Position numbers and translations under genes: made by a program. Positions 1 through 64,000 of a stretch of DNA of 64,000 bases are shown here, piece after piece; position 1 is the stretch's first letter; each line of letters begins with the position of its first letter. The stretch comes from an uncultured Verrucomicrobiae bacterium (GTDB lineage: Bacteria; Verrucomicrobiota; Verrucomicrobiia; Chthoniobacterales; UBA10450), in assembly GCA_963772365.1 (NCBI GenBank), contig CAVYXA010000001.1:1184001-1248000 (forward strand), read 5' to 3'. The notes below the pieces were generated by a model, which saw nothing but the letters and a program-made list of their open reading frames with translations, was not told where the DNA came from and made no database searches.

Positions 1-756
1 TACCGGGTGCCGATGCGGATTTATCCGGCGATCCATTACACCATGGGCGGGTTATGGGTGGATTACAATTTGATGAGCAATTTGCCCGGTTTGTTTGTAA
101 TCGGCGAAGCGAACTTCTCCGATCATGGCGCGAACCGGCTCGGAGCCAGTGCGCTGATGCAAGGTCTCGCTGATGGCTATTTCGTTTTGCCTTACACATT
201 GCCGAATTATCTAGCGGGACAATCCGGAAAACGGCCCTCGACTGAAAATCCAGAATTTACAAAAGCCGAAAGCGAAGTGCGGGCGAAGATCGACAATCTC
301 CTCAAGATCAATGGAGATCGCTCCCTCGATGCGATTCATCGGGAACTTGGACTCCTCTTGTGGGAAAAATGTGGAATGGCGCGTAGTGCGAAAGGCTTGC
401 AGGATGCGCTCCAAAAAATCCCTGAGCTACGCCAGGAATTTTGGAAAACTGTGCGTGTTCCCGGTGAGAACGAAGATTTCAATCAATCGCTCGAACGTGC
501 CGGACGGGTAGCCGATTTTCTCGAATTCGCCGAGCTGATGTGCATCGACGCGCTCGCCCGCGATGAATCATGCGGCGCGCATTTTCGCGAGGAACATCAA
601 ACGCCCGAAGGTGAAGCGAAACGGGACGATGAAAATTTTGCGTCCGTGTTTGCCTGGGAATTTCAAGGCGCAAATGGAACGGTCGCGCCGCCGCAATTGC
701 ATCGTGAACCCTTACAATTCGAAACCGTGCATCTAACCCAAAGAAGCTACAAATGA
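1..756 (+). CDS. sdhA: Succinate dehydrogenase/fumarate reductase flavoprotein subunit, 3' part (starts before the window)
   Basis: HYTMGG, HGANRLG and ESCGAHFR motifs; followed by the Fe-S subunit. Confidence 0.93.
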
Positions 757-763
757 CCAAATT

Positions 764-830
764 AATTGTAGGGCAGGCGCTCCGCCTGCCAAAGCAAAGG
801 AATGGCAACCGATACGGTTGCCCTACAATT
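764..830. repeat. GTAG-type REP doublet, family A (TTGTAGGGCA...TGCCCTACAA)
   Basis: Inverted ends and internal hairpins; related copies at 51333, 57655, 58224 and 59755. Confidence 0.85.
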
Positions 831-838
831 CGCCAACT

Positions 839-1594
839 ATGAACTTTCGGCTGAGAATCTGGCGACAGAAAAATCGACAATCGCGCGGCAAACTCGTCGA
901 TTACGATGCGCCCGACATCTCGCCGAACGCATCGATTCTCGAGATGCTCGACATTGTGAACGAGAGATTACTGCTCCGCGGTGAGGAACCGATCGCCTTC
1001 GATTCCGATTGCCGCGAGGGAATTTGCGGAACCTGTTCGCTTTCCATCAATGGCGAAGCGCATGGGCCGGATCATCCCGGCGCTGCCTGCGAAGTTTACA
1101 TGAGAAAATTTCGCGATGGCCAAACGATCATTATCGAACCATTTCGGGTAAAATCGTTTCCGGTCGTCAAGGACCTCGTCGTCGATCGCAGCGCGCTGGA
1201 CCGCATTGTTCAAGCAGGCGGATTTATTTCCGCCCGGACCGGTTCCGCGCCGGAAGCCAATTCGATTCCCGTTCCCAAGCACGATTCCGACCTGGCCATG
1301 GAAGCGGCGGCGTGCATCGGCTGTGGCGCATGCGCGGCGGCGTGTCCGAATGCCTCGGCCATGCTGTTCACGGCGGCGAAGGTTTCGCACCTCGCGGTTT
1401 TACCTCAAGGTCACCCGGAGCGCGAAAGTCGCGTTTTAAAAATGGTTCGGGCGATGGACGCCGAAGGTTTCGGCAACTGCACGAATACCTATGAATGCGA
1501 AGCGGTGTGCCCGGCGGAGATCAGCGCGAGTTTCATTGCAAAACTGAACCGGGAATACGCACGGGCAAATTTCCGGCGCAGCGTCGAGGATTGA
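839..1594 (+). CDS. sdhB: Succinate dehydrogenase/fumarate reductase iron-sulfur subunit
   Basis: [21 protein letters not shown] and [12 protein letters not shown] clusters; start MNFRLRIW. Confidence 0.93.
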
Positions 1595-1615
1595 TCACGC
1601 TCAATCCGCGTAGTT

Positions 1616-1768
1616 CTGGGTAGCGCACGCCTCCGGCGTGCTGGTTTCGGTGTTCCGCCGAAACAGTCTTTTTGGAGATCCGCTCGCAATCCAGCTTCAA
1701 ACCTGGTAGGGAAAGTTCGCGATCGCGAGGACGCGCTCGCCAGCACGCGAGACGCGTGCGCTACCCAG
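1616..1768. repeat. Long palindromic REP-like element (CTGGGTAGCGCACGC...GCGTGCGCTACCCAG)
   Basis: Terminal inverted repeats with internal hairpins; contains the ispE stop codon. Confidence 0.8.
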
Positions 1769-2591
1769 TCGTTTCGCATGCGCGCGTCCACAATTGCGGA
1801 TCCAACTCGGACTTCGCACGGTTCGCTACAAGATCGGCCTTCACATTCGGTCGCATGATCGCGAACATTGTCGATCCTGAACCGGACATCAAAGCGGCGC
1901 TCACTTCGGGCTGATTCAATAGCCACATTTTCATTCGTGCCAGGAAAACAAACTTCTCGAATGCGGGACGCTCCAGATCATTCACCAGAATCTGGTTCGA
2001 AAATTCCTGCGCTCCATATTTGATTTCCGGAACTTCGCGAGAACTCTGCCAATGTTTGTAAGCCCACGCCGTCGGAACGCCAAATTCCGGCTTTAATAAC
2101 AGGATCGACAACGGTTCCGGCAGTTTCGTCGGAGTTACCAGTTCGCCACGACCCTTGCAGATCGCCGCGGATTGAAAGATGAAAAATGGGACATCGGAGC
2201 CGATCGATTCCGCCATTTTGGCCAGCGCTTCTCGTGGCAATTTTGTTTCGAACAATTCGTTCATTGCCAGCAGTGTCGAAGCGGCATCGCTGCTGCCGCC
2301 GCCAAGACCTGCACCGTGCGGAATCTTTTTCCTCAACCGGATTGAGACTCCATCAGTGAGCTTTGTCGCGTCGAAAAACAATCTCGCAGCGCGCACGACC
2401 AGATTATCGGCGCCTCCGGGAATCGACGGATCATTGCATTCAAAATCGATAAGTTCCGCCTGCTTCTCGATGTCGATCTCATCGTAAAGCGAGATCGGAG
2501 CAATCAGAGTCTCGATCTCATGAAACCCATCCTCGCGTCTCTTGAGAATGCGCAACGAAAGATTGATCTTCGCGGGAGCAAGGATTTGCAT
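1761..2591 (-). CDS. ispE: 4-diphosphocytidyl-2-C-methyl-D-erythritol kinase
   Basis: APAKINL, GLGGGSSDAA and MSGSGST GHMP-kinase motifs. Confidence 0.95.
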   Translation of the reverse strand: MQILAPAKINLSLRILKRREDGFHEIETLIAPISLYDEIDIEKQAELIDFECNDPSIPGGADNLVVRAARLFFDATKLTDGVSIRLRKKIPHGAGLGGGSSDAASTLLAMNELFETKLPREALAKMAESIGSDVPFFIFQSAAICKGRGELVTPTKLPEPLSILLLKPEFGVPTAWAYKHWQSSREVPEIKYGAQEFSNQILVNDLERPAFEKFVFLARMKMWLLNQPEVSAALMSGSGSTMFAIMRPNVKADLVANRAKSELDPQLWTRACETTG

Positions 2592-2594
2592 ATT

Positions 2595-2676
2595 TGTCAT
2601 GTCGAGCGTAGTCGAGACATCCCGTGATGCCAGCCAAAGGTAGGCTACGGGGTCCTCGACTTCGCTCGGAATGACA
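2595..2676. repeat. TGTCAT...ATGACA palindromic element, family B
   Basis: TGTCATGTCGAGCGTAGTCGAG...CTCGACTTCGCTCGGAATGACA; relatives at 3379, 5292 and 49032. Confidence 0.85.
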
Positions 2677-3360
2677 GACGTATCTGACAAAATCATTGTC
2701 GCGCTCGACGTATCTTCAAAACAAGAGGCGCTCGCGTTGGTAAACGAACTGCGCGATCAGATTTCGTTTTTCAAGGTCGGACTCCAACTTTACACCGCAG
2801 AAGGTCCCGAGATCGCACGTGCCGTTCGAAAAACCGGCGTGAAGGTTTTTCTCGATCTAAAGCTTTACGACATTCCAAACACAGTCGCCCGCGCCGTGGA
2901 GTCAGCGGTAACTCTCGACGTGCAAATGCTCACGATTCACTTGAGCGGCGGCAGGGAAATGATCCGCGCAGCCGTCGATGCTGGAAAAAACATGTCGATC
3001 CTTGGGGTGACAGTGTTGACGAGCGCGACCGAAGAGACGCTCCGCGAAACCGGCGTTTCCGACAACGTCGATAATCAGGTGGTGCATTTGGCGAAGCTCG
3101 GCTGGGAAAATGGAGTCAGCGGAATTGTGGCCAGCGCTCGAGAACTGAAGCAGCTGCGGGCGGAGCTCGGCGAGAAGATCAAAATCGTTGTCCCCGGTAT
3201 TCGACCGTCCGGTTCCGAAGCGGGCGACCAGAAACGGGTGATGACGCCACGCGAAGCGATCGATGCGGGTGCGGATTATCTGGTGATCGGACGACCGATT
3301 ACTGCGCAGCGAAATCCCCGTGAGGCTGCGAAGAGAATCTTGGAGGACCTCGTCGTTTGA
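2671..3360 (+). CDS. pyrF: Orotidine-5'-phosphate decarboxylase
   Basis: IVALD, DLKLYDIPNT, PGIRP and VIGRPIT motifs. Confidence 0.95.
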   Translation: MTDVSDKIIVALDVSSKQEALALVNELRDQISFFKVGLQLYTAEGPEIARAVRKTGVKVFLDLKLYDIPNTVARAVESAVTLDVQMLTIHLSGGREMIRAAVDAGKNMSILGVTVLTSATEETLRETGVSDNVDNQVVHLAKLGWENGVSGIVASARELKQLRAELGEKIKIVVPGIRPSGSEAGDQKRVMTPREAIDAGADYLVIGRPITAQRNPREAAKRILEDLVV

Positions 3361-3378
3361 TGAGAACGGATCCATTTC

Positions 3379-3473
3379 TGTCATTCTGAGCGAAGCGAAG
3401 AATCTCTGACTATGTCTGGAAGGTCCTCTTCAGGAGGAATAGCTAGAGATGTTTCGCTTCGCTCAACATGACA
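3379..3473. repeat. TGTCAT...ATGACA palindromic element, family B
   Basis: TGTCATTCTGAGCGAAGCGAAGAATCT...GATGTTTCGCTTCGCTCAACATGACA. Confidence 0.85.
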
Positions 3474-4190
3474 GAAAAGCTCTTCACAGATCTTCGTACT
3501 TACTTCGATAATGCCGCGCACTCGGCACCAATGAACATGGCGCTGGATGAAGCTTTGCTTGAGTCGGCCACTGTTCCGAGCATCCGCTTCTATGAATGGG
3601 ATCACGATGCGCTTTCGTTTGGTTATTTCGGACGCTTCAAGGATGTCCAAAGATTTGCCGGTGAGCGCGACCTGGTGCGGCGTTGGACAGGTGGTGGAAT
3701 CGTTTTTCATGGCACAGACCTGACCTACTCGATCGTAATCCCGCGAAGTGATCCGGCGTTCGATGAATCATCTATGTCGATCTACGAAAAAGTTCATCGC
3801 GCACTGTGCAATGCGCTCTTTGCCAGTGGAAACCGCGCAGAATTATCGGCTGTAGCGGCGGTCTGTGATCGCCGCAAATCCTGCTCCCGAGAAATGGCGG
3901 CGGTCACAGACCGCCGCTACAAGGATATGTGCTTCGAAAACCCGGTTCGCTCCGATGTAATGATCGACGGACACAAGATCGCCGGTGCGGCCCAGCGCCG
4001 GACCAAGCGCGGCTTGCTTCAGCAGGGCAGCATTCAGCATGTCGATCGCGGCGGCAGTCTTGGCAGTCGCTTTGCTCAGGCGTTGTCTCAAAATCCTGTC
4101 GATCGCGAGCTTGATCCGGCGCTACTGGAAAGGGCAAAGCGAATTGCGACTGAAAAGTATGGCAGTCGCGAATGGCTGCAAAAGCGGTGA
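3468..4190 (+). CDS. Lipoate-protein ligase A / octanoyltransferase family protein
   Basis: NMALDEALL, VRRWTGGGIVFH and KIAGAAQRR motifs. Confidence 0.88.
   Translation: MTEKLFTDLRTYFDNAAHSAPMNMALDEALLESATVPSIRFYEWDHDALSFGYFGRFKDVQRFAGERDLVRRWTGGGIVFHGTDLTYSIVIPRSDPAFDESSMSIYEKVHRALCNALFASGNRAELSAVAAVCDRRKSCSREMAAVTDRRYKDMCFENPVRSDVMIDGHKIAGAAQRRTKRGLLQQGSIQHVDRGGSLGSRFAQALSQNPVDRELDPALLERAKRIATEKYGSREWLQKR
3851..3921. repeat. GTAG-type REP doublet, family C, in frame inside the lipoate ligase ORF
   Basis: TGTAGCGGCGGTCTGTGA...TCACAGACCGCCGCTACA; the same family is intergenic at 11756 and 30313. Confidence 0.88.
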
Positions 4191-4243
4191 AATTCTTGCC
4201 TGTTGCTTTGACAACAAGTAAGCCTGCCCAGTATTCTCGCGGT

Positions 4244-5272
4244 GTGAAAGCTGTGGCACCGGCCAATCTGGAACCGACCATTCCCGTAGCAGGGCCGCTG
4301 GCCCGGGTGGCGCAACTAATTAAGCCGCACCTGGACTCTGTCGAAACACGCATCGCGCGACAGACTGCGGAGTTTGATCCGGCCATCGAAGGCTATGTGG
4401 CATATGCAGTTGGCAGCCGCGGCAAACGTCTTCGTCCATTGCTCGCGCTTTTGGCCGGCGGAGCATCTGGCACGATTAACGCCGGACATGTCGATCTTGC
4501 TGTGATTGTCGAGCTCATTCACATCGCCACGCTGGTTCACGACGACATCATGGACGAAGCGGAACGGCGTCGCGGCCAACCGACGGTGAATGCGCGTTGG
4601 GGAAATTCGCTCAGTGTCTTGCTGGGCGACTGTCTGTTTGCTCACGCCCTAACTCTGTCCACGAATTTTGAGAATGCGAACATCAGCCGTGGAATCGCCC
4701 GCACCGCGACGACGGTTTGCTCCGGCGAGATGATCCAAACCCAGCGCCGATTCGATCTAAAACTGACCGTCGATGAGTATCTGCGGATCGTGGAAATGAA
4801 AACCGGTTCCCTGTTTTCCGCGGCGGCAGAACTCGCAGCGCTCATTAGCGAAGCCGATCCGGCGGTGATAACAATGTTGAAGCAGTTCGGAATCCGCATC
4901 GGTACGGCTTATCAAATTTACGATGATTGTCTCGATCTTGCCGGAACCGAAAGCGCGACCGGCAAGACGCTCGGGACTGATCTTCGCAAGGGCAAATTCA
5001 CACTCCCTGTCTTAATTTTCCTCCGCTCGGCTTCCGAGTTCGAGCGGGAACAGTGCTGCCGGCTCGTGCTCGAGGAAAAAATTGAAGAGATGACAGCACT
5101 CCTGACAAATGGAGCAACGAACGGAGCGCTGAACGAATCGATCGCGGCAGGCTGCAAGTTAATTCGCCAGGCGCAGACAAGTCTCGACCGGATTATTGCC
5201 AATCCCTATTCGGATGCGCTCTTCGCACTAGGCGACGCATTGTGCGACATGTTTGAGCAACTTCGCGTGTGA
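4244..5272 (+). CDS. Polyprenyl diphosphate synthase
   Basis: GKRLRP, LVHDDIMD and QIYDDCLD motifs; GTG start chosen, uncertain. Confidence 0.9.
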   Translation: MKAVAPANLEPTIPVAGPLARVAQLIKPHLDSVETRIARQTAEFDPAIEGYVAYAVGSRGKRLRPLLALLAGGASGTINAGHVDLAVIVELIHIATLVHDDIMDEAERRRGQPTVNARWGNSLSVLLGDCLFAHALTLSTNFENANISRGIARTATTVCSGEMIQTQRRFDLKLTVDEYLRIVEMKTGSLFSAAAELAALISEADPAVITMLKQFGIRIGTAYQIYDDCLDLAGTESATGKTLGTDLRKGKFTLPVLIFLRSASEFEREQCCRLVLEEKIEEMTALLTNGATNGALNESIAAGCKLIRQAQTSLDRIIANPYSDALFALGDALCDMFEQLRV

Positions 5273-5291
5273 AACCGCGGTTTTCCAAACC

Positions 5292-5322
5292 TGTCATTCT
5301 GAGCGAAGCGAAGAATCTCTGA
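5292..5322. repeat. Half copy of the family B palindrome
   Basis: TGTCATTCTGAGCGAAGCGAAGAATCTCTGA, identical to the start of the 3379 copy. Confidence 0.8.
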
Positions 5323-5356
5323 TCATTTCTTCGACAACATCGTTCCCGCCATAGTC

Positions 5357-6052
5357 ATGCCGCAGCTCAAAATTCGCGAAATGCCGCAGGAAGAGCGTCC
5401 GCGCGAAAAACTTGCCGCCCATGGGGCATCGGCCCTGACCGATTCGGAGTTGATCGCGATTCTGTTGCGGATAGGAATTCCCGGCGCGAATGCCATCGAG
5501 ATCGGGCGTCGATTGCTGGAACAATATCGATCTTGGAACCGGCTGAGCCGATGCACTGTTCACGATTTAGCGCCAATTCCGGGGATCGGTTTTGCCAAAG
5601 CAACCCAGCTCGTGGCTGCATTTGAGATCGGTCAACGGCTGGCGCGCGAGAAACTCTCAGATCAAAAGATTGATTCGCCGGAATTGGTTCACGAATTACT
5701 CGGACCGGAAATGCGCAGGCTGAGCAAGGAATCGCTCCGCGTCATCCTGCTCGATACGCGCTATCATTTGATCCGCACTGAGGAAGTCTCGGTCGGCAGC
5801 CTCAACGAAAGCATCGCCCATCCCCGCGATGTTTTTCGGCCGGCAGTGATCTCCTCTGCCTACGCGGTCATTGTCGTCCACAATCATCCCTCGGGTGATC
5901 CATCCCCCAGCCAGACCGATCACAGTTTGACTCGCCGATTGGCCGAAGCCGCTGAGCTGTTACAGATCAAATTGCTCGATCACGTTATCATCGGCGCGCC
6001 CGGAGAAGGCAGTCCCGGCTATTTCAGTTTCAAGGAAGCGGGCGTGTTATAG
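5357..6052 (+). CDS. radC: RadC family JAB-domain protein
   Basis: ERPREKL, HPRDVF, HNHPSGD and LLDHVII motifs. Confidence 0.93.
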   Translation: MPQLKIREMPQEERPREKLAAHGASALTDSELIAILLRIGIPGANAIEIGRRLLEQYRSWNRLSRCTVHDLAPIPGIGFAKATQLVAAFEIGQRLAREKLSDQKIDSPELVHELLGPEMRRLSKESLRVILLDTRYHLIRTEEVSVGSLNESIAHPRDVFRPAVISSAYAVIVVHNHPSGDPSPSQTDHSLTRRLAEAAELLQIKLLDHVIIGAPGEGSPGYFSFKEAGVL

Positions 6053-6070
6053 GGGCAATTCTAAAACAGA

Positions 6071-6892
6071 ATGACACGGGGAAAAATTCACCATACGGCA
6101 ATTGTCGATCCTCGCGCCGAGATCGGCAGCGATGTCGAGATTGGGCCGTTCTCGGTTGTCGGCCCGGAAGCCAAGATCGGAAACAATACCGTTCTGCAAT
6201 CGCATGTGGTTATGGAAGGCACGGTCGCGATCGGCTCCGGGAACTTTATTGGACACGGCGCAATCATCGGAGCCGCGCCGCAAGATCTCTCATTTTCAGC
6301 CGATCGAAAAACCAAAGTCGAAATCGGCAAGGACAATGTCATTCGCGAATATTGCACCGTTCATCGCGGGACAGTCGAAGGAAGCGCCACGAAAATCGGC
6401 AGCAAAAATTTTCTCATGGCTGGTGCGCATATTGGACACAATTGCGAGATCGGCAATAACGTCATCATCGCGAATAATTGTCTGTTAGGCGGTTACGTTC
6501 GAGTGGATGACGGCGCGTTTCTCGGCGGCGGCTGCGTGTTTCATCAGTTCATGCACGTGGGGCGTTTGGCCATCGCCCAGGGGGCTTCGGCTTTTAGTAA
6601 AGATATTCCGCCATTCGTCATCGCGGCTGAACGCAATTACGTCTTCGGGTTGAATGTCATTGGGATGCGCCGCGCCGGATTCAGCCCGCAAGATCGAGAT
6701 GAGATTAAAGCGGCATTCAGGCTGATCTACAAGAGCGGACTCAACATCAGTCAGGCACTCGAAAAGGCGAACACGATGAAAGTCGGTGCGGCTGCGCGTG
6801 AGTTTTTTGATTTTATCGCCGACGCGAAGAAGCGCGGGATTTGCCCGCTCAAACGCGGCGAACGCGATCAGAAGGAAATGACCGAAATCTAA
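6071..6892 (+). CDS. lpxA: UDP-N-acetylglucosamine O-acyltransferase
   Basis: Hexapeptide repeats, PQDL, IREYCTVHRGT and HIGHNC. Confidence 0.9.
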   Translation: MTRGKIHHTAIVDPRAEIGSDVEIGPFSVVGPEAKIGNNTVLQSHVVMEGTVAIGSGNFIGHGAIIGAAPQDLSFSADRKTKVEIGKDNVIREYCTVHRGTVEGSATKIGSKNFLMAGAHIGHNCEIGNNVIIANNCLLGGYVRVDDGAFLGGGCVFHQFMHVGRLAIAQGASAFSKDIPPFVIAAERNYVFGLNVIGMRRAGFSPQDRDEIKAAFRLIYKSGLNISQALEKANTMKVGAAAREFFDFIADAKKRGICPLKRGERDQKEMTEI

Positions 6893-6898
6893 CGGCGA

Positions 6899-7651
6899 TC
6901 AATTTTTGCTGGCAAGATGAGCGAGCGCAGTTTGGACAAAGGCGGGCGCCATTCGACCAAAGATTGGCCCATGGCCGCCGTTCGGCACAATCCAGAGAGC
7001 CGCTTGCGGTATGCCGCGAAATAACTCAAACGCCATTTCCACCGGATAAAGCGGATCGCGGTCGCCATGCACGATCAGCGTCCGCGCCGTGATCGTTGTG
7101 AGGAGTGCGGGCGTAAAGGCCATGTCATCGTAGCTGGTGGCGAACGATCGTGTCATTGCATAGAGCTGCGCGATTTGTTCGTCTCCATGGATATGGCGAC
7201 TGCGTAACATGTCCCGTTCGGCAACAGGCAAATGCTCAAATGCTTCCTCAGTGTATTTAGCGGCCGTTTCCCGCAATTGAGGTGGAAAATAGGGCGTCGC
7301 ACTGACAAGGACCATCGACTGGATTCGATTCGGCTGCATGGTGGCGACATGCAGCAGGGTCTTCGCTCCCATGCTCATGCCGATCGCTTTCGCATGCGCA
7401 ATTTGAAGATGATCGAGCAACACAATGACATCGTTGGCGCATTGTTTGAACGTAAAGGACTTCGCCGGGTTCGTCGATCGACCATGCCCGCGCAGATCCG
7501 GCACGATCATTCGGTAATCCTCGGGGTCAGACGTAAAAATATGTTTCCAATCGCTGCCAATACCCATTCCTCCATGCAGAAGCAACAGCGGCTCACCTTC
7601 TCCGCGCACTTCGTAATACATTTCGAATCCATTCAACGCGACGATGGGCAT
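6899..7651 (-). CDS. Alpha/beta hydrolase
   Basis: LLLHGG, DLRGHGRS, GMSMG nucleophile elbow and HGDRD. Confidence 0.88.
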   Translation of the reverse strand: MPIVALNGFEMYYEVRGEGEPLLLLHGGMGIGSDWKHIFTSDPEDYRMIVPDLRGHGRSTNPAKSFTFKQCANDVIVLLDHLQIAHAKAIGMSMGAKTLLHVATMQPNRIQSMVLVSATPYFPPQLRETAAKYTEEAFEHLPVAERDMLRSRHIHGDEQIAQLYAMTRSFATSYDDMAFTPALLTTITARTLIVHGDRDPLYPVEMAFELFRGIPQAALWIVPNGGHGPIFGRMAPAFVQTALAHLASKN

Positions 7652-7658
7652 ATAGATG

Positions 7659-8339
7659 TTATTTGATCCCGAGAAGCGCGAGCATGCGGCCGGTTTTTCC
7701 TTTCTCGGCCCGATAGGAATAGTAGCGATCCAAATCGCGGGCGGTGCAGATACCAATGTCGTAAATTTGCTTCAGTCCGCAGGATCGACATTGGCGAATG
7801 ATCTCCGCGGCAAAATCGATTTCGTAATGCGGCGGACGAATGCACGGGCTGAGTTGGACAATCATGTCGACTGGATCGGATCCGAATTCGGTCTTCATTT
7901 GTTCAATGGCTTTGATCACAATCGACAAAGCCGTTCCTTTTTTCCCAGAATGAACGAGACCGATCGCTGCAGTCTTGGGATCGACAAGGTAAACCGCGCA
8001 GCAATCGGCCACATGAATGCCGAGAAGAATTTCTCGCCGGTTGGTGATCATCCCGTCGCATCCTTCAAATTGCAGGTCCGATGCAATTTCTGGATCAATC
8101 ACTGCAATCTTATCGCCGTGGACTTGTTCCGCGGTAAGTAACGGCCAATCCGCCAGACCGATTTCGCGCCGAATCTTGTCGTGCGCAGCCTCGAGTTGTT
8201 TTAAAGCCTCCGCTTTGTCGTGGGCGACATCGACACCGGGAATCCGTGTGATAAACGCGTGCCGGCACGGCGGGAAATCCAGCGCGGCGAATTGTTCAAC
8301 GTGATTTGGCGCACCGCCCAATCGCGCCGTGCCGTTCAT
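7659..8339 (-). CDS. YfiH/PgeF (polyphenol oxidase-like) family protein
   Basis: EQVHG, VADC, VHSG and YYSYR...GRM motifs. Confidence 0.85.
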   Translation of the reverse strand: MNGTARLGGAPNHVEQFAALDFPPCRHAFITRIPGVDVAHDKAEALKQLEAAHDKIRREIGLADWPLLTAEQVHGDKIAVIDPEIASDLQFEGCDGMITNRREILLGIHVADCCAVYLVDPKTAAIGLVHSGKKGTALSIVIKAIEQMKTEFGSDPVDMIVQLSPCIRPPHYEIDFAAEIIRQCRSCGLKQIYDIGICTARDLDRYYSYRAEKGKTGRMLALLGIK

Positions 8340-9874
8340 TTTGCCAGGGACTCGGGCGGATTCACCATCGCTGACAGCGGCAGCGGCGTAGGCTTTGGCG
8401 GAGGCGTCGGCACGGCGAGTGTCTTGAGTTTTTCGCGCGTGTTTGGTTCGTCAAGCAAGCTCGAGAATTTCACTTCAGTCGCGGTTACGCGGTCGAACTC
8501 GGCCACCGCCGCGATATAACTGTAAAGCGCCTGGAGTCGGGTCGATTGCGCAGTTGTTAATTGAACGCGCGCGTCTAGCACTTCGAGCTGTGTCCCAGCC
8601 CCAGCATCCAATCGTGCCCCGGCGAGACGTAATGCTTCCTCGGCTTGCTCGACATTTTTCTCCTGGCTCTCGTAAGTTTCGCGTGCCTGCTGCATGTTGG
8701 AATAGGTTTGCTGAACTTCCAGCTCGACCTGCCGGCCGGCATCGTCATATGCAATTTTCGATTCCTGGAGCACGGCCTTGGCCTGCTTCATCTGCCCCCA
8801 GGTTTGCCCCCAATCCCAGATCGCCCATGTGCCGGTCGCTCCAAAGATGTAACCCGTGCGCGTGTCGCGGATGTTGTCAGTAAAGGGTGAGCTGCGAAAT
8901 TCGTAGCCGCCGGTCCCATTGATCTGCGGGAAAAATCCGGAACGCGCCACGCGGACCTGCTCGGCGTTGCTGAGGACATTCGCCTTTTGCTGTTTGAGAA
9001 ATGGCCGATTTGTTTTTGCGATTTCGATTGCCTGCCGAATAGGCAGCTCACGCGGCTCATAGTTGAGCTGGCCCACCACTTCGATCGGCGCCAGATCGCG
9101 CAAATTCGGGTTGTAATTGATCCCAAGCGTTTTGGCCAGAGCCAGCTTGGCAAGGCGATAATTGTTCTGAGCCGTGATCAACTGTGGAATCTGGTTCGAG
9201 AGCGCGACCTCGGCCTGCAACACATTAAAACGCGGCACCGTCCCGGCCTCGAACCGATTCTGCTGATCTTTCAACTGACTCTTCAGCAGGTTCACCGATT
9301 GTTCCTGCACTGTGATGAGCTCGCGGTTCAGGATGATCTGGTAGAACTGCTGTTTCACTGTGGAAACAACTTCATCCACAGCGTTTCGAAACGCGTAGTA
9401 GCTGCTGTCCCGTTCGAAATCCGCCATCCGGATTTGAGAAACAATCCTGCCGCCGGCGAAAACGACCTGGGTCGCCTCTATGACCAGTTGATATTGGCGT
9501 TCTGCCTGACCGCTACCGGATGCAAGTCGACCCACACCGGGAATAATGATTGTGCCACCGCCGCCGGTCGAAGTCAGGGAGGGCTGAGTGTCCTGGAAAG
9601 TGGCGTTGGCGTTGATATTGGGTAATGCCTGACCGCGAAACTGAATGTAAATGCCTTTCGTCCGCTCGATCTCCTGACGCTGAGTTTGGATCGCGGGATT
9701 TTGCTGCAGCGCAGTGAGGATTGCCTTTTCCAAAGTGAAAGTGGGAGTCCCGGGAGCCACAATCTCCTCACTGCTAGCGGCCGAGGAATCTTCGGATCCG
9801 GCTTTCACCAGCGTTGTCAGGCCCAGTGAAAAAACTGCAAAAAGCGCGGTGAAGACTCCAGATTTGTTAAACAT
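8336..9874 (-). CDS. TolC family outer membrane efflux protein
   Basis: Signal peptide; two OEP repeats (RFEAGT, RLDAGAGTQLEVLDA). Confidence 0.88.
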   Translation of the reverse strand: MFNKSGVFTALFAVFSLGLTTLVKAGSEDSSAASSEEIVAPGTPTFTLEKAILTALQQNPAIQTQRQEIERTKGIYIQFRGQALPNINANATFQDTQPSLTSTGGGGTIIIPGVGRLASGSGQAERQYQLVIEATQVVFAGGRIVSQIRMADFERDSSYYAFRNAVDEVVSTVKQQFYQIILNRELITVQEQSVNLLKSQLKDQQNRFEAGTVPRFNVLQAEVALSNQIPQLITAQNNYRLAKLALAKTLGINYNPNLRDLAPIEVVGQLNYEPRELPIRQAIEIAKTNRPFLKQQKANVLSNAEQVRVARSGFFPQINGTGGYEFRSSPFTDNIRDTRTGYIFGATGTWAIWDWGQTWGQMKQAKAVLQESKIAYDDAGRQVELEVQQTYSNMQQARETYESQEKNVEQAEEALRLAGARLDAGAGTQLEVLDARVQLTTAQSTRLQALYSYIAAVAEFDRVTATEVKFSSLLDEPNTREKLKTLAVPTPPPKPTPLPLSAMVNPPESLAK

Positions 9875-9910
9875 GTAGGGTTTTGAGCCGAATTCCGAAT
9901 ACTCGAATCC

Positions 9911-10522
9911 TCAGGCTCGTGAAGAAGTTTTGCCGCGCCGCCGCCCGACCGTCGGGACGGCCTGAGGTTGGTTTCGTGACTGACAATAGTTGTAGATCTT
10001 TCCGTAAATGTGGAGCCATGCCTTCTGCTCGTCAGCGGTCAGGTATTCCATGATTTTCATCAGATTGGCGACCATTTCCTCGCGAATGCGTCGCACCAGA
10101 GCCGAGCCTTTGGACGTGATGCAGACCATGACCTTACGTCGGTCCTCCCGTGCGCTCGCCCGCGTGACAAATCTTAGATTCTCCAGTCGCGCCACCAAGC
10201 CGCTCGCGGCTGCAGTGGTGTGCCCCATTTTCTGGGCAATCGCAGACATGGTGATCACTTCTTTTTGATCGAGATATGCGAGGAGAAAAAATTGCGGGAA
10301 CGAAACATTGCCCGGTGCGAGCTCTTTGCACAGATGAAGAACGAAACAGCGCTGCATCTCCAGAACGATGTGGGACAGCCGTTCCGCGTCGGCACGGATT
10401 TGCGTGCTGGAGTCTTGCGGAAGAGACGTTTTGGTATTCAACGGGCTAAAGCTAGAAGCGACCCATAAGCTGTCAACCGACCACGGGACAAAGAAATTGC
10501 ATTCCAAGCCAGGCAGTCTCAT
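9911..10522 (-). CDS. MarR family transcriptional regulator (true start probably downstream)
   Basis: Winged HTH, DRRKVMVCITSKG motif; lies upstream of the TolC gene. Confidence 0.82.
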   Translation of the reverse strand: MRLPGLECNFFVPWSVDSLWVASSFSPLNTKTSLPQDSSTQIRADAERLSHIVLEMQRCFVLHLCKELAPGNVSFPQFFLLAYLDQKEVITMSAIAQKMGHTTAAASGLVARLENLRFVTRASAREDRRKVMVCITSKGSALVRRIREEMVANLMKIMEYLTADEQKAWLHIYGKIYNYCQSRNQPQAVPTVGRRRGKTSSRA

Positions 10523-10564
10523 CGCTCGGTAAGATGCACCGGCGGGCGCGATTGGATTCGCGAT

Positions 10565-11746
10565 TTACAAAAAGAATTGCACCTGCACAATCGCGCCGCG
10601 CTTGATCCTTTCGCCCGGCTCCAACCGCAACAAGGCGTTGGATCGACTTAGACCGAAGAGCGCGTGGGATTCCTGTCGACCCACTGGAGCAAATGTTCCG
10701 TTGTCGATCCTGCCGCGAAAGTAATGCGCTCGATCGCCGTCGTTGATAAGATCGACAGTCAATTCGGTCCGCGTAGAGGGCAGATCGAGGTCCGTTGCGC
10801 CCATCATTTTCAAAATCGCCGGCCGGACGAACACCGCGAAAGTGACGAATGCCGAGACTGGATTTCCCGGCAAACCGAAGACCAAACAATTTTCCAATTG
10901 TCCAAACAGAAATGGCTTTCCCGGCTTGATCGCCACTCGCCAGATGTCGATCTTCGCGCCTAACTCGCCCAACACATCTTTCACCAGATCGTGTTCGCCG
11001 ACCGAGACCCCGCCCGTGATAATAAGAATGGAATTCTTGGCGCCTTCTTTAATTGCTTTGGAAAGCGAATCGCGGTCGTCGCGACAATGTTTTGTGGACT
11101 TCACCGCCGCACCCGAGCGCTGAACCAATGCTTGCAGCAACGCCGAATTGCTGTCGTAAATCTGGCCGGGTTGAAGTGGTTCTCCGATCTCCGCCAGCTC
11201 GTCACCGGTGGAAATAATTGCCGCACTTGCTTCGCCGCCGACTGAGACTTCACGAAAACCCTGCGACGCCAGCAACGCGACAATCGTCGAGCAGATTCGT
11301 TCGCCTTTACTCAAAATTTTCTGGCCGTCGCTCAAGTCGCAACCGCGCCGGCGGATGAACTCGCCAGGATCGACATCGCCCTTCACCACGATCTCGTCAC
11401 CCGTACGATCGACATCTTCCTGCATCACGACCGCGTCCGCGCCGGTGGGGATCGGCGCACCCGTGAAAATCCGAACCGTTTCACCGGAGGAAATTTTGAG
11501 ATGTCGATCTTGTCCGGCCGGCTGTTCGCCGACGACCCGCAATCGCACACCGGTTTTACAATCATTCGCGATCACGGCATAGCCGTCCATGGCCGAATTG
11601 TCGAAGACCGGCAGCTGCAGGTGCGCGTAACAATCTTCCGCGGCGAAACTATCAAGCGCATCGAGCAACGAAATTTCCCGCGACGGCAAAGGCGAGATCG
11701 CTTTCAAAATCTTTTGGCGTGCTTCTTCCTCGCTAATCATGGGCAA
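10565..11746 (-). CDS. moeA: Molybdopterin molybdenumtransferase
   Basis: SAMDGYA, STGDEL, TGGVSVG and GLPGNP motifs. Confidence 0.95.
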   Translation of the reverse strand: MPMISEEEARQKILKAISPLPSREISLLDALDSFAAEDCYAHLQLPVFDNSAMDGYAVIANDCKTGVRLRVVGEQPAGQDRHLKISSGETVRIFTGAPIPTGADAVVMQEDVDRTGDEIVVKGDVDPGEFIRRRGCDLSDGQKILSKGERICSTIVALLASQGFREVSVGGEASAAIISTGDELAEIGEPLQPGQIYDSNSALLQALVQRSGAAVKSTKHCRDDRDSLSKAIKEGAKNSILIITGGVSVGEHDLVKDVLGELGAKIDIWRVAIKPGKPFLFGQLENCLVFGLPGNPVSAFVTFAVFVRPAILKMMGATDLDLPSTRTELTVDLINDGDRAHYFRGRIDNGTFAPVGRQESHALFGLSRSNALLRLEPGERIKRGAIVQVQFFL

Positions 11747-11755
11747 TGCTAGTTT

Positions 11756-11822
11756 TGTAGCGGCGGTCTATGACCGTCGCAAACTTTGTCTCAAAAGTCG
11801 GTGGTCACAGGCCGCCGCTACA
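11756..11822. repeat. GTAG-type REP doublet, family C
   Basis: TGTAGCGGCGGTCTATGACC...GGTCACAGGCCGCCGCTACA. Confidence 0.85.
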
Positions 11823-11880
11823 GGCGCCGAGGATGTTTGACGATTATCTTGTCCACCTCATATTCCCAGAGTTCATTTTT

Positions 11881-11968
11881 GGTGAGGTGGCTGAGTGGTC
11901 GAAAGCAGCGCTTTGCTAAAGCGCCGTACCTCAAAAGGGTACCGAGGGTTCGAATCCCTCCCTCACCG
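11881..11968 (+). tRNA. tRNA-Ser(GCT)
   Basis: GGTGAGG acceptor stem, GCT anticodon, long variable arm, GTTCGAATC T-loop. Confidence 0.95.
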
Positions 11969-12029
11969 AGCCTTAGTGAGGTGAGGGAATTTATAATCAG
12001 GACCTCAATTTCGGATGGCGCGGGACCGC

Positions 12030-12051
12030 AATCCCTCCCTCACCGAGCCTT
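12030..12051 (+). repeat. Exact 22-bp direct repeat of the tRNA-Ser 3' end (att-like)
   Basis: AATCCCTCCCTCACCGAGCCTT at 11953-11974 and 12030-12051. Confidence 0.9.
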
Positions 12052-12237
12052 TTTCATTCGACGTTCGGCGTTCGATGTTTGATTTCGCCTCTTGCTCCTG
12101 CTCGTCCCATTTCAGCTTTCAGCATCTCAGCGTTTCAGCTTTCCCTGATCTCGCTCGTGATCGCCCATTTCATCGTTTCAGCTTTAATTTCCTGCGGTAT
12201 TTCTCGCTATCGGGTCAATGTCTGCGATTGGTATCGC

Positions 12238-12423
12238 ATGCCACTGGAGTCTTGTCCCACTTGCGGCTACGCGCTTTCAATCGTCGATCATCATTGCCGT
12301 CATTGTGGTATCGCATCGCGGGCAATTCCATCGCAGCCTTTTGATGTGAAACACCCGCAGCAAATGATTATTACTGCCGTGGTGGTGTTAAGCGTTATCG
12401 TTTACTTGATCTTCTTTCGCTAA
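12238..12423 (+). CDS. Small zinc-ribbon membrane protein
   Basis: CPTCG...CRHCG plus a C-terminal hydrophobic helix. Confidence 0.6.
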   Translation: MPLESCPTCGYALSIVDHHCRHCGIASRAIPSQPFDVKHPQQMIITAVVVLSVIVYLIFFR

Positions 12424-12625
12424 CGAAAAGCCGCTAAGAAGGCGGATTTCGTGCGCTAAGCCCGGAACCTGTATTTCAGCACGTCGGCGTTTCCGCTTTT
12501 CAAGAGTGTCAAGAATTTGCTGCCTGATCCCTAATTGCTAATTGTCCCTAATTGTGCCATGAAAATCTCAGTCGGGGACGGATCTTGCTCTTTGCACCAG
12601 TCTCGAACAAACTGCGCAAGCATTC

Positions 12626-13315
12626 ATGGTCACAGACGAGGAGGACGTTAGAGAGCTGCCGGCATACGGGATATCCGAAGCTGCGCACTACCTTCTTGTT
12701 CCGCGGGCGACCTTGCGTTCGTGGGTCGCGGGAATGTCGTACCGCACTGGCTTTTTCAAACCGATGATTCAGCCGGCAGCGAAATCACCGGTCGCTCTTT
12801 CATTCATCAATTTGATTGAAGCCCATGTGCTCGCTGCCATTCGGCGAAAGCACCGCATCGACATGGCCGACGTTCGCCGCACAATCGTTTTTCTGAAAAA
12901 GGAATTTGGATCGAAACACCCTCTCGCGGATCACAAGTTCGAAACAAACGGTGTCGATTTGTTCGTCGAACACTTGGGCGAATTTATTTCCGCATCTGAA
13001 GGTGGGCAGATTGCCGTGAGAAATATTTTGAAGGCGCACCTGCGCAGAATAGAGCGCGATGACAAGGGTTTTCCGTTGCGCCTTTACCCGTTCACGCGAG
13101 TAGACGAAGCCGACCAACCAAGGAATATCGTCATAGACCCGTTCATCTCGTCTGGTAAAGCCGTGATTGCTGGTACCGGCGTGAGCACCAACATCGTTGC
13201 TGAACGTTTCAAGGCCGGCGAGTCCGCGGATGAGCTGGCGCACGACTACGGCTGCGTCCGCGAAAAGATTGAAGAAGCGATCCGCTGCGAGCTCTATTTC
13301 GCGCAAGCCGCCTGA
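12626..13315 (+). CDS. DUF433-domain antitoxin (VapB45-like)
   Basis: N-terminal HTH (YGISEAAHYL..TLRSW), LSFINLIEA and C-terminal IVIDP..SG..VI.GTGV. Confidence 0.8.
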   Translation: MVTDEEDVRELPAYGISEAAHYLLVPRATLRSWVAGMSYRTGFFKPMIQPAAKSPVALSFINLIEAHVLAAIRRKHRIDMADVRRTIVFLKKEFGSKHPLADHKFETNGVDLFVEHLGEFISASEGGQIAVRNILKAHLRRIERDDKGFPLRLYPFTRVDEADQPRNIVIDPFISSGKAVIAGTGVSTNIVAERFKAGESADELAHDYGCVREKIEEAIRCELYFAQAA

Positions 13316-13352
13316 AGAATTAACTTTCTTTCTCGACCGCTAGCTTGGGCTC
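13299..13352 (+). pseudogene. Remnant of a VapC45-like PIN toxin N-terminus
   Basis: An overlapping frame reads SRKPPEELTFFLDR*LG, with TAG at 13341-13343; no continuation seen. Confidence 0.6.
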
Positions 13353-13371
13353 GCAAACCCTTCTCCGTCGG

Positions 13372-13683
13372 TTATGCGTCAACGCGACCGTCGATCTTGC
13401 TTAGGCCAAGATCGATTGCTGCCTGAACTAGTGCTTGGATCACGGGATTGCATCCCTTAAAGACAAGACGCTTCAAGATATCGGATCCGTGTTGCTCGAT
13501 AAGTCCGGCAATCAGTCCATTGATAAAGGAGCTGTTTGCCGTCCGCACACCGGTGAAATCGAGCACGATTTCGCTGTGGAGGTCGACATATGGATCGATC
13601 CGGCCCCGGCGATAATCCGCCGCCGCGGAGCCGTCCGCAAGGTGGCTCCCGAGGTCGCTGGCGATATGCAGCTCCATTTTCAT
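13372..13683 (-). CDS. STAS-like (DUF4325) protein
   Basis: IVLDFTGVRTANSSFINGLI motif. Confidence 0.75.
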   Translation of the reverse strand: MKMELHIASDLGSHLADGSAAADYRRGRIDPYVDLHSEIVLDFTGVRTANSSFINGLIAGLIEQHGSDILKRLVFKGCNPVIQALVQAAIDLGLSKIDGRVDA

Positions 13684-13737
13684 ATTCGAAATCTAGCGTC
13701 TATCGTGCCGACGGCGCAAAAGTCCAGCCGAGCTCTG

Positions 13738-14109
13738 TCAGATCCTAAGCGCCAGCTGCTCTCCCGGTAATTCGAGAAATAGTCGCAACTGTTTTTCGAT
13801 CTCTTTAATTAACTGCGGGCCGAACCGACCAATGGTATGAACGACGAGCTTTTTGTTGAGGGTAAAGATTTTGTCGATTCTCACCGCGGAATTGAATCGT
13901 AAGCCCGTTGTTATAAACTCCGGGTGAGAGTTTTGCACAACGAAATCAAATGGACTTCGTCGCGAAGTGTTTGTTGTGATCAAAACGAACACCGCGTCTT
14001 GACTCGTTTGATTGTAGGAATCTGGTGAGATTATTACCGCCGGGCGGACCTTAGTCGCCGAAAGATCGGTAAAAGGATAGCTCAGGACAACGACATCCCA
14101 TTTGTTCAT
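13738..14109 (-). CDS. PemK/MazF family toxin
   Basis: DVVVLSYPFTDLSATKVRPAVIIS, LITT and S.VRIDKI.TL. Confidence 0.88.
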   Translation of the reverse strand: MNKWDVVVLSYPFTDLSATKVRPAVIISPDSYNQTSQDAVFVLITTNTSRRSPFDFVVQNSHPEFITTGLRFNSAVRIDKIFTLNKKLVVHTIGRFGPQLIKEIEKQLRLFLELPGEQLALRI

Positions 14110-14366
14110 TCATTCTTTTGCAGCAGGTCGTTGTAACCGTCCTCTTCCGTGCTGTCGAGAAATTCAAATGTGCCGGCCTTCTCTGCAGCCACGAGAAGCT
14201 CCGAATCAGATAGTCCTGTTGCGGCGACCGCCACGATGGTCGGCAACGTCAGCCGAAATTCGAAGTAGGTCGTGTGCAGTCTGCTTCCTTCGCCTTTCGC
14301 CTGATTTTGAGGCGGCGCGTCGGTAAGCGGATGAAAATATGGCGTTTCCTTAGTTATGGTCGGCAT
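14106..14366 (-). CDS. Putative antitoxin
   Basis: 4-bp overlap with the toxin start; acidic C-terminus FEFLDSTEEDGYNDL. Confidence 0.65.
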   Translation of the reverse strand: MPTITKETPYFHPLTDAPPQNQAKGEGSRLHTTYFEFRLTLPTIVAVAATGLSDSELLVAAEKAGTFEFLDSTEEDGYNDLLQKNE

Positions 14367-14375
14367 ACAAACTCT

Positions 14376-14780
14376 TTAGGCAGCTTTCATCATACCAACC
14401 TCGAACCGGCTCTGCAAGATAAGCTCGCCGTCACACAAAAACTCAATGCTATGGAGGCCGGGTTTAGCAAAAGTCACGTTGTTAAACTGAAAACTCATCT
14501 CCACCACATGATTTGGATCCTGGAATGGAATTGCACCTTTCATGGCAAAAATCTCGGTATTTTGATCTGTTTCATTAACGCATTTGATCTCGGCCTCGGC
14601 TGTGCCACGGCCATTCGTGACCGCGACGAAAAGCGTCAATCGCGGATGCACGCAAGGAAATCTGCTTGCCAACACTTGGTTGAAAGTGCTGACGAGAGTT
14701 TTTTCGTGCGTCACGGCGTCGGTGATCACTCGGTCACAGATGATTAACGCGATTCCAATCGGCTTGTCTGCGGATGCCAT
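14376..14780 (-). CDS. DUF6941-like beta-rich protein
   Basis: ALIICD.VI.D....KTLV..FN and F..PG.H.IEF..DGE pattern. Confidence 0.6.
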   Translation of the reverse strand: MASADKPIGIALIICDRVITDAVTHEKTLVSTFNQVLASRFPCVHPRLTLFVAVTNGRGTAEAEIKCVNETDQNTEIFAMKGAIPFQDPNHVVEMSFQFNNVTFAKPGLHSIEFLCDGELILQSRFEVGMMKAA

Positions 14781-14815
14781 GCGTCTCGCAGACTAGCGAT
14801 GCGAGCTTGAGAAAG

Positions 14816-16201
14816 TCAATCTGTTCGCAAACCAATCGGATCAACCGCCAATTTACCTCTCCGTCGCGGCTTTTCAGAACTAGCTTTCTGCGCTCCAATT
14901 CGTTCCAGCAAAACTGAAGCAGGTTCGTCGTTTGGATCTTGGGGGACAAGTTCGCCGCGGAAGGCTTTGGCGAGAATCGATTGGGTGAGATTGTCGATGT
15001 ACCCTTTGGCTTTGGCATAGCGCGCTTCAATCTGGTCGGCCAGCGCAAACAACTCCTCCACTCGGCGCACGATTTCTTTTTGCTCGGCCAGCGGCGCGAT
15101 CGGAAACTCAAGCTCCCGGAATCGACGTTTGTTGATGATCGGTAGGGTTGTCGACGATGACTCTTCAATGATTCGTCGCTGGAAATATGGCGAGGAGCAG
15201 TAGAGAAAGGTGAAGCTCGGCTCGACATTATCGCTAGGCAGAATTGAATTGATTTGTTGATTGGTCGCACCGCGCACGCGAAGTAAACCTGTTTTTCCGA
15301 TCGTCGCGCCAATAGACGTTACGCATGTGGTCATAGATGGAAGCAATCGCGCGTGTTTCTCCCCCTTCGTGGAAAGCCATTCGCGCGCTTCGCGAACATA
15401 CGCTCCTGCATCCAAGTCGGTCGGCTTGAAGAACGGACAATCAGTTGATCTGTCGCTGTAATTCTCTGCGTACTTTTTAGGTGGTGTCGTTCCAGTTTCA
15501 ACTGTCAACACCGTTCCAAGTCGTTTCCACCGCCAAGTCTGCGGGAGCTGAATCGAGCCATCGGTTTGATCATCGCTGAATTGGATTTTAATTTTTTCGT
15601 TGCGTTCGCGCCAATCGGCGGTGAGGCGGCCGGAGCAGGCGGCAGCGAGGACGGATTGGCGAAAGCGTTTGAGCAGGACGAAAATTTTCGTCAGCCGTTG
15701 GCGACATGCATCCACTTTGCCTAACAGCTGCTCAAGTTTCGCCACAATCCGACGCTGCTCGTTCAGCGGAGGGAGGGGAACTCCGATCTCTTCTAAATCG
15801 GACTTGCTGATTTGGGTGAATGTCGATCCCGTTCCCTGTGTCGCGAGCCAAGGTTCAATGCTACGCAGGTAGGAAAGTAGATAGTGAGGCGGAATGCCAT
15901 CGCGCGGACGAATCCCCGCTAATCCGCGGCCGATGCACGAGCGTTCGCGGGAAAGATTCGTTGGGCCAACAGGTGCCCGAACCGAAATCAGGATATCGCC
16001 AACCTCAGCAACTTTGTTTGGGTGTGAGCAGAACTTCCGAGGAGTCGGATACAATTCGCCGAACTCCGCCTTGCCTTGGAAAAACGGAAGGCCTTCACCG
16101 ATTGTATTGTAAGTAGTGGACGGAGGCGACTGCCCCATGTTTAAGGCGGCGATTTGCGACAGCGCAACTTCTATCCAGCCCTGTGGCAGCTCGTCGCTCA
16201 T
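14816..16201 (-). CDS. hsdS: Type I restriction-modification specificity subunit
   Basis: MSDELPQGW start, two TRDs, PPLNEQRRIV / PLAEQKEIVRRVE repeats, SILAKAFRGELVPQDP. Confidence 0.93.
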   Translation of the reverse strand: MSDELPQGWIEVALSQIAALNMGQSPPSTTYNTIGEGLPFFQGKAEFGELYPTPRKFCSHPNKVAEVGDILISVRAPVGPTNLSRERSCIGRGLAGIRPRDGIPPHYLLSYLRSIEPWLATQGTGSTFTQISKSDLEEIGVPLPPLNEQRRIVAKLEQLLGKVDACRQRLTKIFVLLKRFRQSVLAAACSGRLTADWRERNEKIKIQFSDDQTDGSIQLPQTWRWKRLGTVLTVETGTTPPKKYAENYSDRSTDCPFFKPTDLDAGAYVREAREWLSTKGEKHARLLPSMTTCVTSIGATIGKTGLLRVRGATNQQINSILPSDNVEPSFTFLYCSSPYFQRRIIEESSSTTLPIINKRRFRELEFPIAPLAEQKEIVRRVEELFALADQIEARYAKAKGYIDNLTQSILAKAFRGELVPQDPNDEPASVLLERIGAQKASSEKPRRRGKLAVDPIGLRTD

Positions 16202-16218
16202 CGCAGCGGACCCCATAC

Positions 16219-16536
16219 TCAGGCAGATCGACCCAGCCACCTGAATACGGCGGTTTCGACTTCGATAACTTGCGCTGAGGTAAGCGCACCGAGTTTGCGA
16301 ATCGCGCGAGCGGTCGGATACGTGGCGATGCTTTGGGCAACGAATGCGCCCTCTTTGAGAAAGGGAACGTCTATTTTAATTTCGAATTGCGAGCCGCGAA
16401 GACTGGTGGTGTGGAAGACAACAGTGATAACGGCGCGGTCGGTGTCGGCAAAGGGCCCACTGAGAATGAGAACAGGCCGGATCTTCTCGACCATGCCGCA
16501 ATCGAAAAGCCAGACTTCGCCGCGTTTAAGAGGCAC
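16219..16536 (-). CDS. PemK/MazF family toxin
   Basis: KRGEVWLFD.G...K.RPVLILS; GTG start overlapping the antitoxin end. Confidence 0.82.
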   Translation of the reverse strand: MPLKRGEVWLFDCGMVEKIRPVLILSGPFADTDRAVITVVFHTTSLRGSQFEIKIDVPFLKEGAFVAQSIATYPTARAIRKLGALTSAQVIEVETAVFRWLGRSA

Positions 16537-16714
16537 GTTCTTCCTCGTCGAGCATCGCCGCGAGCGCATCAGCAGCGGCAGCAACCGTCTCATCGGTGAG
16601 CGGCCCGGAGTCCCACGGCGGTAGATGATCAATCACCTCGCGCACGAACTCCTGTTTTTCCTCGGCAGGTAACGCCTCAAACTCGGAAAGCAATTTTGCA
16701 GTGGCGGTACTCAT
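16526..16714 (-). CDS. Putative antitoxin
   Basis: 62-aa acidic protein overlapping the toxin start. Confidence 0.7.
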   Translation of the reverse strand: MSTATAKLLSEFEALPAEEKQEFVREVIDHLPPWDSGPLTDETVAAAADALAAMLDEEERAS

Positions 16715-16770
16715 GTTAGAAATTTAGCGAATCTTGATCCGCTTGTCAGGTGCGAAGTTCCTAACATCGA

Positions 16771-16860
16771 TCATTTCTCGACGAGTTCTTCTTTCTCCAC
16801 AAGATCGACAATCTCGCGGAGATCATCGACCACGGCTTCCAATTCGGTGATGGCTTCCGC
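16771..16860 (-). pseudogene. Second, diverged copy of the hsdM 3' end
   Basis: Reads AEAITELEAVVDDLREIVDLVEKEELVEK*, versus HsdM SEAVTELESVVDDLKEIIALVETEEAVET*. Confidence 0.82.
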
Positions 16861-16882
16861 CTTCGGCAAGCCTACGGCGGAC
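16856..16882. repeat. Short REP-like hairpin TCCGCCTTCGGCAAGCCTACGGCGGAC
   Basis: TCCGCC...GGCGGA stem located at the breakpoint of the hsdM duplicate. Confidence 0.55.
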
Positions 16883-16901
16883 ACGTCGCTTCGTCGGAGG
16901 C

Positions 16902-18308
16902 TCATGTTTCGACCGCTTCCTCCGTTTCAACAAGCGCGATGATCTCTTTGAGATCGTCTACTACAGATTCCAATTCAGTCACCGCCTCTGACGCGAGGTC
17001 TTGCGGTTCGGGAAGTTCGTCGCTGTCTTCGAGCGATTCGTCTTTCAACCAGGTGATGTCGAGCTTGTATTCGCGTTCCTTGATCTGGTTGATGTCGAAA
17101 CTGCGGTAGCGTTCGGCTTCGGTCCGTTTACTTCTGCCATTCGGATCGGACCCGTAAGCCTTTTCGAATTCCACGAAATGCTGCGAAGAAAGGGGGCGAT
17201 CTTTCTTCGTGATGCCGGGCACATTGGAACGCGCATCGAAAATCCACGTCGCTTCAGTCGGCGCGCCTTTTTGGAAGAAGATCACGTTCGCTTTCACGCC
17301 TTGGCTGTAGGGAGTAAAAGTGCCGCGCGGGAGCCGTAGGACTGTGTGCAGATTGCAATCTTGCATCAGAATCTCGAACACTTCGCCGGCTTTGCCTTCA
17401 AAGAGACAGTTGTCCGGCAATACGATCGCGGCGCGTCCGCCGGGCTTGAGCGCGGTGAGCACGTGCTGAACGAAATTGAGCTGCTTGTTACTGGTCTCAA
17501 TAGTAAAATCTTCGCGCTCCGGCGCCTGGTTCGCGCCTTTGGTTCCGAATGGCGGATTCGTCAGGATCACGTCGTTCTTCTCGCCGCGGAATGGTTCGTA
17601 GATGGTGTCGCCGAGATAAATGTGTGGCTCAACGCCGTGCAAAAATAAATTCATCAACGCCAGCCGGCGCGGACGCGGCACCAAATCCTGACCGTAATAG
17701 GTTTGCGTCTTGATTCGCTTCGCGTCGGCGCGATCGAAGACGCCTTTGGCTTGATCGACAAGCCATTCGTAGCTGCACACAAGAAATCCGCCGGTGCCGC
17801 AAGCCGGGTCGGCGATAGTGAATTCCGGCTTGCCGCGCGGATCGGGCTTCATCACGCGCACAATCGATTTGATGAGCACGCGTGGAGTAAAGTACTGGCC
17901 CGCGCCCTTCTTGCCTTCACTCGCTGCTTTTTCCAACAAACCTTCGAACGCTGCGCCCTTCACATCCACGTCCATCGCTGACCAATCCTCTTCATCGATC
18001 ATCGCAATAACACGCTTGAGATTGACCGGATTGTTAAAGCGCGGCGTGGCTTGCGCGAAAATATCGCCTAACAAACCACCCGCTTCGCGCAGCCGGCGCA
18101 AAATGTCTGCGTAGTGATCGGTGAGCTTAGTGCCGGATTGTTGCTTCAGACTGGCCCAGTCGCAGCCCTTCGGGACTTGGGCGGCGCGTTCCTCCGCCAT
18201 TTTGAGAAAGAGCAGATACGTGAGCTGCTCGATGTAATCGCCGTAATCGATTCCGTCGTGGCGAAGCGTATGACAAAATCCCCAAAGTTTTTGAACGATG
18301 TCAGACAT
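16902..18308 (-). CDS. hsdM: Type I R-M N6-adenine methyltransferase
   Basis: GQYFTPR, DPACGTGGF (motif I) and NPPF (motif IV). Confidence 0.95.
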   Translation of the reverse strand: MSDIVQKLWGFCHTLRHDGIDYGDYIEQLTYLLFLKMAEERAAQVPKGCDWASLKQQSGTKLTDHYADILRRLREAGGLLGDIFAQATPRFNNPVNLKRVIAMIDEEDWSAMDVDVKGAAFEGLLEKAASEGKKGAGQYFTPRVLIKSIVRVMKPDPRGKPEFTIADPACGTGGFLVCSYEWLVDQAKGVFDRADAKRIKTQTYYGQDLVPRPRRLALMNLFLHGVEPHIYLGDTIYEPFRGEKNDVILTNPPFGTKGANQAPEREDFTIETSNKQLNFVQHVLTALKPGGRAAIVLPDNCLFEGKAGEVFEILMQDCNLHTVLRLPRGTFTPYSQGVKANVIFFQKGAPTEATWIFDARSNVPGITKKDRPLSSQHFVEFEKAYGSDPNGRSKRTEAERYRSFDINQIKEREYKLDITWLKDESLEDSDELPEPQDLASEAVTELESVVDDLKEIIALVETEEAVET

Positions 18309-18310
18309 AG

Positions 18311-20989
18311 TTAAGCTGCGACGAGAGTGTAGTTGAGTCTGTCGATCAAAGGTCTGAGTTCATTCCCGAACAGTTTGCGAGCGCGTGCCAAGCCACCACG
18401 GTTGCTGAACACCGGTTGCGATTCCAGATCGTCTTCACTGATGCTCAGATTTTCTTTCAAATGATTCGCGATGAAGCCAAGCCATTTCTTTTGCTCAGGG
18501 GTGAAGGAGTGAAACGCTTCGAGTTCTTCAATAGCTTTTGTGACACGCTCCTCCGCGGTAAACAGCGGCGCCTGTTGATCGGCTGCGTGTTTTACCATCG
18601 AGATGATGTCTGCCAATGTATGATGCACTTTTTCGTGCGCTTTTTTTAGCGCATGCTCACCAAAGCCACCTCCGCCTAGGGTTGTTCGTAGCTTCGATAA
18701 GGCGTCCGGATTCCACTCCTGCGGTTTTTTGAAAAGGATTCGCAAGGCATCGAGTTGGTTTGCGTTGTCGCGAACAAACTTGGCGAACGCTTCCAAGTAA
18801 TCTTCAGGTTTCTCCCATTTACCGAATAGTTGCCGCGAGGTGACGCGATCCTCTACCTCGTATCCGACAAGGAAAACGCGCTTGGCGCGCGGGTAATCGA
18901 GGAGGAAGTTCTGGAAATCTTTGTTGCGTAGCAGCTTCATTGTTTCGTCGAAGTCACCACGAAGTCGTTTTGGAAGTTCGTTAGCGAATTTGGCGATGTT
19001 CCCATCGGTGATCCATCGCTTCAATTCTTCGCGACCGTCCGGCGTGATGTCCTTGTCGATGCGAAGGAAACGTTTCGCGAGAATCTTGACGTGATAATTG
19101 CGATCAATGTTCTGCCAAACATTTTCGATGATCTCGGGAATGGTGAGTGGAGTCGCTCGGGGTTCCTCGATTTCGAAGTTGGACGCGTCTTTGAAGTAGC
19201 GGAGGAGCGTTCCATCGAAGCAATCGAAGACGACGAACTTTGTTTTGTTGATGTCGTTACAGCGACGCGTTCCTCGACCGAGCATTTACTCCCATAGAAT
19301 GCGGGACTTTACCGGCCTGAGGAAGACGATGAACTCCAACTCTGGGATGTCGACGCCGGTGGAAAGCATATCAACGGTGATAACAACCCGCGGCTTCGGG
19401 CGATTGCGAAACTCGCGAATGCGTTGGAGTGGGCGATCGACATCTGGGTTGCCCGTTATCTTCTGGACGAAATCATCTCCTTGGTTGAACACATCGCGGC
19501 AGATCCGGACCAGTTGCTGAGCGTGTGAAATGTGCGGCAAGTCATTTACCGCAAAGATCAAGATTTTAGGAAAGCGGCCTGTTTCCTTCTCATGTTGATA
19601 CGCATACTTCGCAATCTCATTGACGATCTCGCGGTTACTTTTCGGCGCGGTGACAGCGCGCTCGACGGCTGATGCGTCGAAGGTGCGTTCGTCCTCGAGA
19701 TTATCGAGCGCTTCAACGCCAGTCTGTGTGTCAATCCGACCGATCTGTTCGCCTTCTTTGAGAAAAACGCCATTGATGCGCACGGCGGATTGAATGACGA
19801 TCGGGTCGTAATCGACGAGCCAACCATCGAGAATTGCTTGCTCGACTCCGTATCGAAATACCGGTTCACCGAACATCGCGATTGTGTGTGCTGCAGGAGT
19901 GGCGGTCAGGCCGATTCGAATTGCATCGAAATGCTGAATCGTATTTCGCCAGATGCTCGTTTCCTGCGCGGTGTAACCTCGGTGGCATTCATCGGCAATA
20001 ATGAGGTCGAACGCATGAATAGGAATGTCCAGACGATCAGCGTCTTCTTCGATGTCGGCATCGCCGCGCGCTTGCGCGAAACTACCTTCAGCGCCGAACA
20101 AATTCCGCGCCATGCGTTGGATCGTCGAGATATAAACAAAAGTCTGGCTCGCCTTTGGAGCGGTCAGGTATTCGTTGGGTAAAACCTTCGGATCGAATGG
20201 CGCGTCATCGCCGAAGTCTTCCTTTTGGAATCGTTGGCTGTAAACCTCATATTCCTGCGTGAACTTGTTTCGCTTTGGTGTGTTGAACGAGTTGAATTCC
20301 CGTACGGCCTGCGCGGCTAACGCTTTGCGATCGACGAGAAACAGAATGCGTCGCGCCAAACCTGATTCGAGCAGACGATAAATCTGCGCGACTGTCAGAT
20401 ACGTTTTGCCGGTTCCGGTCGCCATCGCGACCATCATGTCGCGCTTCCCGTTGAGGATGGCTCCCTCGGTGGCCAGAATAGCGTCGCGCTGATAAGGGCG
20501 GAGTCCTTGAATCTGTTCTGGAAGCGTATCGAGCAAATAAGCTCTGGCGTTCCTCGAATCAGTGGAAAAAAAGCCCACTAAAGCATCGGGTGTGTGAAAA
20601 TCACTTAGCTGACGCGAGATCAGTTTGTTCCCGCGCACATCCAAATGCCAAATGAGCGTGCCGTTACTTGCGTAAAGAAACGGCACACGAAAATCATTCC
20701 ATTGTCCGCAACCATTAAAAGCGCCGCGGGCATATCGCTTCGCCTGTTCCAACACATTCTGTGGATTTACGGTGATCTTCTTGGCTTCAACGATTCCGAG
20801 GAGTTTTCCGCCGATGAAAAGTGCATAGTCGGCCGGGCCATTCGCGGTGGGCAGTTCCTCGACAGCGACCTTGTCGAGTTCATTCAGTTTGAGACTTTGG
20901 GAGAAGGGCTTGATCTGCCAGCCAAGATTCTTCAATCGTTTGTCGATGCGACTTTTCCGCGTGAGCCATTCTGCTTCTTGAACTGCCAT
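18311..20989 (-). pseudogene. hsdR: Type I restriction endonuclease R subunit (EcoEI-like) interrupted by one in-frame TAA at 19286-19288
   Basis: ADY..EAKK nuclease, ATGTGKT, DECH and TAT motifs; the two ORFs are in the same frame: ILWE*MLGRGTR. Confidence 0.9.
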
Positions 20990-21114
20990 TTACGGGCGAA
21001 ATCCTAGCCGAAACTTTTACGAATGGCAGCGGAAAAATGGCTTGAAAGCATAAGGATGGTAACGCCGGCGGCCACGTCCAATCTTTGGGGTCACAAACCA
21101 TAGCCGTGGATTTC

Positions 21115-21133
21115 CCCTCCCTCACCGCGCCTT
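21115..21133 (+). repeat. Distal att-like copy of the tRNA-Ser 3' end
   Basis: CCCTCCCTCACCGCGCCTT, 18/19 identical to 11956-11974. Confidence 0.75.
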
Positions 21134-21202
21134 GTCGCACATTCCCGCTCCAAGCTCGCGCATCATCGCAGTGGCCGGTTTCCTGCTCTTTTCCAAAGAG
21201 CT

Positions 21203-21979
21203 GTGAAAATCTCCGTCGTCATTCCCTGTTACAACGAGCGAGATACCATCGAGGAAATCGTCATGGCCGTACGCACTGCGCGCGTCCCGGATCTCGAAGT
21301 CATTGTCGTGGACGATGGTTCGACCGATGGAACTGCCGATCTACTCGAACGAAGAATCCAGCCGCTCGCGGATTGCATCATTTATCACAGCGTCAACCGC
21401 GGAAAGGGCGCTGCTTTGCGGGCCGGGTTTGCGGCGGCGACCGGCGAAGTGATCATCGTTCAGGACGCCGATCTCGAGTATAACCCGGAGGATTATCCTG
21501 CGTTGCTGGAGCCGATTTTGGCAGGGAAAGCCGACGTCGTTTTCGGATCGCGTTTCATGGGCGGCCGGCCGCATCGAGTCGTTTATTTTTGGCACATGAT
21601 AGGGAACAAACTGCTGACCCTGTTTTCCAACATGTGTACGAATGTCAATCTCACCGACATCGAGACCTGCTACAAAGCGTTTCGCAGATCAGTCATCGAA
21701 CAACTCGACTTGTATGAGGACCGCTTCGGATTCGAACCGGAAATCACCGCGAAGGTCGCCAAAGCCAACTGGCGAATTTACGAGGTCGGCATTTCTTACG
21801 ACGGACGCACTTATGCGGAAGGGAAGAAAATTACGTGGCGGGACGGCATCCGTGCACTGTACGCGATCATCAAATATAATTACTTTCCGGCTCCACGACG
21901 GGCACGTGCCGCGATACTCGCGTCGGCCAATGCATCTGTGAACGGCGCCAGCCTGCGGCCCGCTGTTCGGCCTTCGTAG
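21203..21979 (+). CDS. Glycosyltransferase family 2 (polyprenol-phosphate glycosyltransferase-like)
   Basis: [28 protein letters not shown] and RFGFEPE motifs. Confidence 0.92.
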
Positions 21980-21981
21980 GA

Positions 21982-22452
21982 ATGGTACATCGCCTGAATT
22001 TGGGCGTGCGCTTGTTTTCGTGCGTTGCCGCGGTCGCCGCATTTCTCGCAATTGGCGTGCCGCCGATCTTCCCCAGTCTGGCGCGAAGCACCATTCATTT
22101 CGCCGGCCCATTTCATTCTACTGACAATTTTCTCCAGTTCGCCACCGGCGCAAACGGCGGCTCCGAGCGGCTTGTCGCGCTCTTCGATTCTCTGCCTTCG
22201 ACATCGAAAATACTAATCGTTGTGCAGAATAATGATCAGCAGAGCGCATTTCTCAGTTCGCTTGTCGCCTATCTGGCCTGGCCACACCCGGTAGAGATTG
22301 TCGATCTTAGAAAGGGCCGGAGCCCGGTCGAAGGCGAGATCGACAAGATCGCGGCAGTCGCATTTTGTCGTGTTCAACCACCGGCTTCATGGCCGCGCGG
22401 CATGCGCTTCGGCGATTCGCTGGAGATCGTGTCGGTTAGGAGAACAAAGTGA
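21982..22452 (+). CDS. Hypothetical membrane-anchored protein
   Basis: Packed between the GT2 gene and the next gene (4-bp overlap); N-terminal hydrophobic segment. Confidence 0.6.
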   Translation: MVHRLNLGVRLFSCVAAVAAFLAIGVPPIFPSLARSTIHFAGPFHSTDNFLQFATGANGGSERLVALFDSLPSTSKILIVVQNNDQQSAFLSSLVAYLAWPHPVEIVDLRKGRSPVEGEIDKIAAVAFCRVQPPASWPRGMRFGDSLEIVSVRRTK

Positions 22453-23894
22453 ATATTCTGGCGCTTGTCGGTGCGATTCTCACAATTCTGGCCGCCGGAT
22501 CCATCTTCTTGTTGCTCGGTCCAACGAGAGTGCATCTCAATCTTTTCACACAATTGGCCATTTCGTGGATTTTCGGGACCGCCTTGATTTCGATTCTCAT
22601 CTGGATTCTCGGATTTTTTGTTCGAGCTCCGTTGCTCCCAATTCTCGTGGCGGCAATCAGCATGGTGCTTGGGCTGACGTATTTGAAAATGCGTGGTCAT
22701 TTTGCGGTCGCGTCTCGGCCCTTGCGAAAACCGCAGCCAATTGAGCTTGTTCTAGCGGCGGTTATCGCAATGGAGATGTTGATTGTCTTTTATCTCTCCT
22801 ACGTCCACACACTCGGCGGAGATGGTCTTTTGAACTGGGAGATCAAAGCTCGCTACGCCTACGCCAATGGAGGGGCATTGCCGGCATTTTATTTTCAAGA
22901 TGCTGGCAGAGCGACGAGCCATCCGGAATATCCACTGGCGATCCCCTACACCGAGCTGTGGTTCTATTTCTGGCTGGGCGAACCGAATCAGTTTTGGGCA
23001 AAGACGATCTTTCCGCTTTTCTACGCGGCGGGAATCATTCTGGTTATTTCGTTCAGCACGCGGCTCACGGCAAAAAACTGGCCAGGTCTGATTGTAGCAG
23101 CTTTATTCTTTTTTATTCCCCAGATCACGACCGAGACTGGGAGCGCGATTGTTGGTTACGCCGATTTTCCGTTGGGCGTTTTATACCTAGCCGCCATTGG
23201 AAGCCTTCTCTGCACGTGTAACGAAGAGAATGTCGATGGAAATGGCGCGTTCTCGATTTTTGCCGTTGCGCTGGCAATGCTGCCCTGGATGAAACGCGAA
23301 GGATCGGTGCTTTGGCTGATCGGTGCATTGTGCGGGCTTGTTGTGATCTGGCGAAAGAAAAAATCGCTAGCCTGGATTTTTGCGCTTCTGCCCGGTCTTT
23401 TCCTGATCATCGGCTGGAATTTATATTTGTGGAAGATGCACGCCATTTCCTCGCCGGATTTTGTGCCACTCAGCTACGGCGCTTTGAAGACAAACATTCA
23501 CCGCGCCGGTCCGATTCTGTCGATGCTGTTAAGGGAATTAGTCCACACCCGGATCTGGAATCTGTTCTGGCCGGCTGTAGTGCTGGCGTGCATTTCGTTC
23601 CTGTATCGCACGCGCGTCCTTGCGGCTGTGGTAGCCGTCTTCGGGATCGCCGTTCCGATTGCCGTTTATACTGGGGCATACGTTTTTAGCAACTGGCCAG
23701 ACTACCACCACCACGTCGCGCTTTCGGTAAATCGACTGCTCATGCACGTCGCGCCGCTCGGCGCGGTGATCGTCTCGATTCTCCTTGGCTCTTCTAGGCA
23801 CTGTCCCGCTTTGGCAGCAACGTTGCCAATGCGAGCAACAACTTTTCCCTCGAAAAATAATGTGGCCGCGCTGACGGGCGTAAGCGCGGATTGA
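22449..23894 (+). CDS. Polytopic membrane protein, probable GT-C fold glycosyltransferase
   Basis: Many TM segments; D...W..KA, HPEYP, GYADFP and KREG motifs. Confidence 0.65.
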   Translation: MNILALVGAILTILAAGSIFLLLGPTRVHLNLFTQLAISWIFGTALISILIWILGFFVRAPLLPILVAAISMVLGLTYLKMRGHFAVASRPLRKPQPIELVLAAVIAMEMLIVFYLSYVHTLGGDGLLNWEIKARYAYANGGALPAFYFQDAGRATSHPEYPLAIPYTELWFYFWLGEPNQFWAKTIFPLFYAAGIILVISFSTRLTAKNWPGLIVAALFFFIPQITTETGSAIVGYADFPLGVLYLAAIGSLLCTCNEENVDGNGAFSIFAVALAMLPWMKREGSVLWLIGALCGLVVIWRKKKSLAWIFALLPGLFLIIGWNLYLWKMHAISSPDFVPLSYGALKTNIHRAGPILSMLLRELVHTRIWNLFWPAVVLACISFLYRTRVLAAVVAVFGIAVPIAVYTGAYVFSNWPDYHHHVALSVNRLLMHVAPLGAVIVSILLGSSRHCPALAATLPMRATTFPSKNNVAALTGVSAD

Positions 23895-23922
23895 ATTCGG
23901 ACGGCGCTCTTGAACCGCTAAG

Positions 23923-24141
23923 CTAATAACGAATCGCGGGATTGCTATCGCGGACGAGAACATCGCGTTGCGCGTTCCAGAGGTTCCGCTCGCCTTCGCT
24001 GGGTTGCGGCCCTTCTTTCTGTCGCTCAATAGCGGCCCGCCGTTTCTGCTCCTGATTGCCGCGACCGGCTGTCTCGGTGCTTTCACAACCGACCAGAAAT
24101 GCGATGCAAATGATGAAACCAAACAAGCCGATCTGTTTCAT
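23923..24141 (-). CDS. Small lipoprotein
   Basis: LVGC lipobox; purine-rich stretch upstream. Confidence 0.6.
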   Translation of the reverse strand: MKQIGLFGFIICIAFLVGCESTETAGRGNQEQKRRAAIERQKEGPQPSEGERNLWNAQRDVLVRDSNPAIRY

Positions 24142-24226
24142 GGAGGAGGAGTTTAGCAGAGTGCGTTCCTAAACATAAGCAAAATCACTCGTGCACGGCT
24201 CAAAAAGGCATGCAATTTAACCATGC

Positions 24227-24739
24227 ATGACCGCGCACGAGCTGAAATCGATTCAAGCGCCGATCAAGGATCGTTATCGCAATGAACCGAAGGCGGCGAT
24301 GGTCACGCTGCGTGCTGAAGGAAAAATCGGCGAGGGCGTGACCTGCAATGTGCAGACCGGAAAAGCTCTCGTTGAAGCCGGACTGCACCCGGCGACCGGC
24401 GGAACGGGGCTAAGCGCATGCTCCGGGGATATGTTACTCGAATCGCTGGTCGCTTGCGCCGGAGTCACTTTACGTGCAGTTGCGACGGCATTGGACGTCC
24501 CGATTCGGGGCGTCACCGTTCGGGCCGAGGGCGATCTCGATTTTCGAGGGACGCTCGCCGTTTCCAAGGAAGTGCCCGTTGGTTTTCAGCGGATTCGGCT
24601 CCAATTCGATTTGGACACGGACGCGAACGAAGAACAATTGGCTACATTGATTCGACTGACAGAACGCTATTGTGTCGTTTACCAAACTCTCGTTCACCCG
24701 CCTAAGATCGACATTTCCCATCGACACACATCAGGTTAG
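24227..24739 (+). CDS. OsmC family protein
   Basis: LVACAG, EGDLDFRG and ERYCVV motifs. Confidence 0.88.
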   Translation: MTAHELKSIQAPIKDRYRNEPKAAMVTLRAEGKIGEGVTCNVQTGKALVEAGLHPATGGTGLSACSGDMLLESLVACAGVTLRAVATALDVPIRGVTVRAEGDLDFRGTLAVSKEVPVGFQRIRLQFDLDTDANEEQLATLIRLTERYCVVYQTLVHPPKIDISHRHTSG

Positions 24740-24764
24740 ATTAGCTGTAACTCATTTAGAAATT

Positions 24765-25604
24765 ATGCCGACCTACATGGACATTCACGAGATTCCGGGA
24801 GGCGTAACCGCGGCCGATGTCGCCAAAGCCCACTTCAAAGATATGGAGGTGCAGGGCAAATATGGCGTTCACTATCACAAGTACTGGGTCAACGAGAAGG
24901 AAGGTAAAGTTTTCTGCCTTTGCGATGCCCCAAACGCCGAAGCCGCAGTGGAAGTACACCGTGAGGCACATGGGCTTCTTCCAGACAAGCTCATTCAGGT
25001 GGAGTCCGACGTCGCGGAACTTTTTCTCGGCGGCTGCGAAGTAAACGAGGCCGGAGCAGTATTGCTCCCAGGCGCATCAGCCGATGATCGTGATCCGGGA
25101 ATTCGCACGATTCTATTCACTGACATTGTCGACTCAACATCTCTCACTCAGCAGCTCGGTGATGAAGCGGCCATGGCTTTGCTGCATGTCCATGATTCAG
25201 TCGTCCGGAAAGCGCTCAGCGATTTCGGCGGCCGGGAAGTGAAACACCTCGGAGACGGCATCATGGCGTCGTTCATTTCGGCGGCGGCGGCTGTTAAATG
25301 CGCAACTCAGGTCCAGCGTGAGCTGGTCAAACAAGCCCAGGCACCAAGTAATGCTCCGGTCCGGCTTCGTGTCGGCATAGCGGCGGGTGAGCCGGTGGAG
25401 CGTCACAACGATCTCTTCGGGTGTACCGTCCAATTGGCCGCGCGTCTGTGTGCTTATGCTGAGGCCGAGCAAATTCTCGTCTCAAATGTTGTTGCCGAAT
25501 TGTGCGAAGGGAAAACGCTTCCATTTCAATCGCTCGACGAAGTCCTCTTAAAGGGGTTCGATCGTCCGGTGCGCGTCCACGCTGTCAGCTGGGCTGACGC
25601 ATAG
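24765..25604 (+). CDS. DUF4242 (SCO4226-like) domain fused to a class III nucleotide cyclase
   Basis: YMDIH..AH..D..Q..YW...FCL..AP..H...HG; then FTDIVDST, KHLGDG and DLFG.TVQLAARL. Confidence 0.85.
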   Translation: MPTYMDIHEIPGGVTAADVAKAHFKDMEVQGKYGVHYHKYWVNEKEGKVFCLCDAPNAEAAVEVHREAHGLLPDKLIQVESDVAELFLGGCEVNEAGAVLLPGASADDRDPGIRTILFTDIVDSTSLTQQLGDEAAMALLHVHDSVVRKALSDFGGREVKHLGDGIMASFISAAAAVKCATQVQRELVKQAQAPSNAPVRLRVGIAAGEPVERHNDLFGCTVQLAARLCAYAEAEQILVSNVVAELCEGKTLPFQSLDEVLLKGFDRPVRVHAVSWADA

Positions 25605-25713
25605 CCTCGAGGTGTGGCGGTGCTTGTGACAAACCGCCGAATCTAAAAAATGGTCGCCAGGCCAAACCGAAAGAGACGCTTGGCACAAGCGCTCCTACAA
25701 CGTTTACTTCGCT

Positions 25714-27174
25714 GTGGTGCATAAGGAGCCGGTCAAGATCGACAACTTTATCGACGGCGAATTCATTGAGCCGACGAGCCGCAAGTATCTGGACAACATC
25801 GAGCCGGCAACTGGAAAGCCCTATTCGCAAGTGGCCGATAGCGATGCACGCGATGTCGATCTTGCAGTGCGGGCGGCTGAGAAGGCATTTCCGGTCTGGT
25901 CAAAGAAACCGGCCCACGAACGATCCAAAATCCTTTTGCGTATTGCCGACTTGATCGAGCGCGATCTGGAAATGCTCGCTCGCGCCGAATCAATCGACAC
26001 CGGCAAACCACTTGCGCTCGCGCGCTCGTTAGATATTCCGCGAGCGGCTAGCAATTTTCGGTTTTTCGCCACAGCAATCCTGCACACGGAAAACGAGGCG
26101 CACGTCACTGATGGGGTCGCTTTTAACTACACCTTGCGACAACCCCGCGGCATCGCCGGCCTGATTTCTCCCTGGAACCTGCCGCTTTATTTATTGAGCT
26201 GGAAAATCGCGCCGGCCATCGCCGTCGGCAATACCGCCATCGCCAAACCAAGCGAGCTGACGCCCATGACCGCGTCTCTATTATGCAAAGTGTGCGTCGA
26301 AGCAGGACTGCCAAACGGCGTCCTCAATATCGTGCACGGAACCGGGCCAAGTGTGGGCGCTGCCATCACGGCGCACCCAAAGATCACGACAATTTCCTTT
26401 ACCGGCGGAACGGTGACAGGAAAAAAAGTCGCAGAAAGCTGCGCGCCGTTGTTCAAGAAAGTTTCGCTCGAGCTCGGCGGGAAGAATCCAAACATCATTT
26501 TCGCAGATGCCGATCTCGATGCAGCCATTGCCGGGAGCGTGCGATCATCGTTCGCGAATCAGGGCCAGGTTTGCCTGTGCGGTTCGCGGGTGTTCGTGGA
26601 ACGCTCAATTTACAACGATTTTGTCGATCGTTTCATCGACAAAGCCTCGCACCTGAAGCAAGGCGATCCGTTAGACGACAAAACCGAGCAAGGCGCCATC
26701 GTGAGCAAGACGCAGCTCGATAAGGTAAAGTTCTATGTCGATCTTGCCCGGAAAGAGGGCGGCAAAATCGCGCTCGGCGGCAAAGCGCCGGAGGCAATCG
26801 GCGAACGTTGCTGCGAAGGTTATTTCTTCCCGCCCACGGTGATTGTCGATCTTCCGGTCGCGTGCCGAACGAATCGCGAAGAAATTTTCGGTCCCGTTGT
26901 CACGATCACGCCGTTCGACAGCGAAGATGAAGTGATTCGTTATGCTAACGATGTCGATTATGGACTCTCATCGAGTATCTGGACCCAAAACCTCAATCGC
27001 GCCCACCGCGTCGCCGAACAAATTCACACTGGAACAGTGTGGGTAAATTGCTGGCTCGTCCGCGATCTGCGTGTTCCCTTCGGTGGCATGAAAGCCAGCG
27101 GCGTCGGCCGCGAGGGCGGCGAAGAAGCGTTGCGCTTCTTCACTGAGCCGAAAAACATCTGCATTGCGAAATAG
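25714..27174 (+). CDS. Aldehyde dehydrogenase (2-hydroxy/aminomuconate semialdehyde dehydrogenase-like)
   Basis: SPWNLP, LELGGKNP, NQGQVCLC, EEIFGPV and CWLVRDLRVPFGG motifs. Confidence 0.9.
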   Translation: MVHKEPVKIDNFIDGEFIEPTSRKYLDNIEPATGKPYSQVADSDARDVDLAVRAAEKAFPVWSKKPAHERSKILLRIADLIERDLEMLARAESIDTGKPLALARSLDIPRAASNFRFFATAILHTENEAHVTDGVAFNYTLRQPRGIAGLISPWNLPLYLLSWKIAPAIAVGNTAIAKPSELTPMTASLLCKVCVEAGLPNGVLNIVHGTGPSVGAAITAHPKITTISFTGGTVTGKKVAESCAPLFKKVSLELGGKNPNIIFADADLDAAIAGSVRSSFANQGQVCLCGSRVFVERSIYNDFVDRFIDKASHLKQGDPLDDKTEQGAIVSKTQLDKVKFYVDLARKEGGKIALGGKAPEAIGERCCEGYFFPPTVIVDLPVACRTNREEIFGPVVTITPFDSEDEVIRYANDVDYGLSSSIWTQNLNRAHRVAEQIHTGTVWVNCWLVRDLRVPFGGMKASGVGREGGEEALRFFTEPKNICIAK

Positions 27175-27183
27175 CAGCTTCAT

Positions 27184-27417
27184 GTGAGCAAAGCCGACAA
27201 AATCCTGGAAAAGGTGATGAGCGGCCAGAGCGATGCGAACATTCGTTTTGACGACATGTGTTACTTGCTCGCGCAACTTCGCTTTACTCAGCGCCAACGC
27301 GGCGGAAGTCATGTCATCTTTCAACGCGGAGCTGATTTCGTGAATTTGCAAAACTTTCACGGGAAGATTAAGCGTTATCAGGTTCGCCAAGTCCGCGAGA
27401 TCTTAAAGAAGAACTAA
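27184..27417 (+). CDS. HicA family toxin
   Basis: Basic 77-aa protein; RGGSH.IF and K.YQVRQV. Confidence 0.85.
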   Translation: MSKADKILEKVMSGQSDANIRFDDMCYLLAQLRFTQRQRGGSHVIFQRGADFVNLQNFHGKIKRYQVRQVREILKKN

Positions 27418-27419
27418 TT

Positions 27420-27674
27420 ATGCCGACAGCGCGAGATTACGAGATTCGCATTTGGTATTCGCCGGAGCCGGGCGACGAATGCTACGTGGCGCAGGTCGTT
27501 GAATGGCCATCGATCACGGCGTTTGGCGATACTCGCGAAGAAGCGGCTCGCGAGATTCAGATCGCGCTCGATCTTGCCTTAGCTTCCGCGCGAGATGCTG
27601 GAGTTAAGCCACCGTTGCCGCGGGAGACAGTTGTGCGTGAGGCGCCATCCGATTACGGCACGAGAGGCTCATAA
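27420..27674 (+). CDS. HicB family antitoxin
   Basis: YVAQV.EWP..TAFGDTREEA motif. Confidence 0.85.
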   Translation: MPTARDYEIRIWYSPEPGDECYVAQVVEWPSITAFGDTREEAAREIQIALDLALASARDAGVKPPLPRETVVREAPSDYGTRGS

Positions 27675-27696
27675 GTTCAGCCAGACTATGGTTTGC

Positions 27697-27771
27697 GGCG
27701 TCGGCCGCGAAGGCGGCGAAGAAGCGTTGCGCTTCTTCACCGAGCCCAAAAACATCTGTATCGCGAAGTAG
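27697..27771 (+). repeat. Duplicate of the last 25 codons of the aldehyde dehydrogenase gene
   Basis: Matches 27100-27174 with six differences, all synonymous third-position changes. Confidence 0.93.
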
Positions 27772-27839
27772 AATGCTACCAACGCTCGGGATGACAGCGC
27801 GGCGTTGCCCTTTACGAAATTGCCGCTTACTTATCGCAC

Positions 27840-28592
27840 GTGAAATGGTTCTTAGGGATTCTGGTCGCAACCTGGGCTGTGACCACGCCGGCAGTGTTCG
27901 CGCGCGATTACAATGATGTCGTTCTCGAGCAGATCAGAAAAATGCCGCGCGGCGGACGCTATTCTATCTCGCACGTCGCCAACATTCGCTTGCAACACTC
28001 CGCTCACTTCGAGTCGGGCAAGTTTTTCTTTCTGCCATCGGCCGCATCCCCCAGTTTCTGTTCGGGCGCGACCTATCTGGTTTTTATTCGAACCATTGAA
28101 GCTCTGCGGGCGCGAGGCGACCTTCATTTGGATTATGCAACGCTGAATCATCTCGTGATTCGCGATCAACGTGACGGCGAGGGAATTTGGGGACGCTGGA
28201 ATGCCAACGGGCCAGGCACAGCGCGCTTGTTTCACGAACTGGGTCTTGGTCACAACTTCACGAATTTCGATCATGCCAAGCCCGGCGACTTCATGAAAAT
28301 TTTTTGGAATCGACACGTTGGCCGGCACGAAAGCGGTCATTCGGTAATTTTCATGGGAACGGAAAACCGCTTTGGCCAGGAATACATTCGTTATTGGTCG
28401 AGCAATATTCCTTCCGGTTACGGTGAGAGAAGCGTCCCGCGGAAGAAGATTGCCTACGCGATTTTTTCGCGGTTGGAGCGGCCGGAGAATCTTGCGCGAA
28501 TCAACGAGGCCCCTCTGGTCGATCGTTATCTTGCGTCGCTGCTCCGCAAGAATTCCAGCTTCTCCGAAGCAGACGCGAAATGCGGTTTGTGA
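27840..28592 (+). CDS. Exported protein, possible NlpC/P60-like cysteine hydrolase
   Basis: Signal peptide; FCSG...PGDF...GHSVIF spacing. Confidence 0.6.
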   Translation: MKWFLGILVATWAVTTPAVFARDYNDVVLEQIRKMPRGGRYSISHVANIRLQHSAHFESGKFFFLPSAASPSFCSGATYLVFIRTIEALRARGDLHLDYATLNHLVIRDQRDGEGIWGRWNANGPGTARLFHELGLGHNFTNFDHAKPGDFMKIFWNRHVGRHESGHSVIFMGTENRFGQEYIRYWSSNIPSGYGERSVPRKKIAYAIFSRLERPENLARINEAPLVDRYLASLLRKNSSFSEADAKCGL

Positions 28593-29245
28593 TGGACGGA
28601 GAAATGCTGACGATTAACGAAATTTATCATTCGATCCAGGGCGAGAGCAGCTGGGCCGGGTGGCCCTGCGTTTTTGTCCGGCTCACAGCCTGCGATCTGC
28701 GCTGCAATTACTGCGACACGGAATACGCGTTTCACGAAGGCAAGAAGATGGAGCTCGATCACATCGTCGATCGGGTGAAGACTTTCGGCTGCAAACTGGT
28801 CGAGATCACCGGGGGAGAACCGTTGCTGCAAAAGAATGTGCTGCCTCTGATGTCGATGTTATGCGATGCCGGCCACACCGTTTTGCTCGAGACCAGCGGC
28901 ACGCACGACATTTCGCAGGTGGATGCAAGGGTTCATCGGATCATGGATTTGAAAACGCCGGGCAGCGGCGAAGTGGAAAAGAATTTCTGGGTAAACATCG
29001 ATTATCTCAGCAAGCGGGATGAAGTGAAATTCGTAATCGGCTCGCGCGAGGATTACGAATGGTCACGCGAAAAAGTGCAGCGTTTCAATCTAGATACGCG
29101 TTGTAATGCAGTTCTGTTTTCACCGATCTGGGGCCGGATCGATCCGCGCCAAATCGTGGAATGGATTCTGGCTGACAATCTCAACGTCCGTTTCCAACTT
29201 CAGATGCACAAGTTCATCTGGACTCCCACTCAGCGTGGCGTCTGA
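28592..29245 (+). CDS. queE: 7-carboxy-7-deazaguanine synthase (radical SAM)
   Basis: SIQGE, CDLRCNYCDT, TGGEP and QLQMHK motifs; close to queD. Confidence 0.88.
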   Translation: MDGEMLTINEIYHSIQGESSWAGWPCVFVRLTACDLRCNYCDTEYAFHEGKKMELDHIVDRVKTFGCKLVEITGGEPLLQKNVLPLMSMLCDAGHTVLLETSGTHDISQVDARVHRIMDLKTPGSGEVEKNFWVNIDYLSKRDEVKFVIGSREDYEWSREKVQRFNLDTRCNAVLFSPIWGRIDPRQIVEWILADNLNVRFQLQMHKFIWTPTQRGV

Positions 29246-29309
29246 TGCGAAAACGCGTTTTGCGTTGGCCATTGACCTTTTACCACAAAACCGGTACGAT
29301 CGGACTTCT

Positions 29310-29819
29310 ATGAAAAAAACGATTGCTCTAGTCCTTCTGTTGTCTTCGTCGCTGGCATTCGCTGGAACTACCTCTCTTGAAGGTACAGTAAAGGACGCGC
29401 GTGGAAACAAAGTCCAGGGAGCTGACGTCAAGATTGAAGCCAAGAACGGAAAGAGCATCATGACGAAGACAGATGCGAACGGTCACTACATCTGCAATGG
29501 ATTGGCCGTGGGCAACTATCACGTCACGCTTTTAGTGAATGGCGTAGTAAAAGCCTCGATTCTTAACGCCAAGGCTCAGGCCAAGCACCCAACGGAGCTT
29601 AACTTCGATTTAACCAACACCAGGGGCCCCCGCAAGCTGCACATGGTGTACGTGCCGACAGAAACAGGCACTCACATAGGAAGCGGGCGATGGATTACTG
29701 TCGACGAAAATGGGAATGTGGTAGGCGAAAATTCGAACGTGCAAAAGCTGGGTACCGAAGCGATCAATCAGATGCAGATGAACGCCAACGGATCCCGCTC
29801 AGCAAAAGATTCACATTAG
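29310..29819 (+). CDS. Exported protein with a carboxypeptidase-regulatory-like domain
   Basis: Signal peptide; GTVKD..G..V.GA.V, TDANG.Y and L..G.Y.V. Confidence 0.75.
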   Translation: MKKTIALVLLLSSSLAFAGTTSLEGTVKDARGNKVQGADVKIEAKNGKSIMTKTDANGHYICNGLAVGNYHVTLLVNGVVKASILNAKAQAKHPTELNFDLTNTRGPRKLHMVYVPTETGTHIGSGRWITVDENGNVVGENSNVQKLGTEAINQMQMNANGSRSAKDSH

Positions 29820-29946
29820 TCGATCTCAAACAGTGTCGCCCAAAGTGATCTCGTCGCGGAGCCAGCGCGAGATTTGAGCTCCGTTCAGTGCGAGGTCATC
29901 CTATTGCTCGGGATGACGCTCGGAAATCCGTGGTATTTTGCACCTT

Positions 29947-30309
29947 ATGCGCGCTAGACTAATAAAGGATTTCACTTTCGAAGCGGCGCAGACATTGCCA
30001 AGCGCACCAGAAGGACACAAATGCAGGCGGATGCATGGGCATAGCTTCAAAGTGGAGATTTCGGTCGAGGGAGATGTCGATCCTAAGACGGGCTGGGTTT
30101 ACGATCATGCGGAGATTTCCGAGGCGATGAAACCGCTGCTCAAAATGCTCGATCATTCGTATCTCAACGACATTGAAGGGCTGGACAATCCGACAATCGA
30201 AAATATGGCGGCGTGGTTCTGGAAAAAACTAGAGTCGAAGTGCGCCGGGCTTTGCGAAATTGTCGTGCACGAAACCCCGACGGCACGCTGCGTTTATCAA
30301 GGCGAATAA
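29947..30309 (+). CDS. queD: 6-carboxy-5,6,7,8-tetrahydropterin synthase
   Basis: C.RMHGHS, LDHSYLN, PTIEN and ETPT motifs. Confidence 0.92.
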   Translation: MRARLIKDFTFEAAQTLPSAPEGHKCRRMHGHSFKVEISVEGDVDPKTGWVYDHAEISEAMKPLLKMLDHSYLNDIEGLDNPTIENMAAWFWKKLESKCAGLCEIVVHETPTARCVYQGE

Positions 30310-30312
30310 ATC

Positions 30313-30381
30313 TGTAGCGGCGGTCTGTGACCGTCGCCGATCCTTGAGAATAGTTTGCGACGCTCATAGAGCGCCGCTACA
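30313..30381. repeat. GTAG-type REP doublet, family C
   Basis: TGTAGCGGCGGTCTGTGACC...AGAGCGCCGCTACA between convergent genes. Confidence 0.85.
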
Positions 30382-30393
30382 GAAAGGAGCGCT

Positions 30394-31275
30394 TTAGAAC
30401 TTCGACGCGCGGACGGTGCCAGTCTCGATGGCGGATTTGCGTTGCTCGACGATTCGGTTGGCGATCTCCTCGACCATTTGCTCGAGCAGCATGCGCAAGT
30501 GTGTGTTTGGCCGATAATCGGCGGGAGCGATGTGTTTTACCCTGTCGGCGTGTGTGGAAAGCTGGAAACATTTTTTGAATCCGGTGCGTTCCGGATCCTC
30601 CGGGTTGTAAACCGCGATCGCTTCGCCGCCGTTCTTTTTCATCACCGTGAAACAGGGCACATCGGTCGGACCATCGCCAACATAGATCATGTTTGGAAAT
30701 GGGATCGGGCGGATATCGGGGTCCATGTGATCGTTTACGTCCTGCGACATATCGAGCAGACCTTTGTTGATGCGAAACAGGAACTGCGTCTTTTGCGTGT
30801 GACTGATCACACGCTTGGGAAATGTGATCCGGCCTTCTTCTTCCTCGGCGAATTCGCAGCCGAAGATTGCGCGCACATAAGACGCGAGCCGGCTGCCTTC
30901 GATGAGAACCTTCATGCCCGACGAGATGATGTAATGCTCGACGGTGATCCCGTTCGCGACCTGCTCAGGCGTCAGCAATCCATTGCGGAACTGTTCAAAC
31001 ATCTCCGGCAGCCCTTTGTAAAAATTTAACTTGGCTCCGAGCTGTCGAAGCTCGGTGTTGGTGGGGCGATCCATGCTGAGGGTATCGAGTAGCACTTTCA
31101 TGTAGGCGAGCTCGTTATCGTAACCGGCATCGCGCACCAGCTCCGAGCATCTGCGCCAGAAATTCTCCGCTTTGATCCCGAACGCTGGAAAGATGACCTC
31201 GTCCTGCATGTAGCTCGGGCTTAGCGTCTGATCGTAATCGTAAACGATCGCGATTGTGTTTTGCGGCGTGGACAA
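30394..31275 (-). CDS. HAD-like hydrolase
   Basis: YDYDQTL, IISSG and GDGPTD motifs. Confidence 0.85.
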   Translation of the reverse strand: MSTPQNTIAIVYDYDQTLSPSYMQDEVIFPAFGIKAENFWRRCSELVRDAGYDNELAYMKVLLDTLSMDRPTNTELRQLGAKLNFYKGLPEMFEQFRNGLLTPEQVANGITVEHYIISSGMKVLIEGSRLASYVRAIFGCEFAEEEEGRITFPKRVISHTQKTQFLFRINKGLLDMSQDVNDHMDPDIRPIPFPNMIYVGDGPTDVPCFTVMKKNGGEAIAVYNPEDPERTGFKKCFQLSTHADRVKHIAPADYRPNTHLRMLLEQMVEEIANRIVEQRKSAIETGTVRASKF

Positions 31276-31297
31276 GGAAACGTGATTCGTTAAAATG

Positions 31298-31933
31298 TTA
31301 CATCGAACTAGTCAGCCGCGAAAAAAAATCCTCGAACAGGCTGGCGTAGTAGGCAGCGTCGCGCTCCGGATGATATTGGACGCCTAACACAAAGGGCCGA
31401 TGCCGAAGCCGAACCTGCTCGATGATGTCATCGCTGGCGCTCCACGCTTCTATTTCCAAGCCATTCCCCAAACGATCGATCGCTTGATGATGCGCGCTAT
31501 TGACACGCACGAATCGATGCTCGGCACTAGCCGCAGTTCGCAACGGCTGAACATTCTGATCTTTCTGTTCCTCCTCGCGGTGCCCGGGAATATCGAGCTT
31601 GAGCGACCCGCCGAGGGCTACGTTCAGAACCTGAATGCCTCGGCAAATCGCCAGGATCGGCAGCCCCCGCGACAATGCGTTCTCGACAGCAGCAAATTCC
31701 CATTCGTCACGCACAGGATCGACATCTTTTTCAAGCACCGATGGATCGACAACTTCCTGCTTCAGATATTGCACCGAGATATCGGAGCCACCGGTGAGAA
31801 GAAGACCATGCATACCCGCCACTGAGATTTGCCCCGTCGCCGCATTCCAAAAGTTAATTTGAGAAAATCTGCCAAGGATCGGGCGAAACCATGTTTGGTC
31901 TTTTTCTCTGATCCAGGTCGCGAGATTAGGCAT
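31298..31933 (-). CDS. Peptidase C26 / gamma-glutamyl-GABA hydrolase family
   Basis: ICRGIQ, VNSAHHQ and VQYHPE triad motifs. Confidence 0.88.
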   Translation of the reverse strand: MPNLATWIREKDQTWFRPILGRFSQINFWNAATGQISVAGMHGLLLTGGSDISVQYLKQEVVDPSVLEKDVDPVRDEWEFAAVENALSRGLPILAICRGIQVLNVALGGSLKLDIPGHREEEQKDQNVQPLRTAASAEHRFVRVNSAHHQAIDRLGNGLEIEAWSASDDIIEQVRLRHRPFVLGVQYHPERDAAYYASLFEDFFSRLTSSM

Positions 31934-32855
31934 CTGTTAGTAGTCCCTTCAGCTTAAACGATTCCGACTTTGGAGAGCGTCGGTGCAAAACCAGCATGAG
32001 ATAGAGCAAGGTCCCCAGGGCCATCGGAATCATGAGACAGCTTGCTTCGGTTCCCAGTTCCCCGCCAGTAAGCCAGACCGGGCCGGGAAAACTGACATTC
32101 AGAAGCCGATCTACCGGCACTTGTCCGCCATTTCGGGTACCGATGATAAAGAGCTGGCCGAAATCAAAGGCCGCATGCCATCCCACCGCCCACCAAAGCG
32201 ATCCGGTAACACGAACACTGAGACAAATGATGATCCCCAAAGCGAAAATCATCCCGATATCCAGAGCATTTTCATGCGGCTTCGATACATGAGCTCCCGC
32301 GAACAGGGCTGTAGTGATCAGCGCAGCCGGCCAGAAACCGGCGGCGCGCCAGAGTGATTGTAAAGCGTAGCCGCGGAAAAGGTACTCTTCACTGATTCCG
32401 ACGAGCACCATCGCAATGAGCCACAAAAGTGGTGAGACGATCCAATTCGACCCGTGCAAGGCGACTCCATGTACGCGCATCGCGCCGGTGACCAGCATTC
32501 CTAGCGCTACAAAAATAGCGCCTCCAAGGCCGAGAAAAGCTCCATTCCAAAACAGACCACCGGACGCTCGTTCCAGCGGCAAACCATAACTGTCGATTCG
32601 GCGATGTTCGAGGAGAGCAACGACTGCGGTCCCAGCCAGCAAAGGAATCAAATTCAAGATCTCGCCAAGAATGAGGCCCGGTGCGCTCAGCGCCTGAAGT
32701 TGAAGCTGGAGCTTTGGGAATACGAACGCCAGCACCGGTCTTTCCACGAATTGGTAGGCAAATTCGATCGCGACAGCGAAAGCGACGAACCGCCAGCCAT
32801 ATCTCACGCCATTTCGCCCAATAAATATCCGTTTCAAGCCGTTCATCGAAAGCAA
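31926..32855 (-). CDS. CPBP (Abi/CAAX) intramembrane metalloprotease
   Basis: EEYLFRG, FAGAH and GWHAAFD motifs. Confidence 0.88.
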   Translation of the reverse strand: MLSMNGLKRIFIGRNGVRYGWRFVAFAVAIEFAYQFVERPVLAFVFPKLQLQLQALSAPGLILGEILNLIPLLAGTAVVALLEHRRIDSYGLPLERASGGLFWNGAFLGLGGAIFVALGMLVTGAMRVHGVALHGSNWIVSPLLWLIAMVLVGISEEYLFRGYALQSLWRAAGFWPAALITTALFAGAHVSKPHENALDIGMIFALGIIICLSVRVTGSLWWAVGWHAAFDFGQLFIIGTRNGGQVPVDRLLNVSFPGPVWLTGGELGTEASCLMIPMALGTLLYLMLVLHRRSPKSESFKLKGLLTDA

Positions 32856-32894
32856 TTCCCGATTGCGGCCAGGTCGTAGAAAACAAAGTGAATC

Positions 32895-34388
32895 TTACAC
32901 TTCCGGTTGGACGGCGAAGCCGACCTGCGGTTCGGCCTCACCCGCCACATTGGTCTGATCCTGCAAATACGTGCGACCTCTGTAAAAGGGAGTGACAATC
33001 ACGAACAACACTGCCGTTCCCAGCATCACCCAAACGAAAAACATGAAATAGCTTGAGCCTTGTAGCTTCACCGAGCCATCCGGATTTTGGATGAAGAAGT
33101 TCACTGCCGCCGTGAATTGATTGCCCAGTGATATGGCAAGCAAATAGGTGCACATGACCAGCGATTTCAGTTTTATCGGCCCTTGTGTGTAGGAGAATTC
33201 CAGGTGAGTCGGCGAGACGAGTGTCTCACCAGCAGTCAGGACAACGAATGCCCAAACTTGCCAGATGATGTTCGGCTTTGCACCGGCATCGATCCGCGTT
33301 TGGATCAGCGCCACAATGAAAAATGATGCCGCGGTAACAAAGAGTCCGGCGCCGATTTTTCGAAGAGGCGTCAGCTTCACAAATTTTTCCAGGAATGGAT
33401 AAAGGACATAAGAAAAGAGCGGAAGCATTATCAAAATGAAAATCGGATTAACGGTCTGGATTTGTTCCGGGAGCCAGTCAATCCCGAAAAGATGTCGATC
33501 CATTGATTTGGCCTGAAGGATCCATGAGGAAAAATTTTGCTGCCAGAGCGCCCAGAACATCGCTACGAACGGAACGGGTATCAGAATATTGAGAATGATT
33601 TTGCCAGTTTTCTTATTGAAAATTTCGCGCCCATAAGTTCGCAAGCCGACTGGCGGAATGTGGACAAATTTTTTGCGACCAGCCCAAAAGAAAATCGTCG
33701 CGATCAGCATGAATATACCTGGCAAGCCGAAAGCAACGTCCGGGCTATGCAATCGCGGGCTGACCAGAAAATCTGCAACCGAAACTGGCAATAGATTTTT
33801 GAGCCAGTCCGAAAGTGAACCCGGCTCAAGTAACCATGGGATCAAAAGCGTCGACAGCGCTGAGCCGGCGTTGATGGAAAAATAGAACCAGTTAAAAAGG
33901 CGCGGCAGCAGATGCTTGTTGCTTTCGCCAAACTGATCGCCCACGTTCGTTGAAACACACGGCTTGATCCCACCGGCGCCAAGAGCGATCAAAAAAAGTC
34001 CGATTCCTGAGAGGACTACGGGCGGAATGACGTGCGCAACGGCTGAACCCATCAACGCGAGCGTCGCGTGCCCCGCGCAGTAGACGATCGACAGCCAAAA
34101 GACGACCCAAAATTTTCCAAAGAGCGCGTCAGCGAGGATCGCGCCGAACAATGGCAGAAAGTAGAGCGCCGAAACAAAAGTGTGATACCACGCATCAGCC
34201 TGCGCTGGCCCCATCACAGCGAGGTTGCCCGCCTTGTCGTGAAGGAACGTCGTCCAAAAAATCACGACGATGGAATTCATCCCGTAATACGAGAAACGCT
34301 CGGCGGCTTCATTGCCGATGATGTACGGAACGCCCGGCGGCCAAGTGCTGATCTTCGGCGGTGAAGTCAGGTATTTCTGCTTGGCCAT
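32895..34388 (-). CDS. POT family proton-dependent oligopeptide transporter
   Basis: EAAERFSYYG, GGIKP and FYFSINAGS motifs. Confidence 0.92.
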   Translation of the reverse strand: MAKQKYLTSPPKISTWPPGVPYIIGNEAAERFSYYGMNSIVVIFWTTFLHDKAGNLAVMGPAQADAWYHTFVSALYFLPLFGAILADALFGKFWVVFWLSIVYCAGHATLALMGSAVAHVIPPVVLSGIGLFLIALGAGGIKPCVSTNVGDQFGESNKHLLPRLFNWFYFSINAGSALSTLLIPWLLEPGSLSDWLKNLLPVSVADFLVSPRLHSPDVAFGLPGIFMLIATIFFWAGRKKFVHIPPVGLRTYGREIFNKKTGKIILNILIPVPFVAMFWALWQQNFSSWILQAKSMDRHLFGIDWLPEQIQTVNPIFILIMLPLFSYVLYPFLEKFVKLTPLRKIGAGLFVTAASFFIVALIQTRIDAGAKPNIIWQVWAFVVLTAGETLVSPTHLEFSYTQGPIKLKSLVMCTYLLAISLGNQFTAAVNFFIQNPDGSVKLQGSSYFMFFVWVMLGTAVLFVIVTPFYRGRTYLQDQTNVAGEAEPQVGFAVQPEV

Positions 34389-34403
34389 GAGGTCCCCTTT
34401 TCC

Positions 34404-34625
34404 CTACGGATTTTTGGTAGGAAAGAAATCAACCGGCGTGGGTGTGGCCGGAGCCGGAGAAGTTGATTCCTGAGCTCCTTTTGAATTGTCGGCGTTGGCG
34501 AGATCGACATGCTCTTTTTGCACTTCGGGCATCTCGCCGAGGTGGTGTTCTTCGCAGGAACAAAAGAGAATCGCTGCGGCGCCACCGAGGATTGCGAGGC
34601 CCTTTCGCAATGAAAATCGCATCAT
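34404..34625 (-). CDS. Small lipoprotein
   Basis: Lipobox-like FCSC; Pro-rich tail. Confidence 0.6.
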   Translation of the reverse strand: MMRFSLRKGLAILGGAAAILFCSCEEHHLGEMPEVQKEHVDLANADNSKGAQESTSPAPATPTPVDFFPTKNP

Positions 34626-34677
34626 GCGCAGGGACAGTAATCACCCTTCGGCCTGGCGCGCAAGTCAAAGCACGTGT

Positions 34678-34803
34678 CTTCTTCCTCATACTCATACTCA
34701 TACTCATACTCATGATCCTGATCCTGATCCTGATCCTGGTCGAATGACTTATCAATTAGGATTAGGATCATGGGTATGATCAGGAGCATGAGTATGAGGA
34801 AGA
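34678..34803. repeat. Hexamer tandem repeats (CTCATA)n and (GATCCT)n arranged as an imperfect palindrome
   Basis: TCTTCCTCATACTCAT at the left pairs with ATGAGTATGAGGAAGA at the right. Confidence 0.8.
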
Positions 34804-34843
34804 GATATTGAAACGCGCGCCCGGCGCATTACTATCTGCCAAA

Positions 34844-37291
34844 GTGGCCCGCTCAGTTAAGAACAACGCCTGGAACGAGGTCTTTGCCCTTATTCTGCTT
34901 TTCGTCGGCACACTCCTCTTTCTCGCGCTGATTTCCTATACGCCAAAGGATGTACCGTCGTGGGTCTGGTTCAGTCATATTTCGCCCGCGAATCATCCAG
35001 CGCAAAATTTCATTGGACCGTTCGGTGCGATCGTCGCCGGAATTTGCTATTACCTATTTGGCGCCGCCTCGTATTTGCTCGCGGCGATCCTCCTCGGCTT
35101 CGGCACGGCGAAATTGTTTCACTACAGCCTGCGGGTTACGCCGCGGATTCCGTGGATTGTTCTGTTCATCATTTCAGGTGCGTGTTTGCTTCAACTGCAA
35201 ACCAGTCATCTTCAGGGCTGGAGAGGCGCTTTCAATATTCCGGGGCCCGGCGGATGGGTCGGTTATTTTTTTGGGAAGACGCTTCTGCTCAATTCCATGG
35301 GCAAAGTCGGATCGATTATTCTGCTGGCGGGCGTTTATCTGGCCACTTTGATTTTAATGACCGGTCTTCGCCCGATTCATTTCGTGCGCGAAACCATCGC
35401 GGGCACAGGTCGCGTCATTGGCAAGCTCCACGAGTGGCAGTTGCATCGACAATTGCGAAACGCGGATATCAAAGGGCAGCTCGAGATCAGCCGGAAAGAA
35501 TTGGCCAAACAACGGCGCTCGATTGAGAAGCAGCTCAAGAAAAAAGGCGCACCGGTTTCTGAGTCGGCGGCTCCATTCATCTCAGCCGAAGAATTAGCCG
35601 ATCGCCCGACGCCGAAGGTAGTCGATACGACCGCGCTGCCGAACGAGCTGGCGCCTTCGCGAAGGAAACCTTCGCTGGCGGAATTGCGTTCCGGTCCGCA
35701 AAAATCAGCAGTTTCTTCCGGCCTAACAACCCGGAACTGGGATGCTGCCTCTTACTCCTTGCCAGGACTGGATTTGCTCGAGGAACATGATCCCGAAGGT
35801 CGCGGCGGCGCCGACCCGGCCGAGCTTCAGCGTGTCCAGCAAACTTTGATCGATACACTCGGCCAGTTCGGAATCGCTGTTGCCGCCGGCGACATCACCA
35901 AAGGCCCGACGATCACCCGTTATGAAGTTTACCCGGCCAAAGGCGTGCGTGTCGACAAGATCGTTAGTCTGGAGCGCGATCTCGCTCGGGCCACGCGCGC
36001 AGAACGGATCAATATTCTCGCGCCGATTCCGGGCAAGGACACGGTCGGCATCGAGCTGGCCAATTCGCGTAAAGTCACGGTCACGCTTCGCGAACTGCTG
36101 GAATCGACCGATTGGGATGAAATCAAGGGGCGCGCCAAGATTCCGCTTGCCTTAGGCAAAGATGTTTACGGCAAGGCGATCATCACGGATCTGGCGCAAA
36201 TGCCGCACTTGTTAGTTGCCGGCACTACCGGCAGCGGCAAGAGCGTTTGCATCAACGCTCTCATTGCCAGCATGCTGTTTCGGTTCACGCCGGAAGAGCT
36301 GCGTTTCATCATGATCGATCCGAAGGTCGTCGAGATGCAGGTGTACGAAGCGCTGCCGCACCTGGCTTTTCCCGTCGTGGTCGATCCTAAAAAGGTGTTG
36401 CTGGCGTTGCGCTGGTTGATCGATGAAATGGAACGACGTTACAAAATTTTCGCCAAGGAAGGCGTGCGCAACATCATTGGATTTAATGCGCGTCCGAAGA
36501 AGAAAACGCAAAAAGAGCTGGACGCTGATGCTGTAGCGTCCGCTGTCTCACCGGACAATTCGCGCAAGTCCGCTGAGACAGCGGACGCCAAAACGAAAGT
36601 TCCACGCGGCGACGCGATCCAGATTCCGGACAACCTCCCCTACATCGTCGTAATCATCGATGAGCTGGCCGATCTGATGCAAACCGCGCCGGCCGACGTG
36701 GAAAGTGCAATTGCGCGGATCACGCAAATGGCTCGCGCAGCCGGGATTCACCTCATCGTGGCAACACAAACGCCCCGGGCGGATGTGATCACTGGAGTAA
36801 TCAAAGCCAACATCCCGAGCCGAATCGCATTTCAAGTGGCGAGCAAGATCGACAGCCGCGTGATTCTGGATGAAAACGGGGCCGACCGATTGTTAGGTCA
36901 GGGCGACATGCTCTATCTTCCGCCGGGTGCTTCCCGGCTGATCCGCGCGCAGGGCGTTCTCGTGACGGATGAGGAGATTCGCCGGCTGATCCAGTTCGTT
37001 ACCGCCCAAAGCCCTCCCGCATTCGATGCGGCCATGCATGAAAAACTGCAAGCGGCCAGCGCATCGGCCGGCGAGGAGGTGACGGATGAAGATGAGGAGC
37101 TGGTCGAGAAATGCATCGAGATCATCCGACAGGAGAAGCGCGCTTCGACTTCATTGCTGCAGCGGCGATTGCGACTTGGTTATACCAGAGCGGCCAGAAT
37201 CGTTGATATTCTGGAGCAGCGCGGTATTTTAGGCCCCGGCGAAGGCGCTAAGCCGCGCGAGATTCTTGTCGATCTCGACGCCGCTGTTTAG
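34844..37291 (+). CDS. ftsK: DNA translocase FtsK
   Basis: N-terminal TM region, GTTGSGKS, IIDELADLM and gamma domain; GTG start chosen. Confidence 0.95.
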   Translation: MARSVKNNAWNEVFALILLFVGTLLFLALISYTPKDVPSWVWFSHISPANHPAQNFIGPFGAIVAGICYYLFGAASYLLAAILLGFGTAKLFHYSLRVTPRIPWIVLFIISGACLLQLQTSHLQGWRGAFNIPGPGGWVGYFFGKTLLLNSMGKVGSIILLAGVYLATLILMTGLRPIHFVRETIAGTGRVIGKLHEWQLHRQLRNADIKGQLEISRKELAKQRRSIEKQLKKKGAPVSESAAPFISAEELADRPTPKVVDTTALPNELAPSRRKPSLAELRSGPQKSAVSSGLTTRNWDAASYSLPGLDLLEEHDPEGRGGADPAELQRVQQTLIDTLGQFGIAVAAGDITKGPTITRYEVYPAKGVRVDKIVSLERDLARATRAERINILAPIPGKDTVGIELANSRKVTVTLRELLESTDWDEIKGRAKIPLALGKDVYGKAIITDLAQMPHLLVAGTTGSGKSVCINALIASMLFRFTPEELRFIMIDPKVVEMQVYEALPHLAFPVVVDPKKVLLALRWLIDEMERRYKIFAKEGVRNIIGFNARPKKKTQKELDADAVASAVSPDNSRKSAETADAKTKVPRGDAIQIPDNLPYIVVIIDELADLMQTAPADVESAIARITQMARAAGIHLIVATQTPRADVITGVIKANIPSRIAFQVASKIDSRVILDENGADRLLGQGDMLYLPPGASRLIRAQGVLVTDEEIRRLIQFVTAQSPPAFDAAMHEKLQAASASAGEEVTDEDEELVEKCIEIIRQEKRASTSLLQRRLRLGYTRAARIVDILEQRGILGPGEGAKPREILVDLDAAV
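36532..36590. repeat. GTAG-type palindrome in frame inside ftsK
   Basis: TGTAGCGTCCGCTGTCTCA...TGAGACAGCGGACGC. Confidence 0.78.
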
Positions 37292-37305
37292 CCGGCAATT
37301 CCATT

Positions 37306-38199
37306 ATGACGATCGAAGGTCTGGGCAAGAAATTTCAGGACGCAAGGCTCGCCAGGAGGCTAACCATCGAGGAAGCCGCCCGAATGACTAAGATCCGGCC
37401 TTCGCGGCTGGCGGAAATCGAGGCTGATGACTTTTCCCAATTTCCAAGTCTGGCTTACGCCAAGGGGTTCCTTTTGATTTACGGAAAATTTTTGGATGTC
37501 GATGTGACGCCGTATCTGGAAGCCTTCGAAGGATCGGAAAACGTCACGGTCGATGGGTACTCCTATCTGCAGGAAAGTCCGGCGCCCAAACCGACTCGCA
37601 CACCGGTTGTTCGAACACCGCGTAGACAGACATCACTCTGGCCGCTGGTGATCGCGGTCGTCGTGCTGGTGCTTGGATTTTCGGTCACAAAATTGATTAT
37701 CAATCTCAAAAGACTTGCCCCACGAACAGAAACCATGATCGGAATACCCGAGTCGGCGCTTGCCTCGCCCTCTCCGGTTCCGGCTTCTCCTGTGATGGCG
37801 ATAGCGTCTCCTGCACGACCAATGGCAAACACTCCACCATCGAGGCCGGCGCCATCAGCTGTCGCAAGTGCGAGATCTCCTGAGCCGGAAGTGCGTCGCG
37901 CAGAGCCAGTAGGTCCACAGGATGTGACTAACCAAGCTGCCGCCCAGGTTCCTTCGCCTGCGGAACAGGCCACGGAGAACTTGGTCGATATCAAGCCACT
38001 TAAGAAAACCTATCTCAAAGTCGTGGTCGATAATGGCTCCAGCACGCCGCCGTACGAACGCTGGATCTCGCCGTCGGATGGAATCGTTGAATTCAAAGGC
38101 CAACACATCGCTGTGCGAGTTTTGGATCGCGAGGCGATCCAGATCCGGAAGAATGGGAAGCCAATCACGGATGGCGATAACGAAGTCACAATTCAATAG
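37306..38199 (+). CDS. RodZ-like HTH membrane protein
   Basis: N-terminal HTH (YAKGFL..Y..FL), one TM helix; ftsK-rodZ-rimO synteny. Confidence 0.8.
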   Translation: MTIEGLGKKFQDARLARRLTIEEAARMTKIRPSRLAEIEADDFSQFPSLAYAKGFLLIYGKFLDVDVTPYLEAFEGSENVTVDGYSYLQESPAPKPTRTPVVRTPRRQTSLWPLVIAVVVLVLGFSVTKLIINLKRLAPRTETMIGIPESALASPSPVPASPVMAIASPARPMANTPPSRPAPSAVASARSPEPEVRRAEPVGPQDVTNQAAAQVPSPAEQATENLVDIKPLKKTYLKVVVDNGSSTPPYERWISPSDGIVEFKGQHIAVRVLDREAIQIRKNGKPITDGDNEVTIQ

Positions 38200-38243
38200 C
38201 GCGCATCGGCAAGCAATTTTCTAGCGGCGTCTCGAACAATGAC

Positions 38244-39617
38244 ATGAGTAACAGGATTCGAATCGGCATGATCAGCCTGGGCTGCGCCAAGAACCTGGTG
38301 GATGCCGAGATCATGCTCGGGAGCGTTTTACAGCGTGGAATGGAAATCACGTCGGATGCAGATGAAGCCGATGTGCTGGTGGTGAATACCTGCGCGTTTA
38401 TCGATTCCGCCAAAGAGGAATCGATCGAAGCGATCCTGACCGCGCATCAGGAGCGCGGCTTGAACAAACGGCCGAATCAAAAACTGATTGTGAGCGGGTG
38501 TATGTCTCAGCGCTTTGCCAGCGAGCTGCGAAACGAAATGCCGGAGGTGGATGCGTTTATCGGGTTGGATCAGGTCAGTCAGCTTGGTGAAATTGTGGAG
38601 GACTTGGTTTCACATAACTCACAGAATTCCTATGCGAGACGTGAGCCGTTCACCCAGACGCGACCGACTTACATTCCTGATTACGACACGCCCCGGTTTC
38701 GACTTACTCCCGCGCATACTGCTTATCTGAAGATCGCTGAGGGCTGCAATCATCCATGTAGTTTTTGTGTGATCCCGCAGATGCGCGGCAAACACCGCAG
38801 CCGCACCATGGATTCTGTGCTGGCGGAAATGCGCGGTCTTGTTAGGGAAGGTGTGCGTGAGATTAATTTGATCAGCCAGGATACGACTTATTACGGAATG
38901 GATTTGTGGACGGAAAAGGCCGGGCCGCGCCAACCGGTCGATTCCTCACGCGGCCCAACTCTCACCGCGCTTCTGCGCGAGATCCAAAAGATCGACGGCG
39001 AATTCTGGGTCCGCCTTCTTTACACGCATCCCGCGCATTGGAGTGATGAATTGATCGAAACGATCCGGCAGCTGCCGGACAAAGTCGCGCGTTACATCGA
39101 CATCCCATTGCAACATATTGATGAATCGATGTTACACCGCATGCGTCGCGAGACATCGCGCGCTCACATCGAGCGCTTGATCGAGAAACTGCGGGCCGGA
39201 ATTCCCGGCGTCGCGCTCCGAACAACATTCATCGTCGGTTTTCCCGGAGAAACCGAAGCAGAATTCGAGACCTTACTGGAATTCATTGAGCGTGCCAGGT
39301 TCGAACGGCTCGGCATCTTCAAGTATTCGCAGGAGGAAGGCTCGCGCGCGGCCAAAATGCCCGGCCAAATTCCCGCAAAAATCAAGAACGCGCGCTACCG
39401 CAAAGCGATGTCACTCCAGCAAGAGATCGCGCACGAACTTGCGCGCGAGAAAATCGGACGCGAATTGAAGTTGCTCGTCGATCAACCGCACATTGCCCGC
39501 ACAGAAGCGGATGCACCCGATGTCGATGCTCGCGTGATCTTGTCCAGGTCCGCCCCGGTAGGTGAATTCATTACGCGAAAAATCACGGGCAGCCGCGGCT
39601 ACGATTTGTTGGCATAA
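38244..39617 (+). CDS. rimO: Ribosomal protein S12 methylthiotransferase
   Basis: SLGCAKNLVD, NTCAFI and EGCNHPCSFC motifs. Confidence 0.95.
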   Translation: MSNRIRIGMISLGCAKNLVDAEIMLGSVLQRGMEITSDADEADVLVVNTCAFIDSAKEESIEAILTAHQERGLNKRPNQKLIVSGCMSQRFASELRNEMPEVDAFIGLDQVSQLGEIVEDLVSHNSQNSYARREPFTQTRPTYIPDYDTPRFRLTPAHTAYLKIAEGCNHPCSFCVIPQMRGKHRSRTMDSVLAEMRGLVREGVREINLISQDTTYYGMDLWTEKAGPRQPVDSSRGPTLTALLREIQKIDGEFWVRLLYTHPAHWSDELIETIRQLPDKVARYIDIPLQHIDESMLHRMRRETSRAHIERLIEKLRAGIPGVALRTTFIVGFPGETEAEFETLLEFIERARFERLGIFKYSQEEGSRAAKMPGQIPAKIKNARYRKAMSLQQEIAHELAREKIGRELKLLVDQPHIARTEADAPDVDARVILSRSAPVGEFITRKITGSRGYDLLA

Positions 39618-39635
39618 ACTCTCCGCGTCTTCTGC

Positions 39636-41621
39636 TCAATTCGGCGGAAGGAGGTAAGCGGAAAAGAGCTGTCTTCCGCCTCGACTATTCACTACGCGAG
39701 TTGTGCCGCCGGGATAACGGGATTGAATCGCCGTTAAATATTCTTCGCTGCCCGGAAAGAAGATGAAGGCGATACCTTTGCCCGATTCTACGCGTGGCAA
39801 TTGATCCTCGGTGGGCTGGGCGACGTTCGCATAATCTTCTGTGCCCGAAAGAAACTTCGTCATCCCGGAATCGTAAGCCACAGTGCGGTTCGCTATCGAC
39901 CTCACCGAGTAGTTATGGCCGAGTGAGCCGAGGAAACGGCTCAGTGCCACTTGAATTTCGTACCCTTCTTGCGCCGATCTGTAGCGAGAATCGACGATTA
40001 GATTGGGATTCGCGTAATAATCTTTGAAGTAGAATCGAACGTTCAGCGCGCAAAGCCCCATCAGAACAATAGCGAGCGTGGCCGGCGCTATCATTTTCCA
40101 TCTCAGTGACAACTCCTTGCTCAACAGATCTGTCGATGCTCCAAGCGCTATCGCGACCGCCGCATAGAACGCGGGGAAAGCGCCAGTCAAATGATTGAGG
40201 AACGGCGCGCCCGCAACCAGCGTTCCGCCGACGATGATCACGCCCAAACCGCTCAAGATCATCAGAAACGCCGCGGGATGTTTCCAATCGCGCATCAACA
40301 ATCCCGCGCCCAGAATGAGTAGCGCAGCTTCGATGGGTAACAGGAAAGGCGCAAAGTAGATGATATCCTGTGATGGAATCGTGGTTAGGCCGAGCAGACT
40401 TCGCACGAAGTTGGGCCAGAGCACCGAACACATCCGGCTGAAGTCAGAGGGAGTATCCGGCCAATGATCCCAGGCCAGAACGCTGGTTCCATGGTGAAAA
40501 TAGAGACCCGGATGCACTAGAAAATGCGCCAGCAACGGACCAAAACCAATCAGATAGCCCACACCGACCAAACCCCAGCCCATCGCAAACCTGCGAATCT
40601 TTTGGCGGTGGAAGATCGACAAATACGCGAGGAAAACCAGCAGAAGAAAAGGCAACAAGCGCGTGGCGTAGAATCCATATTCGCTGACGCCAGCCGACAT
40701 TCCGGCCAGCCCCCAATCCGTGGGTCGGGAGAAGAAAAGCGCGCGCATTAGAAAGAAGAAACAGAGCGTCCAAAAAAACGGCGTCAGAATGTTGTTGATG
40801 CCGAGCCGGCTGTAGTGAACGTCGGCCGCGCTGAACGCCATGATTGCTGCGCCCGCGATCGCCACATTCCGCCCCCACGCCGTTCGAAGGAATCCATAAA
40901 ACGGCAGCACGGTGGCAGCGCCGAAAAGTGCCGACGGCAAACGCACTGCAGCCAGGGTCGTCCCAAAGATTTTGAGTGAGATGGAAACGAGAAAGAACCA
41001 GAGGCCGGGCAAATCGATATCACCCCAAACCGTGCTGAAGATCGACGGCGGCAACCCACCGCTGAGATAGGATGCGCTACTGATTTGTCCCGCGGTGATT
41101 TCATCTGGATAGATGTTGTTAGGAAATTCAGCCAATTTCCAAAGTCTCAGAACAAAACCGACCAGCATAATCCCGGCGAGTGCAGCTATTTCCCAGTTCG
41201 GCCAATTATGTGCAGGCTTTTGCTGTGATGCCACAGAGCGGGGAAGACGCAGAAAAGCCAATGAAGTCGCAAACAGACCGATGCTGAGGAGCCACAGCCA
41301 GCCCGCTGCACCGAAGGTTGCATGCGGTTGAGCGAGATAGGCCAAATCGGCGGCCAGTCCAGATAGCAACGATGCAAACAGCCCGATCCACGTTGCTTTA
41401 GTGAAATATCGAGCAGGTAAGAGCGCAGCCGGTTCTGCGAACTCACGCGGATGCCAGGATCGACAAGCGAAAAGGATTAAGACTGCTGCAACCGCGGCAA
41501 CCATCAGACCAAAAATCCGCCATACTTCTACGCGCAAAAGAAAAACGCTGATGAACGCAAGTATCCACGCAGGGATTGCGAGGCTTGCTTCGAAAAAGCT
41601 GTGTCGCTGGTCTCCGGCCAT
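39636..41621 (-). CDS. ArnT/PMT-like (GT-C) membrane glycosyltransferase
   Basis: LRLW.L......DE, RLPSALFG and HYSR motifs; many TM segments. Confidence 0.75.
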   Translation of the reverse strand: MAGDQRHSFFEASLAIPAWILAFISVFLLRVEVWRIFGLMVAAVAAVLILFACRSWHPREFAEPAALLPARYFTKATWIGLFASLLSGLAADLAYLAQPHATFGAAGWLWLLSIGLFATSLAFLRLPRSVASQQKPAHNWPNWEIAALAGIMLVGFVLRLWKLAEFPNNIYPDEITAGQISSASYLSGGLPPSIFSTVWGDIDLPGLWFFLVSISLKIFGTTLAAVRLPSALFGAATVLPFYGFLRTAWGRNVAIAGAAIMAFSAADVHYSRLGINNILTPFFWTLCFFFLMRALFFSRPTDWGLAGMSAGVSEYGFYATRLLPFLLLVFLAYLSIFHRQKIRRFAMGWGLVGVGYLIGFGPLLAHFLVHPGLYFHHGTSVLAWDHWPDTPSDFSRMCSVLWPNFVRSLLGLTTIPSQDIIYFAPFLLPIEAALLILGAGLLMRDWKHPAAFLMILSGLGVIIVGGTLVAGAPFLNHLTGAFPAFYAAVAIALGASTDLLSKELSLRWKMIAPATLAIVLMGLCALNVRFYFKDYYANPNLIVDSRYRSAQEGYEIQVALSRFLGSLGHNYSVRSIANRTVAYDSGMTKFLSGTEDYANVAQPTEDQLPRVESGKGIAFIFFPGSEEYLTAIQSRYPGGTTRVVNSRGGRQLFSAYLLPPN

Positions 41622-41705
41622 CGATTTCGAATTGTGCAGCGAAATCCGCTTGTCGTCCTAAATCTATCAGATTACGGGCAATCTCCGTCGTAAAGTCCAG
41701 TTTGA

Positions 41706-42236
41706 GTGGTGACAAGTCGACGGTTTTTGATCAATCTGGTTTCGATCAATTCGCCGCCCTTTAGGCCCGACGCAAACCAATTGAGAAAAGGAACTGTTCA
41801 GATGGCACTGCCACCCAAGCTCGAGCCGCCCGTCGGAAACGCCGAATCGCCTGAGACCGCAGACATTCTTTTGTCGAGACGACCATCGCCGGACCAACGT
41901 TCGATCCCGTCGGAAGCCTCCTCTGTTGCCGCTGCGATCGCGAAAGCTGATTCGAGTTCGCAGACTGTTGCCGGCGCATCCAACAACGAAAATGCCGCTA
42001 TCGGCTCTCTGCGCGATTTGCCGAAGCCGCCCAAGGTGCAATTGAAAAAGACCCAGCCGCTCAGCCGAATGCCGGCTTCGATCCCGGCCAGCGTGCCGCT
42101 CAAGATGGCGCCCGCGATTAGGGTGGAACCGGAGCCAGAGAGGAATGTCGATCGAATCCCGACCGGCCTCTGCTGGGGAGTGCTGATTTTATCAGCTGGG
42201 ATTTTGATTATTCAGATTTGGACTTATCTTTTCTGA
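41706..42236 (+). CDS. Hypothetical Pro-rich protein with a C-terminal TM helix (start uncertain)
   Basis: Ends 3 bp before trxA; hydrophobic C-terminus. Confidence 0.55.
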   Translation: MVTSRRFLINLVSINSPPFRPDANQLRKGTVQMALPPKLEPPVGNAESPETADILLSRRPSPDQRSIPSEASSVAAAIAKADSSSQTVAGASNNENAAIGSLRDLPKPPKVQLKKTQPLSRMPASIPASVPLKMAPAIRVEPEPERNVDRIPTGLCWGVLILSAGILIIQIWTYLF

Positions 42237-42239
42237 GTT

Positions 42240-42569
42240 ATGGAAAATTCAGCCACCCTCAAACTCGATGAGTCCAACTTTGACCGTGAAGTAATGCAAA
42301 GCGACAAGCCGGTGATTGTCGATTTTTGGGCCGAATGGTGCGGTCCGTGCAAAATGATCGCCCCGGTGCTGGATGAGATCGCCCGTGAAAAAGGCGATTC
42401 ACTGAAAGTGGCAAAGGTGAACGTCGATGATAATCAAAGTCTCTCTTCCAAGTACAACATCCGCGCGATCCCATCGCTCCTCTTCTTCAAAGACGGCCAG
42501 GTCCGCGATCAAGTCACCGGTGTGACCAGCAAGAAAGATTTGCTGAACCGGATCGAATCCCTGGGCTGA
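42240..42569 (+). CDS. trxA: Thioredoxin
   Basis: WCGPC motif. Confidence 0.95.
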   Translation: MENSATLKLDESNFDREVMQSDKPVIVDFWAEWCGPCKMIAPVLDEIAREKGDSLKVAKVNVDDNQSLSSKYNIRAIPSLLFFKDGQVRDQVTGVTSKKDLLNRIESLG

Positions 42570-42578
42570 ATCCGATGG

Positions 42579-43874
42579 CTACGCCGGCTGCAATCCCGCG
42601 ATGGGCGGGTCCCACTTTGTGGACGGATCCAAATCCGGCGGCCGGTGGCCCCACACATCGCCATATTGTTGACCCTTGATATGACTGATCGTGAGCCGTT
42701 GCACGAGATTCATGTTCGGTAACGCGGAATGAAAGCCGCTTTTTTCTAAAAGTTTGTCTTTGAATTCCCAGAAGCCGAAATCTTTGGGAGCAACGCAAAC
42801 AATTTCTTCGATGGGAATAAAGTTCGCCTGGGCTCCGAGATAAGGCACGGTGTTATCACCGGTGACAACGTCACTGGCCGGAGTTCCCTTGTGCCACTCG
42901 TTGCGAGCTGCTCCGAGTTCAAACCATGGCTTGCCGCTATCGCTGGTGATTCGCATCGAAACCCGTGTGTCTTCATCGACACCCACGATTGAAAGCCACA
43001 TCTTGGAATCGGAGAGCGCCAGTTTTTCGATCCGCGTGCGATGTTTCCAGGCGGCGTCCAGCATCGATTCGAGCAATTCGATCGCCCTATCCTGCGGCGT
43101 TCCATCGCCCAATCCGTACATGCGAATGAATGAAGCGAGGGTCTGAATCACACTCGGTTGCCATGCTTTGGGCAAAAACAGATCGTCGGATAGTCCAGCC
43201 TCGGCTGTGACCGCGCCTTTGTACGAAGGTAGAAGATGATACAGGGCCGGGGTGACTCTGGCCGCTTCTCTCTCGCGAGAACTCCCCGGTGCTTCTCCCA
43301 ATGCGCCAACGCCGGTGGTCACCTTGGCTACAGCTTCGAGCGAACCACGGAACGGCGACGCGATCGTGACCACTTTCTCCACTTTGGCTTCGCCACATTT
43401 TTGGATATAGCCCGCGACGATCAGGCCACCCATTGAATGCGCCACCAGGTTGACCTTTCCCGGGAAATCCTTCGTGCCATAGCCGGCCTTGTTGTAGTGA
43501 CGGAGCAGTTTTGTCCGATCGATCACTTCATCGATGAACTCCGACAATTCATCTTCCATCAGCGCCAACGGCTGACGCCAATCGTAAGCGAACGGATAAA
43601 CCGGCACCGGCCGGTCGGCCTGCGGCGTTAGATTATGACGCATTTCTTCAATAATCTCGCCATAGACAAGCACGAACACTTGATCCGCGTTCACGCGCGC
43701 CGGCTCGATTAGCTCATAGCGAACATCCGAGGGATGCAACGTGATCCGCTCGTACGATTTGATCAGAAGTTTCAGAGGCGACCAGACCGTCTCTGGATCA
43801 ACCGGATATTGATCTCTCAACACGCTCCCCATGATCCCAGGAACAAAAATGACTGGAGCGGGCAAGCGGGCCAT
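42579..43874 (-). CDS. LCAT/PGAP1-like lipase/acyltransferase
   Basis: VPGIMGS, YDWR, AHSMGG and GDNTVP motifs. Confidence 0.82.
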   Translation of the reverse strand: MARLPAPVIFVPGIMGSVLRDQYPVDPETVWSPLKLLIKSYERITLHPSDVRYELIEPARVNADQVFVLVYGEIIEEMRHNLTPQADRPVPVYPFAYDWRQPLALMEDELSEFIDEVIDRTKLLRHYNKAGYGTKDFPGKVNLVAHSMGGLIVAGYIQKCGEAKVEKVVTIASPFRGSLEAVAKVTTGVGALGEAPGSSREREAARVTPALYHLLPSYKGAVTAEAGLSDDLFLPKAWQPSVIQTLASFIRMYGLGDGTPQDRAIELLESMLDAAWKHRTRIEKLALSDSKMWLSIVGVDEDTRVSMRITSDSGKPWFELGAARNEWHKGTPASDVVTGDNTVPYLGAQANFIPIEEIVCVAPKDFGFWEFKDKLLEKSGFHSALPNMNLVQRLTISHIKGQQYGDVWGHRPPDLDPSTKWDPPIAGLQPA

Positions 43875-43975
43875 GATCTGGTTTTGTTTTATTAACGATG
43901 CTCAGCCAAGCCAAGCTCAAAAATCGAATGGTCTATCGAATGAATCGCTTCAGTCTCTGCAACCCTCGCGAAGCC

Positions 43976-44049
<74 letters not shown>

Positions 44050-44239
44050 GATGAGTCCCGAAGATAGCCCAATTTAATTATTTCGCGATTTGGTGATTCG
44101 ATGATTTGTGAATGATTGCAGCATCGCGACAGTCGATTCGCTAGATCTCTCAATCGTTATATCGCTAAATTGCGCGCCGCCGAGTTGCAATCTGCGCGAG
44201 TCTGTTGCAGACTCTCCGCCCCACGAACGGAGGCCTATC

Positions 44240-44578
44240 ATGAATCGCATCATCGACAGCATTGAAAAGGAACAGCAAAAGGATGGCGCGAAATTTTCCG
44301 TGGGCGACAGCGTGAATGTGCACACCCGCGTAGTCGAAGGCGATAAGGAGCGGATTCAGATTTTTTCCGGGATCGTCATCGGCCGCAAAGGCCGCGGTCT
44401 GAACGAAACATTCACCGTCCGTCGAATCTCCTACGGGGAAGGCGTCGAGCGGGTTTTCCCCCTGCATTCGCCACGGATCGCCAAAGTAGAAGTCGAAAAG
44501 CAAGGCCGAGCCCGTCGAGCGAAGTTGAATTACCTCCGCACCCGCAAAGGCAAGGAAGCGACCACCGTTCGCGAGTAG
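44240..44578 (+). CDS. rplS: 50S ribosomal protein L19
   Basis: [24 protein letters not shown] and RAKL.YLR. Confidence 0.96.
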
Positions 44579-44669
44579 CTTCGCGAACGAAAAGCTGAAA
44601 AACTGAAACGGTGACACGCTGAAATTATTTCAGCTTTTCAGTTTTCGGCGTTTCAGTATTTTCCCAGCG

Positions 44670-45371
44670 ATGTATCGTCGCTGCGGGTTCCGGCATGAAA
44701 AGAAATTGCGTCGCATTCTCGGAGTAGTTCGCATCGCCGGGATTGACGAAGCTGGGCGAGGCGCTCTGGCTGGACCTGTGGTTGCCGCAGCAGTCGTTCT
44801 TCCGGAAAAATTCAAGCACCGGCGCCTGAACGATTCCAAACAACTGGCGCCGGATTTGCGCGAAGAAATTTTTGTCGATCTTACCAGCGAGGCCGAGATC
44901 GCCTGGGGCGTAGGAATTGTCGACCATCTCGAAATTGACCGGATCAATATCTTGCGGGCGAGCCATCGGGCAATGCGGATCGCGATTGACGGTTTGGCGA
45001 TACCGCCCGATCACGTGTTGATCGACGGCCTGCCGGTCGTCCCTTTTCCGCTTCCGCAAACTGCGATCGTCGACGGCGATTGCCTGAGCCTAAGCATTGC
45101 GGCGGCTAGTGTGATTGCGAAGGTCATACGCGACCGGATGATGCGTGACTTTTGCGCGCAATTTCCCGAATATTGTTTCAGCCAACACAAAGGTTACGGC
45201 ACAGAGCTGCACTTGTTGAAACTTCATGAACTTGGGCCTTGTCCAATCCATCGCCGATCTTTCGAACCGGTGGCGCAACCGCTTCTCGCTCTCGAAGGAC
45301 TTGTCGAAACCGCAGCATCTCCGACGCGGCGTGCGCGGCGAAAGATTGGCGTGCCGGCATTTGAGGCGTAA
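44670..45371 (+). CDS. rnhB: Ribonuclease HII
   Basis: [11 protein letters not shown] and [11 protein letters not shown] motifs. Confidence 0.95.
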
Positions 45372-45690
45372 CGGTTACAAAATTCTTTTTCGCAATTTTC
45401 GCGGTCACAGCGGTGGTGAGATCGACATTGTTTGCCGAGACAGAGACACGCTGGTCTTCGTAGAAGTCAAAACGCGCACCCGGGAGGATTACGGGCGGCC
45501 TTTCGAAGCCGTCAACCGGCAGAAACAAAAGCTCATTTCACGTGGAGGGCTCGCCTGGCTGCGCATGCTGGATGATCCGGATATTCTATTCCGATTCGAT
45601 ATCGTGGAAGTAATTTTGACCGAGAACGCAAAACCGCAAATTGAGATCATCAAGAACGCTTTCGGGCTTCCCGCGCCGTATCTTTATTAG
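45226..45690 (+). CDS. YraN family nuclease (start uncertain)
   Basis: GEIDIV, FVEVKTR and RFDIV motifs. Confidence 0.88.
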   Translation: MNLGLVQSIADLSNRWRNRFSLSKDLSKPQHLRRGVRGERLACRHLRRNGYKILFRNFRGHSGGEIDIVCRDRDTLVFVEVKTRTREDYGRPFEAVNRQKQKLISRGGLAWLRMLDDPDILFRFDIVEVILTENAKPQIEIIKNAFGLPAPYLY

Positions 45691-46850
45691 GCAGTCGACT
45701 GTTTCCTGTTCGCGAAAATAAGAATCGGCAGCGAGGCCAGCTGAAGCAGTATTGATAGTAAGACTACGGCCAGGATCGATCGATCATAGAGAAAACCCAT
45801 TGCTGCGCTCCCCAGAAACCAGGCGAAACCGTAGCCTGTGTCGAACAATCCAAAAGCTGTGCTTCGCTTTTGCGACGGGATGACATGCGTGAGCATTGCT
45901 TGAAAGAGTGAGCCCTGAGCACTCATCCCGATTCCCCACAGAATCATTCCGACGAGCGCGAGAATCGATGATCCCAGAAACAAAAAAGGCGCTGCAGCGG
46001 CGGAAAGGAGGAAAGCGCCCAGCGAGACGTTCGGGCCAAAGCGATCGAACAAAAGGCCTAATGGGATAGAAACGAGCGCGCTGCTGGCCATGGCAACTGC
46101 GTAGTAAACCGGAATCAGGTTGGAAGATACGGTGTGTGCCTTGTGAAAGTGAAACCCGATCAGCGCGAAATCGGCGAAGCCGGCGGCAATGAGGACACCC
46201 GCCGCCAGATAGAGCCAGTAGCGCCGCCGAAAATCGACATGTCCAAAAGCGCGTTCTGCGCCTTCCTCTAATTCGTGAGGGCGCGGATGAAGAACGCGCG
46301 CGGCAATCAGGGTGACAACGGCCAGAAGCGCGGGTATGAGCAATACGCCAAATCCGAAACGAAAGCCTCGATGAAGATACAAAACCAGCGCCATCAGGAG
46401 CGGACCGACGGTCGCACCGGCTTGATCGAGCGCCTCGTTCAAACCAAATACCCAGCCTGCCCCGATCGATTTTCCAGCGTGCGATAGCATCGCTTCCATG
46501 TTCGGTTTACGAATTCCCCTGCCCGTCCGTTCCGCGATCACCAGTGCTGCAGCCAATGGCCATTGACCAGCGAATGCCAACGCCGGAACAGCCAGCATGT
46601 TCACGATGTACCCGGCGATCGCAAACGCCCAATAACGTTGGGTCCGATCCGCGTAATAACCCGAAACCGAGCGCAACCCATAACCCATCAACTCGCCCAA
46701 ACCCGCAATACTTCCGACCACTGCGGCGCTTGCGCCTAACGATCCGAGAAATGGCCCGATGATCCCGCGCGCGCCTTCATAAGTGAAATCGGCAAAGAAA
46801 TTAACGATGCCGATTGTGAGAACAAAGCGAAACGCGGCGTTGTGTTTCAT
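45687..46850 (-). CDS. MFS transporter
   Basis: About 12 TM segments; SGYYADR and ERTGRGIR. Confidence 0.88.
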   Translation of the reverse strand: MKHNAAFRFVLTIGIVNFFADFTYEGARGIIGPFLGSLGASAAVVGSIAGLGELMGYGLRSVSGYYADRTQRYWAFAIAGYIVNMLAVPALAFAGQWPLAAALVIAERTGRGIRKPNMEAMLSHAGKSIGAGWVFGLNEALDQAGATVGPLLMALVLYLHRGFRFGFGVLLIPALLAVVTLIAARVLHPRPHELEEGAERAFGHVDFRRRYWLYLAAGVLIAAGFADFALIGFHFHKAHTVSSNLIPVYYAVAMASSALVSIPLGLLFDRFGPNVSLGAFLLSAAAAPFLFLGSSILALVGMILWGIGMSAQGSLFQAMLTHVIPSQKRSTAFGLFDTGYGFAWFLGSAAMGFLYDRSILAVVLLSILLQLASLPILIFANRKQSTA

Positions 46851-46892
46851 CCTGAAATGGTAGGGCGCGACCGCCGGGCGCGCCTTATCGAA

Positions 46893-47318
46893 TCAGAATT
46901 GCGGCGGCTCGTCCGCAGGTCCTGGTGCTTCTTCGCCGCCGCCGCGAAATTCGTGGCGCGCTCCGGAGAAATTCCCAATGTGCGTCAGCGCCCCGTCCCA
47001 ATAAACGTAACCGCGCAGTTTGCTCGGATCCCGTTTATCGACATAAATTCCGCCTTTGTGACCCCGCGATCCTATGGCGGTGTGCTCAACAACTGGCTGA
47101 GGAGCAGCGTAGTAATATCCCGCGTCATCTGTCGCCTGCAGAAAATACGTTCCTGTTGGAAAATGCAGCGTGGCTACGTGCACGGAACGTTCGAGCTCCA
47201 GGTATTTTGGGACCGCCGGCGGCCCTTCAGCTGGAATCGGGTGATAATCGCGGCTGCCAGCGCAACCCGCGAGCGTGAGAAGGCCAATAATGATTACGGC
47301 GCGACAAGTAACTTGCAT
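46893..47318 (-). CDS. Lipoprotein
   Basis: LAGC lipobox. Confidence 0.7.
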   Translation of the reverse strand: MQVTCRAVIIIGLLTLAGCAGSRDYHPIPAEGPPAVPKYLELERSVHVATLHFPTGTYFLQATDDAGYYYAAPQPVVEHTAIGSRGHKGGIYVDKRDPSKLRGYVYWDGALTHIGNFSGARHEFRGGGEEAPGPADEPPQF

Positions 47319-47369
47319 CTTGCTCCGATGCTCAATGGAAAATCGAAGATCGACAATCGGAAAATGATC

Positions 47370-47441
47370 TGGGCGGTGAGGGTTTCGAACCCCCGACCTC
47401 CTCGGTGTAAACGAGATGCTCTACCGCTGAGCTAACCGCCC
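47370..47441 (-). tRNA. tRNA-Val(TAC)
   Basis: GGGCGGTTAGCTCAG..., anticodon loop TTTACAC, GTTCGAA. Confidence 0.95.
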
Positions 47442-47533
47442 CTCGAGCTGGATGATAAATGACGAGTGCCGGGTGTTGAGTCAAACCGTTTCCAATTGCT
47501 CATTCTTGCGCAATCGGTCTCAATGCAATCTGA

Positions 47534-47977
47534 ATGAAAAGACATTACTTTGATGACTGCAAACGCGGTAAGCGTTTTCGCTCCACGACATTTCGAGTAA
47601 CAAAAAAGCAGATCATTGAGTTTGCTCGCCAGTTTGATCCGCAGCTGTTTCATCTCGATCCAAAGAAAGCGAAAGAGACAATGTTCGAAGGGCTCACCGC
47701 CAGTGGCTGGCACACGGCCGCGATCTCGATGCGTCTGTTTGTTCAGACGTTGAATTTTGCCGACGGCGCGATTGGGCTGGGCGTTGATGAATTGCGCTGG
47801 CCAAATCCCGTCCGGCCGAATGACGCACTCCGCGTCGAAACGGAAATCGTGTCAGTCCGTCCATCAAGATCCAAACCCGGCTACGGAATTATTCGAATAT
47901 CCAACGTCACGACGAATCAGCGGGGCGAAGTTGTGCAGACCATGTCCGCCGCGGCGATGCTCAGAAAACGAAAGTAG
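47534..47977 (+). CDS. MaoC family dehydratase
   Basis: FDPQ.FH.D, ASGWHT and PVRP.D motifs. Confidence 0.88.
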   Translation: MKRHYFDDCKRGKRFRSTTFRVTKKQIIEFARQFDPQLFHLDPKKAKETMFEGLTASGWHTAAISMRLFVQTLNFADGAIGLGVDELRWPNPVRPNDALRVETEIVSVRPSRSKPGYGIIRISNVTTNQRGEVVQTMSAAAMLRKRK

Positions 47978-47988
47978 TCGAGAGCCGG

Positions 47989-48984
47989 TTATTTTGGCTC
48001 TGCCGCCACTCTCAGCACAATCTTGCCGCGTGTGTGATGAGTAGCGATCTGCTGCTGAGCTTTGGCGGCGTCAGCCAGTGGGAAGGTTTGCGTGACGAAC
48101 ACTTTGATCTTTTTCTCGTCGATCATGTTTCCGATCTCTGCCAACTCGGTCGAGTTCGGTTCCACGGAAATGGACGCCCCGCGAATACCGTTTTGATCCA
48201 GTTCGCTCTGGTCTAATCTCGAAACAATGGTCGCGATGAATCCGCCCTTTTTTACTACCGCGTAGGATCGCTTGAGCGTGTCACGGCCGACAGTATCGAG
48301 GACAACATCGACATTTTTCGCCGCGTCTTCGAATTTCTGCTTGGTGTAATCGATCGCGACGTCTGCGCCTAACTGCTTCAAGAAATTCTGGTTCGTTGTC
48401 GAAGCGGTCGCGATCACTTTGGCTCCGCGCGCCTTTGCCATTTGCACGGCAAAACTCCCGACGCCGCCAGAACCGCCGTGAATCAGCACCGTCTGACTCG
48501 CCTGTAATTTTGCGGCATCGAACAAAGCCTGCCACGCCGTCAATGCGACTACCGGCACTGCTGCCGCATCTATAAAAGAGATCGATTTCGGCTTAACAGC
48601 AGCTTCGCGTTCCGTGGCTGTGACGTATTCGGCATAACCGCCACCTTCAGGAATATCGAGATACGCATAAACTGCGTCGCCCGGTTTGAACTTCGTGATC
48701 TTTGCGCCTGTCTTTTCCACCACCCCGGCGACATCGTAACCGGGAATGAGAGGAAGGTGACCATCGTATCTTCCGGATCGAATCGAGACGTCCACCGGAT
48801 TCACGCCGGCCGCAATGACTTTGATCAGGATTTCATTTTCCTTTGGCTCCGGCCGCGAGACCTCTTCCGACTTCAATACTTCCGGTCCGCCAAACTCATG
48901 CGCGACGATCGCTTTCATGTTTTCGGCGCAAGCCCAGCGCACCGAGACGAGTGCGAAGACAGCGAACAGACCGATTGTTTTCAT
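47989..48984 (-). CDS. NADP-dependent oxidoreductase (MDR/quinone reductase family)
   Basis: GVNPVD, GGSGGVG and RGKIVL motifs. Confidence 0.88.
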   Translation of the reverse strand: MKTIGLFAVFALVSVRWACAENMKAIVAHEFGGPEVLKSEEVSRPEPKENEILIKVIAAGVNPVDVSIRSGRYDGHLPLIPGYDVAGVVEKTGAKITKFKPGDAVYAYLDIPEGGGYAEYVTATEREAAVKPKSISFIDAAAVPVVALTAWQALFDAAKLQASQTVLIHGGSGGVGSFAVQMAKARGAKVIATASTTNQNFLKQLGADVAIDYTKQKFEDAAKNVDVVLDTVGRDTLKRSYAVVKKGGFIATIVSRLDQSELDQNGIRGASISVEPNSTELAEIGNMIDEKKIKVFVTQTFPLADAAKAQQQIATHHTRGKIVLRVAAEPK

Positions 48985-49031
48985 ATCTTCTCCGGGGTAG
49001 AAGCAATCTAGCTAACTTATAATCTAAAGGC

Positions 49032-49129
49032 TGTCATCCTGAGCGAAGCGAAGGATCTCTCGCCATCGTCTTCCGGGCGCGCAATCGAAGCAGAATGATT
49101 TGAGATCCTTCGCTGCGCTCCGGATGACA
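49032..49129. repeat. TGTCAT...ATGACA palindromic element, family B
   Basis: TGTCATCCTGAGCGAAGCGAAGGATCTC...GAGATCCTTCGCTGCGCTCCGGATGACA. Confidence 0.85.
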
Positions 49130-49139
49130 AAGCCTTATT

Positions 49140-50132
49140 TCAGGAGCGATTGAGAAGTTTCATCATCGCTTCCGGATAGCGCGAGCCGGCAAATGCATTC
49201 AGGGGCGCCACTTCGTCGATCCTCGCCAGGTCCTCACTGGTAAGATCGACATCGAGTGCGCCTATGTTTTCCTGAAGATATTTGCGGTGCTTTGTCCCGG
49301 GAATCGGCACAATGTCGTTGCCCTGCGCCAGAACCCATGCCAGGGCGAGTTGCGCAGCGGTGCAACGTTTCTCACGCGCGATCTCCTCCACTCGCTTCAC
49401 GAGATCGAGGTTGCGTTGAAAATTTTCGCCCTGAAACCGCGGTGTCGATTTCCGATAATCGTCGGCCGCCAGATCGCTTGGCTTTGTGATTTTGCCGGTC
49501 AGAAATCCCCGCCCGAGTGGACTGTAAGGAACAAACCCAATGCCGAGCTCGCGGCAGGCATCAAGAACCTCGCCCTCCGGATCGCGCGTCCAAAGCGAAT
49601 ACTCCGATTGCAATGCTGTGATTGGATGAACCGCGTGCGCGCCCCGGATTGTCTCCGCGCTGGCTTCAGATAATCCGAGAAAACGGACCTTCCCGGCACG
49701 GACAAGTTCCGCCATCGCACCAATGGTTTCCTCGATTGGAGTATCCGGATCGACCCGATGTTGATAATACAAATCAATAACATCGACACCGAGACGGCGC
49801 AGACTTCCTTCGCACGACTGCCGGACGTATTCCGGTTTCCCGTTGATCCCACGAAACTCAGGCTTTTCCGGATCGCGCACGATTCCAAATTTCGTGGCAA
49901 TCACCACCTGCTCGCGGTGACCACGCAATGCGCGTCCAACCAATTCTTCGTTTATATGCGGACCGTAAACGTCGGCCGTATCGGAAAATGTAACGCCGAG
50001 CTCGAGCGCGCGATGGATTGTCGCGATCGATTCCTCATTGTCGCGTCCCGAGTAAAAATCCGACATTCCCATGCAGCCAAGTCCAATCGCCGAAACCACC
50101 GGCCCACCGCGTCCGAGTTTTCGCTGTTTCAT
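49140..50132 (-). CDS. Aldo/keto reductase
   Basis: [22 protein letters not shown] and PIPGT motifs. Confidence 0.92.
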
Positions 50133-50216
50133 AACCGCAACTAAAACGCATCTCACCCGGGAGTCACGCCAATTGCGGCGAATCGGAGAAGCTGAATATC
50201 ATCTCGGGCGGAGTGC

Positions 50217-50303
50217 TTTTGGAGCGCGAGGCGTCTTTGCACCGCTTTTGGGATGCACGTCCGCCCTCGGAAAGCGACGCGAGGACGCGTGCGCACTCCA
50301 AAA
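50217..50303. repeat. GGAG-type REP doublet, family D (TTTTGGAG...CACTCCAAAA)
   Basis: Related to the copies flanking the transposase at 53070. Confidence 0.8.
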
Positions 50304-50333
50304 GCTTCGCGAAATGAAGCAGGGCGTCGGAGA

Positions 50334-51323
50334 TCAGAAGGTCAATTGCGTTCTTCCGCTGCCGCGTTCAATCCGCCCAATTGCTTTCGCTTTCAAGATC
50401 GACATCGCGCGTCTTGCATTTTTCTCAGACACGATCGCGACCATGCCGATGCCCATATTGAAAACCTGATACATCTCCGCAGGATCGACATCGCCATTTC
50501 GCTCGATCGTTCGACAAATTCGCGGCACGGACCATGATTTCGTGTCGATCACGGCATCACAATTCTTCGGCAGCACGCGCGGAAGATTGTCGATCAAGCC
50601 GCCGCCGGTTATGTGAGCCAGTCCCTTGATCATTCCGCTGGGCGCTTTTGCCAGAAGCGGCTGATAATTCTTGTGAACACGCAACAGTTCCGCGCCGACG
50701 CTCTTTGGCTTCATTTTCATTTTTCCAAAGAGAATTTTTCGCGCGAGCGAGTAACCATTCGTGTGTAGTCCATTCGAAGGGAGACCGAGCACGATGTCGC
50801 CCGGCTTGATTGTCGATCCATCGATCATCTTCAGACGTTCGACCACGCCGATGATGCAACCCGCCAGATCGTATTCGCCTTTGCGATACATTCCCGGCAT
50901 CTGCGCCGTCTCGCCGCCGATTAGCGCGCAACCTGCCTCGCGACATGCGCGAGAAAAACCGCGAATAAGTTGATTGAACACGCGCGGCTCAAGTTTCTCG
51001 CATCCGATATAATCGAGAAAGAAAAGCGGCCGCGCCCCGATGACTGCGATGTCGTTCACGCAATGGTTCACCAGATCGGCGCCGACGGTATCGTGTTTGT
51101 TCAGAGCGAAAGCGACCTTCAATTTCGTGCCCACGCCATCAATGCTCGAAACCAAGACTGGATCGCGCATTCCGGAAAATTCTGCGCGAAAGAGACCGCC
51201 AAATCCCCCGACTTTGCCGAGCACTTTCGGCCCATGCGTTTCCTTCACGAGCGATTGAATTTGCTTCTTCAGCTGATTGCCGAGATCGACATCCACGCCC
51301 GCGCGCACATAGGCCTTTTTCAC
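50334..51323 (-). CDS. purM: Phosphoribosylformylglycinamidine cyclo-ligase
   Basis: DGVGTK, GGETA, HTNGYSL and FNMGIG motifs. Confidence 0.95.
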   Translation of the reverse strand: MKKAYVRAGVDVDLGNQLKKQIQSLVKETHGPKVLGKVGGFGGLFRAEFSGMRDPVLVSSIDGVGTKLKVAFALNKHDTVGADLVNHCVNDIAVIGARPLFFLDYIGCEKLEPRVFNQLIRGFSRACREAGCALIGGETAQMPGMYRKGEYDLAGCIIGVVERLKMIDGSTIKPGDIVLGLPSNGLHTNGYSLARKILFGKMKMKPKSVGAELLRVHKNYQPLLAKAPSGMIKGLAHITGGGLIDNLPRVLPKNCDAVIDTKSWSVPRICRTIERNGDVDPAEMYQVFNMGIGMVAIVSEKNARRAMSILKAKAIGRIERGSGRTQLTF

Positions 51324-51332
51324 GTCTTAATG

Positions 51333-51391
51333 TTGTAGGGCAACCGCTCCGGTTGCCAACAATTTTGGCAGGCGGGGCGCCTGCCCTACAA
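51333..51391. repeat. GTAG-type REP doublet, family A
   Basis: TTGTAGGGCAACCGCTCCGGTTGCC...CTGCCCTACAA. Confidence 0.87.
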
Positions 51392-51392
51392 T

Positions 51393-52880
51393 TCATTTTA
51401 GATCCGCGAACAGCTTCGGCTGGCCGTCCTGATCGGCGAGCGCTTTGGCCCGGTTCTCTCGTTTTTCCATGATGAATTTGTCGAGGGCGGGATCGACCGG
51501 CAGCGGATAATTACCTGTAAAACAGGCGAGACAGAATTGGTTTATCGGTTTGCCGGTCGCGCGCACCATTCCTTCGACATCGAGATAGCCGAGACTGTCC
51601 ACACCAAGATACTTGCAGATTTCGTCGATCGACATTTGGTTGGCGATCAATTTTTCCGGATCGGGAAAATCGATCCCGTAATGACAGGCAAAGCGATGCG
51701 GCGGACAGCTCACGCGCATGTGCACTTCCTTCGCGCCGGCTTCGCGCAGGTTCACGACTCGCGCCCGCGCAGTGGTTCCGCGGACGATGGAATCATCGAC
51801 AACCACGACCCGTTTTCCGGCGACCATTTCCTTGACCAGGTTCAATTTCACTCGCACATCGAAATCGCGAATGAGCTGGCTCGGCTGCAAGAACGTTCGG
51901 CCGATGTAATGATTGCGCACAAAAGCGTGCTGATAGGGAATCTTCAGTTCCTGCGCAAAACCGAGCGCGGCATAATTTCCGGAGTCGGGCACTGGAACAA
52001 CGATGTCTGCTTTCGCTGGGAATTTTCTGGCCAGCTCGCGCCCCATTTCCGTGCGCACTTTGCCGACATTCACGCCGCCGATGATGCTGTCTGGCCGCGA
52101 AAAATAAACGTATTCGAACATGCAAAATGCCGGCTGCTGCGGCTGAAACGGAAACTCGGAGCGCAATCCTTTTTCATCGATGATGAGCACTTCGCCGGGC
52201 GCGATCTCGCGGATGAACTCGGCGTGGATCAGATCAAACGCGCAAGTTTCTGAAGCGAGGATATATGCATCATCGAGCCGGCCAAGGGAGAGCGGCCGCC
52301 AGCCAAATGGATCGCGCACCGCGATCAATTCTCGTTCGCTCATGATGATCAGCGAAAATGCGCCTTCGATTCGGCGCAACGCCGCCAGAACGCTGGAACC
52401 GTTATCCGCCGGACGCGCTAACAAATGCAGAATGATTTCGCTATCCGCCGTCGTTTGGAAAATCGAGCCTTTGCGCTCCAATTCATCTCGCAAAGCATCG
52501 GCATTTGTCAGGTTGCCATTGTGGGCGATCGCGATCTGGCCGCGCACGCAATCGACCACGAACGGTTGCGCGTTTTTGATCGTGCTGGTGCCGGTGGTTG
52601 AATACCGCGTGTGTCCGACCGCGCGCGTACCCTTGAGTTTCTCCAGTTCTTCCTGCCCGAAGACCTGCGACACGAGTCCCATTCCTTTTGCCTGCAAAAA
52701 GGTCTGATCGGGTCCGCTCGTTGTGACGATCCCGGCGCTTTCCTGCCCGCGATGTTGCAGGGCGAAAAGTCCATAATAGGTCAGCACTGCAGCGTTTGGA
52801 TGCCCGAACACGCCGAACAATCCGCATTCGTGCTGCGGATAGGATTCACGCTCGGTCGGCTCGGGGATGTCGATCTTCAC
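51393..52880 (-). CDS. purF: Amidophosphoribosyltransferase
   Basis: E-CGLFG propeptide site, LQHRGQE and VDDSIVRGTT; start uncertain. Confidence 0.95.
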   Translation of the reverse strand: MKIDIPEPTERESYPQHECGLFGVFGHPNAAVLTYYGLFALQHRGQESAGIVTTSGPDQTFLQAKGMGLVSQVFGQEELEKLKGTRAVGHTRYSTTGTSTIKNAQPFVVDCVRGQIAIAHNGNLTNADALRDELERKGSIFQTTADSEIILHLLARPADNGSSVLAALRRIEGAFSLIIMSERELIAVRDPFGWRPLSLGRLDDAYILASETCAFDLIHAEFIREIAPGEVLIIDEKGLRSEFPFQPQQPAFCMFEYVYFSRPDSIIGGVNVGKVRTEMGRELARKFPAKADIVVPVPDSGNYAALGFAQELKIPYQHAFVRNHYIGRTFLQPSQLIRDFDVRVKLNLVKEMVAGKRVVVVDDSIVRGTTARARVVNLREAGAKEVHMRVSCPPHRFACHYGIDFPDPEKLIANQMSIDEICKYLGVDSLGYLDVEGMVRATGKPINQFCLACFTGNYPLPVDPALDKFIMEKRENRAKALADQDGQPKLFADLK

Positions 52881-52976
52881 TCGCGATAGGTTTTCGGAGT
52901 CGTCTGGAGGGATCACACTCAATAATCCACTAAAACAAGGCGCGTTCAATGTCGCGATTTCTATTTCGCGCCACCT

Positions 52977-53069
52977 TTCGGAGTGAGACGCGTCCTCGCG
53001 TCGCTTTTATCGCGCGGGCATTGGCTTTCGGTATCCAAAGCGGTGCGAGGACGCTCCCGCACTCCAAAA
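52977..53069. repeat. GGAG-type REP doublet, family D, downstream of the RAYT
   Basis: GGAGTGAGACGCGTCCTCGCG...GCGAGGACGCTCCCGCACTCC. Confidence 0.8.
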
Positions 53070-53597
53070 TCAGAAATCGTCCGGCACATTGACCTTGTCG
53101 ATCTTAAAATTCTTCACCGTGTTCCCGAAGGCTGGCGAAGTATTGTGCAGGAACCAGGCGGCCGAACACCATTTGTAATTCTCGGCGATGGCAGTCACGC
53201 CATGATGGACTGGGTTATGATGAACGTAATTCAGTCGGGCCAAATAGGAGCGTTCAAAGGTGATATGGCTATCCCAAAATTGGTACCAAACTCTTCGACC
53301 AGGGGCATTGTCCCAATGATTCAATTTTTTGGACGTCTGCATGTGCAGCTTTCCCAAAAATTTCCGGAGTGTCCCGGGCTCCTGCGGCGAAGCCGCGATA
53401 AAATGATAATGATTCGCTAGAACTGCCCAAGCACGGAGGTCCCAGCAAAATGCCGCAGCCGAGGCAAACAAAGACTCGACGAAAAAATTAAGACGCATCG
53501 GTGAGTTCAAATGCGGAAGCTTTTTGTAAGTCCCGGCCGTAACCATATAAAGCCCAGGCTCGAAAAGCCAATGCACCGGGGCATGCGGCCACTTCAT
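53070..53597 (-). CDS. REP-associated tyrosine transposase (RAYT/TnpA-REP, Y1 HUH family), apparently intact
   Basis: YMVT..T, WAVLANHYH (HUH), WYQFWD and LNYVHHNPV..G; flanked by REPs. Confidence 0.88.
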   Translation of the reverse strand: MKWPHAPVHWLFEPGLYMVTAGTYKKLPHLNSPMRLNFFVESLFASAAAFCWDLRAWAVLANHYHFIAASPQEPGTLRKFLGKLHMQTSKKLNHWDNAPGRRVWYQFWDSHITFERSYLARLNYVHHNPVHHGVTAIAENYKWCSAAWFLHNTSPAFGNTVKNFKIDKVNVPDDF

Positions 53598-53638
53598 GCC
53601 GTAGTGAATGTCGAAAATTTGATCAACTGGCAACGTCT

Positions 53639-53699
53639 TTTTGGAGTGCGCGGACATGTCCGCGCTTTCAAAGCGGCGACATGTCGCCGCACTCCAAAA
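53639..53699. repeat. GGAG-type REP doublet, family D, upstream of the RAYT
   Basis: TTTTGGAGTGCGCGGACATGTCCGCGC...GCGGCGACATGTCGCCGCACTCCAAAA. Confidence 0.85.
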
Positions 53700-56072
53700 T
53701 CACAAGCTCGGGATGCGTTCACCAGCGGAATCGGATTCCACTGCGCGCCGGATCGCGTTCCACCAATCATCGTAAAGATCCCTAATGGACCAGCGAAGGT
53801 CCTCATCGTTCACTTTGATTCGCAATTCGTCGCCGCCGATTTTTCCAAGCTGTTCGAAAGGAACATCAAGGTCGCGGAGAATCGACATCGCCCTTTCCGC
53901 ATTGTTCGGAGCGACAGAAATGATGATGCGCGACTGCGATTCGTTAAACAATGCAACCGGAGCTGGTTGGTTTGTTTTTAGATCGACATCCGCGCCCAAC
54001 AGCTTTTCGGGATTGAAACAACATTCGGCCAGAGTGACGGCCAAGCCGCCTTCACTGCAATCATGCGCGCTTTTAGCGAGACCGGCGCGAATCAACTCGC
54101 ACACCGCATTTTGTATTTTAATTTCGTGGCCAAGATCGACGTGCGGTGGCGGGCCGATCTTGAGACCGTGACAAGTTTTCAGATAACGCGAGCCGCCGAG
54201 CAAAGACACTTCATCTCGACGGTCATAGACCGCCGCTATAGCGCCGATGAGAAGAATCACGTCGCCTTCGTTTTTGAACCATTGCGTCGTTATGTGTTTT
54301 TCGTCGTCGATCAAGCCGACCATCCCAATCGTCGGAGTAGGATCGACAACGCCAGCCGGACTCTCGTTATATAAGGAAACATTTCCGCCGGTGACCGGTG
54401 TTCCGAAAACGCGGCACGCTTCGCCGATTCCTTCAACCGCTTCACGCAACTGCCAGAAATTCGCCGGTTTGTAGGGATTGCCAAAATTCAAATTATCGGT
54501 CACGGCGAGCGGACGCGCGCCCGAGCATGTGAGATTTCGCGCTGCTTCGGCCACGGCAATTTTTGCTCCCTCGCGGGGATCGAGCGCGCAGTAGAGCGAA
54601 TTGCAGTCCGTCGTCGCAGCCAAAATCTTATTCGCATAACGAACGAAAAATACCGCTGCGTCCGAACCGGGTTTTACAAAAGTTCCGGTCCGGACAGTGT
54701 GATCATATTGGCGATAGACCCAGTTCTTCGAAGCAATGGTCGGGTCGCGCAGCAATTCGCAAAGAGATTTCACCACAGAGGACGCAGGGAGCGCGGAGAT
54801 TTTCTTAATTTTCTCCGTGATCTCTGCGGTTGGTTTCCTGGCTTCTCGCGAATACAGCGGCGCTTCTTCAGCCAGCGGTTTCGCCGGAATTTCAGCAGCG
54901 ATCGATCCATTGTTGCGCACGCGCATCAGGCCGTCATCGGTCACGCGGCCGATCTCGGCCCATGGCACATCCCATTTATCGAAAATTTCGCGCAGCAGAT
55001 TTTCCTTACCGCGCCTGGCGATGATCAACATTCGCTCCTGCGATTCGCTGAGCATGATCTCATACGGCGTCATACCAGGTTCGCGTTTGGGAACTTTTGC
55101 CAAATCGATCTCGATACCGCTGCCGCCGCGACTTGCCGTTTCGCAAGTCGAACAGGTCAAGCCAGCCGCGCCCATGTCCTGAATTCCTGCGACGGCATCA
55201 CGGGCAAGAAGTTCGAGGCAGGCTTCGAGCAAAAGTTTTTCCTTAAACGGATCTCCCACCTGCACGGCCGGACGATCTTCTTTTGATTCCTCGGTCAATT
55301 CCCGCGAGGCAAATGCCGCGCCGGCAAGTCCATCGCGACCGGTCTCAGCGCCGACATAGAAGACAGGATTCCCGACGCCACGCGCAGCTCCACGAGCAAG
55401 TTGTTCGTGCCGAAGGACGCCAAGACAAAAAACATTCACTAGCGGATTGCCCTCAAAACTTTCATCAAAATAAATTTCGCCGCCGATTGTAGGAATGCCG
55501 ATGCAATTCCCGTAATGAGCGATGCCGCTCACCACGCCGGTAAACAGGCGGCGGTTGGCGGCGATACGCGATGCGCGTTCCGCCATGCGCGATGGATCTT
55601 CTGATTCCGCATCTCGCACCCCACATCCCGCACCATCGACAATTGGCCCGAACCGCAGCGAATTCAGACAAAATTCCGGCCGCGCGCCCATGGTGAAGAT
55701 GTCGCGAATGATTCCTCCGACTCCGGTCGCTGCGCCCTGAAACGGCTCGATCGCGCTGGGATGATTGTGGCTCTCAATCTTGAATGCAATCGCCCAGCCG
55801 TCGCCGATATCGACCACCCCGGCATTTTCTTCACCGGCTTTGACCAGAATATTCGGGCCGGTGGTGGGCAGTTTCTTCAATTCCTTGCGGGAGTTTTTAT
55901 AGGAACAATGCTCGCTCCACATCACGGAAAAAATTCCCAGCTCGGTGAAATTCGGTTCGCGTCCCAGAATTTTTTTGATCCGCTCATACTCGTCCGGCGT
56001 AAGTCCGTGTTGCTTCACCAGTTGCGGCGTGACGATCGGATCGGCAGTTGTATGTTTGCTGCTCATCGACAA
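53700..56072 (-). CDS. purL: Phosphoribosylformylglycinamidine synthase subunit PurL
   Basis: [29 protein letters not shown] and HDCSEGG motifs. Confidence 0.95.
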
Positions 56073-56148
56073 AGCAGGTTAACGCATCCGAAGCATCCGT
56101 CGAATACACTCATTACGAACCTTGGAAAAACAAACGAAGGGAAAACAG

Positions 56149-56496
56149 ATGAAGAAAACAATTATTGGTCTTGCTTGTGCGATCATAGCGCCATTCGCTT
56201 TTGCTCAAACGAGCACAACAACCACGCAGGAAACGTCCACAGATGCAACCGGCACGACATCGCAGACCACCACGACCTATACCACCGGCACCGTAACAAC
56301 CTACGAGCCCGGTAAGACGATCGTAGTGAAAAGCTCAGAAGGTCCCGTGAGCTTCGCCCTGGGCACTGCTGCCAACATCGTGGACGCCACGGGCAAATTG
56401 CTGACAGCGCCGTTGCGCTCGGGCCAAAAGGTCCGTGTCTATTATAGCGGCAGAGGCGATAACCGCACAGTTGAGCGCGTGATGGTGGAAGATTAG
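56149..56496 (+). CDS. Small exported protein with a Thr-rich N-terminus
   Basis: Signal peptide AFA-Q; similar to the next gene. Confidence 0.75.
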   Translation: MKKTIIGLACAIIAPFAFAQTSTTTTQETSTDATGTTSQTTTTYTTGTVTTYEPGKTIVVKSSEGPVSFALGTAANIVDATGKLLTAPLRSGQKVRVYYSGRGDNRTVERVMVED

Positions 56497-56547
56497 CAAC
56501 AGAAAGCGAGCCGGTTTTTTTGCCGGTCTCGTCAGTTAACACTAAGG

Positions 56548-56580
56548 GCCGCAGATTGAACAATCTGCGGCTTTTTGTTT
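56548..56580 (+). terminator. Rho-independent terminator
   Basis: GCCGCAGATT-GAAC-AATCTGCGGC followed by TTTTTGTTT. Confidence 0.75.
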
Positions 56581-56667
56581 CGTGACGCTATCATGTGGAC
56601 ATCCGAAAAAATCGACGGCTGCGAAAACTTAAGAAACATCAACAGCAACAAAAGGAAGGGAAATCTA

Positions 56668-57033
56668 ATGAAAACATTACTTGTATTACTTGCTTTCGCG
56701 CTCATGACACCGTTTGCCTTTGGCCAAACAACCAGAGCGCGCGTCCGGACCAACACAGCGAACACGGCCGGCACAGTCCCGGGGAGTTTCAATGCGAGCC
56801 ATATTATGGCGGTGAATTCCTTTGCTCCGGGTGATAGGATCGTTGTGCAGACTTCGGGCGACACGCATCCGGTGAGCATCTCGCTCAATGGGGCGGATGT
56901 CGCTTATGTCACAGCGGCCGGCCAGCAGATCAATCCGAACTCGATCCGGCCCGGATCGCATGTGCGGCTCGAGTTTACCGGCACAGGACAAAATCGAGTT
57001 CTCACTCGCATTGTGCTGGTCAGCTCATCTTAA
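56668..57033 (+). CDS. Small exported protein, paralogue of 56149
   Basis: AGGAAGG RBS, signal peptide, PG..IVV...PVS pattern. Confidence 0.72.
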   Translation: MKTLLVLLAFALMTPFAFGQTTRARVRTNTANTAGTVPGSFNASHIMAVNSFAPGDRIVVQTSGDTHPVSISLNGADVAYVTAAGQQINPNSIRPGSHVRLEFTGTGQNRVLTRIVLVSSS

Positions 57034-57055
57034 GGCCGTAGAATCGAGAGAGATT

Positions 57056-57094
57056 AAAGCCGCAGGACTTTAAGCGGGTTCTGCGGCTTTCTTG
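57056..57094 (+). terminator. Probable rho-independent terminator
   Basis: AAAGCCGCAG...CTGCGGCTTTCTT. Confidence 0.6.
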
Positions 57095-57132
57095 TTGTCG
57101 ATCTTCCACCGGCGAAGCGCTAGTATCGTGTC

Positions 57133-57636
57133 ATGGATCTTGCCACGCTGGCTAATCTGGCAACTGCGGTGACTGTGATCATCGGCGTTATCTTTGGCTT
57201 GATAGAAGCGCGCCGAATCCGGCGCGAACGCGAAGAGCGAGCGGCATTGGAAGCCGTGCACGTTTTATTGACCCCGGCTTACATGGATTCGTTTCTTATC
57301 GTGCAAGCTATTCCCGACGGAGCGACTGCGCATGACATCGAATCTGATCCGCGAATTCTTCAGGCGGCACGTTCAGCCGGAATTGTAATAGAAGGCCTGG
57401 CCTTTGCAGTCTTTCAACGGATTGTTCCGTTGTCCGTGGTCGATGACCTGGCCAGCGGAAGTATTCGGGTGATGTGGCGGAAGTTGCGGCCATATGCGGA
57501 AGCCGAGCGAGCGCGAAGTTCGCAAAAAACTTTTGAATGGTTTCAATGGCTGGCCGAGCAGCTGGAAAAATATCAAATGGGAAAAACGAGCCTCGAGAAA
57601 GGCGCCCACGAAGCCTACCGGGATTGGAAACCGTGA
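57133..57636 (+). CDS. DUF4760-like membrane-anchored protein
   Basis: N-terminal TM helix; W.KLRPY...R and EWFQWLA. Confidence 0.6.
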   Translation: MDLATLANLATAVTVIIGVIFGLIEARRIRREREERAALEAVHVLLTPAYMDSFLIVQAIPDGATAHDIESDPRILQAARSAGIVIEGLAFAVFQRIVPLSVVDDLASGSIRVMWRKLRPYAEAERARSSQKTFEWFQWLAEQLEKYQMGKTSLEKGAHEAYRDWKP

Positions 57637-57654
57637 GGCGTGTCCGGTCTCAAA

Positions 57655-57716
57655 TTGTAGGGCAACCGCTCCGGTTGCCGCCGCTTGGTCTGGCAAGCGA
57701 AGCGCTTGCCCTACAA
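57655..57716. repeat. GTAG-type REP doublet, family A
   Basis: TTGTAGGGCAACCGCTCCGGTTGCC...TTGCCCTACAA; contains the stop codon of the second RAYT. Confidence 0.87.
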
Positions 57717-58202
57717 TTTCAAATCTGGTAATTCGTAGCGATACGGCCAATCTTCTGGTCGTTTTATCAAGCTGGCTCGTACCGGGTTTTCTTCAATGTA
57801 TAGCCATTTTTCATACACCGATTCCTAGGCCCGTAGGAGGCGGTCAAAACAACCTGGTTGCCATTTCCAGGAAGCATGTAGTTCCTGTCGCATCCAGCGT
57901 TTTAATGCCGCCGCAAGATTTCCGACCCTGGCCTCGCGATCTTTTGTTGGCGCGGCCAGAATATGAAGATGATCAGGCATGACTACGGCGGCGAGCATAT
58001 TCCAGTCGCTCAGCTTCGCCGCAGCATTTTTGAATGCAATGAAAGCGCGGTCATTTCCCAGGACAGGTTTTCGATTCGCCACACAAATCGTGACGAAATA
58101 AGTCACGGATTGGTCCCAGCGTAACCAAACAGGAATCCTCGGTGGATGACCTATTGTCCTAATATTGCCAGGCGATGCGCCCGCCCTACAACACGAAACC
58201 AT
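57711..58202 (-). pseudogene. Second RAYT, interrupted by an in-frame TAG at 57825-57827
   Basis: YFVTIC, VVMPDHLH, WQPGCFDRLLRA*ESVYEKWLYIEENPVRASL..RPEDWPY. Confidence 0.85.
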
Positions 58203-58248
58203 GAATGCCGGTGCTCTTACAAATTGTAGGGCAACCGCTCCGGTTGCC
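58170..58248. repeat. Family A REP halves upstream of the second RAYT
   Basis: GCCCGCCCTACAA at about 58179-58191 and TTGTAGGGCAACCGCTCCGGTTGCC at 58224-58248. Confidence 0.78.
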
Positions 58249-58333
58249 ATGTCTTCATCATTATTTTGGCTTCGGGTTTGGTCATTCTCCTGGGCGGTTT
58301 GCGTTTCAATTCTAAATCGCGGAAGATTTCCTG

Positions 58334-59749
58334 ATGGCTTTTGATCTCAAAGAAATCATCGCCGCGCGACTCGGCGAAAATTATCAACTGCACGAGAAGC
58401 ACGTGAATCGCACGCTCGTGCAGGCCCAGCGTGTCATCGGTTTCGATAAAGTCTATGCCCGGGCCGAGGGCGCATATCTCTACGACATGGATAATGTCGC
58501 CTATCTCGATTTCCTCAGCGGCTACAGCGTTTTCAACATCGGCCGCAATCATCCCGTGGTGAAGAAAGCGATCCGCGACGTGCTCGATCTCGATTTGCCG
58601 AACATGGTGCAAATGGATTGTTCGCTCTTGAGCGGCTTACTGGCGGAAGCGATCGTCAAACGCACACCGTCCCATCTCGATGCCGTATTCTTTTGCAACT
58701 CCGGCACCGAAGCGACGGAGGGCGCGATCAAATTTGCGCGCGCCGCTACGGGCCGGAAACGGATGATCTCATTGGCGAGCGCGTTTCACGGGTTGAGCGT
58801 CGGTTCGCTTTCGCTCATGGGCTGCCAAAGTTTTACCGAAGGTTTTGGACCGTTGATGGAAGGATTCGACGCGCGCGTGCCGCTCGATAACATCGACGAG
58901 TTAGATCGACAATTGCGTTCGCGCGATGTCGGCGGGTTCGTGATCGAGACCGTTCAGGGCAAAGGTTGCCAGACATCGAAGACCGATTTTTTCCCGCGCG
59001 CACAGGAACTTTGCCGCAAGTACGGCACACTCTTAATTTCTGATGAAGTCCAGACCGGACTTGGTCGGACCGGGAAAATGTTTGGCTTCGAACATTGGAA
59101 CTTGGAGCCGGACATCATCACGCTCGCGAAAACGTTGAGCGGCGGCTACGTCCCGTGCGGCGCGATCGTGACGAGGCGCGACATTTACCAGAAAACATTT
59201 TCGCGGATGGACCGTTGCGTTGTTCATTCAACGACGTTCGGCCGGAACAATTTAGCCATGGCCTGCGGACTGGCCGCGCTGGAAGTGATCGATCAGGAAA
59301 ACCTGGTCGAGCGCGCGGCGAAGATGGGCGCGCTGCTCATGGAGAAGATCGACAATCTGAAGTCGAAACATTCGTTCATCAAAGAAGTCCGCGGCAAAGG
59401 GTTAATGATCGGGATCGAATTTCACGAGCCGAGCGAGTTCAAGCTCAAGATGGCCTGGAAACTTTTGCACAAGATCGACAAGGTGTTGTTCGCACAGATG
59501 ATCGTGACCCAGATGTTGAGCAAATATCGGATCCTCACCCAGGTCGCCGGTCATGCCATGGACGTGATGAAAATTCTTCCACCGCTCATCATTGAGGAAA
59601 AAGAAGTGGACATATTCGTGAATGCGCTCGACGGGGTGCTTACCGAGTGCCGCAAATTCCCCGGCCCGATGTGGGAGCTGGGAAACAATTTCGTCAAAGC
59701 CGCGCTCGGCTCGAGAAAATCATCCGAGCCAAAGCCGGTTTCGGCGTAG
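58334..59749 (+). CDS. Class III PLP aminotransferase, HpnO-like
   Basis: YLDFLSG, GRNHP, NSGTEA, DEVQTG.GRTG and AKTLSGG; N-terminus resembles HpnO. Confidence 0.85.
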   Translation: MAFDLKEIIAARLGENYQLHEKHVNRTLVQAQRVIGFDKVYARAEGAYLYDMDNVAYLDFLSGYSVFNIGRNHPVVKKAIRDVLDLDLPNMVQMDCSLLSGLLAEAIVKRTPSHLDAVFFCNSGTEATEGAIKFARAATGRKRMISLASAFHGLSVGSLSLMGCQSFTEGFGPLMEGFDARVPLDNIDELDRQLRSRDVGGFVIETVQGKGCQTSKTDFFPRAQELCRKYGTLLISDEVQTGLGRTGKMFGFEHWNLEPDIITLAKTLSGGYVPCGAIVTRRDIYQKTFSRMDRCVVHSTTFGRNNLAMACGLAALEVIDQENLVERAAKMGALLMEKIDNLKSKHSFIKEVRGKGLMIGIEFHEPSEFKLKMAWKLLHKIDKVLFAQMIVTQMLSKYRILTQVAGHAMDVMKILPPLIIEEKEVDIFVNALDGVLTECRKFPGPMWELGNNFVKAALGSRKSSEPKPVSA

Positions 59750-59754
59750 CGCAA

Positions 59755-59779
59755 TTGTAGGGCAAGCGCTGCGCTTGCC
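59755..59779. repeat. Single family A REP
   Basis: TTGTAGGGCAAGCGCTGCGCTTGCC. Confidence 0.75.
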
Positions 59780-60057
59780 GTGCATACCTCGGGCTGCAGC
59801 GAGTCTAGTTCACGGTGCGTTTTTCGATTGGTTTGAATAGTCGAGTTCAGTCGCGCTTCTAACTTCCCTTTTGCAGTCCCGGAAAACGCGGGACGATGTT
59901 TACGCAGGAGTCATCACGCGATGTGGGTGGCTCTAGCCTTGAAGCGTTCGGATGGTAAGCGAAGCAGCGCGATCGGCTAGTCTGCTTCGTGAGAAGCTGG
60001 AGTTTCGGTAATTTTTAGAAATTAGCGCAGGCTTGCGCTTGGTTGTCGCGCCTACGC

Positions 60058-60200
60058 ATCTAACCAGACCAAGATGAGCGACCAGTGCAAAGTAAAGCGC
60101 GCGGCACGGCGCGGACGAGAATACCGAGCGGTGGGAAGGCTCGGGATAGACGGCCAAGCCGCGCAGGTAGCCGCCGTTCGCTCCCATCTCACGGTTATGC
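60058..60200 (-). other. Integron attC site (143 bp)
   Basis: Minus strand: GCATAAC-CGTGAGATGGGAGCGAAC...GTCGCTCATCTTGGTCTG-GTTAGAT. Confidence 0.78.
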
Positions 60201-60290
60201 GTCTTGCGCGTCATTAACAACAGCGTCAGCTTCAAAATCAATTAGCCACTCCGGATCATGGATGGAGTCGCGTTATCATCGTCATCGCCG
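60195..60290 (-). pseudogene. Decayed RidA/YjgF-like C-terminal remnant
   Basis: DPEWLIDFEADAVV...DA* ends in the R'' box; AMTMITRL lies just upstream in an adjacent frame. Confidence 0.45.
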
Positions 60291-60319
60291 ATATGCGAAA
60301 CGCTTTCGCTAACGTTCTC

Positions 60320-61264
60320 TCATTGCCGTAGATCTGTCGCTAGCATATTCATGCAGAAAGCTAGCTTCCACGCATCGCCATCTTTGACATAAACCGAGTT
60401 ACCGTGCACGGGCGGAACTTTTTCGCCGTAGCAGGTGCCGTCCGCCGTGCCCGTATGCATCAGCAGCCTGACGGTGGGCGAGAGCGCTGTGGCAACTCCA
60501 TCAGTCACGTCGACGCTCTTGATCTCGCAGATGGCACCGATCCAAGCTTTGATGGTGTCAGGCTTATTGCTGTAAGAGTTGCCGAAGATGTCGATAAACG
60601 AAAGGTCGGCGCTCGTTAGATCTTTGAGTTTCTGAGCGTCGTGCGCCTTCCAAGCTTCCCAAACGGATTTTTCCACGGCGACCAAAGCGTCGGTGCTTGG
60701 GTCGGTCGACGTGATCCCAGTTTCCTTGGCCGGCTGCGCAGGCGGCACCGTAGTTTTAGGCGAATCCTTGGGATCGATGATTGGGTTCTCGCCATGGAAC
60801 GCAGCCAGCCACTTGCCGCCGCCGCGAATCCAGATCGTGGCGGTCCGCGTCGGGCTCGGGATCTTCGCCGGTTTACCGTCCGCCGCCGTACACGTTCCGT
60901 CGCATGTGCTCCGATAGCTCAATACGTATGTGTCGGCGTCGATCTTTGCCATCCAAGGCTCGTCGAGGTTCCAGGTTTTAACATCACACTTGTTGCCAGC
61001 AATCATCTTCACGATGGCAGCCCTGTCCATCCGCTGCCCGCTTTGGCGCATGACGAACTTCTCGCTCAGTAAATTCTCGAAAAATTTCGCGTCACCTTTG
61101 CTGTAGGCTTCATCCGCCTGCTTTTCTAAAACCAGCAGTGTGTCGATTGTCGGTGACTGCGCGACAGAGTCAGAGGCATTACTACCGTTTTGGGCGTCCA
61201 CCCCGCTGTCCACAAAATAGGCCGAGGCTATCAACGTTAAAGTTAGCAGATTGTTCGGTTTCAT
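60320..61264 (-). CDS. Exported protein with tandem NTF2-like (DUF4440) domains, cassette-array gene
   Basis: Signal peptide; two repeats of LEK...EA...D....L and VW/VY..G..W.A. Confidence 0.8.
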   Translation of the reverse strand: MKPNNLLTLTLIASAYFVDSGVDAQNGSNASDSVAQSPTIDTLLVLEKQADEAYSKGDAKFFENLLSEKFVMRQSGQRMDRAAIVKMIAGNKCDVKTWNLDEPWMAKIDADTYVLSYRSTCDGTCTAADGKPAKIPSPTRTATIWIRGGGKWLAAFHGENPIIDPKDSPKTTVPPAQPAKETGITSTDPSTDALVAVEKSVWEAWKAHDAQKLKDLTSADLSFIDIFGNSYSNKPDTIKAWIGAICEIKSVDVTDGVATALSPTVRLLMHTGTADGTCYGEKVPPVHGNSVYVKDGDAWKLAFCMNMLATDLRQ

Positions 61265-61570
61265 AATTTTCTTTCTAGTTGAAAAGGTGCTTCCCGGCGG
61301 GAACCGCGGCATTTCATCTAACGAGAATAAGAAGAGCGACGGCGATCTTTGCAAAACAATACGGCGGGAGTGCGTGAGCGTGAAGACCTGAATCGCACTA
61401 GGGGAGCCGGGACCTTGGATGAAGTCCAAGCGAGCGCGCGCGTCGTGCCCGGTAGAAGTGTGGAAGTCATCAAGTCATCTCAAAAGTGGAAGCGTACAGC
61501 GGTCCGCCGTTCGCTCCATCGCCTAGATGGCATGTAAGGGTGCGGGCGAGTGGTTAAGCTCACCCGCACT

Positions 61571-62674
61571 ATGCAAAATACAATCGTTCATAACGAAGGG
61601 GCGACCTCACCCGAGGGCGCCGTTGGTAAAGTAAAGCTCCCGTGCTCGGTGATCAAGCTTGGACTGGACATGCACGCCCGGGTCTATGTGGTAGTGGCCC
61701 AATACGATCAGCTCTTGCCCAAGGCGCCTCGACGCTTTGCCCCTCCCGAGTTTGTTCCCTGGGTGGAAGCAGTGTTGCGAAGGGGTCACACGGTTCATGT
61801 GGTTTATGAGGCGTGCGGGTTTGGCTTCGGACTGTATCGGCAGTTGTGTGCCGCTGGAGCACATTGCTGCGTGATTGCGCCGCGCAAACTCGACGAACAG
61901 GGCACGGGAATAAAAACCGATCCGCGCGATGCTCTGACATTGTGTCAGCGGCTCTCGCGTTATGTGGAAGGCAACACCTGGGAACTGGCCGTGATTCGGG
62001 TGCCGAGCGAAGAAGAAGAACAGGCCCGGCATGTTTCGCGTCAGCGTGGCCAACTGGTGCATCATCGGCAGAAGCTCGAAGCCCAAGGGCGCTCGCTGCT
62101 AATCAATCACGCGCTGGCAGCGCCGGCTCATTGGTGGAAACAACAGACCTGGAGCCGATTGGGCAAACATCTGCCGGTCTGGATCAGGCTACGGCTGGAT
62201 GTGGCACGACCCGCTCTTTTGAGTTTAGAGGAGCAAATTAACGCCCTAACCAGTGAATTGGAAGCGGCGGCGGGGGCTTGCATACCGGCCGGGATCGGCA
62301 AACTCACCAGCGTGGTGCTCACTCGCGAGATCTGTAATTGGCACCGGTTTAACAATCGGCGCGCGATCAGTTCTTACACCGGACTGTGTCCCGGCGAGCG
62401 CAGCAGCGGGAGTAAACGAGTTCCGGGCAGTGTGACCAAACGAGGCAACCCGCGGCTAAGAGCCGCGCTGGTCGAGTGCGCCTGGCGCATGGTGCGTTTC
62501 CAGCCGCAATATCCACCAGTTAAAAAACGGCTCGCTATCCTGGCAAAGGACGCGCCCGCCACCGGCGCACAACGCAAAAAAGCCATCGTCGCTGTGGCCC
62601 GGCATTTGGCCGTCGATCTGTGGCGCGTGCACACCGGACGCTGTAGCGCAGCCCGGCTCGGCCTAATTAATTAA
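61571..62674 (+). CDS. IS110-family DEDD transposase/recombinase
   Basis: GLDMH, YEACG, KTDPRDA, YTGLCP.ERSSG, KRGNPRLR and AVARHLA motifs. Confidence 0.93.
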   Translation: MQNTIVHNEGATSPEGAVGKVKLPCSVIKLGLDMHARVYVVVAQYDQLLPKAPRRFAPPEFVPWVEAVLRRGHTVHVVYEACGFGFGLYRQLCAAGAHCCVIAPRKLDEQGTGIKTDPRDALTLCQRLSRYVEGNTWELAVIRVPSEEEEQARHVSRQRGQLVHHRQKLEAQGRSLLINHALAAPAHWWKQQTWSRLGKHLPVWIRLRLDVARPALLSLEEQINALTSELEAAAGACIPAGIGKLTSVVLTREICNWHRFNNRRAISSYTGLCPGERSSGSKRVPGSVTKRGNPRLRAALVECAWRMVRFQPQYPPVKKRLAILAKDAPATGAQRKKAIVAVARHLAVDLWRVHTGRCSAARLGLIN

Positions 62675-62960
62675 CTACTCAAGTTCGAGGGGAACAGTTT
62701 TGGAACGTGGCGCGTGTCCGGGATCTAACCTGAACCGTTAAAACGACGAGCTTCGTCGCTTTAGATTGGACCGCGCCAAAGTTCCGCTTCAGTCGAGACG
62801 GAATAAGTCACATTGCGCTGTCAAAATTAACATCGACATGCGCGGATAGGAGTATCAGCCGCTGAACAATCCAAAGCGCGCACCAAAAGCGGAAGCGTTC
62901 CTACCCAAGTTCAACCCCACAACCTGACAAACCAATGTAACCGTCATCCTCAAAACTTAT
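62675..62960 (+). ncRNA. Candidate seekRNA/bridge RNA region
   Basis: Structured non-coding region (stem 62702-62719 with 62768-62785) with short matches to the target flanks and the circle junction; boundaries unknown. Confidence 0.6.
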
Positions 62961-62996
62961 CTTTGACACCCTTCATAGGGGTTAGATGATTAGCTG

Positions 62997-63320
62997 TCAT
63001 AATCTCACGAGCTTTTCTTCTGCGAGTCTCTGAACGAACGGCAATTCAGACTCGACGATCCAGAACTCATCTGGCGTGTCATGAAATCCGGCGAGTTCGT
63101 CCCGGCCTCGCTTCAATTTGAAATCGCGCGTCGCACGGATGCGGGCGTTCGTGCACCAACTCGCGATGAGCTCGGGAAACTTCGAGCTCGGATAACGCTT
63201 GCGGTCTATGATGGCTGTCGTGCCATCGGAGTATTCCTGGAGCAAACGCCGCAAGACCGCTGAGTAACGTTTCGTACGAATGGCAATCACCTTCGGCGAC
63301 TCGCGACGCGTCCACATCAT
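62997..63320 (-). CDS. Hypothetical gene-cassette protein
   Basis: ATG overlaps the R' box of one attC; stop lies 9 bp before the next attC. Confidence 0.72.
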   Translation of the reverse strand: MMWTRRESPKVIAIRTKRYSAVLRRLLQEYSDGTTAIIDRKRYPSSKFPELIASWCTNARIRATRDFKLKRGRDELAGFHDTPDEFWIVESELPFVQRLAEEKLVRL

Positions 63321-63441
63321 CTAACGAGACACAAGATCAGCTACCGCGCCCGGGAGCGCGCGTGGCCGCAAGTTGAAGGTTCTAGCTACTCTCAGCGGGG
63401 AAGCAGAACGGGGCGCGGTTAGCTGCATCGCCTGGTTAGAC
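63319..63441 (-). other. Integron attC site (123 bp), intact
   Basis: Minus strand: GTCTAAC-CAGGCGATGCAGCTAACCGCGCC...GGCGCGGTAGCTGATCTTGTGTCTC-GTTAGAT. Confidence 0.9.
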
Positions 63442-63924
63442 CCCGTTACCATGCAGCGCGATGCGAGAAGGTGCCCACTTACCGGTGGTAACCTGCTTGC
63501 AAATCACGATCTCCCAAGACTCTGGCGACATCTTTCGTGTAAGCTCGACCGCGCGCGCCCATTCTGGTGTGCCAGGTCTGATAGAGTATGGCTGGTAGTC
63601 TTCGGGTCTCTGAGGCGCTTCCGATGCAAGCCACTTAACGTAAATCGTATATGCTTTCTTGTCCGAGTCGCTCATCTGAGCCCACGCGTCGTCAGGAACG
63701 AGCGCACGCAAAACATATTTTCGTGAGGACGGCTCTTCGACGACCTTCGGTGAGGCGAAAAACGAACTGCCGTCGTCGCCCGGGTCTGGATGCATCAGCG
63801 TGAATGCAAACGAAACCTTAAGACCCTGCTCGATGCGAGGATCCTTCTCCATAGCTCGCTGCAGGCGATCTTCGGCGCGAGCAAATACCGCCAGAGCTAG
63901 GAGTAGCGCGATGGGTAGCCTCAT
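63436..63924 (-). CDS. Hypothetical exported gene-cassette protein
   Basis: Signal peptide MRLPIALLLALAVFARA; TAA stop lies within the R'' box. Confidence 0.75.
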   Translation of the reverse strand: MRLPIALLLALAVFARAEDRLQRAMEKDPRIEQGLKVSFAFTLMHPDPGDDGSSFFASPKVVEEPSSRKYVLRALVPDDAWAQMSDSDKKAYTIYVKWLASEAPQRPEDYQPYSIRPGTPEWARAVELTRKMSPESWEIVICKQVTTGKWAPSRIALHGNGV

Positions 63925-64000
63925 AGAGGCTTCCCGTCGCGCTTTTCCCATCCGTCAATGTATCCAGCCTTGAAGCCGACTTTGTAGGCTTCAGATGCGT

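Follow-up and report, generated by a model that had tools for sequence, protein, structure and literature searches.

Within a stretch of 64,000 nucleotides from an uncultured Verrucomicrobiae bacterium (the window; positions are counted from its first letter), we find an insertion sequence that is, with high probability, an intact bridge-RNA recombinase element that moved recently and has a guide directed at the R'' end of the attC sites in integrons of the Chthoniobacterales type. Sequence comparison shows where the element ends, its site 1 nt inside the GTT of R'' and its orientation, as well as an RNA fold of two loops, in which the 5' target guide changes with the flank and the donor guide with the element's own end. 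The habit of landing in attC sites is known, whereas the lineage and the cut point are new, and, as far as can be read from sequence, attC targeting by RNA-guided insertion sequences has evolved at least twice.

The element belongs to the IS110 superfamily, covers 1455 bp (61525-62979, plus strand) and splits an attC 1 nt inside R''. Its left flank, CATCGCCT, ends at 61524 and its right flank, GGTTAG, begins at 62980, with zero duplicated bases at the insertion. The transposase is encoded on the plus strand and the cassette ORFs on the minus strand, so that the element lies antisense to the cassettes. In all of this the original prediction of an IS inserted into attC without duplication, with a transposase running against the cassettes, was right, and a second copy and relatives agree with the junctions. 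The features of the element are as follows.

61525 to 62979 (+): complete element of IS1111-type layout, 1455 bp, with a second copy 99.66% identical
61525 to 61570 (+): short left end, 46 bp, beginning with a 7-bp extension that opens with the donor core, AG
61532 to 61542 (+): left sub-terminal repeat, within the left end
61540 to 61569 (+): hairpin directly 5' of the start codon, seen by inspection only
61571 to 62674 (+): intact DEDD recombinase/transposase, 367 aa (PF01548 and PF02371; NF033542, 184 bits)
62675 to 62979 (+): long right non-coding end, 305 bp
62699 to 62900 (+): predicted bridge/seekRNA with a target-binding and then a donor-binding loop, boundaries approximate (17 of 25 pairs compensatory, 38 sequences)
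62963 to 62968 (+): TTGACA, -35 hexamer of a putative junction promoter whose -10 in the left end is weak (2 of 6)
62967 to 62979 (+): right sub-terminal repeat (62967-62976) followed by the 3-bp extension AGG

The ends are fixed independently of the window, by the ends of relatives and by a second full copy in the genome (C1:823670-825124; 5 differences, ~99.7% identity), which occupies the same position in an attC of 124 bp. A third, truncated genomic copy has a right junction of the same type. With the longer of its two non-coding ends downstream of the gene, and with extensions of 7 bp and 3 bp outside the repeats in the absence of a target duplication, the element has the layout of the IS1111 family, as had been proposed. 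The imperfect inverted repeats do lie at the predicted offsets of 7 bp and 3 bp; the repeat itself is weak, with 6 of 10 positions matching ungapped (by inspection) and 10 of 10 only if a one-base bulge is allowed, and 79 relatives among the matches listed have 5-9 of 10 ungapped. In place of the perfect or near-perfect sub-terminal repeat of 11-13 bp that belongs to the IS1111-family definition, there is thus a bulged one of 10 bp.

The TTGACA hexamer is present in 61 of 79 relatives, and TTGAC in all 79; the best -10 of the putative junction promoter reaches only 2-4 of 6 positions and is poor (2 of 6 in 45 of the 79). A hybrid promoter reading outward from the right junction (10 of 12) was discarded as a chance-level match, 1 being found where 0.8 were expected. 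The hairpin at 61540-61569 is kept with changed sequence in relatives and sister elements, and it might possibly limit read-through expression of the transposase. The plasmid collection contains no DNA match to the element, exact protein look-ups gave none for the transposase, and a search of Rfam over 59700-64000 returned no real family and two chance-level matches.

The surroundings of the element are those of an integron.

60058 to 60200 (-): attC closing the DUF4440 cassette, by inspection without the CG..T and GGTTAG target features
60320 to 61264 (-): next cassette ORF, a tandem DUF4440 (SnoaL-like) protein
61316 to 61524 (-): larger part of the interrupted attC, with R' (61316-61322), L' (61331-61337), L'' (61513-61520) and four of five spacer bases
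62980 to 62987 (-): cut-off part of this attC, namely the last spacer base and R'' (62981-62987)
62997 to 63320 (-): cassette ORF, 107 aa, without a Pfam or NCBIfam family, its stop codon 9 nt from R''
63319 to 63441 (-): attC belonging to the preceding cassette, 123 bp, intact and empty
63436 to 63951 (-): cassette ORF, 171 aa, no family

When the two parts of the interrupted attC are rejoined, they give a site of 217 bp in which R' still folds with R''. It has the R'/R'' and L'/L'' boxes and the extrahelical base of an integron attC, and an integron integrase is encoded nearby, ~1.5 kb past the end of the window (C1:1249522-1250460; TIGR02249, 485.7 bits at a cut-off of 265). The site is atypical in its length and in its R'-L' spacer of 8 nt. 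The genome contains an uninterrupted relative of 215 bp (C1:1301668-1301882), the two long sites being 74% alike over 184 bp, and most attCs of the genome measure ~123 bp. The sites at 63319-63441 and 60058-60200, like others of the genome and of relatives, have an L'-R' spacer of 8-9 nt, which is longer than in class 1 attCs, and an R''-L'' spacer of 5 nt; L'' of the 60058-60200 site is longer by two bases. Clusters of attCs away from the intact integrase were seen at C1:823108-825240, C2:14537-15513, C2:45521-48258 and C3:766750-768050, together with a second, broken integrase match at C2:13468-14142. The attC at C2:45996-46120 has one additional G ahead of R'' and contains a short palindrome as an insert, and a TTTCGGGGTTC-like stretch, as found there, marks the break of the truncated IS copy at C2:46438.

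An attC must fold to serve as a substrate of IntI. The 1455 nt that now separate R'' from L'' should stop this folding, which would block the single excision of both adjoining cassettes, the one at 62997-63320, as the original prediction had it, and also the DUF4440 cassette. The two cassettes and the element could still move, as a unit between the sites at 63319 and 60058. Insertions of this kind should freeze or fuse cassettes, an effect for which the experimental evidence is limited according to the part of PMC11616780 consulted.

How general the choice of attC is can be judged from relatives. The genome scan gave 138 confirmed matches, of which the best 80 correspond to 76 loci with 52-88% identity. 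Adding the two genomic copies yields a set of 78 loci, and adding the best 80 of 525 metagenome loci and 11 further genome loci yields 93 distinct sites of the clade, besides 24 of sister elements; these loci are kin, not independent trials. Among the matches listed, the left end is found in 70 and the right end in 62 of the 78 loci, the right flank begins with GGTTAG in 53 of 59, and T is the last base of the left flank in 68 of 69. Of the 53 testable loci listed, 34 have an L box that matches in at least 6 of 7 positions once the flanks are rejoined, versus 9.5% of controls, in a test whose 200-nt limit misses the window's own copy. The stop codon of an opposite-strand ORF adjoins the right end in 39 of 56 of the listed matches, versus 281 of 2000. 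A strict motif for the distal arm of attC is present in at least 60 of the 93 sites of the clade, versus 0 of 24 sites of sister elements and 52 of 5000 random windows. The other 33 of 93, among the matches listed, fail this motif, including the copy in the window; many of them are visibly degenerate or doubly interrupted attCs. The prediction of an attC-specific element is borne out by these counts, and its proposed check, that the flanks of homologues should rejoin to attC, comes out positive for most and negative for L174 and a few that look off-target (L008, L023, L049). Three of the loci (L030, L011 and L028) contain another small element directly left of the IS, with inverted ends (GAGGCTGTGTGA...), which breaks the L'' of the attC that the IS occupies; L030 has it complete.

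Within the best 80 of the 138 matches, 69 of the 76 loci are titled Verrucomicrobia, Chthoniobacterales, Udaeobacter or Spartobacteria, and glnA-, ftsH- and dinB-like genes that flank such loci are 76-79% identical in nucleotides to those here, in agreement with the non-proteobacterial host that had been surmised; a Chthoniobacterales-like member of Verrucomicrobiota is the probable host. The remaining seven, on short contigs titled Acidobacteriota or enterobacterial, may be mis-binned. The RNA end was matched in 17 of the 61 genomes of this family that were searched, including the element's own genome and G407. We found no paper on this lineage in the published literature, within mostly open-access reach. 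Six short motifs of the clade are absent, in a word search rather than an alignment, from the ISfinder transposase file that supplements PMC11187229 (a source consulted in part), which hints, if weakly, that there is no named element close to this one.

The transposase has all the residues expected of an IS110-superfamily enzyme, with D33, E80, D117 and D120 in the DEDD RuvC-like domain and an SG motif (S279-G280) in the PF02371 domain. The best Foldseek match of its structure model (pLDDT 92.7) is IS621 (E 4e-12). With 367 aa it exceeds the 330-350 aa of the IS1111-family definition, and it falls outside the tight 100/100 clade of IS4321, IS5708, ISPsy16 and ISPa21.

The right end folds better than shuffled sequences (z -2.4). 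The consensus of 38 chosen sequences has two stem-loop-stem units, with 17 of 25 pairs changing on both sides, and the consensus pairing holds in 92.5% of cells versus 30-49% for slid controls, in the same 38-sequence alignment from which the structure was derived. A stem between ATCTAA (guide) and TTAGAT was dropped, because ATCTAA varies while TTAGAT does not. As judged by covariation only, the non-coding end encodes a guide RNA to target and donor, as is characteristic of the IS110 superfamily. This RNA, which would account for the targeting, is absent from the original prediction; its guides are the following.

62723 to 62730 (+): 5' target guide ATCTAACC, complement of the right flank (attC R'' and the CC target core), by covariation
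62754 to 62766 (+): 3' target guide, in which CG (62757-8) and T (62762) equal the left flank with a one-base offset
62763 to 62766 (+): rest of the 3' target guide, with AG (62763-4) as donor core and AT (62765-6) as putative handshake bases, by analogy with IS621
62807 to 62814 (+): probable 5' donor guide pairing with the left end, a weak call with a fit of only 4 nt, as against 7 nt in some sisters
62846 to 62854 (+): 3' donor guide ATAGGAG, then putative handshake TA; changes together with the two terminal bases of the right end

The complement of the top strand (62723-62730) thus lies 5' of the match to the bottom strand (62754-62764), which is the guide order of the IS1111 family. Among the matches listed, guide and flank covary at +7 in 44 of 53 cases (cluster-level p 0.0006, 31 clusters) and at +8 in 34 of 53 (p 0.0012, 31 clusters), 14 more at +8 being G-T wobbles. 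In held-out metagenome loci, again among the matches listed, the signal at +7 recurs (17 of 21, p 0.001), while that at +8 is not repeated (13 of 21, null 11.3, p 0.17). Occupied attCs match the guide at +7 in 24 of 29 cases, versus 20 of 49 for neighbouring empty attCs of the same loci (p 0.0004), and at +8 in 21 of 29 versus 17 of 49. Since occupied sites match better than empty ones of the same loci, the attC composition of the host is not the explanation. The truncated third genomic copy has the same guide, yet its flank is mismatched at +7 and +8. The empty target at 63426-63440, which the original prediction regarded as still available, is indeed identical over 15 nt; the next base differs from the guide, which leaves the site at 63319-63441 with a mismatch at +8. 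An empty attC that matches the guide fully lies just outside the window (C1:1248260-1248383).

Sister elements, which target other sequences, have guides that fit their own flanks: the mean is 7.3 versus 4.1 nt for 5' guides against right flanks (32 elements, p 0.0005) and 3.3 versus 1.3 nt for 3' guides against left flanks (19 elements, p 0.0005). Within the attC clade, the 3' target guide shows no covariation among the matches listed. Its agreement with the left flank is confined to the invariant CG and T, and positions -2 and -3 are unconstrained. The flank itself is conserved as far as -14, farther out than any guide reaches. Given in addition that the insertion site is the unpaired R-L spacer of the folded attC, one might propose that the site is chosen by the protein or by the hairpin, with the RNA match in a secondary or assisting role. 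We consider this improbable, because the covariation of guide and flank survives the within-locus control, and because the extended conservation of the flank is expected from the resemblance of these attCs to each other. A further point against it is L174, a member of the attC clade with 63% identity, in which both target guides are recoded and match the non-attC site with an AG core in which it sits; on its guides and flanks, L174 is a case of natural retargeting.

Turning to the donor loop, ATAGGAG (62846-62852) equals the right end abutted to the left end. Among the matches listed, the donor guide agrees with the last two bases of the element in 32 of 32 sisters, where these read GC, GG, GT, TT or TC, and with the terminal bases in 83 of 85 elements with an attC guide. 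In two copies of other type (L079, ISPa21-type, and L081, IS4321-type), a stretch led by GGATA equals the terminus of their own right end, like the ATAGGAG donor guide. Read antisense to the gene, the donor junction is a CT core preceded by A-T, and the RNA has AG and then AT on the 3' side of its target loop. The core columns of the guide follow the core of the target, with CC for GG, CT for AG and TT for AA. As to the putative handshake, the AT of the target loop fits the invariant donor in 28 of 28 attC rows and 6 of 10 sister rows, and the first base of the donor loop equals the flank at +3 in 81 of 85 attC elements and 20 of 32 sisters.

The two cores are not the same in the attC clade. 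The left end begins with AG in 140 of 141 elements called among the matches listed, and the single GG left end (L040) was set aside as a deletion artefact. The sisters have a matched AG core in 35 of 37 targets, whereas in the attC clade the target has GG against AG in the donor in 79 of 85 (CC when read antisense; both counts among the matches listed), and its 5' guide carries CC. The other targets of the 85 are three with CT, two without one G and one that is rearranged. An identical two-base core in donor and target, as in IS621-type elements, is therefore a property of the sisters and not of the attC clade. None of the 78 empty attCs scored has an A at the core position. We considered whether the AG right flanks of L038, L050 and L155 reflect repair towards the donor, but 3 of 85 versus 0 of 78 are too few. 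The mismatch is also present in retrieved copies of ISPa21 and IS4321 and absent from a copy of ISUnCu1. The motif EACG occurs in 85 of 85 elements with an attC guide that were read, most sisters having EAGP or EAGC, and it aligns with the loop of IS621 that touches the core. As a cause of the mismatch it was rejected, because it reflects a single evolutionary event, is also present in L174 with its matched core, and keeps Gly where the sisters have Pro.

The mechanism that we propose begins with a circle in which the ends of the element would be abutted. No such circle was seen for the attC clade among the loci examined or in viral contigs, which also contained no relative and no match to the circle junction. 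In one sister (L192), on a whole contig with overlapping contig ends, the right end abuts the left end at position 593, which may be a likely circular intermediate or else a tandem assembly. RNA made from the 3' end would load the recombinase, and recombination would follow the scheme of IS621 on the strand antisense to the transposase, that is, the top strand of attC. In IS621, according to the part of PMC11208158 consulted, a core guide and an A81/U82 handshake pair are used; the cut is described as lying 3' of the core. Here, too, the cut would be 3' of the two-base core, for which the donor has CT and attC offers CC. If the sequence of the exchanged strand is then fixed, the left junction would keep the donor core and the right junction the target core, and the scheme predicts the junctions exactly as observed. 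With the attC inactivated, the adjoining cassettes would no longer excise singly and could move together with the element.

An RNA-guided reaction of another chemistry, by transfer and copying of a single strand or by a blunt cut, would make the core mismatch a bookkeeping term only; we judge it unlikely, though deserving of attention. It fits the observed junctions as well, and would sit well with their one-sidedness, with the mismatched first two bases in the ISPa21 and IS4321 copies, and with the part of PMC11187229 consulted, in which ISEc11 gave no detected empty rejoined site and the authors caution that the families may use different mechanisms. However, in each loop the two guides overlap, and do so on the same two bases, the sisters keep AG in nearly all of their targets, the guide core columns covary with the target, and the scheme of IS621 also predicts one-sided outcomes if the unligated strand is repaired.

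Keeping to the IS621-like scheme, we tentatively put forward that one lineage of bridge recombinases, widespread in soil, has evolved efficient recombination between a CT donor and a CC target and could thereby reach a position in attC that lacks CT; this is possible, and we hold it with reserve. If true, nature would provide an enzyme that does without a matched core, the matched-core sisters would serve as controls, IS1111-type elements would run the reaction of IS621 on the opposite strand, and the descriptions of the IS621/IS110 and IS1111 families in terms of "core" and "no duplication" would be reconciled. Whether IS1111-type and IS110-type elements have their mechanism in common can be tested directly on the CC/CT mismatch, which also bears on the core constraint of bridge editing.

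The original prediction set the element beside the attC-targeting IS1111 subgroup described in Proteobacteria. This needs a correction, in that the element is no outlying member of that subgroup: cut point, inverted repeat and transposase lineage all differ. In a tree of 37 rows, the new clade (100/99) is nested among sisters that do not target attC (100/100), while ISPa21 and ISUnCu1 fall into the core IS1111 clade (100/100). These two are the only known IS1111-attC members in the tree, on which the clade test rests; ISKpn4, ISPst6 and ISPa25 are outside it. Monophyly of the new clade with ISPa21 and ISUnCu1 is rejected (168 log-likelihood units, p-AU 1e-56). Towards the root of this tree, long branches come together, and the deeper splits are less certain. 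Tetu & Holmes (2008) and Post & Hall (2009) reportedly treat the IS1111-attC group and may describe other insertion points. Attention to attC-targeting IS1111 elements and their seekRNAs is not new (PMC11187229 and PMC3001079, in the parts consulted), and Table 1 of PMC13604230 (source seen in part) places their cut 6 nt from the GTT of R'', as against 1 nt here. We confirmed the 6-nt cut, inside L'', on two plasmid copies (L079 and L080), which are named ISPa21 and ISUnCu1 after PMC7232449 and PMC10232235 (in the parts consulted) and are called "IS110 family transposase" in their records.

It is very improbable that the element is a divergent member of this group that was transferred to Verrucomicrobiota and shifted its cut point later. 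Such a history would account for the use of the same attC arm, the antisense orientation, the 7/3 extensions and the RNA in the 3' non-coding region with the same order of guides. Against it, the transposase is only 26.7% and 27.1% identical to the ISPa21- and ISUnCu1-type enzymes and thereby no closer to them than to IS4321 (26.1%), the AU test rejects a single clade, the nearest relatives (40-48% identity, among the matches listed) target other sequences, and the cut point and the inverted repeat differ. The element thus shares attC insertion with the group without forming a clade with its ISPa21/ISPst6 subset, as judged by two representatives, and its membership is largely refuted. Instead, a clade centred on Verrucomicrobiota would have acquired attC targeting when its guide was reprogrammed, independently of ISKpn4 and ISPa21. 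A separate lineage with a different cut point means that the attC-landing habit evolved more than once, here in Verrucomicrobiota of soil. What this case adds is an independent origin, a new cut point, a natural series of reprogrammed guides, and a matched versus a mismatched core; these natural reprogrammings, within the clade and among its sisters, allow the core and each of the four guides to be read.

Of the systems with which the element can be compared, the closest are the Verrucomicrobiota sisters from genomes and metagenomes (G054, G294 and L132-L209), which share the left end, the RNA scaffold and 40-48% protein identity (63% for L174). They differ in that their guides match REP-like or other non-attC sites, with the AG core matched in 35 of 37. 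The G054 sisters sit in repeats similar to REP-like palindromes of the window, which begin with TTGTAGGGC (51329-51393, 57651-57719, 58158-58249 and 59751-59779). Such palindromes flank an ORF (57825-58250, minus strand) with a weak Y1-transposase match (PF01797, E 2.5e-4, below the cut-off), and a similar-looking ORF beside them (53070-53657, minus strand) has no Pfam match. The best named match among 40 listed plasmid matches is of ISSso6 type (29.5% identity locally, 32.6% globally); it lies on the same broad side of the tree but is not the sister group, has no DNA similarity in the plasmid collection, and its locus has, by inspection, no attC-like flank.

With IS621 (PMC11208160, PMC11208158 and PMC13626964, in the parts consulted), the element shares the fold, the catalytic residues, two loops with four guides and the CT donor core, and the donor A6-T7 faces a putative AU handshake pair when the element is read antisense. 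It differs from IS621 in having the RNA after the gene and the DNA frame flipped, in its identity of 22-23%, and in its natural target core, which is CC rather than CT, at a position that is almost invariably T in IS621.

By layout, the element is IS1111-like; it falls outside the strict definition, as given in the part of PMC11187229 consulted, on repeat quality, protein size and clade. A broader usage, as in the part consulted of PMC11208160, whose Extended Data Fig. 10c aligns IS1111 guides to a core, might class it with the IS1111 group by layout. With the IS1111-attC group in particular (ISKpn4, ISPst6, ISPa21, ISPa25 and ISUnCu1), it has in common the R''/L'' arm, the antisense orientation, the missing duplication and the 7/3 extensions, as well as a guide RNA in the 3' non-coding region with the complement of the top strand first (PMC11187229, in part). 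In contrast, the members of that group cut 6 nt from the GTT of R'', inside L'', and not 1 nt from it, they have a near-perfect repeat of 13 bp where the element has a bulged one of 10 bp, and their transposases of 347 aa form a tight IS1111 clade, whereas the enzyme described here has 367 aa, is ~27% identical to them and belongs to another clade. The element thus behaves as the IS1111-attC elements do, but stands outside their group.

Follow-up and report, generated by a model that had tools for sequence, protein, structure and literature searches.

A predicted bridge-type guide RNA beside an IS110-family recombinase inserted in an integron attC site

Described guide RNAs and the element in the window

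RNA-guided targeting of integron attC sites has, as such, already been published: seekRNAs have been shown for the attC-targeting elements ISKpn4 and ISPst6, with their guides in the same order as reported below (PMC11187229). These two elements fall with ISPa21 and ISPa25 into one cluster that stands apart from ISEc45 (PMC11208160), and the published identity between ISPst6 and IS5708 is 35.6% (PMC11187229). The other closely related system is IS621, whose bridge RNA has two internal loops and four guides (PMC11208160, PMC11208158, PMC13626964), and a bridge RNA has also been predicted for ISCARN28 (PMC11208160).

The window, by which we mean the whole stretch of 64,000 nucleotides that was analysed, from an uncultured Verrucomicrobiae bacterium, contains an intact IS110-family element, and the region of interest (62675-62979) is the 3′ non-coding end of that element (Table 1). 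An earlier note, made from the letters alone, had proposed that this region encodes a guide RNA for the transposase. The host genome carries a second full copy at C1:823670-825124, with 5 differences in 1,455 bases, and a partial third copy on C2. Because the second full copy has other flanks, the ends of the element could be placed at 61525 and 62979. The transposase matches NF033542 with 184 bits (cut-off 140), and residues D33, E80, D117 and D120 are all present, as is an SG motif at 279-280. Directly 5′ of its ATG lies a strong hairpin (61540-61569), kept with changed letters in most close relatives, that may mask the ribosome-binding site.

The 7-nt and 3-nt extensions outside the sub-terminal repeats, the long 3′ region and the top-strand guide placed first are features of the IS1111 layout, whose ends are described in this form in PMC11187229; the inverted repeat here spans 10 bp, and one base more at the left end. 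The likeness to ISKpn4, ISPst6 and ISPa25 goes further, encompassing an RNA 3′ of the transposase, two target guides of which the one complementary to the top strand comes first, use of one attC end, the same end extensions, no target duplication and a fixed orientation in attC. In contrast, the transposase has 367 aa whereas those of IS1111 proper have 330-350 aa (PMC11187229), and its motifs are of the ISSso6/ISEc45 type, unlike those of ISKpn4, ISPst6 and ISPa25. The nearest named transposases found are indeed those of ISEc45 and ISSso6 (29.3% and 28.3% identity), and ISEc45, which PMC11187229 lists as IS1111, has the same end layout. The branch formed by ISEc45, ISSso6 and ISCARN28 nevertheless differs from the present element: identities are <30%, our covariance model (R1) has no match in the downstream regions of its members, and the flanks in the two loci examined are not attC-like. 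A literature search that had most subscription journals outside its coverage found no report of an attC-targeting element from the ISSso6/ISEc45 branch.

With IS621 the element shares the two internal loops and four guides, a donor core CT preceded by AT, and a handshake AU after the second target guide. It differs from IS621 in that its RNA lies 3′ of the gene, in a frame reversed relative to the gene, and in having long sub-terminal repeats and a second target guide that is longer and bulged. Furthermore, an identical 2-nt core in donor and target, which is a feature of IS621, is absent in the clade of attC-inserted relatives (hereafter the attC clade): the second T of the core is almost invariant in IS621 (PMC11208158), whereas in 46 of 48 attC-clade loci the target reads CC and differs from the donor core. 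Donor and target do share their core in 14 distant loci. ISEc11, too, inserts without added bases (PMC11187229). On the evidence presented below, the region very probably specifies a bridge-type RNA, ~200 nt long, that guides the DEDD recombinase encoded next to it and acts through a circular intermediate, pairing by two loops, strand exchange and a handshake.

Table 1. Positions, in the window, of the element, its predicted RNA and its target. R'', L'' and R' are the names of the attC boxes.
Feature	Position	Strand	Basis or remark
Whole insertion sequence, 1,455 bp	61525..62979	+	Ends from second full copy and partial third copy
Left end: 7-nt extension 61525-61531, then sub-terminal inverted repeat 61532-61542	61525..61542	+	
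DEDD transposase/recombinase, 367 aa from ATG at 61571	61571..62674	+	PF01548, PF02371; NF033542
Predicted bridge RNA or long seekRNA, two internal loops	62700..62901	+	Alignment of 36 relatives; ends are a prediction
Target-binding loop with outer stem	62708..62778	+	Two-sided changes in 11/11 pairs
First target guide, complement of R'' box plus 2-nt target core	62723..62730	+	Covaries with right flank
Second target guide 62754-62762 (one base bulged), core-pairing AG 62763-62764, handshake AT 62765-62766	62754..62766	+	
First donor guide, against left end	62805..62813	+	Weakest of the four, 5 exact and 1 wobble of 9; missed in the earlier note
Second donor guide 62846-62850, core AG 62851-62852, handshake bases 62853-62854	62846..62854	+	
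Right end: TTGACA 62963-62968, inverted repeat 62967-62976, 3-nt extension	62963..62979	+	
R'' box of interrupted attC (62981-62987) and one base before the insertion point	62980..62987	-	Comparison with empty sites
Rest of interrupted attC: L'' arm adjoining the element, R' box at 61316-61322	61316..61524	-	
Neighbouring empty attC, the uninterrupted target	63319..63441	-	14/15 against the guides

Covariation of the guides with targets and ends

Three sets of loci were compared: from metagenomes, the 80 best of 577 matches; from 401 genomes of the phylum, 14 loci, the host's own two included; and 10 loci obtained with a single distant protein as query, 9 of which are true relatives. The C2 copy was added as well. 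Parsing gave 92 rows, 91 of them with all guide fields, 66 with a usable right flank and 65 in the class test described below, from which the misparsed row L024 was left out. The alignment of the RNA took 36 of 50 dereplicated RNA regions.

The first of the matches proposed in the earlier note, between ATCTAACC (62723-62730) and the right flank, is present in the window and covaries with the flank in relatives. When the loci are sorted into six guide classes, the guides of each class score 5.76-6 of 6 against their own flanks and 1-5 against the flanks of others, and only 1 of 720 permutations reaches that sum. In the attC clade, two guide bases vary, and 39 of 47 loci have both of them complementary to the flank, compared with 17.1 expected, a count matched in 0 of 10,000 permutations. 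The relatives are not independent of each other; counted as one locus per 90% RNA cluster, the attC clade gives 20.1 of 25 against 8.8. This two-base rule is broken in 8 of the 47 loci and also, outside the 47, in the host's C2 copy, whose flank differs from the guide at two bases.

More distant relatives extend this pattern. At L074, which is 68% identical, the target guide and its site have both changed, and the element sits in a palindrome that matches the guide; its donor guide and right end have also changed together. Nine copies of a 41%-identical relative in one genome (G054) all have the right flank that their guide predicts (9/9), and another relative, represented by seven loci, has the predicted flank in six, the remaining one having a damaged right end. 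The earlier note had raised the possibility of a naturally attC-programmed, RNA-guided recombinase that might be reprogrammable. Covariation at the level of sequence supports this proposal, and the case for reprogrammability is a comparative one, because relatives with the same scaffold and other guides sit in matching other targets.

The match suggested between CGTCGCTT (62754-62761) and the left flank, allowing wobble pairs, is likewise there, but it needs a 1-nt bulge next to the core. Over 59 loci, the second target guide fits the left flank at 6.39 of 8 positions with a one-base bulge and at 2.71 without it, and we rejected the unbulged direct register for this guide on these values. In distant relatives, the direct register mostly fits equally well or better. 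The left flank of the full copy at C1:823670-825124 matches this guide poorly. Taken over the relatives, the target guides complement both strands and covary with their targets.

On the donor side, ATAGGAG (62846-62852) had been noticed as equal to the sequence across the predicted circle junction, and it corresponds to the right donor guide plus core. The variable base of this guide occurs in three variants and agrees with the base of the right end in all 77 of 77 loci. The handshake base of the donor loop is the target base in 64 of 65, and that of the target loop is left-end base 3 in 83 of 85, which is how the handshake bases of IS621 behave (PMC11208158, PMC13626964). Few separate changes underlie the donor and handshake counts. 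The first donor guide shifts, as judged by eye, with the left end in L086, L095 and L103. One relative (L102:2395-2563) has an RNA that lacks the 5′ half of the target loop and keeps the donor loop.

Joined right and left ends are found in 5 of the 80 metagenome contigs of relatives, an arrangement compatible with a circle or a tandem. The -35 sequence TTGACA is conserved, with 52 of 74 counted ends carrying it 11 nt ahead of the junction. The remark in the earlier note that no convincing -10 lies across the junction was confirmed: TTGACA is followed by no good -10 across the junction, and a sigma-70 scan of one junction-bearing contig found no promoter.

Fold of the RNA and rival explanations

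The letters and positions given earlier for the stem arms (62702-62719 and 62768-62785), for ATAGGAG and for TTGACA all proved correct. None of 200 shuffles folds as well as the 88-nt stem-loop at 62700-62787 (z -4.45), and the fold of the whole 305-nt region has a z of -2.40. In the 36-relative alignment there are two stems, each broken by a large internal loop, and 16 of 19 consensus pairs show compensatory changes. For the 29 pairs that we named individually, 91.4% of cells are paired, compared with 83.2% in shuffles and 30-49% when the pairs are slid, and 22 of the 29 have two-sided changes. The homologue comparison, covariance model and guide-site covariation for which the earlier note had called were carried out, and the guides held up.

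The long stem itself is present, but its outer five pairs compete with an equally conserved helix of longer range. The 5′ arm has two possible partners, closing a short form of 84 nt in one case (162 of 173 cells paired) and a form of 200 nt in the other (191 of 207). Both of these alternative closing helices are conserved, with few compensatory changes. By analogy, they may recall the short and long seekRNAs.

Model R1 matches 62700-62917 in the window, finds only the three element copies in the host genome, with no orphan RNA copies, and has matches in 6 of 150 genomes of the host phylum, host included. An Rfam scan of the window returned three tRNAs only, none in this region, and a sequence comparison with solved structures gave no match.

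Three other explanations need to be weighed against a bridge-type RNA. The matches could be due to chance or be a by-product of internal pairing in the RNA, with targeting by the protein, for example through a folded attC hairpin. Each match is 7-8 nt long, and a single-sequence fold does pair the guides internally. Among 20,000 random 305-nt sequences with the dinucleotide frequencies of the region, an exact 8-nt match occurs in 117, a 7-nt junction match in 238, and a wobble match in 2,794 (14%), which makes the last weak alone; the first two matches occur together in 12 and all three in 0. The internal ATCTAA/TTAGAT pairing, entered as a caveat in the earlier note, is not conserved (62.5% of cells paired, with 1 two-sided pair against 2.3 in shuffles), and we rejected it as the cause of the matches. 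Guides also change with targets in clades whose targets are not attC. Chance or internal pairing is therefore largely refuted by covariation, and we give it almost no credence. It is also highly improbable that the element descends from the IS1111-attC group (ISKpn4, ISPst6, ISPa21 and ISPa25) and inherited its targeting, even though the attC end, the orientation to the cassette, the 3′ non-coding region, the 7+3 ends and the guide order are all the same. L109, a truncated element that came from a short-motif scan and was judged ISKpn4/ISPst6-like by eye against a table in PMC11187229, uses the same attC end and orientation but is inserted 6 nt from R'' rather than 1 nt, and its RNA region has no significant match to the present scaffold by blastn or model R1. 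The protein stub of L109 gave no usable alignment to this transposase, and protein searches for an ISKpn4-type transposase found none by name. The transposase scores 100-108 bits to ISEc45/ISSso6 and 62-64 bits to IS5075/IS5708. In a 32-protein tree (midpoint root, ISKpn4 not included), L074 is the sister of the attC clade (97/86), which is placed among relatives that have other targets; a 100/100 branch separates the clade, together with ISSso6/ISEc45, from IS5075/IS5708. The matrix of PMC11187229 gives 18.45% identity between ISEc45 and ISKpn4.

The remaining alternative follows the seekRNA model, in which a short target-loop RNA of ~84 nt (62702-62785) would act alone, the protein would read the element ends via the inverted repeats, and the donor loop would be dispensable or serve processing. 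According to PMC11187229, seekRNAs of 70-100 nt outnumber the long form, and a short one is enough for ISEc11. Moreover, the helix that closes the short form is conserved here, as noted above, and the left donor guide is weak. Against this stand the right donor guide, which tracks the right end in every locus counted and through all of its variants, the two-sided changes in 3 of 4 pairs of the donor-loop stem, and the donor-loop handshake bases, which track the target. We consider a short RNA acting alone to be unlikely, and a two-loop bridge-type RNA remains our preferred reading.

The attC target and the meaning of the insertion

Compared with the empty site at 63319-63441, the element is inserted 1 nt inside the R'' box, in the direction opposite to the cassette genes and without duplication. 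Because the cassette ORFs are on the minus strand, the right flank that ATCTAACC was said to match is, in cassette orientation, the R'' (inverse core) box and not the crossover end. All three host copies have a right flank that starts GGTTAG and holds an R'' box. We rejected insertion at the R' crossover end. A strict motif for the partner R' box occurs in only 16 of 35 attC-clade loci, compared with 13 of 952 background windows. An integron integrase lies ~1.5 kb beyond the end of the window (TIGR02249, 485 bits, cut-off 265).

A scan of the host genome with the guides only, using a 15-point score designed with the target already known, found four sites at 15/15, all of them empty attC ends. 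At 14/15, 13 of 15 sites are not attC, and the guides alone are therefore not fully specific.

Several other features of these arrays were observed. The interrupted attC is ~95 bp longer than its neighbours of ~123 bp, seemingly through an extra insert in the variable region (61346-61440). The cassette adjoining the element (60320-61429, minus strand) has a product that is likely secreted and contains two DUF4440/SnoaL-like domains; the start of its ORF is probably near 61264. At L001:1380-1470, L050:1380-1470 and L065:140-215, the right end of another element (TTGACA...CATAG) lies ~12-14 nt to the left of the element in the same attC arm, which suggests that a second lineage targets attC and inserts at another point. 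In the host (G000:C2:45990-46110, within L115), an attC end carries an additional G at the point of insertion, and its right flank resembles that of the partial copy nearby; it is possibly an excision scar. The host also has attC clusters distant from the integrase gene (C1:823108, C2:14537, C2:45521-48258 and C3:766750-768050), two of which hold element copies. Elsewhere in the window, an ORF of Y1 (IS200-like) transposase type at 57825-58250 is surrounded by REP-like repeats, each 26-29 nt long, that form direct as well as inverted pairs. This locus (57651-59785) might be that of a REP-associated tyrosine transposase, the Pfam score of the ORF being below the cut-off.

The sequence anatomy of the bridge-type RNA, the conservation of its fold, the covariation of its guides with target and donor, and the joined ends in contigs of relatives are all observed. 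Work on IS621 and on seekRNAs suggests how transcription, protein binding, pairing, strand exchange and the locking of a cassette would proceed from there. On excision, the right end of the element would become joined to its left end in a circle. Pairing of the donor loop would involve both sides of the circle junction, and the target loop would pair with the R'' box on one strand and with spacer/L'' bases on the other. The recombinase would then exchange strands at the 2-nt core, and the handshake bases beside the core guides would favor the exchanged state, and with it insertion, as in IS621. By landing 1 nt inside the R'' box, the element would split attC, and the integrase probably could not excise that cassette.

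The lineage appears to have reached attC independently of the described attC elements, ISKpn4 being outside the tree. Convergence is suggested because the scaffold has no detectable similarity, the transposase is distant, the insertion point is another one, the core is mismatched and the guide is bulged. It is also possible that the two closing helices, which are both conserved and exclude each other, act as a switch by which the RNA takes either a short form with the target loop only or a long form with both loops. Perhaps all of these features belong together, such that attC was reached independently by reprogramming of a guide, a CT donor core is recombined with a CC target core by means of a bulged, extended guide, and a helix switch selects the form of the RNA. 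We offer this joint reading only tentatively and regard it as somewhat doubtful.

Since the mechanism is already known, the surprise in these findings is limited. If the joint reading is true, nature would have produced a bridge recombinase to which the rule of a shared core does not apply, and its helix switch would bring the seekRNA and bridge RNA models together within a single element. Should the core mismatch hold at the bench, it has a bearing on one limit in the design of bridge recombinases for genome editing. The six target classes form a natural, readable series of reprogrammed guides on one scaffold, and the comparison suggests that integron attC sites have been reached at least twice by unrelated RNA-guided elements. 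In the host, the insertion probably fixes cassettes in the array.
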